From contig MU619339.1 in assembly GCA_025201805.1 (NCBI GenBank), positions 52,245-116,244 on the forward strand: a stretch of 64,000 nt of DNA. Direction: 5' to 3'. Numbering within the stretch: the stretch's first letter is position 1; each line of letters starts with the position of its first letter. Positions 1 through 64,000 of this stretch are shown one piece after another. Source of the stretch: Parasitella parasitica NRRL 2501 (Eukaryota > Fungi > Mucoromycota). The notes beneath the pieces are model-generated. The model searched no databases, had not been told where the DNA came from, and worked only from the letters and a program-made list of their open reading frames with translations. The translations under genes and the position numbers were made by a program.

Positions 1-190
1 AGGATTCTTGCCTCAGCAGCAGCAACAACAACAGCAACAGCAACCGGTCGGTAATAGCATTTTTACTCCCCAAGGCTCAATGCAATGTAAGTGGAAATAT
101 ATCTGTTTTTATATAGTTTTCTAATGGTGATTTTTATCTCTCTCCCTAGATGGCCAGTCTGCTTTTCCTAACAACCAGCGTCCCTGGTAG
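1..190 (+). CDS. 3' end of a gene with a Q-rich C-terminus (partial, begins before the window)
   Basis: Frame GFLPQQQQQQQQQQPVGNSIFTPQGSMQ, then GTAAGT...CTAG intron 87-149, then YGQSAFPNNQRPW* (TAG 188-190). Confidence 0.6.
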
Positions 191-815
191 ATTCATTATC
201 AAACTATAATAAAGTCTCATCTTCCATATATCAGCCTGCTTGATAGCATTTGTCTTTAAAACCTGAGAGTTGTATCCCTTCGAATCAAGCTTGAATATAA
301 CATCGCTACTTTGCAATTTTCAACCTTAATGAAAGCCAGATCCCTTTTTCGTGTAGTTTGTGGCTAATGCTAATTTAGTAATGTCAATCAGACTTTAATG
401 TTGTTTAGCAAGACTTATTCAATACACTGAGAGGCTCATTGCTAATACTTTAGGCAAAATTTATTGTGCGTAAACGAAAGTATGTCGTCTTTTCACTGTG
501 CTATAATATATGCATTTTTCTGGCTAAATCTCATTTTACTTGATTCATTAAAAGCTTAATATAGTTGTCAGTTATCAGTTGCCAGCTTTCGACAAAAGAA
601 ACCTAGTGCAAGCAAAGACCAAATCTCAGTGGAAAAAAAAATCACTATAATTATGTTGCTAAATAATGCTTCTTTGTTTTATAAACGACAAATGTTGCCA
701 ACTGCCGTGCAGCAATCTACCTGGTACTCTTTGTTCTTCCGAGTATAAATACAAGTCTACATTTGATGTATGTGGTCTCTATAAACCTCTTGTATTTTTA
801 CGGATATACATTGAA

Positions 816-1432
816 ATGCACCCGAAATTGGTCTGTAGTATCTGCCTGGACGACATGTTTAAAGACGAGGCAATTGTTTCGCTTCCTTGCGGCCATATTT
901 TTGGAGAGTCGTGGTAAACAAAACAGCAAATATACAAACAAACAAATGTTAAAATACGTCATTTAGCATCAAAGAATATATGCGTGCCTCTTCAACACAT
1001 AAATGTCCTCTTTGCCAAACAAGCTATCGTTCTGGAAAACTCCAGCGTATTTATATTTCCCTTGAAGAGAATGCCAATTGCTACAAAGAGCAATGCGATG
1101 AACTTTCCGAGAAGACCGAGACGTTGACTAAACATTGCTTGATGATGGCCCGATTGAGTAAGATGTTGGTGCACAACGCCGCCATAGCAGAGGAAGCAAA
1201 TGCAGTTTTAGATGAGATCGTGAAAGGCGTAAACGAGACTCTGGAAATAGGAGATGAATCTGCTGAAGCAAGTATTGAAGTTACTGAAGTAGTAAGCTCC
1301 CTTGCACGACAAGTGGCAAATCTCTCTACTGAACCTAAAGCCAACAAGCAAGCAACTACGGTTGGTCCAGCAGCAAGCAAAGTAGTGCGCATACCAAGAA
1401 CATTTCGTCAGCTTTTTAAAAAGACCAAATAA
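816..1432 (+). CDS. RING (C3HGC3 variant) + coiled-coil protein, putative E3 ligase; 2 exons (816-913, 967-1432), 187 aa
   Basis: Splicing TG|GTAAAC...TTTAG|C gives MHPKLVCSICLDDMFKDEAIVSLPCGHIFGESCIKEYMRASSTHKCPLCQTSYRSGKLQRIYISL followed by a helical, heptad-like tail. Spliced length 564 nt is in frame. Confidence 0.85.
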
Positions 1433-1479
1433 AACAATATAAAGTAAAAAAAATGTCAAAAGTTGGTTTTTGTGATTGA

Positions 1480-2250
1480 GGGATGGAAATACAATACCAA
1501 TTGGCGGTTTTCCACTTGGTGCATTCAGTTTAAAAGTAGAGGCCAGCAAGAGCTTAAATTTTGCAGGCATGATAATAACGCCATCAACCTTTAAACGAAT
1601 TTGCCAAAAAAGAAACCTCACCCCCTTGTATTCGTTTCGATGTTCATCTTTGGTTTTTAAGTAATTACATGTTGTTTTAAAAGGCCTCTGCTTATCAATA
1701 GAGCGTTGATCTAATGATGGCTTGTAAACATCATTCACAATAATGGAATGCCAATGTTTAACACTTGAATGAAAGTTTTACCAAGGTATTAAGTACTTTC
1801 TTTAGTATTATCATCTTTAAATTAATTGTGGTTAAATTAAATGAGCACAATCTTGTATCGTGAACATTGTAAGGTTAGATCTCATCTCAATTCCAATAGT
1901 AACACTGACAATCAAATAGAATTGTATAAGACGTAGAAACCAGGACCAAAGCAATTCTTGCTTCCTTTCCCAATCAACAGCAAAATCCCTACGTCTGCCT
2001 GAAATAATCACTTATGTCCCTTTATTTATTGTTTTTGGAAATAACTCCCACATTGTCATAAATCAAGAACCCCATTTTTTCCTTCTATGCTGAAGCTTAT
2101 CAAAGCAATTGTAACAAATGCGTAATCTAAGAATCCTGCCCTTGATTATATCAAGATACTTTTACGACTTGATATCAAATGAAAAAGATATTGTATTGTC
2201 GAACTCGTCTTCATAATGATTTCATGTCTAGTATCAATAAATGGCGCCGC
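1480..2250 (-). pseudogene. Decayed fragment resembling the catalytic end of a PD-(D/E)xK (Crinkler-like) gene
   Basis: Frameshifted remnants GEVSFLANSF / KVDGVIIMPAKFKLLL resemble a GE...kvDG...E core; many stops. Confidence 0.3.
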
Positions 2251-2254
2251 AAGA

Positions 2255-2938
2255 TTACGCTAGAACTGACAACCGAAATGTTTTGGCAGAAGCTTTGGCA
2301 TTACTAAATGATTGTCCGTCATGAAGTTTAAACTGGTTGGCAAAAGAAGCAAATGAGACGGCCGAATCTTCTAAAGGAGCAGGACTACAAACAGGAACAA
2401 AGAATGGCTGGAACTTCAGTTGTCTGGTAGCTAAACCTTTGAAGATCGTGGAAGGCGCACGCTTCCAAGTCAGCAAAGAAGGATCCCGAGTGTCTTTCCA
2501 ATGAATAAAATTGATACGGGAGTCGTATTGAAATACATCGGAAACCAGCATTTGTTTAGCCTTGACCGGAACTGAGAACGACGAAGAGGCTGGGACATAA
2601 AAGGCAACTCGTAGTGGCAGAACCATAGCAGTTGCAGTATTGAGGCGAGCAAAATCAAATGTATGTAGAACTAAATCTACAGCCTTATATATCATGTCGA
2701 CAGTACTGGTTCTTTGTTTCCTCAATCCTTGGGAGCGAGAGATAGGGAATAGCAGAGGAATATGATGGTACTTACAGCCATTGACATTACGGAGATGATA
2801 ACTAAGCAGATAATAGACGGGATGTGAGTCGATGGTAGCTTGATCGTGCGCTAGTAAAGGTTGTAGCCAATGAAAGTACAAAGCCGAGGCCTGTATCTCT
2901 ATATTCACCACTCCTAAACCTCCTTGCTCTTTCGGTAA
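2255..2938 (-). mobile_element. L1/Tx1-like LINE ORF2 fragment (region downstream of the RT domain)
   Basis: Minus-strand frame begins LPKEQGGLGVVNIEIQASALYFHWLQPLL, the LPKxxGGLG motif that follows the RT domain of L1-clade ORF2. No RT or endonuclease core is present. Confidence 0.75.
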
Positions 2939-2940
2939 TA

Positions 2941-4040
2941 GATTTCAGTATTGTAAAAGAGAACTTCAAGGAGATCAGCCCAAATTTTGATCATAATGTC
3001 AGCTTCTGACGGGGTTGGCTTCGAGAGAGTAAACAGTGATTTATGTTTCATCATCTTATCAATAATAATGAATAAGTTCTTAATCATTCAAGTAATTGTT
3101 TTCAAGATGTTATAAACTTACATAAGCCAGACCAGTTCATAACCCATTTTTTCATTTAATTTAGGAGCTTTTCTTTGATAATCTTTTTGCATTCCACTAA
3201 CACCCTTTGGCATCATGATAGTTCTATAACAACGGTAGTTATGTATTTTATGTAACTAAATGGTTGTGTTTGACGCATACCTTAAATACGTTGTCGATCT
3301 TTCGCAATGCCGGTCTGGATTCAATCAAATCATTGGATGGGGATGTAGAGAATAAAGTTTTGATTTCATTCCAGTTTTCTTGAGAAAATAATAAATGTTG
3401 GTCTATTAAGCTGCCATATGTAAGGTCAAGTATGCAGTTCAGGCCACAGCTTTGTTAAAAAAAGTTGCTATTTTTTGTGTTCTGTTTGCCAGCCGGAATA
3501 AACTCCAGTGAATGAAGGTAGGCTTTTCCCTGGAGACATATGGCTCGCAGATGGGAACTGATGTTAGTAAATGCACTTAAGTAGACGGGCAGCACTAGTA
3601 CTAGTTGGGGTTTACTAAAAAGAACAATTCAACTTGTTCCACTGCTGGCGGTTGAAGTCAACTCTCTAACCCTACTCCACAAGCGCGATGTCAGATGGGT
3701 TTAATGACTCGTAGTTAATGTGCTTCTTCATCGCTGCACGCTTAATTATTGTTGCAACTGACAAATCATTGTTGTTAACTTCAAGATGATCTTTACCAGT
3801 ATACTATAAAAATGTCAAAATTTTAATTTTAATTGAAAATGATATTTGTAAAATATGTTGACCTGTTCGGCTTCTTTTTTTCTTTTATTGATTTGTTTTG
3901 CAGAGTCCTCTGTAGAGATGGGAAGAGAGCCGGTGGAAGAAAATGTGGTTGAACTGAAAGCTGCTGCTTTCTTTTTGTTTACTTGCTCAAGAAAATTTTG
4001 TACGGTGAGGTTACTAAATATTGCTTCCTGAAATGCAGTT
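2941..4040 (-). pseudogene. Decayed multi-exon Crinkler-like gene, related to 8540-10767, truncated at the LINE fragment
   Basis: Remnant exons SCGLNCILDLTYGSLIDQHLLFSQENWNEIK and PSEADIMIKIWADLLEVLFYNTEI parallel ESELTCYRKTAYVLDILFRSTPL of the intact gene. Contains in-frame stops. Confidence 0.5.
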
Positions 4041-4389
4041 TATTTCAGTCTAAGCAATGCAAATATAAAAAGGTCAAGGAGTAATAGCGGAGACGCGTGA
4101 ATAAACTGAAGAGGTACCTCTGGGTTCATTTTGGTTTGCAGAAAAGAAGAGATTTCCCGCGCCAAAAAAAAAGTCTACAACACTGAAAAAAAAAAAAAAA
4201 AACTGTGTATGGGAAGGAATTTGCTTTTCGTTTATCCACAGCTTGTTGACTCAAACCTTTCCAGGCACAACTATCTCTGATATTGATGTTTTCTTGGTGA
4301 TAACCTGCCATCTCCATGATAGTAAACTGGATGCCAAAAATACAATTGCGATGGATAGACTCGGATCTTTTGTTTCTTGAGTGAACACT

Positions 4390-4687
4390 GATATACCACT
4401 ATACATTCCACGTTATTCGTCTGAACTCAATCCCATCGAGATGTTATGGAAAGTGTGGAAGGGCCGAATGAAAAAGTGAATTATAGATGCAGAGGCACTT
4501 CAAGAACAATTGAAGGCAACGAGGATGCTCCCGTTGAACATATACAAAGTTTCATCCAGCACTCTATTGATGTATTCCCTAAATGCTTTAATAAAGAACC
4601 TCTGTAATCATTTTATTATTTAGTTAAATTACTTTCTAGAAATGCTGGTCAAATTAGTCTCATTTTTTTGGGCAATTTTACCTCGTA
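4390..4687 (+). mobile_element. Tc1/IS630-like transposase C-terminal relic with probable right terminus
   Basis: PLYIPRYSSELNPIEMLWKVWK matches LPPYSPELNPIExxW. Frameshifted C-terminus EHIQSFIQHSIDVFPKCFNKEPL* (stop 4607). Ends in CCTCGTA (reverse complement TACGAGG, TIR-like, with TA). Confidence 0.75.
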
Positions 4688-4943
4688 CAAGTGTCCAAAG
4701 TGGGTGGAATTTTCAAGAATTTGGTAAATTGAGAGTGGAAGTGTAGTATGTGTAACTTGGAACATAGGAGGAACTGTCCAATGAAATTTACGGACGATTT
4801 CACCATCTTTCGAGTTTACAAGTGGTTAAGAAACGAAGCTATTACATGTTAAAAGGAGAAAGGGAATGTTTCTCTTCTTTTTCGCTTTTCTTTACATTTA
4901 ATTTTACTACATATTTATTTTCTGCGATTTTTTTTATCATATA

Positions 4944-5861
4944 TTAGTCCTGTATACGTTGACCACCAATGGAGTAAAATGAACAGATCCCGCTACTTCG
5001 TGCCTTGCCAGTGTTCTCTTCAAATGTCTTGCACATTTTATAAGGTGGTGTGTATAAATGAAGAGACACAGCGCCCTTTTCTGCGCTTGGGTTTGATATA
5101 CGATGTAAGCCGATCCTGTCTATTAGATATGCATTAGCTTACTAACTAACACTTGTTTTACAGAATCGTACCATGTACATAGGTGACTTGGTTTGGCTGG
5201 TACACTGTATCTCTGGATATAGCCAATGGCTTGCCATGTAACTGCTGATCTGCACAAAGCGACGAAGAAGAGGCCGAGCCTTCGGTGATATCAGCACTGA
5301 TTGGAACATCATCCTGCTGCTCACCTGACGACGGCCAACGGAACAATGTTTCTTGCAATTCTCCGTCAAGGATTTTCATAACACAATGTGATCCTGAATG
5401 ATCATGAATCGGACTAGAGGCAACAACAAATGTTAGTGATGATAGCATAGCGCATCAAAGTAGAATTTTTCCCACCTTTTTTGGCCTTTGCTCCAGGCTA
5501 AGATCATTAGATTGAACTAGATAGATGCAGTGTTTATATCAGCAAAGCATGGAATGTACTATATACATCAGTTTCACTTTACCTTGCCATTGCCATCATC
5601 AATCAAGTTTCGTGTGTACGCTCTGGAATGGTCAAACAATGTATATTGGTTCCAATCGATGGAATTGGAGCTGTATTTCTCCATCAACTGGATTATCTTT
5701 TGCGCATCAATCCGGTCAGAATCAAGGCCTTCATCGCCCAGTACGTCGTGGATAGATTGGATAAGGTTAGATAATTTGAAATCATCATCTTTTGCATCTG
5801 CAGTAGCTGTCGATGCATAGGAAGCAGACTCGATATGGAGAGGTTCTTGAGGAGGAGACAT
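4944..5861 (-). CDS. CDO1: Cysteine dioxygenase type I; 4 exons (5583-5861, 5476-5516, 5172-5413, 4944-5119)
   Basis: [52 protein letters not shown]: the three His ligands and the Cys/Tyr cross-link residues are present; canonical GT-AG introns. Confidence 0.95.
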
Positions 5862-7212
5862 TTTCTTTTTTGCGGTGTAGAGGGAAAGAAGAGAAAGAGA
5901 GAGATGAATGATAAGCACCTATATATACACCCAGCATATCCGGATATACCCTCTATCGTATCGTATATATATCACACACACACGCACACACATATATATA
6001 CGTACACCAGCTACACACACAAAGCCTCCTGGCTCAGTTCATTAAGGGGACTTGATTTCTTATCAGAATTGCACTAATCAGTAAATTCCTGTTATACACA
6101 AGCAGCAACATGATGGAACAAATTTATGCTTATTTACAAAGGAACCAAACCCAATAGAGGTAGGACAACTGTTAATTTGAAGAATATTTTCCCGAATTCG
6201 GTGCCTCAGTCCATTTTCCCACCCTACTTCTCGCCCTCTCGCTCTTATTATCTCAAGCAGAAGCGTCATTTCCATAATGTAGTATGCAGCAAACACTACA
6301 TATTTAAGGGGGAAAGAAAGGAAGGAGCCAGGCAGCTCTTCTTTTTTTTATTGAACACGGCGAAGACAAATTAGAGGTAAGCGAAAGTAGGCGTATTAGC
6401 AGCATATATGGAGGGGTGTGTGTGGTGATGTTTTGTTTTAGGCTATATACGGTATAAATAAAAAAAGAAATTTTTCGTTTGTTTTGAACGTTAAATTTTT
6501 ACACCAGAAACAAGGTTGTCAAACGCTTAGGAAAGGGATCCCATGATTATCAATGACATACTTGATTGCTTTAAACACACTAACAACCAGCCTTGCCATT
6601 CACCAACATGCCACATTTATACAAACAATGGATTGTTTTTTAGTGCGATATTATACCAAATATTAATAAGGGGACAAAGGAAGAGGCAGTTTATGGAAAT
6701 CCGTTTGTAAAAAGACTGACCATTGTCACCATGTTTGCTTGTTTTACTAACGTATATCATGCAAATCAAAAATATAATGTCATGTAGCCATATATGATTG
6801 TTACATCCTGAAGATCTGCCTCCTGCTTTATCTTTTCTTCGTACTTGGATTTTCGCTTCTTTTCATCAGAAAAAAGCTTTCGTCTTCCATGTCTTGTGTC
6901 ATTGAGATATCGCAATTTGTCATTCACTGTTTGCCTTTATGCTTTTTTCGAAGCTTGCCTAATTTGATTTCAGTCTTCTTCAACTTGATAGAATGGTCTT
7001 AATCGGGAGATAAATGGATCAACAATGTTTTCGGACCACATAATACGAAGATTCGTGTAATACTGTTGGCGAACCATCTTCATAACGTGTGAGGACTATT
7101 TTTTATGTGCGTTGGCTTCATCACTGTCTTCATCTTCGCTATCTTCACTGTCTTCATCATCATTGCTATCATCATTTTTCTCTTGTAAATCCAAAAGAGA
7201 CTCGAAGTTCTT

Positions 7213-8350
7213 TTCCACAAACCCTGTCCAGCATTCATAATTCTTCTTTGGATTCCAGCCTTTTTATTCAGTGTATATACAGTGTTTAACACTATTGTGA
7301 TTTTTCCTGGAATCCTGATTTTTGCTTCTGCTTCTTGCACTACACCTTTGGCTATTCTAGTACTATTCAATAAAGAGATTTACAGCTCATCATAGTCTCC
7401 GTTTTTCTTTCTGCAATGTACAATTGAGCGCAGAAGACAGATTCGAAATTATCACTGCAGGGCATTCCAGTAATCTGTTTTCTCTTCGGATGTCTGGACT
7501 TTGCTTCGAAGCCCACTGAATGGCTTTAGAAACGAAGTTGAAGGGTTGATGATGATTGAGCCTGCAACATGACATTCTAACTGTCTTTTTTTAAACTTCA
7601 TGTTTGGTGGCAGGCGTACAATAAAGTTAAGAAAGAAAAAAAAAAGAAGAGACTTTAAAATCTTGTCTTCTTTGCTAGTTTTGGATGGGATGTAGTGTTT
7701 GGAACCAGTTTTTACCTGTGTTGATCCAAATTCTCAATTTGTCAATCTATTGTATCCTTTGCCTGCCAAAGCAAACTTGTAGCAGCAATTTCAGAAATTG
7801 CTGGTTTGTTATCAATGTTTAGGTTATGCCTTGTTGCTGTCTTGTTGCTGTCTTAGTCGTTGATTTTGCTGCTGCAACTGAAAAGATATTGCATTTAACA
7901 GGGAATTGCGGGGAGATGTATGCCCAACTTCTTTGTTATGATTGTTGTTGCTTGTATGCATCATGAAAGTAAATTGGCTGTTCAAGTGCTAATTAGTTCG
8001 CAAGACAGACTGATCTGACATTTGTTCTTCTTGATCATCAATAGCAGTAAGGCGTCTTTTGCGACGATAAAAGCGGATTACATAGATGGCATATTATTAA
8101 CAAAATCAAATGCGAAAAATAGAGGTTTGATATGTATTTTTTCAATAGAATAAAACGAAGGTTTAGAGATGATTTCTAACTTCAGGGCTCTGATAATAAA
8201 CGATATTTCCGGATTGAATCGAATTGTACTCAAGACAAGGTAAGGGCAAGTCAGACTTAATTTTATTGTCTCAAATGCAAAAAAAAAAAAAAAAAATATT
8301 CAATATCATCACTCACTTATCTAAGGGTTTTTGATTTTTTTCAAATTTTG
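7213..8350 (-). repeat. Dispersed repeat (degenerate element with coding remnants), copy 1; inverted relative to 43050-44153
   Basis: Reverse complement matches 43050-44153, e.g. the MSC.RL.HHQPFNFVSK..WASKQSPDIRRENRLLEC segment and CTCAAGACAAGGTA / TACCTTGTCTTGAG. Coding remnants continue to about 6800 in this copy. Confidence 0.85.
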
Positions 8351-8539
8351 TTTTAACGATGCACGATACTGTGCTTCCACAACTTTTTGAAGTTGGATTT
8401 CCTAGTAATAAAAACTTATTTGACCCAAACTAATGGTTAAAAAGATGTCACAGATATTCTTTATTTAAGCACATTAATACAAGGACTTATTCTTTACTGA
8501 TAAGATTGAATTTTTTTTGAGATGATTTGAAGATAGAGA

Positions 8540-10767
8540 TTAATTTTTTTTTTCTCGCTTCTTTTTAGGGGTGAAGAAAGTCATTGGCGCACGGCGTACT
8601 GAACGCTCATTATATGAACCAGTCATCATTTTCAATTGGTCTTCAATTACTTTTCTTTCTAAAGCTGGTGTCACTACGTCCAACAAATCCAAATTGTGTT
8701 GCTTAAACATATACAGCAAATTTAAAGTATTTTTAAACATCTCCAATACGTTCATAGTTTGAGGGAGAACAAGATCACCGACGATATTTACACAATGTAC
8801 ATCGGATACTTGTGTAAGAGAAAACATCACACCGATGAAACCTATGTTTCAATTTAGTTTATGGCAGAAATAAAATCATCCATAAAAAAATGCAACTTAC
8901 CGACCCAGTCCATTCCCAAAAGGAACAAGTTATCATGACCAACAAGTTTAGAAAGCTTGTGCAACATTGCACTGTTTGTACGGATATTTTTGATTCGCTG
9001 CTGTTCAATAATCTTTGCTGTTGTGGATGGCTTCTTCCACTCTGAGCTACACATTTCTACCTCGGACCCTTTGATGATTAAATCAATCTTTCTTCCAATC
9101 AGATCCTTCTTCTCGTCATCATCATCAACCGCTCTCATATTGACATTTCGAGCGTCCTTTGTTGCTTCAGAGCTGTGCTCGCCGCTATACACAAAGTAAA
9201 AAGTTTTAATATCATAATGATAAAATAATGGGCTGCTTGAGGTAAACTTACTCAATCAAATTCAAGGGGGTGCTTCTAAACAGGATGTCTAGAACGTAAG
9301 CTGTTTTTCGGTAACATGTTAACTCGCTTTCTTTAGTTGATTTGGCTTCGAAGTTCATGATCAGGTAATCTAACACATCCAACGTCTTTACTAGTTCTTT
9401 GTCATGGTCCTTTATCACCAGCAGATCAGCTTTCATTCTGGAAACCCCAGCTCTCACCAGGTCAGCGTCATTGTTCGGATACTACATGTAAAAATATTAT
9501 CCGATCAGCAAATCGCATTACAGAGTGTTTACAATTCTGGTATTTACCGCAACCAAATCATTGATGATCCCTCGTATTTTCTCGGTCAAGCCATCTGGTA
9601 ATTTTGGAACCATCGCCTTGGCTTCTTCATACAATGCTTTAATATCAGCACCTTGTCGGTTGAAGAACTCGTCAAATACTACTAATGTACTACCATCAAA
9701 GTATATGATATGGCTCAGAGACAACCTAAATTAAAAGAATGTTACTGAAGTGTAGTCTTCATGTAAAAATTGGGAAATTTACTTCAGAGCGTTTGTTTCA
9801 GCTGAATTTTTTTTTTTTGATAGGAGTTCATACGACAAAACATCCAAAGCTTCTGCCAGTGTTTTCGGCTGGTGGTTTACGATCTTAAGGTTTAAATTTC
9901 TTATCGTTTCCATATATACAGCACCGTGTTTGAACTGTAAAAATAAATATTTATGTAAGAGCTTGTACAAAATACAGAATGATCATTTTTCACTTACATA
10001 ATCATATCCAGCTTTGAAAATTAATGACCGAAAATCCTACATAAACGTTTCAGTTTAGTATGAATGAAGTAATCATAAGAGACAGAAAAAAATTAACTAC
10101 ATTTACGGCAGCTATAACCTTTTCCTCTTCATCCTCTTCATCCTCTTCATCCTCTTCATCCTCTTCATCCTCTTCATCCTCTTCGTCCTCTTCTGCAAAT
10201 ATGTCTGTCTTTTTTCCTGTAATTAATGAAATAAGATAAAGGTGTGAAGTTTTGAAAGAAAAGAAAAAACTGGGCATTTACCTTTATTCTTTGTAATTGG
10301 TTGTTGTTGTTGTTGTTGTATTGATGATATTGCTTGCTGTTTCTGTTGCTGCTGTTGTTGCTGTATTGTTGATTGTGTAGGTGCCTATGGTTGTTGTTTT
10401 CAATCAATTTAGTGCGCAGCTTAGGCGTATTTCTGTTTTTATTTTTTACCTGGTTCACGGTTTGACGCGTGGATATGTAGTTTGTTTGTGAAAGAGCTTG
10501 GAGGAGCATTTTTGGCTCAGGAGTATGCGGCTGAGAAGCACTTTGGGTCGATTTCTCATATTTTTTAAGAAGATTGCTCCAATTTTCAATCCACTTTTTA
10601 CTTGTGGGAATGTCGTCGAAATTGGTTTTTAAGAGGTTGTTCAAATAAGAGAAGGCACTGTTATTATTGTAATCTCGCTCTTCCTTGATAAGATCGATGC
10701 ACACTTGAAAATCCCACGTCGCGAAATTAGTGTTTGTTAAATAATTAAGGATAGTTTGAGGACTCAT
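8540..10767 (-). CDS. Apparently intact 9-exon protein: N-terminal helical header, Q-rich and (EDE)n linkers, C-terminal PD-(D/E)xK-like nuclease domain (Crinkler/CR-effector-like)
   Basis: Eight GT-AG introns join in compatible phases by hand. C-terminal DGEHSSEATK...GRKIDLIIK...EMCSSEWKK...KNIRTN...LGMDWVG fits an E...D...ExK restriction-endonuclease-fold pattern. Family assignment is from motif recognition only. Confidence 0.7.
10124..10192. repeat. (TCTTCATCC)n coding repeat giving an EDE tract
   Basis: About 7 tandem 9-mers inside exon 3 of the 8540-10767 gene. Confidence 0.9.
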
Positions 10768-10937
10768 TTTGAAAGCGATTTGCCAAGAGATGAGTTGACC
10801 AAGTTTGTTTTAAAAAAAAAGGAATCATCTTTGGAGGAATACTGCGCGCACACCAGAACGGCACACCAAGGTTAATTTGATGACGTAAAAATCGATTTCA
10901 TTAATAATTAGAATTAACACCCTTGTTGATACTATCT

Positions 10938-11837
10938 TATGTTCTTCTGTTTCATTGTAGCAAAAGGCTTTTGCCGCGGACACGAAGGTTCCTTGGGTTC
11001 CGTTTCTTTTAAAGAGCTGAGGCCCCTTGGGTCTGTCCGACTGAGGCAGCTTCTTGATAACGTGGAATAATGACTCAAAGTCATCCGTTATCAACGGGCT
11101 TCCTGAAATCCATTGATGGGAAGGAAAGGTACTTTGTTGAAATGGAAATATACAAATAAATACATACAAAGGTACGTACCCTACACTAAAAAAAAAGAAT
11201 AGATGGCTAACACTCAAAAAAAGCGAATGATAAAAGGACATTCTCGAATAATTGCTTATCAACTTGTTTGAACAACTATATTATAACTATGTTCTTCTGT
11301 TTCATTGTAGCAAAAGGCTTTTGCCGCGGACACGAAGGTTCCTTGGGTTCCGTTTCTTTTAAAGAGCTGAGGCCCCTTGGGTCTGTCCGACTGAGGCAGC
11401 TTCTGGATAACGTGGAATAATGACTCAAAGTCATCCGTTATCAACGGGCTTCCTGAAATCCATTGATGGGAAGGAAAGGTACTTTGTTGAAATGGAAATA
11501 TACAAATAAATACATACAAAGGTACGTACCCTACACTAAAAAAAAAGAATAGATGGCTAACACTCAAAAAAAGCGAATGATAAAAGGACATTCTCGAATA
11601 ATTGCTTATCAACTTGTTTGAACAACTATATTATAACTATGTTCTTCTGTTTCATTGTAGCAAAAGGCTTTTGCCGCGGACACGAAGGTTCCTTGGGTTC
11701 CGTTTCTTTTTAAAGAGATGAGGCCCCTTGGGTCTGTCCGACTGAGGCAGCTTCTTGATAACGTGGAATAATGACTCAAAGTCATCCGTTATCAACGGGC
11801 TTCCTGAAATCCATTGATGGGAAGGAAAGGTACTTTG
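10938..11837. repeat. Near-perfect tandem repeat, 350-bp period, about 2.6 copies
   Basis: Units start at 10938, 11288 and 11638 (TATGTTCTTCTGTTTCATTGTAGC). I see only isolated differences (TTCTTGATAA vs TTCTGGATAA; a 1-nt insertion and a substitution in unit 3). Confidence 0.95.
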
Positions 11838-12329
11838 AGATATGATCAGATTGGACATATTATTGTAGCTGCTCGCCAGTTGTTTGTTATTATTTCGAGT
11901 GTCCTTGCATATTTACCTGGCAAGTATAAATGTAATAGAGTCGCTTATTTTTATTTTTTTGGTAAATTCGTTTTCTTTTTCTTTTAGTTAACTTCATCAG
12001 CAAGATAAAAGTGGTGCGGGTCATTAGTGTGTCAAGAACTTTCTAGCTACAAGTATCCATGAAGACAATGGTATCATGTAAATCAAGTCTTATAAATATA
12101 GTTGACCTCAAGATATTGAAAATATGCTTGGTAATATACTAACTTAAAAAAAAAAGAAGAAATATATTCATTAAAAACTAATGATGTTTGTTATCTTTAA
12201 TAGTTTCTAATCTCTTCATTATGATCTTGTCGAGTAACCAACTTCTATAAATTGCTGCAGTACAATGAGAAGCCAAAATAACCCCCAATCGTATCAATTA
12301 AGAATAAATCCTTAACAAAATAGGACATG

Positions 12330-12735
12330 TTATTTTCTAATCCAGAGTAAAAAGAATGTGTAAGAATATCGAAAATGCTGAAGAGGTTTTTCTTCACATC
12401 GTTGACCTTTTAATCATTAAGCGTTCAGTCATGGGAATAGTCGCTGGAGCCTTGTAGGTAAGACGGGCCATGGGAGGGTAAGTGTCCATAATCGTTACAA
12501 ATTCCTTGTTTTGAAGATGTTGGGATGTATGCAAAGGGACATTCAGTTGCATCGATGTGTTAAGTTGTTCAGGGGGAGTCCAGTCATAAGAAGAAATCGT
12601 ACCAAAAGAATGAAGAGGCATAATGTGAGGCAGTATCATCCGCTAACTGCATGTGAGCACCATTGATTTGTTCTTTGAGAAGAGCAGCCAGCTGTTGCTG
12701 CAGTCTGTGTAATTGTTCTTGTACGGCAGGCATGA
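12330..12735 (-). mobile_element. Probable DIRS-like retrotransposon ORF1 (gag-like) relic
   Basis: Frameshifted MPAVQEQLHRLQQQLAALL ... YDWTPPEQL...MQLNVPLHT...YPPMARLTYKAPATIP.TERLM.KGQ resembles ORF1 of Mucorales tyrosine-recombinase retroelements as I recall them. No RT or recombinase is visible. Confidence 0.4.
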
Positions 12736-13415
12736 AAATGTGACAAATGCGTGAAGTATATGGAATTGTATGGGAGATTGTGAATCTAAAAGAAGCTGGT
12801 ACTGACCTAGCTACAAATCGATTAATAGCATATGTAAAGTTTTTCATTGTCTTTATTATCTTTTGAATTCGCTATTAAGAAGATTCTAGTATAATAACAT
12901 TTCATATTTTGTTCTGACGGTCTCAAGAAATTCTTACAAGGTTTCTTTCGACCTAGAATACGACAATGGCAAAACGAATTCGCACTAGTCAATTGTTTGA
13001 CAAAAGCAAGTGTTAAGGTGAAATGAGCTTAATAAGTTACCATTTACAGTCTTTTTACGGTTTTAAAAAAAAAAAAAAAAAAAGGCCAAATAAATGATAA
13101 AGATCATGGTGATTGTAATAATAAATATTGGGGTTTCTGGTAGCAAACCATTTATTTCTTATAAAAGCTGAGGAAGTGAAAAATCTCCTTAAAAAGATTT
13201 TAAGTGGGGATTTCCATATTTATAGAAAAAAGAGTAATTACTTAGTTCTATCTAAAGTGAAAATAAAAAAGAGAATGTGTTGTAAAATAAGCTATCTTTA
13301 AGTTCAAAATAGTCTTTAAAAAAGTTTACGGTTGCATCTGGGGTTCTATGTGTAAGTATGTCTGTTGACTTGGGATCTAAAACCTTTAAATGGATTCAGC
13401 AACGGACAGCAAGGT

Positions 13416-13800
13416 TCATTTATTTGCTTGAAATTTCATAAATTCATATACAGACAACTTTGTATGAATGGGTGTATTATCCTGGTGGCAGGTTGTTTCC
13501 TTTTTCTGGCATTTTCTTATACCTTCAGTTGACCTGGCGCCTTTAGTGTAAAAGATCTTGTCAGACCAGTACCAAGCTGGATTCTGTATATCCAGTTGCG
13601 CAGTAAAACAGCTAGTCAAACCTCTCCCATCTTTTCAATTATATTGGAATGGTTCAAAAGTGTGTGTCTTCGCAAAGCCAGCGTAGATTTTAGGTGCCTA
13701 TTTTTTTTTTTGGTCTACGCTAACTTCAGTGTGTTATTGTCAGAAAAAGATAAAAACTGCAAGAAAACAATGTTTAGCAATATCGAACACAAAATCAGGC
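13416..13800 (-). mobile_element. Highly degenerate Tc1-like transposase remnant
   Basis: HQDNTPIHT resembles the QDNAPxH catalytic motif; the surrounding frame is disrupted. Confidence 0.3.
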
Positions 13801-16591
13801 AATGCAAAGTAATGAATTAGACTATATGGCATCTTTTGATTATATAATTGCATAGCTTTGAGCAAGTTTTTGTACTTTTTAAGTTGACATCAGATGATGC
13901 AACGACTTTTTTGACTTTTTTTCGCAAAAGTATTTTTCAAAACCGGAACGTGAGATCTTCAGGCCAGAGACAGACATGAAAGTACTACCATTAAAAAGCC
14001 AAGAAGCACATCATTTGATTAAACTAAATTAAAGTTGTTTTCCTCTTGAATTGGGTAAGCTGTGGCTCCTCAAAGCTAATGCTTTCTTCAAAAAACGCAC
14101 ACTATCTTTCTTTGATAGCGGAGATTAAACGGATCCAAAATCAGGAAGAAAAAGTTCTTTCAGAAACTCCATTTGGCAATTAGAAAACAAAATTACTTCT
14201 TACCTTTCTTCCCGCTATTCCTCACTTTGTGTAGGTCTAATGGTGATTTGAATTTTTCAAAACGACCTCGTCTATCGTAGAAATGGTCAACGACTCTCCT
14301 TTACCTCTGCTCTTATACCCTGACGCAAACCTTTGAATCCTGTATCATCCTAACCATGTAATATCTGATGTAATCTGCTGTGCGGTGTTGGCGTTATGAC
14401 TTTTTTGTTTCCCTGTTTTTGGTGCCTGTCCTGAAGAAGTGGGAGTGGTGCCCCATAGGCCTTTGTGATATGGTCCAGGTGTGGTGACCTGGAACGACTG
14501 ATCCCGCGAACCTCCTACGTCTTTCGAGACAATGGGAACTCTTGTGTCTTTCGAGACATTAAGAGATAGGTTTCTTATCAATCATAAATATATTCAATTG
14601 TTTCATTCCTTCTTCCCCAAACACATTTTACACCTGATATTCTCACCTACGCTCCCCCAACCTCCGATCTCTGTCGTTCTCTCTTCTGTCGTTCTCTCTT
14701 CTACGCTCCCCCTACCTCTGATCTCAGTCTTTCTCTCCTCTTCCTCCTTGGTACGTTTGAAGGACTTTAAAAAAAAAAAAAAAACCCTTATTTCCCTAAA
14801 AAAAAAAAAAAAAAAACAAAATTACTTCTTTGAGGCAAGATATCATCTTCTGATACTATGCATACCACAGCTGTCAGTCTATGATAATAGCTGTATATTT
14901 GGGCAGGCTACACGATGGTGTTATTTTCATAATCCCCGTATGCCTATGGAAAGAATTTTGCTGAAAAACCTCAAAAACAGATTAAGAGGGAAAAGTTGAC
15001 ATTTTGCTTAATTAGAGCGCATTTGCAATCTTTCAGATCAAGGAATGGTCTTTTACGATCCTTTTCTTCTAATATATAATATAGTAAAAAGTTGCATTTT
15101 TGAGGTCAAAATCGAGGATAATGCATAATCAATGATTTTGGATGTGTGGATACAAGGAAAAAATCGAAAAAATCCGTCATTTTGCATCGAAAAAAAAATC
15201 ATGCTCAAATTGCACCAAAATCATATATAATATAGTTTTTTCCCGATGGATGCTATCTTTCGTGTTTTCAGGGCATTTTTGATTATGAAAATCAATTAAA
15301 AAATGGCATTAAAAGCTAAAGTTCTTGTTTTTTAGCTGTAAAAACTATCTATTTGAAGATAATACCACGTCAATGTCAATTCTAGTACATAACAAAGCTC
15401 TATAAATTAAGTATTTTTTATGCCACAAGTATACCCTGCTTCATGGTAATATGATAAAACAGGTGTGGCCCATCGAGTCGGAAGCAGAAGAAGATAATTA
15501 ATGAATCCTGTGCTGCAATAACCCTCTGTTATTTGTGAATAATTCGCAAGTTGCTAATTGCTATTGACAGAGAAGCCCTACTTCCATTGTTGCTTATAAT
15601 AATGCTAAACATGTAAAATAGAAAGTAGGATAGAGGTTAGGATTGAGGTTTAGGGTAATTTTACTAACAAAAGTTCAACTTCGTAATAAGCTTCTGGTAG
15701 ATTCCAGGTTCCAAGCACTGTACTGTGGAGTATCAAGTTCTGAATAGGGGATAACTCGCTATACGAAACACGTTTTTGTTAAAGTTAGTCCCAACTGTGC
15801 ATACTTTCCTTGATATTGTATATGCAGACTTAACTCAACAGATGTAACATAAAATGAAAATGCGAAGTTATATACCGGTAAATAGAGAGTGCCATTTGTT
15901 TCAGAAATAAACTGCCGTTGTGTAAATGCATAATTTGACGGATACGTACAACTAAATGCCTTATTAGTATATGCAGTTTGATAGTTTGATACAGTAGTTT
16001 GATAGTTTAATGGTTTTACTTTTTAGTTCATGTACTTATGCAGTCTGTAAATTTGTCTAAATATTTGAGCCTAATTTCTAACGAATATATCTGATATAAT
16101 CTATCAACATTTAAACATTATGAGATTCAAAAATTTTGTATTGCGGCCCGTTGATGATTGTTCAGTTTCTGAAGTACACGTCGATAGTGTTGATAAAGGA
16201 TTTTTATTGTATTGAAAAATGGGATAATAAAAAACCCAAATAGTCATTCATTTAAAAATACCTAGTGCTCCTGCTGTTTTGTCAAAAATAAAATAATTAC
16301 AGCTTCGCAATTTTGTATATCATCATAAATGTTCTTTTCTTGGGCATTTTTTAATCTATAATAGAACTCTAAAAAATGTCGTTGTATTGAATGCTTCTTC
16401 TCCCTACTTGAAATCTTCCTAGGGAGACATTTCTCTTCTCTCAGAAACTTCTCAGCTTTGATCAGAAATAAAAGGTTTATTGTCAGAAAGCCTAATAATA
16501 TTATCACAAACACCATGACATTTATTATTTATTAAACCATAAAAAGACTGTATATGCAAATGTGTGACATTTTGGCCTGGTAAACGACTGC

Positions 16592-17568
16592 TTAGGCAGT
16601 TATTTGTTGCATGGCATCAAAAATGTGGCCACATTTTAAAGTGGTTGACTTGTGTGTTGCCTGAGCAATAATATCTAGAGCCAAAATACGGAGCCTAGAA
16701 AGCCATTTAGTAACAAGATGCATGAATCTGTGAGATTCATATATATACCATGATTTCTGATCAGCATCAAGATGAACCGGCTCTTTCTTTGTAGCCAACT
16801 TGATTTCATCAAATCTTTGTTCAATTCTAACTTTATAGCTTACAAACGTAACACCCTGTCTATTTACGCATTGCTATATAATCATGGATGCAAACAATTG
16901 AGTTTTTCTTTTAAGACGGTTTTGTGGGATAATACGAATATTTACATAGAGTAGTGCTAGCTGATAAGCAATGAATTTCAGGTTTTCCAATCCATTCAAA
17001 TCATGATACAATCGAGAAGCAGTTACATACAGCTGATCCAAATGTTGAAGAGGAAGCCATTTATGGTTGCTGGATGATGGAGTTTCCTTCAAGTCGAACA
17101 AAAGCCGTGATGCGCGCGGATATAATTGTTTTATGGTTGTTTCAGCCAAAGTATACTTGCTGCTCTGGATATCCATTTGTAATCGCTGGACTGTTTGATG
17201 TAGACCCTGTAACAATACAAAAGCAGTTCTGAATACATCTTATATAATCTCCAAAAAAAAATTGAATGTTTTACGTTTACAAGTTTGCTTGACACATCTA
17301 ATTTCGACTTCCAAATATCCAGCCTGTGGATCTTTTCCAGTACAAGCTCCATTTGCGCAAGTTGTTTCAATAACGCAAGTTCTTGGGGTGCTATGTTTTG
17401 CTTGGTATCTTTGCGACGAAATAGCACAGGCTCGTCCGGATATGTACTTACTGCATAGTTTCTCGGTTATTATGTTGTGTGAATATAATTATATTCACTA
17501 TATTTACCTCGAGAAATCTGATTTTTGCGTATGGCTTTTAACGGTGGAGATTTGGATAACTTGCTCAT
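16592..17568 (-). CDS. Hypothetical protein, 5 exons, no recognised domain
   Basis: MSKLSKSPPLKAIRKNQISR|VSTYPDEPVLFRRK...SSKL|GLHQTVQRL...KFIAYQLALLY|QCVNRQG...DQKSW|LRILALDII...QITA*; four GT-AG introns join in compatible phases. Confidence 0.7.
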
Positions 17569-17716
17569 AGTTGTAGAGAAAGAGAAAGACAAAAAAATGA
17601 AAATAAAAAAATAGAGGATCACTCAGTTGCTCTCATGATACACACAATACTAGGCACATTATGTACACACATGATTTTTTATTCTTTTGCAGCTTTACAA
17701 AATTTACTATATATAC

Positions 17717-19569
17717 TTATTTACAGAATCTTTTTTTCAAAAGCTCTCTTTTCTGAGAAATTCGGGTTGCATCTAAATTATGAAACGAGTGCTCGGGAGA
17801 GAATACATTCTGCAGGATAAATGTTAGAAACAGGGCACAAGAAAACTGCAACAAACTCAAAAGACTTACATTCATAAACTGGTGGCAGTCGATCAGTCTT
17901 CTTGGCATATTCTGCAAAATTTGAAATATTTCAATTGGATCTTGCAAGGTGGAGATCTTTTCGCTGTTCATTTTCATGATGGTCAAAGCGGTTTGGAACA
18001 TGACTGAGTAGCCTTCACTATTTGTTTGTTAGAACACCGAATGCTGCCATAACGATAAATAACACTTACACAAAGACACAATCCCATATACGGAGCACTG
18101 TCTAAAACAAAGGGATAATATAATAATTTAGCCAATTGTCAAAATGTCTCAATTGTATACTCATTTACCTCGATTGGCAAGATGTTGATGAACATGGTCA
18201 AAAACCAATGGTTTGTTACGAGCGTAATTGGTGGCAGCCCCTTGCTGATTGTGTTGGAATCCTGCCAAAAACAACCAGACGAGGATGAAATCTTGTTGTA
18301 AATCTCGGGCATGTGCTCGTGGGCCAGCATCATCAGCACCGATTGATCTATATTGGCGCCCTCCATTGTAACGTCGTACATGTTTTCCGGCAAGTAATCG
18401 TGAACTGTGGTGACCAGCATCCAGAACGCATCTTGCTCAGTCTTGCAAAATAGCAGAAAGAAGCCAGCTAAATAGTTGAGCGACTGACAGTATCCAATCT
18501 GGGGTGAATGAAGACTGAATGCTAGCAGGATACGGCGGAGCGACTGCAGCTTGGGATTGCTTTCGGTCTCGAGTATGCTGTTGTTGCCGACACAAGCAAA
18601 GTACTGATTATCGGGAAAGGTGCGATGGAGATCTTCAAGACGAGTCAGATACATGATGATATCCATGTAGCTTGATCAAGAATATGGCTATTTACCTCTT
18701 TGAATAATCTCTGCATACTCGTTGTGGTCTCCCATTTGCATGGCGGTTTGAACCAAGGCTTGATATAGCTCTGGATTCGCTTCCATTTTAGATTTGGCTC
18801 CACTATAATGCAACCAGGCCTGTGTGATGTATATCTGTTAGTCCCATGTACACAAATGCAGTCGGCTCGTAAACATACCTCACTTCTGAATTCGCTTGGT
18901 ATGCCTTGACGAACATTTTTCTTTACTATACGGCAGAATCAGCAACTAAGATCAGTACAAATATTTGTATGTAACCTACATTTTATTGAATCAGCAGCCG
19001 GCCATGCATTTCGGGTCATTGCCTTCCACTTTAGCAGCTGTCTGTCTAGAATTGGTTGGTAGTAAGCGTCGAATTGGTGCAAGTGTTCCAACTTGACCCA
19101 TTGTGTAGGTCGTTTAAAGCCGTACGAGTCTCTGCAAAATTAAATGTTTAAATTAAAAGCCGTACATTTGGTTATATTAGGAAATTATTTACCTTTCTAT
19201 GCTAACAGAACAATTGTCATTGTCGTGTTGTTTTTCGTCTCGATCCTGAAAGAAATACTCGTTTTCGATATTTAAATAGTAAGGATTCAGGCGCCATGGC
19301 TCATCTTTGTGGCTGCAGCTGGATTCGATGGTGGATGAAGAGGCGGACGGAATGGGCGTAAAATCATCGTCATCGTCATGGTCGTCCTGATCCGATATGC
19401 TGCTACTCCCAAAGGTGCTCACGGTCATTTCGGATAGCGATCTGTTCATCACATTGTATGGCTGCACCTGTGCTGTCGGTTCCTGGGTATCTTTTGTGTG
19501 AGCCTTTCTTTTGAAAATGTGATTTGCTGACAGCGAAATGTACTGAATGAAGCTATTTTGCTCTTTCAT
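17717..19569 (-). CDS. TBC-domain Rab GTPase-activating protein (Msb3/Msb4/GRTP1-like), multi-exon
   Basis: RDSYGFKRP, RQGIPSEFRSEAW, IIQRDLHRTFP (Arg finger), IGYCQSLNYLAG (Gln finger), TVLRIWDCVF. Confidence 0.92.
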
Positions 19570-20944
19570 TTTTGTTTTGGATAAAGAACAAAAAGGTAAA
19601 GAAAGAGAATCTATTTCCATTTGGCATTATTATAATAATAACATCAAGGGGGGTGAGGATTGGAAGGGGTCGCAAAAAAAAAAGGAGACAAGAATACGGA
19701 TTGGTTTTCACCATTTTCACCAGCTCAATTTCTTTGACTTCACCATCAAAGGGAGTCAATGAAGTAGCGTTATTGGTGATTTCATATAAGTACATGACGA
19801 TGAATTGTCATCCCCTGTCCGTATGGTGATAGTCCATCAGATCTGCCTCCCCCCCCTCCTATAACGTCTGCCTATTGTTTGTTTGCAATAAATATCCACA
19901 CTGGACAGCATTCAAATATCCTCGCTGTGGGCGTTGGGCGGTGGGCGGTGGGCGGTGGAAATGTAGAATAAGCATGTTACGCAAGCTTGATGTGATAATC
20001 AATTTATTACAATAAAATGACAATTAAAATGCATTCAGACAAGTGATTGCTGCCAATAACAACAACAAACGCTGCATTTTTTTCCTTTTCAGGAGCACGC
20101 AAAAGCATGCGTTAGTTCGTGCTACGTAAACATGCGTAAGCTTGATCTGATTATTGTTGTTTTCAATTAGTGCAAGGCGCTAATATATCATGATGGCAGT
20201 AATTAGAGCAACTAGCCATACTAAAGAAGATAGTGTACAGGCTAATCCAAATACATGTAAAAAAGCTCCTTTCATTGATCGACAAAAGCCGTCGCTCAGT
20301 TTAATTGACGCGTTTCGAGTGATGCATACGACGCTTTGCCTTGCCGTAATATACCCTGGATGTTAATGCATCATCCAATTACACTATCGGCGAGGGACTT
20401 TAGATTGCTCATTTAGCTGTGCCTGACGCATAGATGATACATATAAGGACGCCTTGTCATCATGACATGATACAATGCCACTTTTTGCAAAAAAAAAAAA
20501 CCCCTCTCCTTGATTACACCAAGACATCAGGCACAAAAGCCCTTGTTTTTGGGTGAAACCGCATGAATTTCCATATCACGCTAGGAAAAAAGGCGTTATG
20601 CCACGGCATGGTTTACTTGATATACCAATATTACGCTCATGCTTCATTATATGCGGCACCGGATATCGCAGCATTGACTCACAGAAGCATAATTGTAAAA
20701 CCCGCTAGCTGAAGAGTTGTGATGATATGTCTTTACAGCCTATCTTTTTGCAAACAAATGACGCCTTTAACGATTGAGTGATACGAAAGCAGTGCAACAA
20801 TATGATTGCGTTGCTGCATTGATTGTATACGATGTACATCGTGGGTAGAATTTAGGCAGGCGCACAGACTCTTTGTTTTCACTGAAATTGATTAAAGTAG
20901 CCTGATGAGGAAGGACCGCGTCTGATTGTGCAAAGATCTCTAGT

Positions 20945-22199
20945 TTATTTGTTCTTTGGTACTTCTAAAACGTGTCCTGGCATCACATATTTATACTCAT
21001 TGTTATCGTCCTCAAATTGAACTTTATAATTGCCAGAATAGCCATGATCTTTATTCTAAGACCACACATGAGTTATCATTATAAGAATAATAATTAATAT
21101 AAAAAAAAAGAAATACTTACTTTGGATGGCGGTGCTGCCACTTTGGCTCTGTAGAAACACGTTGTTCCAGGATAAAGCGCCAAGACGTCTTGGCCCGTAC
21201 TGATTTCAGATAGCCCTTTGGCTTCATCGACATTGGGGATAGGGATCACATTTCGCGGCTGCAACATGTAGCGTCTATACATAATTTATAGTGTATGGCA
21301 TGAGATTAGGTGTAATGCAACCCCTATAGTACTTACTGCTTTTGGCCAAACTCATCCTGGTCTACGTCCTCAACTTCGTATCTACCCATATGCTTAGAAT
21401 GGGAAAAAGCCAATTGCACGCTTGCTATATGCTATATATACCTGTTTTTATCACTGTGATAGCTGATCACAACGGCAAGAATCCACTCCTCATTCTTGTC
21501 TTTTTGTTTTGGCTGTTTTGCAGCAACAGACGTGCCATGCGTCAATATATGATGTCTAAAAGATGCAAAGATGAATATAGCCAACACGGCAAAGCGGCCT
21601 GTACGTACGCTTTGGACTTTTTCGACGACACCGTGGAATTGCCCAAGGGAGAGGAATCGTCGTCTGCTTTTCTCTTCTTTCTCTTTCCATCGATCACTTA
21701 CGGGTTGGCTTGTTAATGGCACGACGCTTAAATACCATATAAGTTAAACCAAACTCACCATGATTATACTCTGACGCATCTCTTAATGCGATCAAAACAG
21801 ACACTTTTTCTATAATGTCATGAATGATTCTACAGCACGGTTAGCACGCTTCCGAATGTTGCCTGCAAGCTACCACATACTTGGATTCGCTGTTTGACAA
21901 GTCGATGCCACCCCGGTAGAAGTCTATCAGCTTGTTGCTAATAACAGTCGGTATACCTGTTGCAAAAAAAAAAAAAGCTTCAATTTCCCATAAATTAGAT
22001 GCACATTTTTCCCGTCTTGTGTACCTTGCTCCATATTCACAGCTGCATGAATCTGGTTGATTCCAGTGACAACGCCTGCTGCGTCCTTTTGAACGTGCTC
22101 CAGCTTTGCAAGTGCAACGCAAATCTGCTTCCACAAATTAACTTCTTCATTTGTATCGTCCAAGTTGGCTGAGCGAGATGTACGTGATTTACGATCCAT
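20945..22199 (-). CDS. SGF29: SAGA-associated factor 29 (tandem Tudor), multi-exon
   Basis: GTSVAAK...EEWILAVV...YEVEDVD...VLALYPGTTCFYRAKV...YKVQFEDD. Confidence 0.93.
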
Positions 22200-23622
22200 G
22201 GTTTTGTGTGCAATAAGAGGATAAACGGGTATACGGAACTTGCAAGAGTAGCGAGAGATGAAAGAGCAAAAAACGTAGGCTTGTGTTTGAAAATATAATG
22301 ATAAAACGATATCTATGTATGGTATACAATAGTCTAGAGAGGGAGATGTGCTGCTCTATTGTCCTGTATATATTGAGATAAAAACCGAAAAATAAAAAAA
22401 AAAAAAGCTAAGCTGTCCAAGTCGAAAAAGTTTGCTGTGCACACAAAGTCAGCGCAAGTGGGCCCGTCGCTAGCACATGCTTTTCATGCCGCAGGGTATT
22501 TTCTTATAGCATTCAGCAGATCAAAACACCGCTACATCTAGCAAACTGTCATTTCGATTGCAATATATATTATTAGCATAGGATATTAAAATCTAAAATT
22601 ACATTTGATTTAGATTTGGAACAAAATAATGCCAAGCGATGACTCTGAAACAAGCAAATCAGGACACCAATACCTCTAGGGAAGCTCAACGAAATATAAT
22701 ATAATGGATAACCGCTACATGGCCAACAAGCAAAGCTATTTTTGGAATGGAGACATTGCAAAAACTAAAATACCCGGAAAATTATTGTTCACATTTGCAC
22801 AATGAAAAAGGGCCGTTGTTTCCCAGGGAACCAGGAAATAATGACGAACCTGTCATTTGGCTGTTGCTCTTTTAATTATTCCGAGAAAACAGTAAAAAAG
22901 TTGCTGCTCGCTGTTGTTGTTCTTTGTTGTTGTTGTGATGCTGTGATGTTGTGATGTGTCACTTTTTTTCTTTTTTTCCTTGCATGATTTTGGGCAAATC
23001 AAAATTTAAACTTACATTATGGTTTCATTGCAGAAAGGTTAAAGCACTTTTTTTGTTATCATAATGAAACATGCCATTTGTCTGAATATATTGTACATCG
23101 ATCAATTGATACTATAGCTAGCCTATATATACATTTCACACCAAACCATAAACTGACAATTTCTATAAATATCGTTCGATGATGGTTAGTATTTTTCAAA
23201 CGGAATTTCTGCCATTGATTTCTACATGTCTTCATATACAACACGTGCCGTCATGTTTTGAGATTGGACAAAGAAAATCACAACAACAAAAATTGAGGGG
23301 AGCAGGAGGGGCAGTGGGGGGGGGGGCATGATGGATGTTTGAAAAGGGAGATGTTCATTGACATTGCCTTAAAACTCCTTTTTTTTTTTTTGTTTGACCT
23401 ATATTTATTTACTCGAAAGTTTGACCACCGCGATATCCTGTATTATATTTTAGTGCACGAGGGGAGAATTCACAAACCTAATAATACAATCAAATGAATA
23501 GAAAAACACATATAAATACAATCGACATTTCCCGCAATTCATTCCCTTTCGTTTTTTTTTTTTCTCTCTTCCAACACTTTTTTTTCATTTACACAATAAA
23601 GCGGAAATTATTCTTTGTAAAC

Positions 23623-25511
23623 ATGAAATCTCTCGCTTTTGTCGCTTTTGCACTTTTGGCTGCTGTTGATGCTGCCAATGTTAACTTCAAGGTCATTGCT
23701 CCCAATGCCTCAAAGCAAGTCCAAGTCAACGTTGGTGGTACTTTGACTACCTTGAAGGCTGCTGATCCCGATGTTCCTTTCTACACTGGCTCTGCTGATT
23801 TACCCGATAACAAGACATACAAGGTAAGAATAGACATAGCATTTAATTCTCCTCAGATGAACTGACATGTGTACAATAGTACGTTGTCGATGGCAAGACC
23901 GAAAGTTTTGATCGTACTTTTGCTGGTGGTGATTCCACCAAGAACGAATTCTACGAACGTCAAGTTACCTATGCTACCAACATTCCCGAATTACCCAGCA
24001 TTCTTTCAGAGGGCGCTTGGAGCCGTGGCTCTACCTCTGATCCCATCTGGGATTCCAACTATATTCCCTCCATCTTTGTTACTGCCGACGAGGATGACAT
24101 GGAGGATTTGATTGAGGATGTCTCCAAATCTACATACAAGGCCAAGATTACCTTTATCGGTCCCGACTCTGTAAAGTCTATCGAGGTGAGTTTAATATAT
24201 CGGAATGCTTCAGAATGTTTAAACTAACATGCCCCACTCAAACAACAGAACTGTGTCATTGGTCTCCACAAGCCTGGCCGTAAGCACAACGATGCCAAGC
24301 AGACCTGGGTTTGGACCCTTCCTGAAGGCACCTTCTATGCCGACCGCAACTGGTTCAAGATCAGACACATGGAGGAAGATCCCACTCAAATGCGTGAAAA
24401 GCTCTATGCTGACATTGCCCGCAACATGGGTACATATGCCAATGAGGCCAACATGATCCGCTTCTTCGTCAACAAGGAGGGTATGGGTACTTTCAACATG
24501 CTTGATGATGTTATCATGTATTCCTACATCAACGCCATGTTCTACGGTGGCGATGCCCCTGATCAAATGGGTCCTCTCTTTGATGGTGGCTCTGGTGCTG
24601 ACTTCAACCCTTCCACTGGCTACGATAGCTTTATTGCTAACGTCGAGTCTCCTCTTGGAACTGACGCTATTGCTCCTTTTGCCAAGGCCATTGCTGCCGT
24701 TGATTTCTCCAAAGACGAAGAGGTCAAAGCCATTGCCGAATACTTTGACTACGACCAATTCCTCCGTTTCATGGTCATGGAGTTCCTCACAGGTTCTTGG
24801 GATGGCTACTGGCAAGAGCAGACCAACGATGGTGCCTACATTGACACCAAGGAGAACAAGCTCTACTACCTCGCTCAAGATTTCGATGCTACTTTCGGTG
24901 TCAATCTTCCTTTCGAAAAGGACTTTGTCTCGCTCTCATACGGTTCTTGGGTTAAGAAGTTCCCTAAGGCCTACTTGATCAACAAGTTCCTCTCCAACCC
25001 CTCCGTCAATGCCACCTTCCAGGGTTACTTGAGCACCGCTGTCGAGAACATCTTTAACATGGACGTCCTCAAGTCCTATGTCGAAGCTCGCCACAACTTT
25101 ATCTACCCTGATCTCAAGTGGGATCGTTCCATCAAGCAAAGATCTCCTGGCAACATCTTTGGCTGGACTGCCCAACAGACTACCGACAACTTATACAAGG
25201 CCGTTACTGCTCCCGGACCCAACGCTGCTTCCACTGGTGGTGCCCAATATGGTCTCCTTGAATGGATTGAGTTGAAAGAAAAGTCTCTCAGATCCCAACT
25301 CAAGTCCTCTACCAAGCAAGCTAGCACTTCTTCTGCCCCTGCACAAGCTTCTGCTGCCTCTGCCGACGATTCCAAGATTGCTGCTGCTTCTGTCAAGGAG
25401 GCTGCTGCTGCTGCTGCCCATGAAGAGATCTTCACCTCTGCTGCTGGTAAGGCTCTTCCTCAAGTTTTGTCTGCCATTGCTGTTGTCGGTGCCGCTGCTG
25501 CTCTTCTTTAG
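23623..25511 (+). CDS. cotH: CotH family spore-coat kinase-like protein, secreted and GPI-anchored; introns 23824-23879 and 24186-24248
   Basis: Signal peptide MKSLAFVAFALLAAVDA; AKQTW, EEDPTQMREKLY, GSWDGYWQEQTNDGAY, AQDFDATFG; Ser/Ala-rich stalk and hydrophobic C-terminus; strong bias to C/T-ending codons. Confidence 0.95.
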
Positions 25512-28500
25512 ATTGCATATACACAATTTTCATTCGTCTTTCTTTTTTTTTTACCTTCTTGGTCGCATGTATAAATTTCAATTGTTTGATGTAATAGACT
25601 ATTCTAATTTATATTTATCCCCCTTTTCCCCCTCCCCTTACATCCTCTCTCAAGTTTACAAAATATACAAAATAATATGTGATACACTAATAAAATTTAA
25701 AAATACATATTTACAATCCATTTTTGACAGATTCATGCTTTCTAATTTGTGATACATTCTGTGCTACCCTTGTCAGACGATTACGAGCGCACAGACGCAA
25801 ACGATATCATATAGTAGTATAATGACTACATAACATGGTATCTATGTAACTATATGTCATAAATAAATGAAAAAAGCTGAAATGAAATCGTTATGTAAGA
25901 AAACATATACTGCGAATATTAATCTTTGTAGATGTTATTCTCCCAGTTTGTTCCTCCCTCACGCCCCCCCGCCCTTCTCCTTTCAGAGACCCCTTGTTTT
26001 GTTACTCTTTTGAATCACCCCCGTTTCTGACAAGTAGATCAATCAGAAACATAACAACTCATGTTTAATTGCTATTTTCTCATGTTGCATGTTATATTTT
26101 CAAAACAAAATCCAGGCCTTATCTCTAATAAATAAAGATCGTCTGTTATCTTTAATAAATGTACATTATTGATCTCTGTCTAGATTCCCCTCCCCCCAGA
26201 CCATTTTATCTGCCTCCCTATTTTTTTTTTTTTTTTTTTATTCTAGTTGATCCAGCAACTTGTTTAATATAAGGAGACGTGGCAAATCAATCAGCACGCG
26301 TGTTTTTACATATCTCTGCTATGATATTCTCTACAATGTATATACTCCTAAAAGTTCTTGACTGGGAGAGCCTTACATGTTTGCATGACAGTATACGCAT
26401 TTGAGCACTTTTTTGATACCAGATGGTTTCATGTAGATAATATGCATGCTCCCTCAGGAGATGCTTGTATGGTCTCTGGTTTGTTCAATGTAAATTTGCC
26501 TTTTATATCAATATTAGCTGTACATCAACAAGTAGACAGATTATTCAGCTTAAGGCTTGACTTTATGAAATGAAGCCCTGCTTTACAGATGCCATCTATA
26601 GCTATTCTGATTTCCTTGCCTTCTTTGTTTCATGACTAATAATAACAAGCTCTTGCCAATACATTCTCATCAACTTGTCAGCCCATTTTCATATCATCTT
26701 TCGACCCATTATTATCAAATTTAGCATTTTCAATAACAGAGATGGTTTTATTGGAATGGTAGTGAGATTCTTTCCAGGTCAATTTTTTTATCAATAAATA
26801 AGATCATATTCTTGGGGGGAGGGAAGAAAAAAAAAAGAAAAAGAAAAACTAGGGAAATCGTTCGAGTCGTTCATTTTGCGTACATTAGAGTTTTTATGAC
26901 ATTCTTAAGCTTTAATTTAGGTTAATTTGGGCATCTCCAACGTATAGAAATGATCTTTCTACATTAGTTCTAATATTTGATATATGTTTCAATGATGCTG
27001 TATTCTCACTTATTTATTAAGCATGTTAACATTGCCAAGAATCCGTAAGTAGCCTTGTGCCTATCGAAATTCCTTTTGGATTTAAGAGTATTGCCATATA
27101 TGCACCGTAGATCTCAATTTTGAAGATTTAATCTCGGCTTGGTCACTACTGTATCATTCCTGGTTAATCTAAACCATCTCAGAAAAGCTCCCAAATGCAA
27201 CACGGAAGAGTGTTTCAATTATTGAATTCCCTACTGCTACTACGACTACCACAACTACAAAACAATTCCAACTCAGCTTACTGCTGTTTCGCCTTTGGGA
27301 ATTTGGGGTCCTTGAGACATCCAGATGTACCTTTTCTGTCCTTTTCTTCAATTATTTCAAAATAATACATATTAACTATGCGTAGCTTAATAATTAATAA
27401 CTGCACAAATTTTAATGCTGGTTTCAATGGTATTATTTTCAAGTAACTTTTCTTTTCAAAATCTTTCACAAACCGCGATGTTTAAAAAGCAGTTTTTACG
27501 CAGAAAGTCTATTTTCCTAATAAATAAGACCAACTTGGACGCTTTTTATATGAAAACTACGTTAATTTTGAGTATTTTTGAGTTAGGAACGCTGTGCTAA
27601 AAATTGTGTTTTTTCATTGTTAAATGCTTGAGAAAGATTTTCCGATGAAATTCCCCTTATAGTAGCAGGGGCTCCAAAAACTAAGAAAAAAAAAGCGTCT
27701 TGAAATGTTGTAAAAATAATATTACAAGTGATAATAATGCAACTGAAGATTTAGTTTCGGACAGACTGGAGGTTCAGAAACAACTCTAAAAGTGCCAATA
27801 AAATTGTTGAAAGGTTGTAATTTTGCAAAACTACGACGAATACATGGCTTAAATGTATTGTTAGTCCCATATTTAGTTTATTGACGTAGCACTCACATGC
27901 TACAACAGTTATATGACATAAATCATAGTCAACCAGACTTTTTTTCGGTTGGTATCGTATAATAAATACAATGTACTGTACACAAAATGTTTATGTGTAG
28001 GTCTTTTTCGCTGAAACATACGGTATACGCACAGATATAAATCTTAATTTTAAAGCCATTTTTCCCTGTATATAAATTCAACTTGAAATCCTAAGAAATA
28101 AAATATACTTTGCATTGGTCTTACCGTATATCTTGGTATTTAGTTGGAAACTAAAGTAGACTTAGTGTACAATATTACACAAAAATAAAATTGACCAAAT
28201 AAAAATGCCAAAACTAGTATAATTATAATCTAACTATTGGTTGACATGTGAGTCAAACTCACAACCTAAGCCATTGTGCATAATTGTTTATTAAGCTGTC
28301 AAATCCATTCAATGATAAAATAACACAGCCATTGAAGAAAAAAAACGGACAATAGTTGTAATGTATAAATCAGCCAACTGTGTATCTGTATATAAAGGCT
28401 ATTTTGTAATAAAGAAAATGGCAAATTCCACCATTACACCGGAGATGCCGTATCAAACAATCATAATGGTAAAAAGATAACGATATTTTTTTTCTACTCC

Positions 28501-28581
28501 GGCTATATATAGAGAGCAGCTTGTCTTTGCCATCTCTTCGCTTTTTCCTGTCGTTTATTCTTTTGTCGTATACCAATATTA

Positions 28582-30564
28582 ATGTCTAATTTGTATCTAG
28601 AAAAATTGAATCAAAAGGCAGTTCATATCAATGGGGTCACCAGAAAATTCTTTGGTCAACAAGTACCAGATTACATCCACACATTACCCAGTATTAAGAA
28701 GGATGCCATCCGGTGGACATGCAACATTCTGTATTTTGGAGTGGGATTAATGTACAATTGGGCAGTCAGTGCTGTTTTGCGTCAAATGCCAAACATGCAC
28801 GAGTTTCCTTCGAACGTTGCAGGCATGATTGTTCTGTTCTTTTTGCTCATGTGCTCACATACGGCGTTCCCAAAGTTTACTGATAAACTCGTGCTATTTA
28901 TCGATCCGTATTCATCCTTTGCGCTGCGAAGTATGAACATCATGTTTGTCCCGGCCGTTGTGGGAATCGTCAACAATCCACCGACTACTGGAAACGAAGT
29001 GGGTAGAATGATTTGTGTTTTCAGTAAGTTTCGCTGTCTCTGATCTCAATCATATTCCTAATGTTTGATTTCTCTTAAAGTTGTTGCGTACGTAGTTGGA
29101 TTTGTGCTATGTACATTTATAGTGCGTGGTCTAAGGATCATTATCTTTGCCCCTTTTATATCCAAACTCAAAAAACAGAAACTTGATTATGATACATCAA
29201 CAACGCCGAACGTGGGTCGCAAAGAGAAAATTGAAATGCATAAGAATAGAACATTAGACGAAGAAGAAGTCTATGTCAATACACCAACCAATGCTCATTT
29301 GAATAGAGTTTCGTCCGTAACCACCTTTGATACTACAATTCGACCTCTTTCAGATGATGATGCAGCTTCTTGTGTAAGCACTTTGAACCATTATCCATCG
29401 GCTGTCTCTTGCAGAGGAGAGAATAGTGCGCAAACTACAGAGACAACAGCAGCCGATTGCTCCTCGTCCAACAACAACAACGCCTTCTACGAGCCATTCA
29501 ATTCTACAAGACCAAAGAAACATGGGCCTCTGCACTCTTTTGCTATTTGGTGCATGGAACAGTCAACATTTGACGATCTTACGCTATTTATCATTTTCTG
29601 TCTGTGCGCTTTTATTTTTTTGCCTCTTCCAGAAGACAATCTAGCTACGCCCTTTTTCAGATTGTTCCTGTATTTTACCATGACAATACTGCTTTATTCA
29701 GCAGCCTGTCGTTTGCCGCCTCAGATAAGGATAGTCGTCCATCCCATTATCTTGTGCTCGGCTTGCACAATGGCTGGTATCGCGTATTTCGAACGAGTCA
29801 AAGGATTTGACATCAAGCATGGCGTTAACCTCTACAAGACTGGCATCACCTTTATATCTCTTGTTGAAAAAACGAATGTGGGTTGGCCAGGTGGTGGTGA
29901 TATTTTGGGTGCAGCGATGGATGTGGCCATTATCTCTTTGGCCTTCAATGTGTACAAAAGCAGACCAAACTCGCTGCGCGAGGTAAGTTCTCTCGTATGG
30001 TTATCGTCCTAATTTATCACTGTTAACAAGACAAATTAATGCTTGTGTAGTGGATCATCGTCTTTTCCTCGATTGCACCTATGGCATTTTTAATTATGTT
30101 TGTTACCCCTTTGTTTGCTCATGGTATCGGATGTTCGCCAGCTGATAGCCTGGTCTGGGCTTCCAGATCAGTTACCACGGCGATTGGTATCGTAATTGGC
30201 AATGTACTTGGTGCTGATGGAAGTGTGGTAACTTGTATAATTGTGTTTACTGGTATCATGGGGCCCATATGTGGCCCTTACTTGTTTAAACTTGCTCGAG
30301 TTAGAGATGGTATTTATATAAGATTCTTTTTGGATTATATGGCATCCACTAACCGAATTCGTACGTTTTTCAGATGATTATATGACAATTGGCATCACAA
30401 TGGGCTGCAGCTCTCATGGTGTAGGCACGGCATATCTTATCAGTAAAAATCCAAAAGCGAGTGGCATGGCCTCGATTGCTTTTGCCGTCTTTGGTACAAT
30501 CGGCGTTATTGTTGCCTCAATACCTGCTCTCTCGGATACCATTCGACATCTTTCAGGCTATTAA
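28582..30564 (+). CDS. Fused LrgA-LrgB (CidA/CidB; PLGG1-like) membrane transporter, at least 4 exons; start uncertain
   Basis: N-terminal FPSNVAGMIVLFFLL...LRSMNIMFVPAVVGI (LrgA-like). C-terminal SRSVTTAIGI...IVFTGIMG...GITMGCSSHGVGTA (LrgB). Confidence 0.88.
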
Positions 30565-30843
30565 TCCATTTTTTTTTTTACTTTTTGTGTATGATTGAGT
30601 GTATATATTTTTGTAAATTCTTTTCCCTCCACTCTGTCTCTATAGCTCACGCATACCTGTACAAATTCACTCATTCTGCTTGATCAATTCTCAATATTAA
30701 GACTCTGCTATTAGCTATAAACTCGGTGCAAATTTCTAACCCATGCTTTTCTCATATAAACATACTACTGAAATTAATGATACGAGTTGGTTTCTCTTCA
30801 AACGTTAACTTTGTCTGGATAAAATATTTTCGACCTATTTCTC

Positions 30844-30846
<3 letters not shown>

Positions 30847-30888
<42 letters not shown>
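30847..30888. repeat. (CA)n microsatellite
   Basis: About 21 CA units between the LrgAB and RING-A 3' ends. Confidence 0.95.
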
Positions 30889-30889
<1 letters not shown>

Positions 30890-30976
30890 CTCTTTTCTCT
30901 GCATACAGCACGGCAAAGGAATTTATTTCATAATTTTTTTTCATTCCCACTTGCGGTCTAGGATGATTTCATCAAC

Positions 30977-32297
30977 TTAGATACTCATGTTTTGGATATT
31001 TTGACTCAACTTTTCAACCTGTTCAATATTGGTTGCATGAGAGGTCATCTTTGTCATCAATTCATTATTCTCCATCAAAAGATTTTCCAACTTTTCCTGA
31101 AGCTTTTCACGTGTGAAATTCTGTTTGTATTGTAATAGTATTGCGTTTCTCTTCTTGACTGTTTGCAACCTATTTGACACCGTTTGATGCGCCTGCATTA
31201 TATCTTGGTCTGGAAGTAATGCAACGAGCCGTTCGCGTTTTTCTTGCAATTGTTGATTAGACATCCATAGTATATCTCCTGATTTCTCGAGCTCTTCCAT
31301 CTTTTCATTGAAGACTGATATCTTTTGTTGGGATTCGGGGTTTTCTTCTTCAAACTTGGAAAATTGCACAACCATTTCTGCCACTTGGATCAAAACCTTG
31401 GCTTTTGACAACAGCTTTTCTGTGTCAATTTTTAATGATTTTGCTTCTTCTTGAGATTTTTCAAGTTTTGTGGTTACTGTATTTTCAAGGTTTTTCAAAT
31501 AGTAAAGCCTTTTGAGAATATCTTGATTTTCCTTGTTCCATCTAAACATAATTCTTTCACTACTTTTTTCTTCTTCCTTTGCAGTTTTTCGCTTCTTCTT
31601 TTCATTCAATAGTTCAAGATACTTTTTTTGTAAAATAACATATTGGTTCTTTATGCTATCATATTTTGATTTGAAATCTTCATTGGTGGGTGGCCTTTGA
31701 TTGTTTATAGCTGTATCGATTTGAACTTTGGGTGTTGGAGCACTAGTTATTGCCATGTCATTCACTTTTAACGAAATTAACTCTGACAGGCAACTATCTC
31801 TAGAACGCTCTAAAATATCATATTCCTTTTTAAGCTTTGCCAACGCACTATTTGCTGTCAACATGGTCTTGGTGCATTCTTCAAGCTCCAATAATAGTAT
31901 TTGGTGTTCTTGGTGCGAGGAACTTAACGTGTTTTGGGCATCAGAAAGCTCTCCTTGTAGCAATTCTAATCTTCCATGTGATTCTGTTATGTCTTTTTTC
32001 AATTTGATACATTCTAAAGTATCGCAGTTTTCATTTTGCGAGGGAAAGACTCGAATATACTCTCCTACAAGATTTGAATGGGTTATTGACCTCTTGCCAC
32101 AAAGAGGACAATTGGGATGTCCTCCGCTTTTCCATAAATCAATACTATAGAAAAATAAATAGACGATTAAGACTAAATCTTCTAGTTTCCAACATATAAT
32201 ACCAATTTTTGTCAAATATATGACCACATATAGACATTGCAACCAAAATACTGTCTTCATGCGCAACTTCCAAACATATGTTGCATACTATCTTCAT
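30977..32297 (-). CDS. RING (C3HDC3) + long coiled-coil protein, cluster copy A; exons 32203-32297 and 30977-32144; 420 aa
   Basis: MKIVCNICLEVAHEDSILVAMSICGHIFDKN-C(TG|T)-IDLWKSGGHPNCPLCGK...YIRVFPSQNE; 58-nt GT-AG intron. Confidence 0.88.
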
Positions 32298-33549
32298 TTT
32301 TGGAGTGAAAAAAGAAAATAGCGAATTGAGATTTGTTTGATATGACAAAATGGAATAAAACAGGTTATTATATGAGAGAATTCATTTATCATGGTATCCA
32401 AGTTTCACAGCAATGCATTAAATTACAAACATTAATGTTGTCAAACACCAGAATTTTGTTTTGCCTCTTCCTATTTGTGTATAAATGCATATGTTGTTAT
32501 TTACAACTCTCAACTAGAAGGAATAATAAATGCAATCAAAGAGATATATCAATAGTATTTCATCGAAAAAAAAAAACATTTTGATTTCAATTTAAAATAT
32601 ATATTAGATCAATGCCAAATGATTGCGCATGTATTGAATAACATGCTATAACTCAATAAACAGTTTTCAAAACCCAGGCGTAAATGCATAAATGCATGAT
32701 ATGCCATATACGTATATTTGACAGGATTGTGAGTCGTAAAGATAGCTCTGGAGTCAGCCATCCGCCTGAAAGTATCAAGTTTTTAATTTGATACATCTGA
32801 GCATCGTATAGTGGCTTATAACCAATAATAGACCTTACGTTTAATTGTTCTTCTTTAAACATGTGTATGCATGCACATATACAATGCGAGTGGTCAATTT
32901 TACTTGTTTATTTGAAAATGATTGTTGCTTTAGTCAATTCATATTCACATTACTTCACAGATTATTGTTGGCTATGATGTACCGTTTGAGGATAGTTAAA
33001 GGGACGTGATATTGGCTGGACCCAACGGAAGTACAGAGTGCTCTGTTTCTATGCAATTTCGAACACACATAATCCCCTTGAGGGTATAGATGGACCGTGG
33101 GATGACAGGGAAGATACTTTTACGATGAAACTCGGAGCTACAGTTTAGCTGTTCGCTTGAAAATTACCACAGCCTTTCAAGATGCATTCGTAGACAAGTG
33201 GTATAAAGATCTACACATATTTAGCAGCTCTACAAACAGATCACACAAATAGGTAGATTGATGATACGCTTGTACTATAATAGTTTTCACACAAAATCAG
33301 CACAACGCTTAACTTGTTGGAATCGTCGAAATACTATATAACGTAGGATACTTTCCTGTTTACCTGTTTACCGATGGAGCGTTTTAGAAATTTTCTGTAG
33401 GTTCATGAAGAATAATTGCCGATTACACTCCACCCGTATGAGGAGATAGTGGTAATTTTTGCGGACTCAGCACTTCAAATAGTAATGTACGCCTTATAAC
33501 ATAATCTTTTTTCAGTATCTTTTTTACTGCTTTAACTAGTTTTCTTAAC

Positions 33550-34779
33550 TCAGAGATTTATTGATTGAAAGCTTTGAACTAACTTCTCAGCTTGTTTAAC
33601 GTTGCTTGCATGAGACGCGATCGTTTTTGTTAGATCCTTGTTCTTTCTAAAAATATGGCTCAATTTCTCTGGTATTCTCTTTTGTTTGATATTATGCTTG
33701 TATTCTAACATTTGCGTGTTCTCCCTCTTTGATATTTGCAACTTTCTTTGGGCTGTTTGATACTCCTTCATCGCATCTCCATCTGGCAGTGATACGACAA
33801 GTTTGTCTAGTTCTGCTTGCAATTGTTGGTTTATTGTGCTTAATCCCTTTTCTGACTTCTCAAGCTCATCCATCTTCTTTTTGCAGGCCGATATCGTTCC
33901 TTGGAGGTTGAGCCTTTCTGCTTTTTTCAATTTTGAATGTTGTTGTACGATGTCGACCACTTGGACAGAACTCTTGAACTTTGAAAACAATTTTTCTTTC
34001 TTAATTTGCAATAAGTTCGAGTCGAATTGAGACGACTGAAGTCTTTTTGTTGCTGTATCTGCATAAGTTTTCAAAAGCTCAAAACTTTTGAGAGTATCTT
34101 GATTCAGTTTCTTCCATATCAAAACATCCTTTTTGCTAGTTCTTGTCTTTATTACCGACTTTTGTTGAATTTTACTCTTCTTTTTAACTGAATGTCTTTC
34201 GTTGCCGGATTTATCTGCTTCAATTTCAGTGGGTCTGATGTGTACTTGAGGTGCTGAAACATTAGCCGTAGTCAGACTATTTGATGTTGAAGAATTCAAC
34301 TGTTTTGAGTGATCATGTCTAGAGGGCTCTGAACCTTGATATCTTGACTTTATCGTTTCCAAAGCCTTACTTGCTGTAGACAGGGCTTTACTGCATTCTT
34401 TATGGCTGCGACGTTCGATATTTAATTCATCTCTGACATTTAGAAGCTCCAGTTTTAATGTGTCTATAGTTTTGTTAGCTTCTGCGACTGATTTTTTTAA
34501 CAAAAAACACTCTTGATGCTCAGAGTTGTCAGCAGCGAGATTGGTTGGCCGGTAAGGAGACGGCAATAGATAGGTATTTTGGCATTCAGGACATGTGTAT
34601 TCTAAACCCAAACTATTATCTATACTAAACAACACTTATGAGACCATAGTTCCTCCTCTTTTTTTAACAATAAAGACTCATTACCAGGCTTTATCAAAGA
34701 CATGCCCACATCCTGGCATTAGTATAAAGCATCTCTCCTCACTCGATTTATACACGCAGATGCCGCAAACTGCTATCAT
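33550..34779 (-). CDS. RING (C3HDC3) + coiled-coil protein, cluster copy B; exons 34685-34779 and 33550-34624; 389 aa
   Basis: MIAVCGICVYKSSEERCFILMPGCGHVFDKA-C(TG|T)-IDNSLGLEYTCPECQ; 60-nt intron. Confidence 0.87.
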
Positions 34780-35016
34780 TTGATAACGTTTGAAAAAAAA
34801 AAAAAAAGAGAGATAAGGACTACAAATAGACAATATGTTTTTCTTAAAAAGAATAGGAGAGCATCTAGCAGTCTGTCTTGGACACAAATAAAGAAAAAAA
34901 AGTACCTCCCCCCTCCGAGAGTTGGAAGATACTCCAGTTATTTGAGTATGATTTTTATATATGTCCTCACGTATGGGATTTTTTTATGTAGATATTGTAA
35001 TAAAAAAGCTACCTCT

Positions 35017-36342
35017 TTAATTGATTGAAAACCAAGGCCGCTGAGCAATTTTCAATTCTCTTAACAATTTAGCATTTTCCAAATGCAAAGTATTCTTCGT
35101 AGTTTCCAAATTGTTAGCTTTGCATTTCCAAGTCAACTCGCTAGCCTTTAAACCTCTTATTGAGATTTCGAAAACCTTGACGTTATCTTTCAGTCTGTTA
35201 ATTTCGGTAGTAGTTGATTGCCGCTGAGCATTCAAAGACTCGGTTAAAGTTTTGACTTTCTCTTTCAGATTTTGATTTTCGTTGGCGTATGGCTGCATCT
35301 TTGTTAGATTGTCGTAAGCTATCTTGAGCTTATCCTGCAGATTACGGTTATCGGCCAACCATGTCCTCTCTGCAGCCTGGAGCTTTTGATTATCAAAGTG
35401 TGTCTTATTATGTTTCTCCTGCAAAGCCCGTTTTTCGTTGATTGCAGTCTGTTTTTCCAATTTTATTTTGTTCGTGGTTGTCAACAATTTGTTTTCTCTG
35501 GTCAGTGCATCAGATAATTGCTTATATAAATCCTGCTCATTTGCCAAGATTTCTGCAGTTTGCGATTCTTGCATTTGGAGGGTAAAATCAATCAATTTTT
35601 TCTCTACAAGCTGCTCCCTGGCCAACAAATCACGATACTTTTTCTTCAATTCCAAATGCTCCTTTCGAGATGTTTGATTTGCGTGCTTATCTTCCGGTTT
35701 CGATTTGGTAGCATCTTCCGACAAGTCCTGCGATTTTAATTGCTCTCCTAATGTTTGACACAGGTTTTGAGATTTCTTGAGGTTACTGGCCAACACCTGA
35801 TTAGTCAACTTGAGTTTATCATTTTTTGTAAAGCAATCATCTTTGGCGCGTTTCAGACGGTCATTTTCCGCCTTTTGTTTACTCAATGATTTGGATGTTT
35901 TTTCCAGTGATTCTTTGGTCTTTTGAAATTTTGTCAATACGGCTTCGTGCTCTTGGCGAGAAGAAGTTAAGGCAATTTTGGTGTCTGAAAGATTTTTCTC
36001 TAGAGACTCTGATATTTGATGGGCTTTGGCAAGTTCCTTCTTTAGCTTTATGCATTCTGGAGTATCGCGGTTTTCATTTTGGGAGGGATATATTCGAACA
36101 TAGTCTGGCTTAAGGAATGAGTTGTTTAGGGGACTCTTTTTGCAAATAGGACAATCACGACATCCTCTGCTTCTAAAGTCGTCTATACTACATGGCAAAC
36201 ATAAGGTTGAGATCAAAATCTTCAAAACAAAGTAGTTTTTCAGTTACCACTCTCTATCAAAGATATGACCACATGAAGACATTGCAACTAAAGTGCTGTC
36301 TTCATGCATATCTTCCAAACATATGCTGCATATTATCCTCAT
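35017..36342 (-). CDS. RING (C3HDC3) + coiled-coil protein, cluster copy C; exons 36248-36342 and 35017-36187; 421 aa
   Basis: MRIICSICLEDMHEDSTLVAMSSCGHIFDRE-C(TG|T)-IDDFRSRGCRDCPICKK...YVRIYPSQNE; 60-nt intron. Confidence 0.88.
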
Positions 36343-36619
36343 CTTTTGAGCAAGATAACTTGAAAATAAAAGAACAAGATGGAGAAACGAGGTTCTTCAG
36401 AATATACACAAACAAAAAGCAAAACAAGTTTCCATTTTATACTAGCTTCTTAAATGTCACAAGATCACATCAGAATGATTAACTTACATGATCTCAAATT
36501 GTCAATAATCAGGAACCATTAAAGAGTTTCTTTTACATAAGCTATGTGTGATTTTCTTTGACTTCCTCTGAACGTATTGTCAGCAGCGACCTTAACATGG
36601 AAAGATATCACCACTGCTT

Positions 36620-37936
36620 TTAGTAAAAAAGAATATTTGGTTCCAAAATGAAGTGTTGTACTAGTATTGTACTACGTTTTAGAACAGGTGACCATAGCAT
36701 AAACTTGCATAACTGGAGTGTATCAGATATCATAATACTGGATAAATAAGGTCGTTTGTCCTTAAGTTTCACCAGATTCTGCAGTATTTCTAACTCACGA
36801 ATTCGGATGAGCTTGACTATTTTTCTAGCATTGAGCTGTTTTTTGAGACCATTTACTTCCATGTAAATTCGAAAATTATAATGGACTTCGTTCCTTATAA
36901 CCCTGCTAACGACCTCTTTTACACTACGACGAGAGCTCAGATGCGATAAACTTGATGATATATCCGTCTAGTATGGCGACGTTCAATGCTGATCGATCTG
37001 GATAATATTCCTGAAACACAATCTGTTGCACTGGAAGAAGTAGCAGAAAGTCTTGTTGAAGACTTCAAACAGGTTACCATTATTTAATTTAAAGAATATA
37101 ATAAGTATGGGCAGAACGAGCACTTTAATCGAGCAATTCAGTAAGATGAACTAAAAGTGCTAAAAGTAGCAACAGTATGGTATACCTCGTAGCTCTGCTT
37201 ATTTTCGTAGAACATTTAGCAGCACTTTACTTTATTACCAAGCCTCTCTACAAAATAAGTATCTTAGCACTCTTTAATTTGGGGGATTGCTTGTCAATTT
37301 TTTGGGCTTTAGTATTGATATTTTACAAGATCCTCATAATTAATGCTTCTCGAACTATCTGTTTGTGTCCAACTTGGTTTCAAGTTAATGAAAGGTACTT
37401 TTCAAATAAATAATATTATGGTATGCAGTGCTCTAGCAGTTACATGACTCTGTGGTAGTTCGATATTTATGGTTGAGGAACATGTTATAAGTATAAAGCT
37501 TCTTTTTTTTTAGGTTTGCGCCTTTTTGCAAAAAGCGAGATTTTCTCTAGTATTGCATTGTGTTTGTCTTGGAAAAAACACTTCGTCTTGAATATTTTGT
37601 CCTTACTTTGTCTCAAGCTTAAAATATCTATCAATAGTTTCTTCACTCCTTATTTTGAATCAGTCACTTGCTTTTCCAAATACTGAGGATATACGGTTTA
37701 ATGTTACTGATCTCTTGTTCTCAAGTTGGGCCATTTATTTCAATTGTCAATTCAGCAATGTCCTTTCCCTTGTTGAGCAGATCATTATGCTTATTTTTAA
37801 ATAAAGAATATCTTGCTCGAAAGCTTTGGAATTCTCGCCTTAAACTGCAATTGCTAACTGTAGAACTGTTGATAGTTGTGTTATTTAAAAGCATCGTATA
37901 ACAAAAAGGGCATTTCACTTTTCCTGCAAGATAAGA
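36620..37936 (-). pseudogene. Probable decayed RING/coiled-coil paralog
   Basis: After a TTTAG acceptor-like site: SYLAGKVKCPFCY, then K/E/L-rich frames broken by stops and frameshifts. Same strand as, and located between, copies C and D. No first exon found. Confidence 0.4.
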
Positions 37937-37965
37937 CTAAAGGTTGCGATAGATTTATATGTATC

Positions 37966-38020
37966 GTGTGCGTGTGTGTGTGTGTGCGTGTGCGCGTGTG
38001 TGTGTGTGTGTGTGTGTGTG
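37966..38020. repeat. Imperfect (TG)n microsatellite
   Basis: TG tract with CG interruptions. Confidence 0.9.
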
Positions 38021-38717
38021 TTTTTTTGCTCATTCATCAAGGAATTATTGCTTGTCAAGTACTTATGGAAGATGATTCTAAGAATTCAATTTAGTCTGAA
38101 TCATCGATCTGTAACGCAACCACATTATAATTCGGCTTTACGGGATCTCTTTGTAAATTATGGCGTTTCAGGCTACCATTGCTATATCTGCTAATTGACA
38201 TGTAAATTTAAAACGATTCTCGTTTATACAGACACTTTTCGTCTTTTGTGTCTATTTCCTAGCTACAAAACAAGAAGAACAGCATCATTCATAAAATGTA
38301 TCGATTAGGTTTGTGATTCAATTATGCTTTTTAGTGCTCAAGAGCAACCTTTATAACAGAATTATATCACCAACGCCTCAGGATAGATCAGCATTGGCAG
38401 CGGATAAAGTTATTGGTGTCTACGAATATTTTGTTTACAGATCAGGCTACATATTGATCAGGCAATGAATCAGGAAGTAGATCACGCTATTCAGTGCTGC
38501 ATTTGTAGAGTGTCATTTGGAACAGACAGCCAGCTTTGTAGGGTTGGTGACCTGTCAGCGTATATTTACTCAACAGCCATGGGATACACTCACGGGAATC
38601 ATTAAAAGGATGAAATCTCACTTTATTTATGTATGTATTATGTACGTGTATCGTGATGTAATTTATGTACTTTTCTTTTTAGCAATTAAAGAATATATCG
38701 TTACTGTACAAATTTGA

Positions 38718-39733
38718 TTATTCTTTATCTTTATTTTCTGCATTCACCGCTCTATCAATGGATGATCCTGAGGAATTGGTGGCGAAATTCAAATTCATAA
38801 CCTTTTTCAGAAACTTTTGCTCTTTGGCTTTTGCTGCGTCGAGTTGATCTTCAAGCTGTCGAAAGCGAAGCGACTCGAATTCTGACCTGGAAGGAGGAGG
38901 AGCAGGAGGAGGGGCCGTATCAAATGTAGCAAGTGTCAGCTCAATAAATTTCTTTTCAAGCTTTTCCATGTTGTTTTTTAAGGTTTTGTGTTCTCTGCTC
39001 AGATTCTTGTATTTAGATTCGAGAGTTTTGTCTAGAATTGACCTATGGTGAGTTCCTCTAGAAACGCTTTCCTTGTCCGCATACTTGTATTCATCGACTT
39101 CTTGCTTCAACAGCCTGATTTTGTTGTTGGATATCTCCAAGTTCATGGTCAATAAATCAATAGCTTTCTGCTTGGGGATAAGCTTCAGCGCCATTTTATC
39201 AGCCTCTTCTTTCATTTTAAACTTCATATCTTCAAGCTCCTCGTATAGCCTCTTTGTCTCTACCTCGGTCAAAACTTTTTGTGTAAACATCTTTCTCAGC
39301 TCATATTCTGAGCGTCTTTTCGCATTGTTGGCTCGGTTCAACTCGTCTCTGACAACAGTTAACTTGACCGCTAGATCGTCATACTCTTTCTGAACTCTGT
39401 TGATTTCAGTCTTGATGACATCGGTCTCGGCCAAAGCGTCCATCAGAGCTCTGTTATCAGGGTCGCAAATGTCGTCAGATACAGAGAAATAAACTTTTTT
39501 GAATGGGGGACAACATCTGGTTGTTGGCGCATTACATAAAGGGCACTTTTCGCCAACTAATAAGTACTGCGTGATGCTAAAATTTAAACTGAGTCGCATT
39601 GTTCATGCCAGCAAGAAAATATGAATATCAGGGCTTACCATTCTGCATCAAAGATATGACCACAAACAATCAATGAAACCACCTCGGAATCGACCGTCAT
39701 CTCCTCCAAGCAAATACTGCAAGAAACTTTCAT
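38718..39733 (-). CDS. RING (C3HDC3) + coiled-coil protein, cluster copy D; exons 39639-39733 and 38718-39576; 317 aa
   Basis: MKVSCSICLEEMTVDSEVVSLIVCGHIFDAE-C(TG|C)-ITQYLLVGEKCPLCNA...FKKVYFS; 62-nt intron; Pro-rich patch APPPAPPPS near the C-terminus. Confidence 0.9.
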
Positions 39734-39986
39734 TTATGGATTATTAAAAAAAAAAAAAAAATGTAAAAGAAAGTGATCCGAAATCGAAATTGAATGAAAT
39801 AGCAATTTAAAATGGTTCTTTGTCGTTGCAAAAGCAGAAGCCAATTATATTTTTATCGTCATCTGCTCAAATCACAAGTTTTATTGATAAACTACATGAC
39901 TAGAACAAGATTTTCTCGTTTCAACCATCTTCATTTGGAGTTTTTATACTATGTGAGGGGAGGAAGTGGGGGGGGGGAGATACATC

Positions 39987-41981
39987 TCAAGTCCAGACGT
40001 ATTGAGGTCCCCCGCCGCCCTCAGGTACTGTCCAGTCAATATTTTGTGAAGGATCCTTGATGTCACAAGTTTTGCAGTGGATGCAGTTTTGGGAGTTGAT
40101 TTGAAGTCTCTTTTCTCCAGGCTTGCTTTCATCGTCCACATACTCGTAAACGCCAGCTGGACAGAATCTATTTTCAGGGCCATCAAAGATGCCTAAATTT
40201 CTCTCGACAGGCACGTCTTTATCACGGATGCGCAGGTGCACAGGCTGGTTTTCAGCATGGTTGGTTCCTGTTCGTGATACGCTTGTCAGCAAATCAAACG
40301 AAATTACATTGTCGGGCTTGGGGTAATCGATAGGCTTGGATTCGCTAGAAAGAAAATAGGGGGAGCGTGAGAAATACGGATGAACCATATACAAAATTAC
40401 CGTGTTACTTACGCGGCAGTCTTCATGCATTCCCAATCAGCCTTTTTGTGTTTGAATGTCCAAGGGGTGCGACCCTTTAAGAATAGTGTGTCGATACCGG
40501 AATACATCATGCCTCCCCAAAGGCCCAAGGGACCGTGGAATGAAGGCTGGATGTTACGAACCTCGTAAAGTTCCTTGTACACCCACGAGTCCTTGATTCG
40601 CTCTTCGTAAGTGTCGAGCACCACTGGCCCTTCAAGCTGGCTCTCTTGCTCTGGTTCTAGTCCATTGAACAGTGCTTCATAGGCTGATTCGGCAGCAAGC
40701 ATGCCGGATTTCATGGCGGTGTGAGTGCCCTTAATCTTTGGGACATTCAGGAAGCCAGCCGTGCAGCCGATCAATGCGCCGCCAGGGAATACGAGCTTGG
40801 GAATAGACTGGTAACCGCCTTCGTTGAGAGCTCTGGCGCCATAAGAAATACATTTACCTCCCTCCAAAAGACTTTTGACAGAAGGGTGATGCTTGAATTG
40901 TTGGAATGTCTTGTAGGGATTCAAGTAGGGGTTGGAGTAATCGAGGCCGATAACATAGCCAAGGGTGACCAGATGGCGCTCCGGTTCGAAATGATAGATA
41001 AAGCTGCCACCATAAGTATGTGCGTCGACGGGCCAGCCGACGGAATGTGTAACAGATCCAGGCTTGTGCTTTTCAGGCAAGACCTCCCATACTTCTTTAA
41101 TGCCTATTCCGTACTTTTGAGGCCCACTATCCTTTCTCAAGTCGAATTTCTTTGCCAATGTCTTTGTGAGAGAGCCGTGGCATCCTTCAGCAAAGAGGGT
41201 TACCTTGGCTTTGACAGCCATACCCCTTTCATATGTGTCCTGTTGCGTAGATCAGTATGATGTAGGAGCATCGTGGGAATTTCCCTACCTTTGGCTCAAA
41301 GTTTTTATCCAGACCAACATCATTTAGTGCAACGCCTCTGACGCTACCGTCTTTGTTGTAGAGAACTTCACTGGCCGCGAATCCAGGGTATATCTCAACG
41401 CCCAACTCTTCAGCCTGCTCACCCAACCATTTGACAAAGTTGCTTAGCGATACAATGTAGTTCCCCTTGTTGTTCATTTGAGGAGGATGAGGCAATGGAA
41501 TAGACAGCGATTTAGTCATCAAACGCATTGAGTCGCTAGTGACAGGTGTGTTTAAAGGCGCACCTTTTTCTTTCCAGTCAGGGATCAGCTCGTTCAAGGC
41601 TCTTGGTTCAAGAACAGCACCGCTCAATGTGTGCGCGCCAACCTCACCGGCCTTTTCAATCAACATGACACGACACTCCCTACCTTCTTCATTTGCCAAT
41701 TGCTTCAAACGGATGGCGGCAGCGAGGCCGGAAGGTCCACCGCCAACAATGACAACATCGGTCTCGTCTTCGAATTGCTCTCCTCGACGAGGATCATCTT
41801 CAGGCAGCGAATTGCGATCAAACGGTATCCAAATAGCCTGGCTTGCAGAGCTTGAGATGTAGCGGGCAGCAGTTAAGCGGACTGCCATGGAGGGCTGAAT
41901 CACTCTGGCATGATTGGCAGCCAGAGTTGCAACACGGGGTAAAACCGCTTTGATGCGGTGAGCAACTGTATGTCCAAGCAT
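39987..41981 (-). CDS. ETFDH: Mitochondrial ETF-ubiquinone oxidoreductase; introns 41240-41288 and 40345-40412
   Basis: Presequence-like N-terminus, [58 protein letters not shown] (4Fe-4S). Confidence 0.97.
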
Positions 41982-43049
41982 AAAAATAAATGTAAGGGAA
42001 AAAAAATAAAAAAATAAAGAGTGGGGGAAGAGGCGAAAGAGTCAAAAAAATTATTTTCTCTAGATTAATAAGGGCCTTCCTTCCCCCAACTCACACACTC
42101 TTTGTAATTTAAAATCAAATCATCACATGTAGCCCTACCCAACTAAATGCAAGCATTTCAGTTACACAATTGCCAGCATCTCGATGAGTCACGTGTGCTG
42201 ACATCCATCAAAAAATCAATGAAATCTTGTAAGCTACTATGTGCATTTAGCCAACATTGCCGTAGATCTGGTGCCGATCGTCGGTTATGTTGCTTTTTCG
42301 AGTCAAGCTAATTGAATCTTCTTTTACTCGATACTTTACATACACGTCCTTCCTGCAATTTTTTTCTTGCAATTCAACATTCTTTAAATTCATTATTACG
42401 GCAGGAAAATTCGAGTAATTTCCTCTACTGCTTACATTCGGGAGCAACTATTAGAATCAATAAAAACTTGCCGAGCTTATACCATTTTTTCAACCATATC
42501 GATGCCTATTATAGGATGACAACACTGCCTACACAAGAAGCGCATCCTACTGGCAGTCGATTGATACAATTAAAAAAGAAAAGTGATAGGATAGGGAACA
42601 TCAGCCACTTTTAAGACAATGGCAGATTGATGTATACCGCATTTTTTGACAGTGGAACCCTCTATAGGATCTCCTGCCAAAAGCTCCGCTGCTATATAAT
42701 ATTCCATTTCTGTATTGAAAAATGGACAATTATTGCCATTCGCATGAAATAAAATACACTTTGGACGAGTGTAATCTGGGTAACATTGGCGATGTATGCC
42801 AGGATCTTTACGCGTTTTATGATATTCATTTTATGGATGGTAAAAGGTCAAGTTAAAAAAAAAGTTCAAATGTAGCCAGGTTTTTCGCATGAAATATGCT
42901 GTGATAGGCATCAAGCGTATTCAATGCACGCTCCTGCTCAAGAACTTGAATTCTGCAAGAGCCCTGATCCCCCTTCCTCTAACTTCTGTATGAAGAGCAG
43001 CAAATCAAATGATTGCAAACTTACACATGTGTATCCTTCATACGGCAAT

Positions 43050-44153
43050 GAAAAAAATTGAAAAAATCAAAAAACTTTCAACTTTAGAAGATAAGTGAGT
43101 GAATGAGGCTGATAATTAAGTGAAAAATAATGAATATTGTCAATATATTTTGAGGCAGTAAAATCAAGTCCTGACTTGCCAATACCTTGTCTTGAGTAAA
43201 ATTCGATTCAAACCGGATGTCTCGTTTATTATTAGAGCCCTAAAGTTAGAAATCGTATATAAACCTTCACATTTTCGATTTATTCAATTAAAGAAAATAC
43301 ATATCAACCACTACTGTTCGCATTTAATCTTGTTAGAAACATGTCATCTATTTCATCCGCTTTTAATGGTTGCAAAAGACGCCTTATTGCTATTGATGGT
43401 TCAAATGTCCGATTAGTCAGTCTTGCAGACTAATCAGCACTTGAACGGCTCAGAATGCATACAATCAACAACAATCATAACAAAGAAGCTGAGCATAACT
43501 CTCACCACAATTCCCTGTTCAATGCAATATTCTTTCAGCTGCAACAGTGAAATTAACAACTAGGAACAAGACGGCAACGACAAGCCAGTAGTTTCTGAAA
43601 TCGCAGCTACAGCTTGCTTTGGCAGGCTAAGGATGCGGTAGATTGATAAATTGAAAATTTGGGTCAACACAGGTAAAAACTGGCTCCAACCACCGCATCC
43701 CATCCAAAACTAGCAAAGAAGACAAGATTTAAGGTCTCTTCTTTTCTTTCTTTCTCAACTTTATTGTACGCCTGCCATCAAACATGAAGTTCAAAAAAAA
43801 AGTTAGAATGTCATGTTACAGGCTCAGCCATCATCAACCCTTCAACTTCGTTTCTAAAGCATTCAGTGGGCTTCGAAGCAAAGTCCAGACATCCGAAGAG
43901 AAAACAGATTACTGGAATGCTCTGCAGTCATAATTTCGAATCTGTCTTCTGCGCTCAATTGTACATTGCAGAAAGAAAAATGAAGACTATAATGAGCTGT
44001 ACATCTCTTTATTGAAAAGTACTAGAATACCCAATGGTATAGTGCAAAAAAAGTAAGAGTTCAGGAAAACTCACAATAATGTTAAACACCGTATATACAC
44101 TGAATAAAAAGGCTGCAAGTCCAAAGAAGAATACTAGACAGAATTTGTGGAAG
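43050..44153 (+). repeat. Dispersed repeat copy 2 (inverted relative to 7213-8350)
   Basis: Direct sequence comparison with the reverse complement of 7213-8350. Confidence 0.85.
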
Positions 44154-45971
44154 CCTGATGTTTTTGAACACTTGACTCTACCTCGCTCTCTCTCTTTGGG
44201 CTCCAAGCAAACCAATCAAGATACCGGCTTGGCTACTTTTTACATTTTGAGTGTGTAAAATTTAATCACTGGTGCTTATTTTGGACGCCTAGTTGCTGAT
44301 GGATCACCAGCAGTTAGAATTTTATCGCACAAGTCGGTCATGTTGGGTAATCAACAAAAGAAATCTGCTACCCTGGTCAAGACAGTAATGTGTTATTCTA
44401 TTCAATTAAGAGTGGGAACATGACTCGAACAAGTCTTAACTCACTATTGTCCTTTTATTGAAAACTACTTCAGTTTGTGCTCAAAGGAGGCCCGCCTCTG
44501 TTTGAAGAGTTCGTTAAGCTTAACGAGCTTGACATTGAGATCTGGTGTAGCCAAACTTATAGAAGGCTTCTTAGTAAAATAAAGTACGATAAATCAGTAC
44601 GGGAAAACATTATCAAATGGCGAACTCTCTTTTGGAAGTTTTTGCTATTAAAGACGTTGACGAGATACTGTCATTCATTTATATATATATATATATATAT
44701 ATAAAGAGTCAAATGGTCAAGCTAAAGAAAAGGTCATCCGGAGGAAAGAGATGTGGCGAACTTTAATCTTTGGCGCTTAAGCATAGAAGATTCAGAATTG
44801 ATTTTCGATTGACGTTTTGCCGAGCTGTTGTGAAGTTATTTCTTACAAATCCGTGAAACAATCGCTGTAAATATTTTTGTTAGAAACTTCGTATTTTTTT
44901 TACTCGAGTTGGCAGTGGAACCACTGTAGGTAATATGCATCCAGCAATGGCAGCCGCTTTTTAAGAAGGTCTGCACACAGCCCTGTTCAATAAAAGGGGC
45001 TCATGTACATAACAAAAGACGCTGCAGCATCAGTGAATGGATAAATAACCCACGGCAATAATGAATCGGCATCGCACAGATGGTCAACGCCAAATACAAG
45101 GACAGCACATTTCCCTTGCCATAATTCTGATCGAGAAAGAGGGATTTGTGTAAATCAACTGTGCCGAAATCCAACTCTAGACAACTTTGTAATGTTTTGT
45201 CTTGATTTGCCAATGATGGCCTATTTTTAGACGATGAAAGTTGGTTTACAGTGAAAAACGATATGGTACTTTTTTCCAGCTGAACTGCGTACAATCGCAA
45301 TGATTAATTAGGTTTTAAATATAGCAGCACAATTAGTGTTCGTCATTGCCAAGATATCAAGGTGAATTTTCTGTCATGACATACAGTGTGCCATGTTTTA
45401 TTCGTCAAGTTTTATGGCATTGATTGTTTTAACCGAAAAACAAATAAAGTGGCGCATTCTGCAACGCACCCTATCCCGCCAACTTGGGCGTTCAATAAGC
45501 TGTATATATCTTTGTCATCTTTTTAAACATCAAACATCAGAATATTCTGTATATGGTACACATGACAAGGTGACACACAACTATGCCATGTTCAGCACAA
45601 GATTTGATTCCTCAGGAATCATGGATTTTAGAGATCTACACATGAGGTCATTAGAGTTTTCTTGAGGAAACTTAATTTAGTTCATTATATTATGTTTGCC
45701 AAGAATTGAGCGCTTCTTTTTTCTTTCTCAACGTCGATCCATAGATTCCATCGAAGCCGTAAAAAAACTTTTAAGCTACAATGGGAAAGTTCTACTCGCA
45801 TGTGTGTGGCTAGGACCCACATTGTATAGCCTAAATTAGATTGCCCCATACCCCTCTTTTTCTGCTCTTGGTGCACAGAGCTACAGGAAAAAAAAAAGGT
45901 ATAAATATTTGCCATCATCCTCGTTTCTTTTTCTCATTTTTTATTTTAATATTTCCTTACTGTATTACACA

Positions 45972-46664
45972 ATGACACAATCCGCTGAAATCCGCTCAAT
46001 AACACCCCCATTAGACGCAAAGATTAACCATACATTTACCAACTTTTCCAAAAAGTCGTCCCGACATGGCCATGGTCAAGACGTCGTTGATTCAAACAAC
46101 ATTAGACAAGTGGCTGGCTGTATACCACTGGACATGCAGACCCGTCGAGTGCTGCTGATTACAAGTCGGAAGAACAAGGATGCCTGGGTCCTGCCCAAAG
46201 GCGGCTGGGAGCAAGACGAAACCCAAGAGCACGCTGCTACCAGAGAAACTTGGGAGGAAGCTGGCATCAAAGGCACAATCACAAAACAACTGGGTGTGTT
46301 TGAAGAACGCACAAACAAGAAGCGACATCTCAAAGCACATCACTGGATATTTGAGATGAGAATTGAAGAAGTCGCCAAGAAATTCCCCGAGAAAAAGAAG
46401 CGAGAGCGAAGATGGTTTACATTTGAAGAGGCACTGATTGCCACTCAGGACCACCGCTACATCCAAGAAGCCCTCATACAATCCAGCTTGAATCCTGCTA
46501 GAGCTCCTCCGTCTCCCAGAGACTCGCTCGAAGAACCGCAAGACGATATCCAATCCAAGCCGGTGATGAATACTGCTGAAATGGTGTCTGCTCCTTCTCC
46601 ACAGACTCCCACTGAGCTAAAGCGTAAATCACTCATGAAATCCATAAAGTCCATCTTCAACTAG
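45972..46664 (+). CDS. Nudix hydrolase, diphosphoinositol-polyphosphate phosphohydrolase (DDP1/Aps1-like), intronless
   Basis: RQVAGCIP...VLLITSRK...WVLPKGGWEQDETQEHAATRETWEEAG (Nudix box)...FPEKKKRERRWF. Confidence 0.9.
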   Translation: MTQSAEIRSITPPLDAKINHTFTNFSKKSSRHGHGQDVVDSNNIRQVAGCIPLDMQTRRVLLITSRKNKDAWVLPKGGWEQDETQEHAATRETWEEAGIKGTITKQLGVFEERTNKKRHLKAHHWIFEMRIEEVAKKFPEKKKRERRWFTFEEALIATQDHRYIQEALIQSSLNPARAPPSPRDSLEEPQDDIQSKPVMNTAEMVSAPSPQTPTELKRKSLMKSIKSIFN

Positions 46665-48603
46665 CCCGTCATCGTCATCTCCATCATGTATAAACAACAA
46701 ACAATCTCTATCTCCCTGTGTATAATACCTACATTATGCAAATAATAAAACTTGAAATGCATCTAAACAGCAACATGTCAAGTTATCCATTGCCTATTGG
46801 TCCCTTTTTTTTTTTGTGATTTATAGCTTAACCATACTGACCGAACGAAAGTGGCGTCAATCTCTACAACACCCGACGTAATACAACAATGAAATTTTAG
46901 CTTGTGTTTTTTTTTGTTTTTTTTTGTATGCGTCCATCATTACCAAAATAACATGATAGATACAAATACATGACCGCCCAGTCATCCTATATGATTGTAT
47001 CATTTTGTAATTAATTAATATTAAAATTAAAAAAAAAAGCTTGCTTCTCCTTGGATTTGACAAAGGAGCTCGTTACATCTGATCGGTCCGGGAATTCCTT
47101 TTAGTGGATGTTACGGTATACCAGAAGGCTTCTATCAGTTCCATGTCCTTTCCTCGGCCCTAAAAATCACTAGCAATGTTCAATGATTTTTGCGGCTGAT
47201 AAAGCCAAACTAAAGGCTGATACTCTAAACATTTATGTAGCTCAGTAGATTCTTCCCTAAAGTTCTGCATTCCTCACGTGTAGGTTGCTAGTACAGGTTG
47301 GTTATTTTTAACAAGAGTCGATCGCTACCAAATTAAAATTGTGTCCAACGACACACTCTCCATTTTGAGAAAGGTTTCAGTCTATATTAAGGTTCGTATG
47401 ATTGTACCTTCTCTCTCTCTCTCTCTCTCTTTGGCCAGGTTTGCAAAACTTTTGTTTGTCTTCATCTCGAAATGCAAGCAAATGTGCCTTTTATCGCCTA
47501 CTATATTTAGAAGACCACCCTAAATCAGATAAAAGCAGAGCATATAATTTTGGGTAGGGCGTCTCGTATCTATCAGGTACCGCACTCATCAATATGCAAA
47601 GTTGCTTATTCGCTGTAGTACAAGTGTACTACTAAATATAATAGTCAATTATGGAATACTATTATGATACTATAACATGAGTTGAGACATGTGCTATGGC
47701 ATTTGTAACTTTATGTATTATGCATTATCCTCTTAAGCTTCATCATGAATACTAAATCGCATGCTTACATTGATCTCCGTAAAGATATGGTCCAATTTGG
47801 TACTTGCTCTGTCTGTGTAAAGGGCAAATGCATTTCTCAGCTTTTGTAAAACTATATTTTAGGCGAATGATTGAATTTACAGTAGCGATGAACGCATTGT
47901 TACATATATTTTATCAAGAATCAGAGAAATTACTCTTGACTTGGTTCATAGAATGAGACATGGCCCTATGCGGTCTAATGCCTTTAAAGTCAAGGCTTGT
48001 TGGTTTAATCACCCTTCTTGTCTTTTTCAAATTGATGATCCAACCGATCATTTATTTTTCTTTCAAGGCGCAAACCAAGGAGAACATACGTGAGCATTCA
48101 AGACACAGCGGCATTTTATACTCTTTTAATACCGACGCCAAAACGCTGCTCTATTGCAAATTAATTATGATACACCCTATTAGCATCTTTCAACTTTTAC
48201 TGAGACAGCGTTTTGATTAGCTGTCTATTTGCAGTAATATACATAAAGGATGACTTTACTTATTCACAATTAAGTTGTCTAGTGTGCTGCCAGTGATTAA
48301 TAATATGATTGATATGCTTCCCTCTACTGTTTAATGATCTTTTTTTTTTTTTTTAATTTTAATTTTGATGCAAAAAAGTTCGATTATTTTTCTATTGTTT
48401 GCACGAGTATTTATTAAACGTCTTTGTTGCCAATACCTAGGATGCATATACAGTAGTTCTGGCAGTAACCTAAAGCCATGGTTTCCTTGTTGTGTACCCC
48501 CCAGCGTGGATTTAATTTAAAACAAAAGGTGAATTTTGGTGTTTAAAAAAAATCATCAAGAAGTACTTGATGATTGTGCTGGTCTTTACCTTTGCTACAA
48601 ACA

Positions 48604-51600
48604 ATGGAATCGCTTCGAACAGTGATTTCTCGGCTATTCGCTGATATTCAAGCGGTCCAACCGACAACAGTCAGTATGTGATGATGAACAGGCTCGTGAT
48701 GATTGACAAAAAGTTTATATTTGTAGGATTGGCAGTATGCTACAACAGAACAAACTCAAACTTTCAACGGGTTAGAACATGATCACCATTACATGTCTAG
48801 GCAGGACACTGACTTGTTGTACACGCTAGATTATTTGACAGAAATCCATCCAAAAAACGTAGGCTTTCTTTGCTCCATCCTGAGACTTCACATGCAGACG
48901 CCAATTACGATGACACTGCTATTAATTTTCTACATACAAGTTCTACAAACAACCGTTTAGATTATGAAGCACTTGCCCAAGATTTTGTTAGAGCATGTCA
49001 GATTGGTGGCGGTAATGCAGTAAGTTATCTCCAACAACCATCGAAAAAAAAAAATACTTTCCTGCTAAATAACCCAAACGAGTAGAATGAGCAATTAAAA
49101 GTAATCATGTTGAAATATCGAGAACCACCCGTTACCTTTGCAAAGACATCTCGGCTTATTACGTTTCTGCACCACGTACTGAAAGTGGTTCCTATCATAC
49201 CCGCTGCAACAGCTAAAACAGGGTTTCCTTTGGGCTCCCTTGTCGAGGACATGACATTAACATTATCAATACAGCAGCCAGCTATTTGGATCATTACTAT
49301 TCAATTCATGCTCTCCTGTTTGAAAAGCGCACCACAGCAATACATCTACCATTCTGGTGTTACGACTCCAGTTATCTTAAGTGTCATCAAGCACGTATTG
49401 TTGGAATTAACACGGCTACCTTATAATGACATGTCCAACATCCACGAAAAGTGCTTTGCGGTCGGAAAAGAGCTACTAGACCTCTTTCTAATCCGAGACA
49501 ATGCAGCAACGGATGAGTTGAAGATCCCCAAGAAATTCATTGGCATAGGCACCATCTCCTACTACGATGTTGTGTATTCGGTACGTTTTACATCCACCTG
49601 TATGAAACCTTCTAGATATTGAAGTTCGATTTTGTAGTTTCCAGAATTATATGGACATTTCTTGAATGCGTCCATGGCTCTCAACACCGCAGCGCCTCAG
49701 CCATCTATCGCCAACCACAATATCTGGCTGATGACACTGAATTACATGACAGTGTCTGTCCTGCAAGACCACCGACTGCTGGATCGCATACCCACAATGA
49801 TGGCCGTTAATCTGATCAAGCATGTATTACGAGAGATCAACACACTGCCAGCAGATCTGACCACGACACAAGTCAATTGTCTCAACAAGGGTAAGGAATT
49901 GGTCAACCTTTTGCTTTTGGGCGCCAATGGCGATGGTGCCGGTGCCGTATCTCATTACGATATCATTGTTGCTTTACCGGACGTCTATGGCCACTTTCAG
50001 CACGGCACCTTTGCGCAGAGCGTACACTGGGCAATGGAAAAATTCATTAATGAATTAGGTAAAAGGCGCAGACATCTGGCTTTCTTGATGATGCCTCCCG
50101 ATGCATCATGGCCACTCATTTCACTGATGAGCAGGAGACACGAATACAATGACCTTACCACTAGAACTAGCTACCACATGTTTGAGGGCGATCTAGTAAG
50201 TTTTTGTACCTGTACCTGGTGTGAAAGAGGCTCATATGTTTCCATCTGTAGATTGAGTTTGTGAAGGAAGGCAGCTCGACAAATATCGAAACTCATTTCC
50301 GTGATATGCTATTTCAGCGTGCTTCCATGGATGAGTTTAGGCAGTTGGCCATGTCGTTGACTCAAACTGGTCTGGATACATCATTGATTCGAAAGGCAAT
50401 GGTGGCCAAAGTGAGAGACGTGATTCGCTGTATACAGCATTTTAGTAGGACTGGAAAGCGAGAAGATGCGGATATCAAGAGTGAGTGTGTGTTGTCTTGT
50501 TGGCGCAATATGATGCTTTTTTCTTCTTCTAATGGCTTTTGTTGATTTGCGATAGTGAGTGAGAAGGAATCAGAACTATTCAACCCAACTGCGGCTAATG
50601 TTCAAGGAGAAGACATTAAAATGATGATACCAGAAAATATTGATTTATGGGAATTGATGACAGAAACTGCAGATCAACTATATAGTTTTGTTTCTGCCGA
50701 GTAAGTTGGTTTGGTAATGCTAGAAAGGAATTTGGGCTGACAACCAATATAGCTTCTTTTCGTACGAGGATATTTTGAACGATTTTTATGATTTAGTGTA
50801 TAAACCTAATGGAGAGCCTTATATGCCAAGCGCAAGAGACCATATCGCCAAAGATAATGGGCTCACGTGGCTATTATTGCAGTTATTTTGTAAGTGCTTG
50901 CAAACCTCTTGAATACAACCATGTTGCCTAACTAAGATTTTGTAGACATTGACAAGGTTTCTAAAGATGTTATCCAAAGAGATTTTGAACAAGACGAAAA
51001 ATTATTCGACAAACTGGTACGATTATACAATGAAGAGCAAACCGAATCAAAAGATGCGTTTACGCTACGAGATTTATCGTTGCAATGTGCTGTCAACCAC
51101 CAAAAGGCCAACATCAAGGATGTCAGCAATATCAAGCAGAGACATCCGCTCATTGCAGCCTCACTACAGTACGCTGGACTTTGCTATCAGGTGCAAGCTT
51201 ACTTTAGCAGCTACTATCATAGCAATGTTCCAACGAATCATACATTATTTAAAAACTTGGATATTCAAGAAATGACTAAAATCGCCTTGGAAAGCCAGTT
51301 ACGACAAGATGTTGTCCCGTATACCCTATATGTGTATCTTGTACCAACAAAAGCAGATATTGATACACTTGGACATGCATCAACTACGTATATTAAAGGC
51401 GGCTCGTTGGATTATAAGCTATTGGATTTGCTGTGCGTCAATGCCAAACACCGTTTACTGCAGGTCATTTACAAGATGATGTTGGACAGCGAACAGGGAC
51501 CAAGATATCAATCAACAGGTGTTCCTCCTGTCGCTTGTGTGCCACCCAACGTAGTTGACGTCGTCTACAAGCTACTTTACAGTGCACCATGCTCGTAAGA

Positions 51601-53708
51601 TTTGCCATTGTATATATCCTGAATAGCTGACTGACCGCTTCTCTTCTTTGCATAGTGCTGAATTGATGATTAAAGAGATATTTGACAAGTTAAGACGATG
51701 CGACAAGATGATTAAAATGAAGCTCACAGCAGAGGCACCCAGCAGTATGCCACAACAACAACAGCTGCCTGATCAAACCATGCGTTGGCTGCAAACAATA
51801 TTGCAACTGATGAACTATCGATTCATCCGTTTCTTAAAGTACTCGCCACTATCATCTGGGCTATTGCATTACATACGATATTCAATTTCGTATCTTGATA
51901 ATCGGCAGTGCTACCAAACACTCGAGTCGTTTGCGATCAATGTGATACACATGCAGATAGATGTCAAATTACTGCGTTCTCTAGATGACCCCCACCGTGA
52001 AAAACCGATTTGGTTTGCAGAGTCAGAAATGCTGGCTCGTTTGGCAGTGTGCACAATTAGTCGACTCATCAAAACGCGTGGACAGGCAGATATCAAGACG
52101 GATCAGATATACAGAGTATTGTCAAGCCTGTACGAATACAAATTGGAATGGTCTCCTGAAGCAATCAGCTACTTCCCTGCTGCTGTGAGATCATTTTACG
52201 AAACGGCCAACGACAACATGCCTGCAAGGCAGCCTGTTGCACCTCAAAAAGTTCAACAAATGATCTCAACAAATAAGGCTATTACTGCGTATCTTCTGCA
52301 AGGATCACCAGAGGCAGAGCATCCGGCTGTCCAATTTTTCTCCAATCAAGAAACCCAACCCAGTTTACTATGCGCTATATGGGTTGTTGCGGTCACTCGA
52401 AATTCAACAGAGTGCTTCCAAATGGCCGCTGTTCGTAGGCTGCTATCACTAGTTGCTCCATCACGAAAGGCTACATGCACCATTGATCTGATTGATTTCG
52501 TATTGGCAATTGACACATCCAGCAATACAGATTTTGTAAGTATTTTCATATTCGCAGCCCAAGCATCCTCGTGAATTCAGTGTGCCTGACTTTTTTTTTT
52601 TATGTATGTAGATGTACACTTTGCTAGATACGTTCATTTGGAAATACCAGTGGATCAACTTTAACCACGTCGTATTTGCATTGATGAAAGGAAACGGCAG
52701 CGCAGAGCGTACAGCCAAAGCTGCAAATTATCTGCGACATGTTCTCTTGGAGTCACCCGAGTTTCATAAACGAGTGCATAAATGGGATTCGCTTGAATTC
52801 AGTCATCGACATTGGACAGAAGACAACTTTCAGGCTAAATTAATGCAATATTTACACGAATTCCCAGAATACCATGAATTTGAGAGCTTTGCCCCTTCCA
52901 TTGATCTGCCTCACCAGCAAACCAAGCTGCCAGTTTATTTCACAAATGTCGTCAGTGATTTCATTTCGTCCATGGAAAACCTGATTATGCGTCTGATCGA
53001 ATATGCACAGACGGATTTATTGGCAGACATGTTGGACAAGTATGGTCATTTGTTCTACCAATCGCAGAATCCATTGGCCTTTGTAACCAACATCCTGCTG
53101 AATTATCACCCCTCTGCTACATTGCGTGATTCCCGCATCCTCAAGAGAATACTTCGCCTGATTGATTTTGATCAGTTCACCATTCTACCAGAAGCAAGGC
53201 AGTACGCAGAGAACGATAATGATGACGGTAGCGCATTCAATGCCGAATACTTTGAAAAAGTGATTTACAAATTAGCTAAAAGTAAGTATAGTATGCGTAA
53301 TCAATTCGTATTACAAAGAGCTTGCCCATTTATATGCTTGTTTTGCAATTTAGATTTGAATCCTCAGCGATGTGCTCCTAGAACTAACCCCAACTTGCCT
53401 GAACGCCGTTTCCGTGAGATTGGAAGCCCTGCAGTGGAAGGCATTACCATGGCTACTTTGGAAATCATGCTGACCCCAGTGCCGCCTTCTACTATTGTTC
53501 AGAAATTGCTGGATCTTGCTTTGCTAAGGGAATCACATCATGTCGGCGTGTCTGCGCTGAGATTACATGCCATTGGTTTGATTGTGCCTCTGTTACCTCA
53601 AAATGAATTTGTCGATCCTGTATTGAAAGAGCTTAACGATCTGATTGAAAGCAATCCCTATTTACTAGAAATTTCAGAACCATGTCGACTAGTAAGTAAA
53701 AAGAGAGG

Positions 53709-53753
<45 letters not shown>

Positions 53754-54442
53754 ACAGGGCTGATCATTTTATGAATAGATTCGATGTGGTATCCCTAGAA
53801 AAGTCAACGGCAGATATACCATGACTCAAACATTGCCTGATCTGACAACAACAGCAGTTTTAAAAGACTCCATGAGCGCTCGATTACGCAAAGCAATGAT
53901 TTACCCGTACATCTTTAACGATTACACCTTCAATCTGCACAATTACAGCACCAATGCACCTAACAGTTTTCTTTGCCTGTTCCACAGTATTGTGCACTAC
54001 TCGAGTCTGGATATATTCTCGATATTTTTAGAGTATACTCAAAAATTGCGTAATTCTGGTGGACTGAAGACAGACGTGCAATTACTCTACATGTGCTTTT
54101 TGATCGGCCCGGCACTTCATCGTATTGAAAAACTGGATAGTAGTGATGCAGGAGTAAGTCAGCTTCAATGTTGTTGCGTCAGGATTACACTAATTCCGCT
54201 AATAATTACAGTTTTTGATTGAATTAATGCACATGGTGAAGCAAGTAACAACTTCCATGGATATGAAAGATGGCTGGACCACACAAGCACTCGAACAGGT
54301 ATATGATTTCTTGTACCATATTCGTTCTCGATTTGTAAAATCAAATGAACTGGCTGCTCAAATACGAGACATCATTCGTTCTATGAACCCTCCTATCTCG
54401 CAAAGATTGTTAAGACTCGTTTTTGAAAAGAAACCAGAATAA
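48604..54442 (+). CDS. MED23: Mediator complex subunit 23, about 14 exons
   Basis: Ordered matches to MED23 blocks: ESEMLARLAV, IWKYQWINFNHVVFAL, FPEY...LPVYFTNV, LDKYGHLF...PLAFV, RFREIGSPA...LEIM, KTDVQLLYMCFLIGPALHRI, VYDFLYHIRSRF. Confidence 0.88.
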
Positions 54443-56699
54443 TAAATCAACCATGAGGGAGACCCGCAAACAATAACCTAAAGTAACCATATAGAAGTGT
54501 ATTTTGTAGCATCTTTAAAAATCGTCAAATGTCTAATGCCAAGTCCTGAAAATAAGGAATACCGACGGTTCGTTTTTATGCATTAGTTTCTTAGTAGTTT
54601 TAAGACGATAGATTAAAATCGATTCACACGAGATGTATAAACAGGAAGCGAATATGATATGATGTTACATTGTATACATATCTTGCCATTCGGCTATTTT
54701 GGGGAAAAAGTAATGGGCACACTTGATGCTCTAGTGAACGTTTATTATAAATCCAGCAATTAGCTTTTTAGTTTTTGCCTGCTATAAGGTCTCCCCATAC
54801 TCAAGTAATATAAGTATGAATCGACTTTTCCAAATATTTTGCAGATGAAAGCTAAGGCTCCAGTTTTGAAAAAAAGAATCACATTTCTCTTGTGGAGTAT
54901 GCTGATAAAAACTCCCTCACATTTTATATATTCTGCACAGCTTAGCCTAGCTACTTTTCCAACTAAGGCGTTGCTATGAGACGTCTGCATTATATTTAGC
55001 GATATAGCTTGTCAATAACAGTGCATATTATGGAGTGTAGAGTATTGTTTGGCTGATCAATTCTATGGTAAGCACTCGAATATGATTCATCTCGTTTGGT
55101 TATAGATTCTATTGGCACGTGCGAGAAGCCGTAAAGGGATTTCTAGGACGTTATCTGATATCAAAAGCACTCATACTGTGATGAGGAACATTTGACGTCA
55201 AATCGAGCCTTCAAAACCATATATTATTCAGCGGAGAATATGATTAAACTGCTATGCACTGATAATCATAGTTTTTTTCATAATAAGAACTTTTGATGCC
55301 TCATGCCCATAACCCGTATTATTTTAGTTACTTTCTTCATCTGTTAAGGAAGTACAGTACATGCCAATCTCCTCTTTAACATTTTCATTGCATGAAATTC
55401 GAGTTTTAATTCAAGCAGACCAAACAAAATGATCTCTGTTAAACAGCTACACACTCGCAGGTCTCTTCACACAATGCAGCATTGTGCCTGTATCAAGTAG
55501 ACACTTCAATTTATAGGCTTGACGTCAGCAGTTTCAGCTACGCATTATAAAAACGCGTATTCAATCCGCAGTATTCTTTTTTTTCCTATTTAGCTTTCTT
55601 CTTGACTTGGTCGGCTCTTAACGAGATGTGTTTATAGCCAACTTTGCCTGGGTTTTGCTGGTTTTCCATATCTGGTTTGCCTAACTGATGTTCTTGTCGG
55701 TTCTAGGGAGCTTTCTTTCGAAACTGGTCTACTCTGCAATGATCTTCGGGTCGTTGTGGGGGATTCATTGACTGACTACTGGAAATGATGCATAGGTGTT
55801 CCCTCTCTGTGTTGGGTTTGCGTCATCCGCTTTGTCGCACCATTGCAATCCAGTATCAGACTTTGACGTAGTGTCTATGGCTATAGCTCTGCCAGAAGGA
55901 AAGCTTAGAGTCAGAGAATCCTGCCTACTGGCTTGGGGAATCCTTACGACTGGAAGGTGAACCCCTCGCATCCCAAACAGTAAATAGGTGTATTACTTGG
56001 GCAATTTAAATTGGTCCATCTTGTATAAAGAACTGGAAGCTGAATGTATGCTCTGCCACGACGTGTAGGTGCGGTTCTTGTGCGGGCCACTGTCCCAATG
56101 GCAGGTACGGAGTGTTTGAAGGATGTTGGCTGATAAAGCATGGAGATGCGTCTAGTATCACCAATAGACTTGGAAGTCCCTATTATTCAAAGCTTGTGTG
56201 TGCATTGGTTGGTACAAGTCTTGATTTTAGGATCAAGTATCAAGAAAGAAGCTCAATTTAGGGTCTGGGGGTTGAGGTCTGGGGGTTGAGGTCTGGGGAT
56301 TGGGACCATATGTATTTCGCCCTGCTCGTGGGTGGTCCTGCTAATCATGGCATTTCAGCTATGAGAACCAACAGAAATGCGCTTTCTTTTTTCTTTTTTT
56401 TCTTAAATAAAATACATAAACCTTTAAACTTGATGTCAATTGCTTTTTTTATTCAGACGATCTATGATGGAAGTAGAAAGCAGATAAACTATAACTGGGT
56501 GGGAGGTAACTCAGCAAGTACCTTTTGAGCCCTTTGTTTACAGACAGCAGTTGCAGTTATTATTGTTTTTATCATTTCTTTTATTAAAGCGATTAAATGC
56601 ATTGAAAACAAGGACATGTAGGCCAATAAATAATCAAAGAGAGAAAGGTTGGCAGCTTTATATAGGTCATTGAGTGTTTGATTGCTTAACTAGACAAGC

Positions 56700-57400
56700 C
56701 CAAGCAAAATGTATTCAAAAAGGTGTGTCCCTCTATAAAAGGTATTGTTTTCACCAGGCTGTTTTTGGCAAACGATAAATATTTTTCATCCCAATCACCA
56801 CTGGCTGCGTCCTGCTCAAACAACGATGGTAGCCCCAAAGCCAACAGGCCCGGCTTCAAAAAAAGTTATGCAGATCCTCAAAGGCAACAAGAAGAGAAGA
56901 ACCAGTAGCAATGACCCGACACTAACCGCATGATGGTGGCATAGCATTAAAAGTACTTGCAGCTTATGACGAGATTCAAGGTGATGAAGTGGCAGTGAAA
57001 GAAGCACATGTAAAGTACTCTATAAACTGATTAAATAGCAAGTCGAGTGCAGCCTAAACAATGTCTGCTTCATCTTGAATTGCTACAAAATTCTTTTTCA
57101 CACCTATCTTATCTTCATTGTTGGTGGCGGGATTATTATTACTGGTAGGTGACTGAGATACTCCTTTGATCATTGCCACTGGTGGTGGTGGGATTGCTAT
57201 GGCTGAGTGTGGTTGAGTTACTACGTTGATGATTGCCGGCGGTGATGGGTTTGCAGCGGCACCAGATGTGCTGAAGGGATAGGACGTCCCATAAAAAAAG
57301 CAATTGAATGTCATCTCTCATGAAACCACCATAGAGAATCCAAATCAAGCTAACAAACGAATTACCTAAATATCTAATCATGAAACCAAGAAGCACTCAC
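56700..57400 (-). pseudogene. Possible decayed gene (hydrophobic segment followed by a P/S/T/N-rich region)
   Basis: Overlapping short ORFs with protein-like composition, linked by frameshifts or stops; no family recognised. Confidence 0.2.
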
Positions 57401-58407
57401 AATCAATTAAAACCAACAAAAAGAAATCGAACCACATAACGCATTTGGAACATATAGACCAATGTAAGGGCTGGTCTATGCATATCATTTGCAAATGTGT
57501 CAGAAACATCTATTACTGTAAAAATATCGTACCTGATCATATAAAATCAAATACAGACAAACTTTAACTCTGTCCAACAGACAGACTTGGCACGTTATCC
57601 TATTTCCGAAATAAAGATGGAAATTGAATTGCATCTATTATTGTTTTTACGCTTTTCGCTACACTAGGTACACTTGTAGGCATCGATCGTGTTTAAAGGG
57701 TGGCTCTTGTTATTAATTTTTCTTAAATCAATAATTTCAAACTTACATAATTAGCCTTAATACCATACCATCGAAGATTGCCTCTTAAAAATAGACTCCT
57801 GGAATAGTAGTGAAAACTTTTTTTTTACGGCTCCATTATTCAGCACTGAAATATAGCAAAGAAATGAGAAAGTTTCAAAAACTAGAGCTGTGCTTGCGCA
57901 CACATAGACATATAATTAATACATTCGCACATGATATGATATCATTTCATATTTGGGTATACCATAGCCATTGCAATTACGACACTGTGTTAAAAATAAG
58001 GCACAATCATTTTGAATTTTGCGAAAAGGAAATGAAATTCGTTTTGGAAACTTTGAAGAGTGGTAATTTTTCTCTAAGAAAGTTTACCTGAGAAAATATA
58101 GCAAGTTGCTGTTTGATCTGAGCATTAGTTTAGGCCAGAAAACAAGCTGAGGCCGCTTGGAAAAACCCTTTAAAGCTGCCAAAATATGTTTATTTGACCA
58201 ATATCGATGATATTGGTTAGACGTCCTCTAGTTGACAGCTACCTAGTGTATTAGAGACGATAATCAGGGGGTTCGTATTATTGTCAAACGCGGCATTTGA
58301 TCAAGTATATTTTGGCGTTGTGGCGTATGAAAGTTGCAATACGTTTCTTTAGTCACAAATTGACATTTTGTCGCTCACTCTTTTTTGCATCTCACAAGAA
58401 AACACAA

Positions 58408-59565
58408 ATGTCAGTTAGAAACAGAAAACGTGCTCGTTTAGAAGAAGACTCCAGCGACGATTATGAGAGTGGCTCTGAATCCGCTTCTCAAATGCCATCA
58501 CAGGTATTCAAGACACTAAAAATGGACAATGTGCCAGACTGGGATGCAGAGGTACAGAGAAACCTAGAAGTTGAAACATTTTTGCCTTTTCTTGCCAACA
58601 CATATACATAATAACAGGAAATCGAACGAAATGTAAAGGCTGTATGTAGATATGCGATATCTTGTGAATTCAAAAGGAAGAATATCCGTCGTGACGATTT
58701 GAACAAATGTAAGCATCTAAATCAGTCGCTTTTTGCTTGAGACAGAGAGAAATACTGATTTGCTGTCAAGTATTAACCGAAGGATGCAGAAAGATGCTAA
58801 ATCTAGTGTTAGCAAAGTCAAAGGAGAAGCTTCGACACATGTTTGGATTTGAGATTGTGGAATTGCCACAGCTGAATATAAAGACTAATCAAAGCCAAAC
58901 ACAAAAAACCAGCGCTTCTTCTCAAAAACAACCGCAAGATACACAGCAATTATCATCAACTCAGGCTGATAAAAAATCGCCAGGCTTGAGTTCTGGCACG
59001 TATGTATTGCGTTCAATCTTGAAGGAGGAGTACCGTTCACCTGAAATTGTTGAACGTTCTCGAAAAGAGTATCAATTGACAGGCATTCTATACGTCATAT
59101 TGGGGCTCATATTCATCAATGGACAGTCAATGAAATCTGGTAAGGGAATCTTTTTTTTCTTCTTCATCATGGCTCACAACAGCTACAAACATACTGACGA
59201 TGAGCTCCAGTTGATTTGAATGGGCATTTGGATCACTTAAAGATCACCAAAACAGTCAAGGGAGTAGAAGACATCAGTACCAGAGAGGCACTCCTCAGTG
59301 AATTTATAAAGGACAACTACCTCAAGAAATCCAAGCTACCTGAGACTGATAATGATGAACCACAATTTAGTTACACTTGGGGACCCAGGGCAATGGTTGA
59401 AGTGGGACATGCTGGTATTTCCGCATTTCTAATAAGTGTAAGTGCTGCTGTTTGGTTTATTAGTGCTTGAATAAAACTAACATAATGCAGTTTTGGGGCG
59501 ATGAGCTTGATGACGAAGCCAAAAACGAGCTCAACACTAAAATGTGGAAACAAGCAGGAGCGTAA
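58408..59565 (+). CDS. NSE3: MAGE-domain protein, Smc5/6 subunit Nse3-like; 5 exons
   Basis: VKAVCRYAISCEFKRKNIRRDDL, LRHMFGFEIVELP, YVLRSIL, GILYVILGLIFING, FIKDNYL, YTWGPRAMVE. Confidence 0.88.
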
Positions 59566-59587
59566 TCTGTTAATATATGATAACACA

Positions 59588-60235
59588 TCAATCAACAGTG
59601 AAATAAAACCGTAATTCAGCAGCCTCTAGACTCATTTCCTGTTCAGTACGTGGCCTTCTTCCCTCATTGTCGACCCCTTGTTTCTTGTCTAATTCCTGAT
59701 ATATATCGTCATTGTTTGCCCAATCGTCTTTCTTACGAGGAATAATATGCATGTGAACATGGGGAACCTTTACATACACAAAATACGGGCAAAAATTACG
59801 AAATATTTCTCTAAATGATCGGCACGCCTTACCGTTTGTCCTGCTTGAGGTCCATCTTGGATGGTCATTGTGAGCGACGTACATCCATAATGCTTTTCAA
59901 CAACATCTCCAATCTTTTGTGCTGAACGCATCAAATCTGCCGTTTCATCCTTGTCCAAATCAGCTAACCTTGGTATATTTCTCTTGGGAAGAACTAGAAC
60001 ATCTATTGTATTTGATAGTTTGTTAGCCGCTGCAATGACAAGATGTCTTCTGTAGTAGTTTGTATTTACGTCCTCTATAATTACATTCTATCATGTTAGT
60101 TAAAAATGATATTATACGCGCTATGCCATCTTACGGTGCAATTGGCTTAAGGTTAACAATACCAATAGATAATTTAGATTTGAAAAAGATTTGAGACTCT
60201 TGAATTAGATGAGGACCAAAGCGAAAGCCTGACAT
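59588..60235 (-). CDS. HNT2: HIT-family dinucleoside triphosphate hydrolase (Fhit/Hnt2); 4 exons including a 5-nt micro-exon at 60070-60074
   Basis: FRFGPHLI...VNLKPIAPGHVLVLPKR...IQDGPQAGQTVPHVHMHIIPR...NDDIY...RTEQEMSLEA. Confidence 0.93.
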
Positions 60236-60364
60236 TTTACAGAGAAAGGTATCCTCTTCTAACGTCTGCTTTTGCGGGATGAGTAATCTGTCATTGTGAC
60301 TGGATAGATTTGATACATATTTGAAAGGTTGTTTATATTCTCTCTCTCTTGCAACTACCCAAAC
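60236..60364. promoter_or_regulatory. Putative bidirectional promoter between HNT2 and HIS6
   Basis: Only 129 bp separate the divergent start codons (60235 minus, 60365 plus). Confidence 0.6.
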
Positions 60365-61585
60365 ATGACCCGATTCAATGGCTGCATCGATCTTCATCAC
60401 GGCAAAGTAAAGCAAATTGTAGGCGGATCTTTGCTGGATAGTTCTCCGGAAAAGCTTACTACCAATTTTGTTTCTGAGTAAGAGACATGCTAAATATCCC
60501 TTCGAGCATATGGACTCACATAACATCAGAGAAACACCCAGCTTTTATTCCAAGCTATACAAAGAATATCAAGTGAGTCGTTGCCATGTTATCAAATTAG
60601 GTCCCAACAATGATGAAGCTGCCAAAGAGGCACTTGCAGCCTGGCCTGGTGGGCTTCAAGTAGGTGGAGGTATCACATTGGATAATGCCCAGGAATGGCT
60701 GTCATTGGGAGCATCCAAGGTAACGAAAAGAAACATATGCATGCACATTGCATTGGCTGTTGTATTCATCATATTAGATACTAGGTTATTGTCACCAGTT
60801 ATCTATTCCCAGGTGGAGATGCTAAATTCTCTTTACAAAGACTAACCGATCTTTGCAAACTTATTGGGAAAGATAAATTAGTGGTGGATGTCAGGTACAA
60901 CTGCACATAGATGAATGAGATTTCTTGCTAATTTTGGATTAGCTGTCGTAAAAAGGGCGACAAATGGATGGTTGCTATGGATAAATGGCAAAAAATGACA
61001 AACATGGAGGTCAATAAAGGTGCGTAAAGACAGATATTAATCAATCTTTTGGCTGATTCCCGTGTGTGTGTGTGTTTTTTTTTTTTTTAGAAAGCTTAGA
61101 TGTGCTCTCTGAATACTGCAGGTATGTCATCTACAGTTGCATATTTGCGCAATACCAACCTACCTTTTTTTTATTTTATTTTTTTCCTATTAGCGAGTTT
61201 TTGATTCATGCAGCAGATGTTGAAGGCCTTTGTAAAGGCATTGATGAACAATTAGTAGAACGTAAGCAATGCTTTTTAGATGTAGCCCAGTATCTTGAAT
61301 TGTTTTTAATAGGTCTTGGAGAATGGGTCACTATTCCCACAACTTATGCAGGTGGTGGAAGATGTAAATGTGTAGCAGGAATACCTCGAAATACTGTTTT
61401 TCACTGATACGCCCTCTTTTTTTTTTATGTATTTCCGTGTGCAAATAGCTATAGAGGATTTGGAGCTTGTAGATAAATTGTCTAACGGCAAAGTGGATTT
61501 GACTTTTGGAAGTGCTTTAGATATTTTCGGTGGCAATGGAGTTACCTTTAACGAGTGTGTCCAATGGAACAAGGCACACGCATAA
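60365..61585 (+). CDS. HIS6: ProFAR isomerase (eukaryotic HisA), about 9 exons
   Basis: [80 protein letters not shown]. Confidence 0.96.
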
Positions 61586-61688
61586 ACATCACGCAACAGC
61601 AATAAAATCATATTAATTTTCCGCCTTCGTCTTCTTCTCTTTTTCTTTCACGTATACTCTTTTTCCCTTTCTTATAATTAATCCAGAA

Positions 61689-62540
61689 ATGAGCTCCACA
61701 ACAAACAACACTACAAAGAAAAATATTCCTAAAGATGAATGGGAACAAAGGCTAACGAAGGTCAAGGTGAATAAACAGTAAGTAGACATGCGGTTTCATA
61801 GTATTTCTTTTTTATGCTGATAGTGCGGTTATCCGCAAGAGACCTGAATCAGCTTGTCATGAACTACTTGGTCGTTGAGGGATACAAGGATGCTGCCGAA
61901 CAATTTAGCACAGAAAGTGGACTAGCACCAACCGTCGATTTGCAATCTATTCAAGAAAGAATGGACATTCGCCACGCCATTCAATCGGGTGATGTAGATA
62001 CTGCCATCGACTTAGTCAATGACTTGAATCCAGAGGTGAATGACAAGACAACAATGCGATACCGCATATATACTTACTGCTCAGTAGATACTCGATACAA
62101 ACCCACACTTATTTTTCCACCTTCAGCAACAGCGACTGATTGAACTTATTCGAAGCGGCTCTTACCAGGAAGCTTTGGAATTTGCATCTGAAGAAATGGC
62201 ACCTCGAGGAGAAGAACATCCCGAATTTTTAGAGGAATTGGAAAGAACAATGGCGCTATTAGCGTTTCAGGATAGTACAGATTCGCCAGTGCAGGACCTG
62301 CTTCATCCCGGTCAACGTCAGAAGACAGCGAGTGAGCTAAACGCAGCTATTCTTATGAGTCAATCACAAGAGAAAGATCCAAAATTACCAAATTTACTGA
62401 AAATGTTGGCTTGGAGCCAAGAGCAATTAGATGAGAGAATGATTTATCCCAAGATTGAGAATTGGGTCAAGGCTGATTTAGTTGTAAGAGACGAAAATGG
62501 CAACAGTATAGTGGATGAGGATGTTGCAATGACCTCCTAA
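61689..62540 (+). CDS. GID8: GID/CTLH complex subunit Gid8/Twa1 (LisH-CTLH-CRA), 3 exons
   Basis: DLNQLVMNYLVVEGYKDAAEQF (LisH), LFFHLQQQRLIELIR, LEELERTMALLAF, QRQKTASELNAAIL, PKLPNLLKMLAWSQ. Confidence 0.93.
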
Positions 62541-62857
62541 GTTTGTTTTGATAACAAATGGATATTAAGAATAAAACTCATATTAAGCGCTCTTCTACTG
62601 ATACTCGGATATAACATTACCTTTGGCTTGGGAAATTTATTCTAGTGCAATCGATTGACTTACATGCAAGAGTTTCATTGATGGTCGTATACATAGTGAG
62701 TGTACTCATTTTTATTTGGCATGATATGATATCACAACATTGATAAATGGCGCATTTGACCACTTCAAATCGGCGGAAGTGTAAGGCGAAACGCCGTTAA
62801 TCTTATTTCTTTTGCTCCCCCTCAGCTACTTAACGTCAAACACTATCTGTTTCGAAG

Positions 62858-63300
62858 ATGGACAAAGATTTGTTTACAATGCTCAATGGAGGACATTTTG
62901 ATGCAGACCAAAGATCCCAACATTGTTCTTGGGATTGTAACAAGTTGCCTGGCAACTCTTCGACCCAAAAAAAATCCGCAGTAGAATCAGATCTGTCAGT
63001 GTACAACTATCATAGCGACAGGGCTAGAGAAATTTTCATTAATCGAATGCTTCAAGGTCTTGAGAGGGAAGAGAGCTTTCCAAAACAACTTGGGATAAAC
63101 TGTGGCGGAGCAAATACCCAAGTAACTTGATTAGAGTATGAGATTTCATCAGGCTTCTTTGAAGAAAAGATTGAAGTTGCACGGATTCAAAGGTGCAACA
63201 TTTGGCGCTCTCCTCTATATGATGCGATTACAAAAAAGAAGTAAAGCGGAAACAGATGATGAAAATGCTGGAAACAGGAGAAATCAATTTGGGCAATAGT
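62858..63300 (+). mobile_element. Degenerate TE-derived fragments (Tc1/IS630-like HTH remnant)
   Basis: YNYHSDRAREIFINRML...KQLGIN resembles the N-terminal HTH of Mucorales Tc1-like transposases; the frame is truncated. Confidence 0.3.
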
Positions 63301-63621
63301 AGCAAAGAGGAAATTGTTCCAAACAAGAGAATAGTGCTTAGTGTTGGAAACAGAGGCTACATCAAAGTGTTAACAGATTTTGAACGACCAGAGCGCAGAA
63401 ACACCAAAATTGAAATCTCAAGAAAGAAGATACCATCATGTACGTGTAATGAAGTTACTTTTTTGTATACAGGATCCAAAATAAACTTAATAATAATAAA
63501 AAATTCGACTTGTCTCTTTGAAAAAACAGATTTTTTTCAAACTACACATTTCTTCACTTCAAAATCAGCCAATAAAAACAGGTGATTTTAAATTCAAACT
63601 CCGACACCAAAAAAACCAAAA

Positions 63622-64000
63622 TGTTTTTGCAGATAACTTTTGATAAACACATTGCCCAGTGAAACCCAAGTTATGCTCAAATAGCGATGATCATGCCTGT
63701 TCTTATGGCGCATAAGACAGTGTTTGTTTTGGTGTTTATCGAAGCCTATCATCGATTATATGCAATTCTGATATGAGAATTTATGATATCATGGGATAAC
63801 TTTATAGATATCAATGAAAACATGGATGCCAATGTTGTTGCCAGATAGCGCCAAGTCAACGCTAAGTTTTCCAAGTTAGATCTCGGTTCTACGGTCATTT
63901 TAGCCAAAGTTATGAGCCAAGAAGTGATATTTATGATAAATTATGAAAAATAAAACTGTTTTTGCAGATAACTTTTGATAAACACATTGCCCAGTGAAAC
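63622..64000. repeat. Direct repeat with 335-bp period, running off the window end
   Basis: TGTTTTTGCAGATAACTTTTGATAAACACATTGCCCAGTGAAAC is identical at 63622-63665 and 63957-64000. Confidence 0.85.

What the first reader, a model, noticed from the sequence alone, without database searches (positions are those of the whole stretch)
30977..39733. Hidden tandem array of fast-diverging RING + coiled-coil E3-ligase-like genes
Seen: four co-oriented two-exon genes, each with an exactly 95-nt first exon, a 58-62-nt intron and one long exon encoding roughly 270-370 aa of heptad-like sequence. A fifth family member sits at 816-1432. The ORF track shows them only as anonymous coiled-coil ORFs because the RING is split by the intron. 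The RING scaffold is conserved, while the tails differ strongly in length and sequence. Known: an N-terminal RING followed by CPxC, a [KR][IV][YF] strand and a coiled coil is the layout of TRAIP, and more loosely of TRIM and Zip3/RNF212 ligases. Inference: a lineage-specific, birth-and-death family of ubiquitin or SUMO ligases. Such a pattern is typical of genetic conflict (TRIM-like antiviral or anti-endosymbiont defence, allorecognition, or meiotic functions). I know of no description of such a cluster in Mucorales.
Basis: partly seen in the sequence, partly recalled or inferred. Interest (0 to 1): 0.8.

Follow-up and report, generated by a model that had tools for sequence, protein, structure and literature searches.

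The report
TRAIP-derived RING ligase copies in moulds
This pin mould carries a real, spliced cluster of ubiquitin-ligase-like genes that appear to have split off from the DNA-replication guardian TRAIP, swapped one zinc-binding residue, and been repeatedly copied, recombined and lost across its fungal family; their job is untested and there is no sign yet of an arms race.

Summary
Observation confirmed. Four two-exon RING + coiled-coil genes (420, 389, 421, 317 aa; 95-nt exon 1; 58-62-nt introns) plus a 187-aa copy at 816-1432. Three introns are confirmed to the base in a probable RNA run. The genome is Parasitella parasitica; it holds seven copies, one broken. All replace zinc ligand 5 with Asp (Gly in one); another scan note saw this on the same stretch. 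The family is TRAIP-related: sea-urchin TRAIP has the identical first intron, and the genome keeps a separate multi-exon, His-type TRAIP-like gene, although a paper calls TRAIP metazoan-only. It is not Parasitella-specific: Mucor has orthologues of copies B, C, D, F, and Benjaminiella (4) and Cokeromyces (3) have separate arrays beside the same ETFDH gene. Birth-and-death is shown: broken copies in four genomes, and gene A looks like a C-head/B-tail mosaic. But orthologues evolve under purifying selection (dN/dS 0.18-0.45, all below 1; flanking genes 0.01-0.10), so conflict is unproven. TRIM and Zip3 membership fail. Verdict: undescribed variant family of TRAIP-type E3 ligases; function inferred only.

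The parts
32203..32297 (-). Gene A exon 1 (95 nt): first half of the RING, ligand 5 = Asp
   Evidence: splice joint 32144/32203 in run X1
30977..32144 (-). Gene A exon 2: CPxC, strand, coiled coil; protein 420 aa; head C-like, tail B-like (mosaic); low depth (about 3-4) in X1; absent at this place in the second Parasitella genome
34685..34779 (-). Gene B exon 1 (95 nt), ligand 5 = Asp
33550..34624 (-). Gene B exon 2; protein 389 aa; fastest copy (dN/dS 0.45); contig depth 370 in X1; orthologue next to LrgAB in Mucor velutinosus
36248..36342 (-). Gene C exon 1 (95 nt), ligand 5 = Asp
35017..36187 (-). Gene C exon 2; protein 421 aa; dN/dS 0.18; contig depth 165 in X1
39639..39733 (-). Gene D exon 1 (95 nt), ligand 5 = Asp
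   Evidence: equals NCBI protein P0001
38718..39576 (-). Gene D exon 2; protein 317 aa; single-copy orthologue directly after ETFDH in three Mucor genomes; dN/dS 0.23
816..913 (+). Gene E exon 1 (98 nt), ligand 5 = Gly
967..1432 (+). Gene E exon 2; protein 187 aa, equals NCBI protein P0004
39987..41981 (-). ETFDH (ETF-QO) gene, upstream anchor; conserved neighbour of the family in Mucor, Benjaminiella and Cokeromyces
28582..30565 (+). LrgA/LrgB-family gene, downstream anchor; neighbour of the B lineage also in Mucor velutinosus (limits approximate)

Best explanation
A Mucoraceae-specific paralogue family derived from the TRAIP-type E3 ligase gene. An early duplicate kept only the first intron and changed RING ligand 5 from His to Asp. 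It then multiplied beside ETFDH, separately in the Cokeromyces/Benjaminiella and Mucor/Parasitella lines, and now turns over by duplication, recombination (gene A = C head + B tail) and pseudogenisation, while core copies B, C, D stay under purifying selection. Most likely mechanism: each protein dimerises through its long coiled coil, as TRAIP does; the RING still folds around two zinc ions with Asp as a ligand and recruits an E2~ubiquitin; and the divergent tail picks the partner or substrate. The most likely setting is TRAIP's own, nuclear genome maintenance, specialised among copies. Shown: gene structure, splicing, kinship, turnover, constraint, RING fold in a model. Inferred: zinc binding by Asp, dimerisation, ligase activity, substrate choice by the tail, cellular role.
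For: Identical phase-2 intron in the ligand-6 Cys codon in all 7 copies, in the genome's His-type multi-exon gene T (95-nt exon 1), in Halteromyces and in sea-urchin TRAIP (95-nt exon 1); the other CGH-type RING domains read in the genome are uninterrupted there. Atlas top hits for D exon 2 are TRAIP clusters, 0.91-0.93 with about 190 shared features. An animal-TRAIP profile ranks T (71 bits) then G, D, E, F (55-62) above all 19 other RINGs tested (43 or less). The Asp/Gly copies form one side of a branch (69/91, 93/91). Asp-type relatives that could be named came only from Mucor, Parasitella, Benjaminiella and Cokeromyces. RING dN/dS 0.11-0.14. AlphaFold model of D 1-150: pLDDT 93.7, RING then one 79-residue helix, superposing on active RING E3s at about 1 A over 47-49 residues. 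Broken copies in four genomes. TRAIP dimerises by its coiled coil (10.1101/2024.11.30.626186).
Against: No activity or localisation data. The E2-contacting Trp is kept only in A and the basic linchpin is lost in A, B, D, E. No PIP box and almost no S/TP sites, and the tails do not align with gene T beyond the strand (hhalign probability 3-22%), so TRAIP's replisome role need not be inherited. The tree does not resolve the branching among T, the Asp clade and animal TRAIP. The animal TRAIP set was drawn from hits to the family profile, so the profile ranking is partly circular. Atlas recognition score was below its threshold (1975 vs 2300).
Confidence: 0.45

Rival explanations
1. Conflict or defence ligases: same origin, but the copies recognise foreign or selfish proteins (mycovirus, transposon, endobacterium, or the partner cytoplasm during hyphal or parasitic fusion) and diversify under that pressure, like TRIMs.
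For: Separate arrays at the same locus in two lineages; mosaic gene A; truncation of the C copy in two Mucor lusitanicus assemblies while a related sequence reads through; B tail reaches dN/dS about 0.73 in residues 121-240; Parasitella fuses with host hyphae (PMC4241652); B and C have high contig depth.
Against: No gene or window exceeds dN/dS 1; CIs B 0.33-0.60, C 0.13-0.25, D 0.15-0.33. Non-parasitic genera have the family and arrays too, so parasitism does not explain it. No B-box, SPRY or other recognition domain. Coiled coils tolerate change, which alone raises dN/dS.
Confidence: 0.25
2. Catalytically weak partner or decoy RINGs: the copies heterodimerise with gene T or each other through the coiled coil and tune or block ligase activity, as BARD1 or BMI1 do for their active partners (established knowledge, from memory).
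For: Fixed His-to-Asp change at ligand 5; loss of the helix Trp in 6 of 7 copies and of the basic linchpin in 4 of 7, while T keeps both; RING scaffold still constrained.
Against: First-loop Ile and the Pro before ligand 7 are kept in all copies; RNF4 is active with Ser at the Trp position (sequence seen, activity from memory); tails are not detectably homologous to T's, which makes pairing with T less likely.
Confidence: 0.2
3. Meiotic or sexual-cycle ligases working like Zip3/RNF212/HEI10 (RING + coiled coil, fast evolving, SUMO or ubiquitin).
For: Same broad layout; fast divergence and paralogue turnover are typical of reproductive genes (from memory); the Mucor lusitanicus C copy lies two genes from an NDT80-family gene, possibly chance.
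Against: Ligand 5 is not Cys; the zf-RING_5 model scores far below zf-RING_2 (27 vs 45 bits for D); no Zip3/HEI10 cluster in either atlas search; B and C are abundant in a run not known to be from mating.
Confidence: 0.08
4. Neutral, decaying duplicates or a prediction artefact.
For: Several copies are broken; A has low depth.
Against: Exact splice joints; intact 389-421-aa frames and dN/dS well below 1 across synonymous distances of 0.7-1.1; orthologue lineages shared with Mucor.
Confidence: 0.02

Closest known systems
TRAIP / RNF206 (Drosophila NOPO, C. elegans TRUL-1)
   Same: RING at the very N-terminus, CPxC, a [KR][IV][YF] strand, then a long coiled coil; identical first intron (95-nt exon 1 in sea-urchin TRAIP); best atlas and profile matches.
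   Different: Ligand 5 Asp/Gly instead of His; helix Trp mostly lost; one intron instead of about nine; no PIP box or disordered CDK-site tail; multi-copy with turnover; the genome keeps a separate His-type gene T that is the better TRAIP candidate.
Plant RING-D and RING-G classes (Asp or Gly at metal ligand 5; PMC3166285, PMC6118397)
   Same: Same substitution at the same ligand, likewise derived from RING-H2 and lineage-restricted.
   Different: RING-D was reported only in Brassicaceae; this is an independent origin in fungi on a TRAIP-type scaffold. No homology beyond the generic RING was tested.
TRIM/RBCC ligases
   Same: N-terminal RING and coiled coil; tandem arrays with birth, death and mosaic genes.
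   Different: No B-box, no PRY/SPRY; RING is H2-derived; no positive selection shown.
Zip3/RNF212/HEI10
   Same: Short N-terminal RING plus coiled coil, fast evolving.
   Different: Those are C3HC4 RINGs (from memory); here ligand 5 is Asp/Gly and no search pointed to them.

Membership tests
TRAIP | N-terminal RING followed by strand and coiled coil | tested here: met
TRAIP | RING-H2 ligand set (His at ligands 4 and 5) | tested here: not met
   Asp in A-D, F, G; Gly in E; His in gene T and animal TRAIPs
TRAIP | Shared gene structure: phase-2 intron in the ligand-6 Cys codon | tested here: met
   Diadema TRAIP, Halteromyces, gene T and all copies; downstream introns are absent in the copies
TRAIP | Nearest named family by sequence features and profile | tested here: met
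   partly circular, and weaker for B
TRAIP | One-to-one orthology | tested here: not met
   A separate single His-type gene T exists in Parasitella and Cokeromyces; the copies are paralogues; branching order unresolved
TRAIP | C-terminal PIP box and CDK-site tail (vertebrate features; PMC4700480) | tested here: not met
   no motif match; 0-2 S/TP sites in the copies; the strict pattern also missed sea-urchin TRAIP
TRAIP | Dimer that travels with the replisome and ubiquitylates CMG or fork barriers | not testable with these tools
   needs biochemistry
RING-D / RING-G ligand class | Asp (or Gly) at metal ligand 5 | tested here: met
   class definition in PMC3166285
TRIM/RBCC | B-box between RING and coiled coil | tested here: not met
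   no Pfam hit and no spare Cys/His cluster; helix begins at residue 71
Zip3/RNF212/HEI10 | C3HC4 RING matching zf-RING_5 best | tested here: not met
   ligand 5 not Cys; zf-RING_5 27.4 vs zf-RING_2 45.2 bits for D; no such atlas cluster
Active RING E3 | Intact E2 surface (loop Ile, helix Trp, Pro, basic linchpin) | tested here: inconclusive
   Ile and Pro kept; Trp only in A; linchpin Lys/Arg in C, F, G only
Conflict-driven gene family | Positive selection (dN/dS above 1 at sites or regions) | tested here: not met
   pairwise only, two Parasitella genomes: 0.18-0.45, highest window 0.74; site models not possible

The most novel reading that the evidence does not exclude
A genome-maintenance ligase (TRAIP) was repurposed in Mucoraceae into a TRIM-like, recombining arsenal of Asp-liganded RING ligases whose coiled-coil tails recognise non-self proteins in a shared, fusing cytoplasm (viruses, transposons, or host and parasite nuclei), giving these NLR-poor-looking moulds an undescribed innate-immune or allorecognition system.
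Probability: 0.2. Interest if true: 0.85.

Novelty: new variant of a known kind. Interest (0 to 1): 0.55.

Why it matters
Two things stand even without a function. First, TRAIP has been called metazoan-specific (PMC7926238), yet Mucorales carry a His-type, multi-exon gene with TRAIP's layout and first intron; Mucor lusitanicus is genetically tractable, so whether an early-diverging fungus uses TRAIP at forks is directly testable. Second, an Asp-at-ligand-5 RING, reported only from Brassicaceae, is fixed across a whole fungal clade under purifying selection, offering a natural test of whether such RINGs bind zinc and E2. If the copies turn out to recognise non-self, this would be a new fungal defence family; the present data do not show that.

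Tried and rejected
A first motif scan demanding Cys/His at ligand 5 found nothing, which exposed the Asp. Word search with gene A exon 2 found no relatives; an alignment of exon-2 pieces did. Pfam on exon 2 gave only weak coiled-coil noise. PDB sequence and fold searches gave generic RINGs only; no TRAIP structure appeared. Rejected: Parasitella-specific or parasitism-driven origin (Mucor, Benjaminiella, Cokeromyces have it); a purely tandem origin of D-C-B-A (D and B anchors are separated in Mucor); one clade for all ETFDH-adjacent copies (AU p 0.015); the annotated 767-aa B+A fusion (B's contig ends at its stop and A has its own spliced exon 1); TRIM and Zip3 membership. Profile-profile alignment did not link the tails to gene T or firmly link T's tail to animal TRAIP. 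Paper searches for Mucor with TRAIP, for Mucorales RING expansions and for the Mucor gene ids found nothing relevant. The zf-RING_5 genome search could not be cut into loci, so the genome's own Zip3/HEI10 genes were not identified. The big protein search was used once because the lineage claim rests on absence of relatives.
Full report
Observation. A two-strand scan for two-exon RING genes recovers five loci in the window: A (32297-30977, 420 aa), B (34779-33550, 389 aa), C (36342-35017, 421 aa) and D (39733-38718, 317 aa) on the minus strand, each with a 95-nt first exon and introns of 58, 60, 60 and 62 nt, and E (816-1432, 187 aa, 98-nt exon, 53-nt intron). Each intron is phase 2 within the codon of the sixth zinc ligand. 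Exon 1 hits Pfam RING models and exon 2 does not. Contigs of the one available run, RNA by the tool's guess, skip exactly the predicted introns of A, B and C and mostly cover exons; depths were 370 (B), 165 (C) and about 4 (A), which cannot rank expression reliably. D and E equal deposited proteins. A first scan that required Cys or His at ligand 5 found nothing: ligand 5 is Asp in A-D and Gly in E. RING identity among copies is 30-62%.

Organism and copy number. The deposited proteins carry BD408DRAFT tags of Parasitella parasitica on a contig of 116,244 bases, the length of the window's contig. Genome searches add G (C43, 143 aa) and F (C13), which has two in-frame stops where the Mucor circinelloides orthologue is intact at 443 aa. 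The motif-plus-donor pattern gives these seven, one more real gene and two non-coding matches, against zero for the control. The annotation fuses B 1-378 to A exon 2; the RNA contigs contradict this.

Kinship. The atlas lists TRAIP clusters first for D exon 2 (0.91-0.93), less clearly for B. The big search with the N-terminal profile returned family members first, then many N-terminal RING-H2 coiled-coil proteins, four of which are named TRAIP-like. Sea-urchin TRAIP has a first exon of exactly 95 nt and the same phase-2 intron, as does a 10-exon His-type gene of Halteromyces. The Parasitella genome holds such a gene too, T (C3:314042 downward, at least 7 exons, 95-nt exon 1, His at ligand 5, Trp kept), which matches Cokeromyces and Gilbertella proteins at 1e-55 and sea-urchin TRAIP at 1e-15 over 270 residues. 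T's second intron may match TRAIP's fourth, but that alignment is ambiguous, and profile-profile support beyond the strand is weak. An animal-TRAIP profile ranks T first and G, D, E, F next, above 19 other RINGs of the genome (partly circular). In trees the Asp/Gly copies form one group (69/91; 93/91); its position relative to T and animal TRAIP is unresolved. I conclude that the copies are TRAIP-related paralogues and T is the likelier orthologue. A paper states that TRAIP is not found outside metazoa (PMC7926238); from memory, automatic annotation already names plant proteins TRAIP, so the claim is probably outdated rather than overturned here.

Range and synteny. Three Mucor genomes have one D orthologue right after ETFDH. 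C-, B- and F-type copies lie elsewhere in Mucor; M. velutinosus B sits before LrgAB, with Sec39, DMAP1 and G6PD genes upstream, and Sec39 and DMAP1 follow D in M. circinelloides. So D and B mark old positions roughly 25 kb apart, and the Parasitella cluster is partly a product of rearrangement. Benjaminiella has four and Cokeromyces three single-intron Asp-type copies directly after ETFDH; these form their own clade (98/86), and one clade of all ETFDH-adjacent copies is rejected (AU p 0.015). The Absidia, Halteromyces and Cunninghamella hits were His-type only, within the limit of the best 150 hits. The second Parasitella genome has D, C, B in the same order, no A between B and LrgAB, 9.6 kb of gaps between D and C, and a frameshifted B-like copy elsewhere.

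Turnover and selection. Broken copies: F here, the B-like copy in the second Parasitella, B in M. velutinosus (frameshifts), C in two M. lusitanicus assemblies (stops at 308 and 341, while a related sequence reads through). Gene A is 45-47% identical to C but 28-29% to B over residues 1-170, and 38-40% to B with no significant match to C over 200-420. The tail cannot group with C (AU p 3e-8); the head groups with C (93/91), though grouping with B is not formally rejected (p 0.067). A mosaic is the simplest reading. Between the two Parasitella genomes dN/dS is 0.23 (D), 0.18 (C) and 0.45 (B), with RING values 0.11-0.14, against 0.01-0.10 for five flanking exons; bootstrap intervals stay below 0.61 and no 60-codon window passes 0.74. 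The genes are fast but constrained. Pairwise tests at dS near 1 cannot see site-level selection.

Mechanism. The model of D 1-150 (pLDDT 93.7) is a RING, a short strand and one long helix and superposes on active RING E3s at about 1 A; the alignment included TRAIPs, so the fold is not independent of them. TRAIP dimerises through its coiled coil and needs its RING (PMC4700480). I infer dimeric ubiquitin ligases with Asp as a zinc ligand and the tail as specificity module, most likely acting in the nucleus (0.45). The E2 surface is partly degenerate, so partner or decoy RINGs are a real rival (0.2). Conflict or defence fits the arrays, mosaic and losses, and Parasitella's fusion lifestyle (PMC4241652), but lacks positive selection and is not tied to parasitism (0.25). 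A meiotic role is least supported (0.08).

Known classes. Asp at ligand 5 defines RING-D (PMC3166285), reported only in Brassicaceae (PMC6118397); this is an independent fungal case. TRIM (no B-box) and Zip3/RNF212 (ligand set, Pfam ranking) fail. Strict TRAIP membership fails on ligand 5 and orthology, while 'works like TRAIP' is open. No paper on this family was found.

Limits and handling.

Verdict. Real, expressed, undescribed variant family of TRAIP-type RING ligases in Mucoraceae with documented birth and death; function and conflict unproven. Interest 0.55.

Noticed in passing
G000:C3:314042-312600 (L068, L085), minus strand: Single multi-exon His-type RING-H2 gene (T, about 323 aa; last exon uncertain) with TRAIP's layout and first intron: candidate fungal TRAIP orthologue, with relatives in Cokeromyces, Gilbertella, Halteromyces, Absidia.
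   Followed up: partly
window vs GCA_000938895.1 (L052, L055): The two genomes named Parasitella parasitica are only about 80% identical in DNA (dS 0.6-1.4), so they look like different species.
   Followed up: partly
window 30977-34779: The deposited 767-aa model BD408DRAFT_446541 fuses genes B and A; RNA contigs show two separate genes.
   Followed up: yes
window 7213-8275 and 43149-44152: About 1.05-kb inverted dispersed repeat, 82% identical, no long ORF; probably a decayed transposon.
   Followed up: no
window 10938-11837: 350-bp tandem unit, 2.6 copies, 99% identical: very recent duplication or assembly artefact.
   Followed up: no
window 13089-13210 and 16401-16533: Short inverted pair, 73% identical over about 130 bp.
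   Followed up: no
window 32927-33276: A low-depth contig of run X1 lies in the spacer between genes B and A; unexplained (antisense, non-coding or DNA carry-over).
   Followed up: no
L011 5869-9485 (G000:C13, next to pseudogene F): Three small related ORFs (102-144 aa) with signal-peptide-like starts in tandem: a small secreted-protein cluster.
   Followed up: no
L058 3878-10977 (Mucor lusitanicus): The C-type copy lies two genes from an NDT80/PhoG-family transcription factor and is truncated by two stops in both assemblies.
   Followed up: partly
L060 5984-6892 (Benjaminiella): First array copy also lost zinc ligand 2 (Phe for Cys), and is annotated with its intron read through.
   Followed up: no
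G000 genome, RING loci L023, L027, L028, L033, L035: At least five paralogues of a Dma1/Chf-like RING-H2 gene (identification from memory).
   Followed up: no
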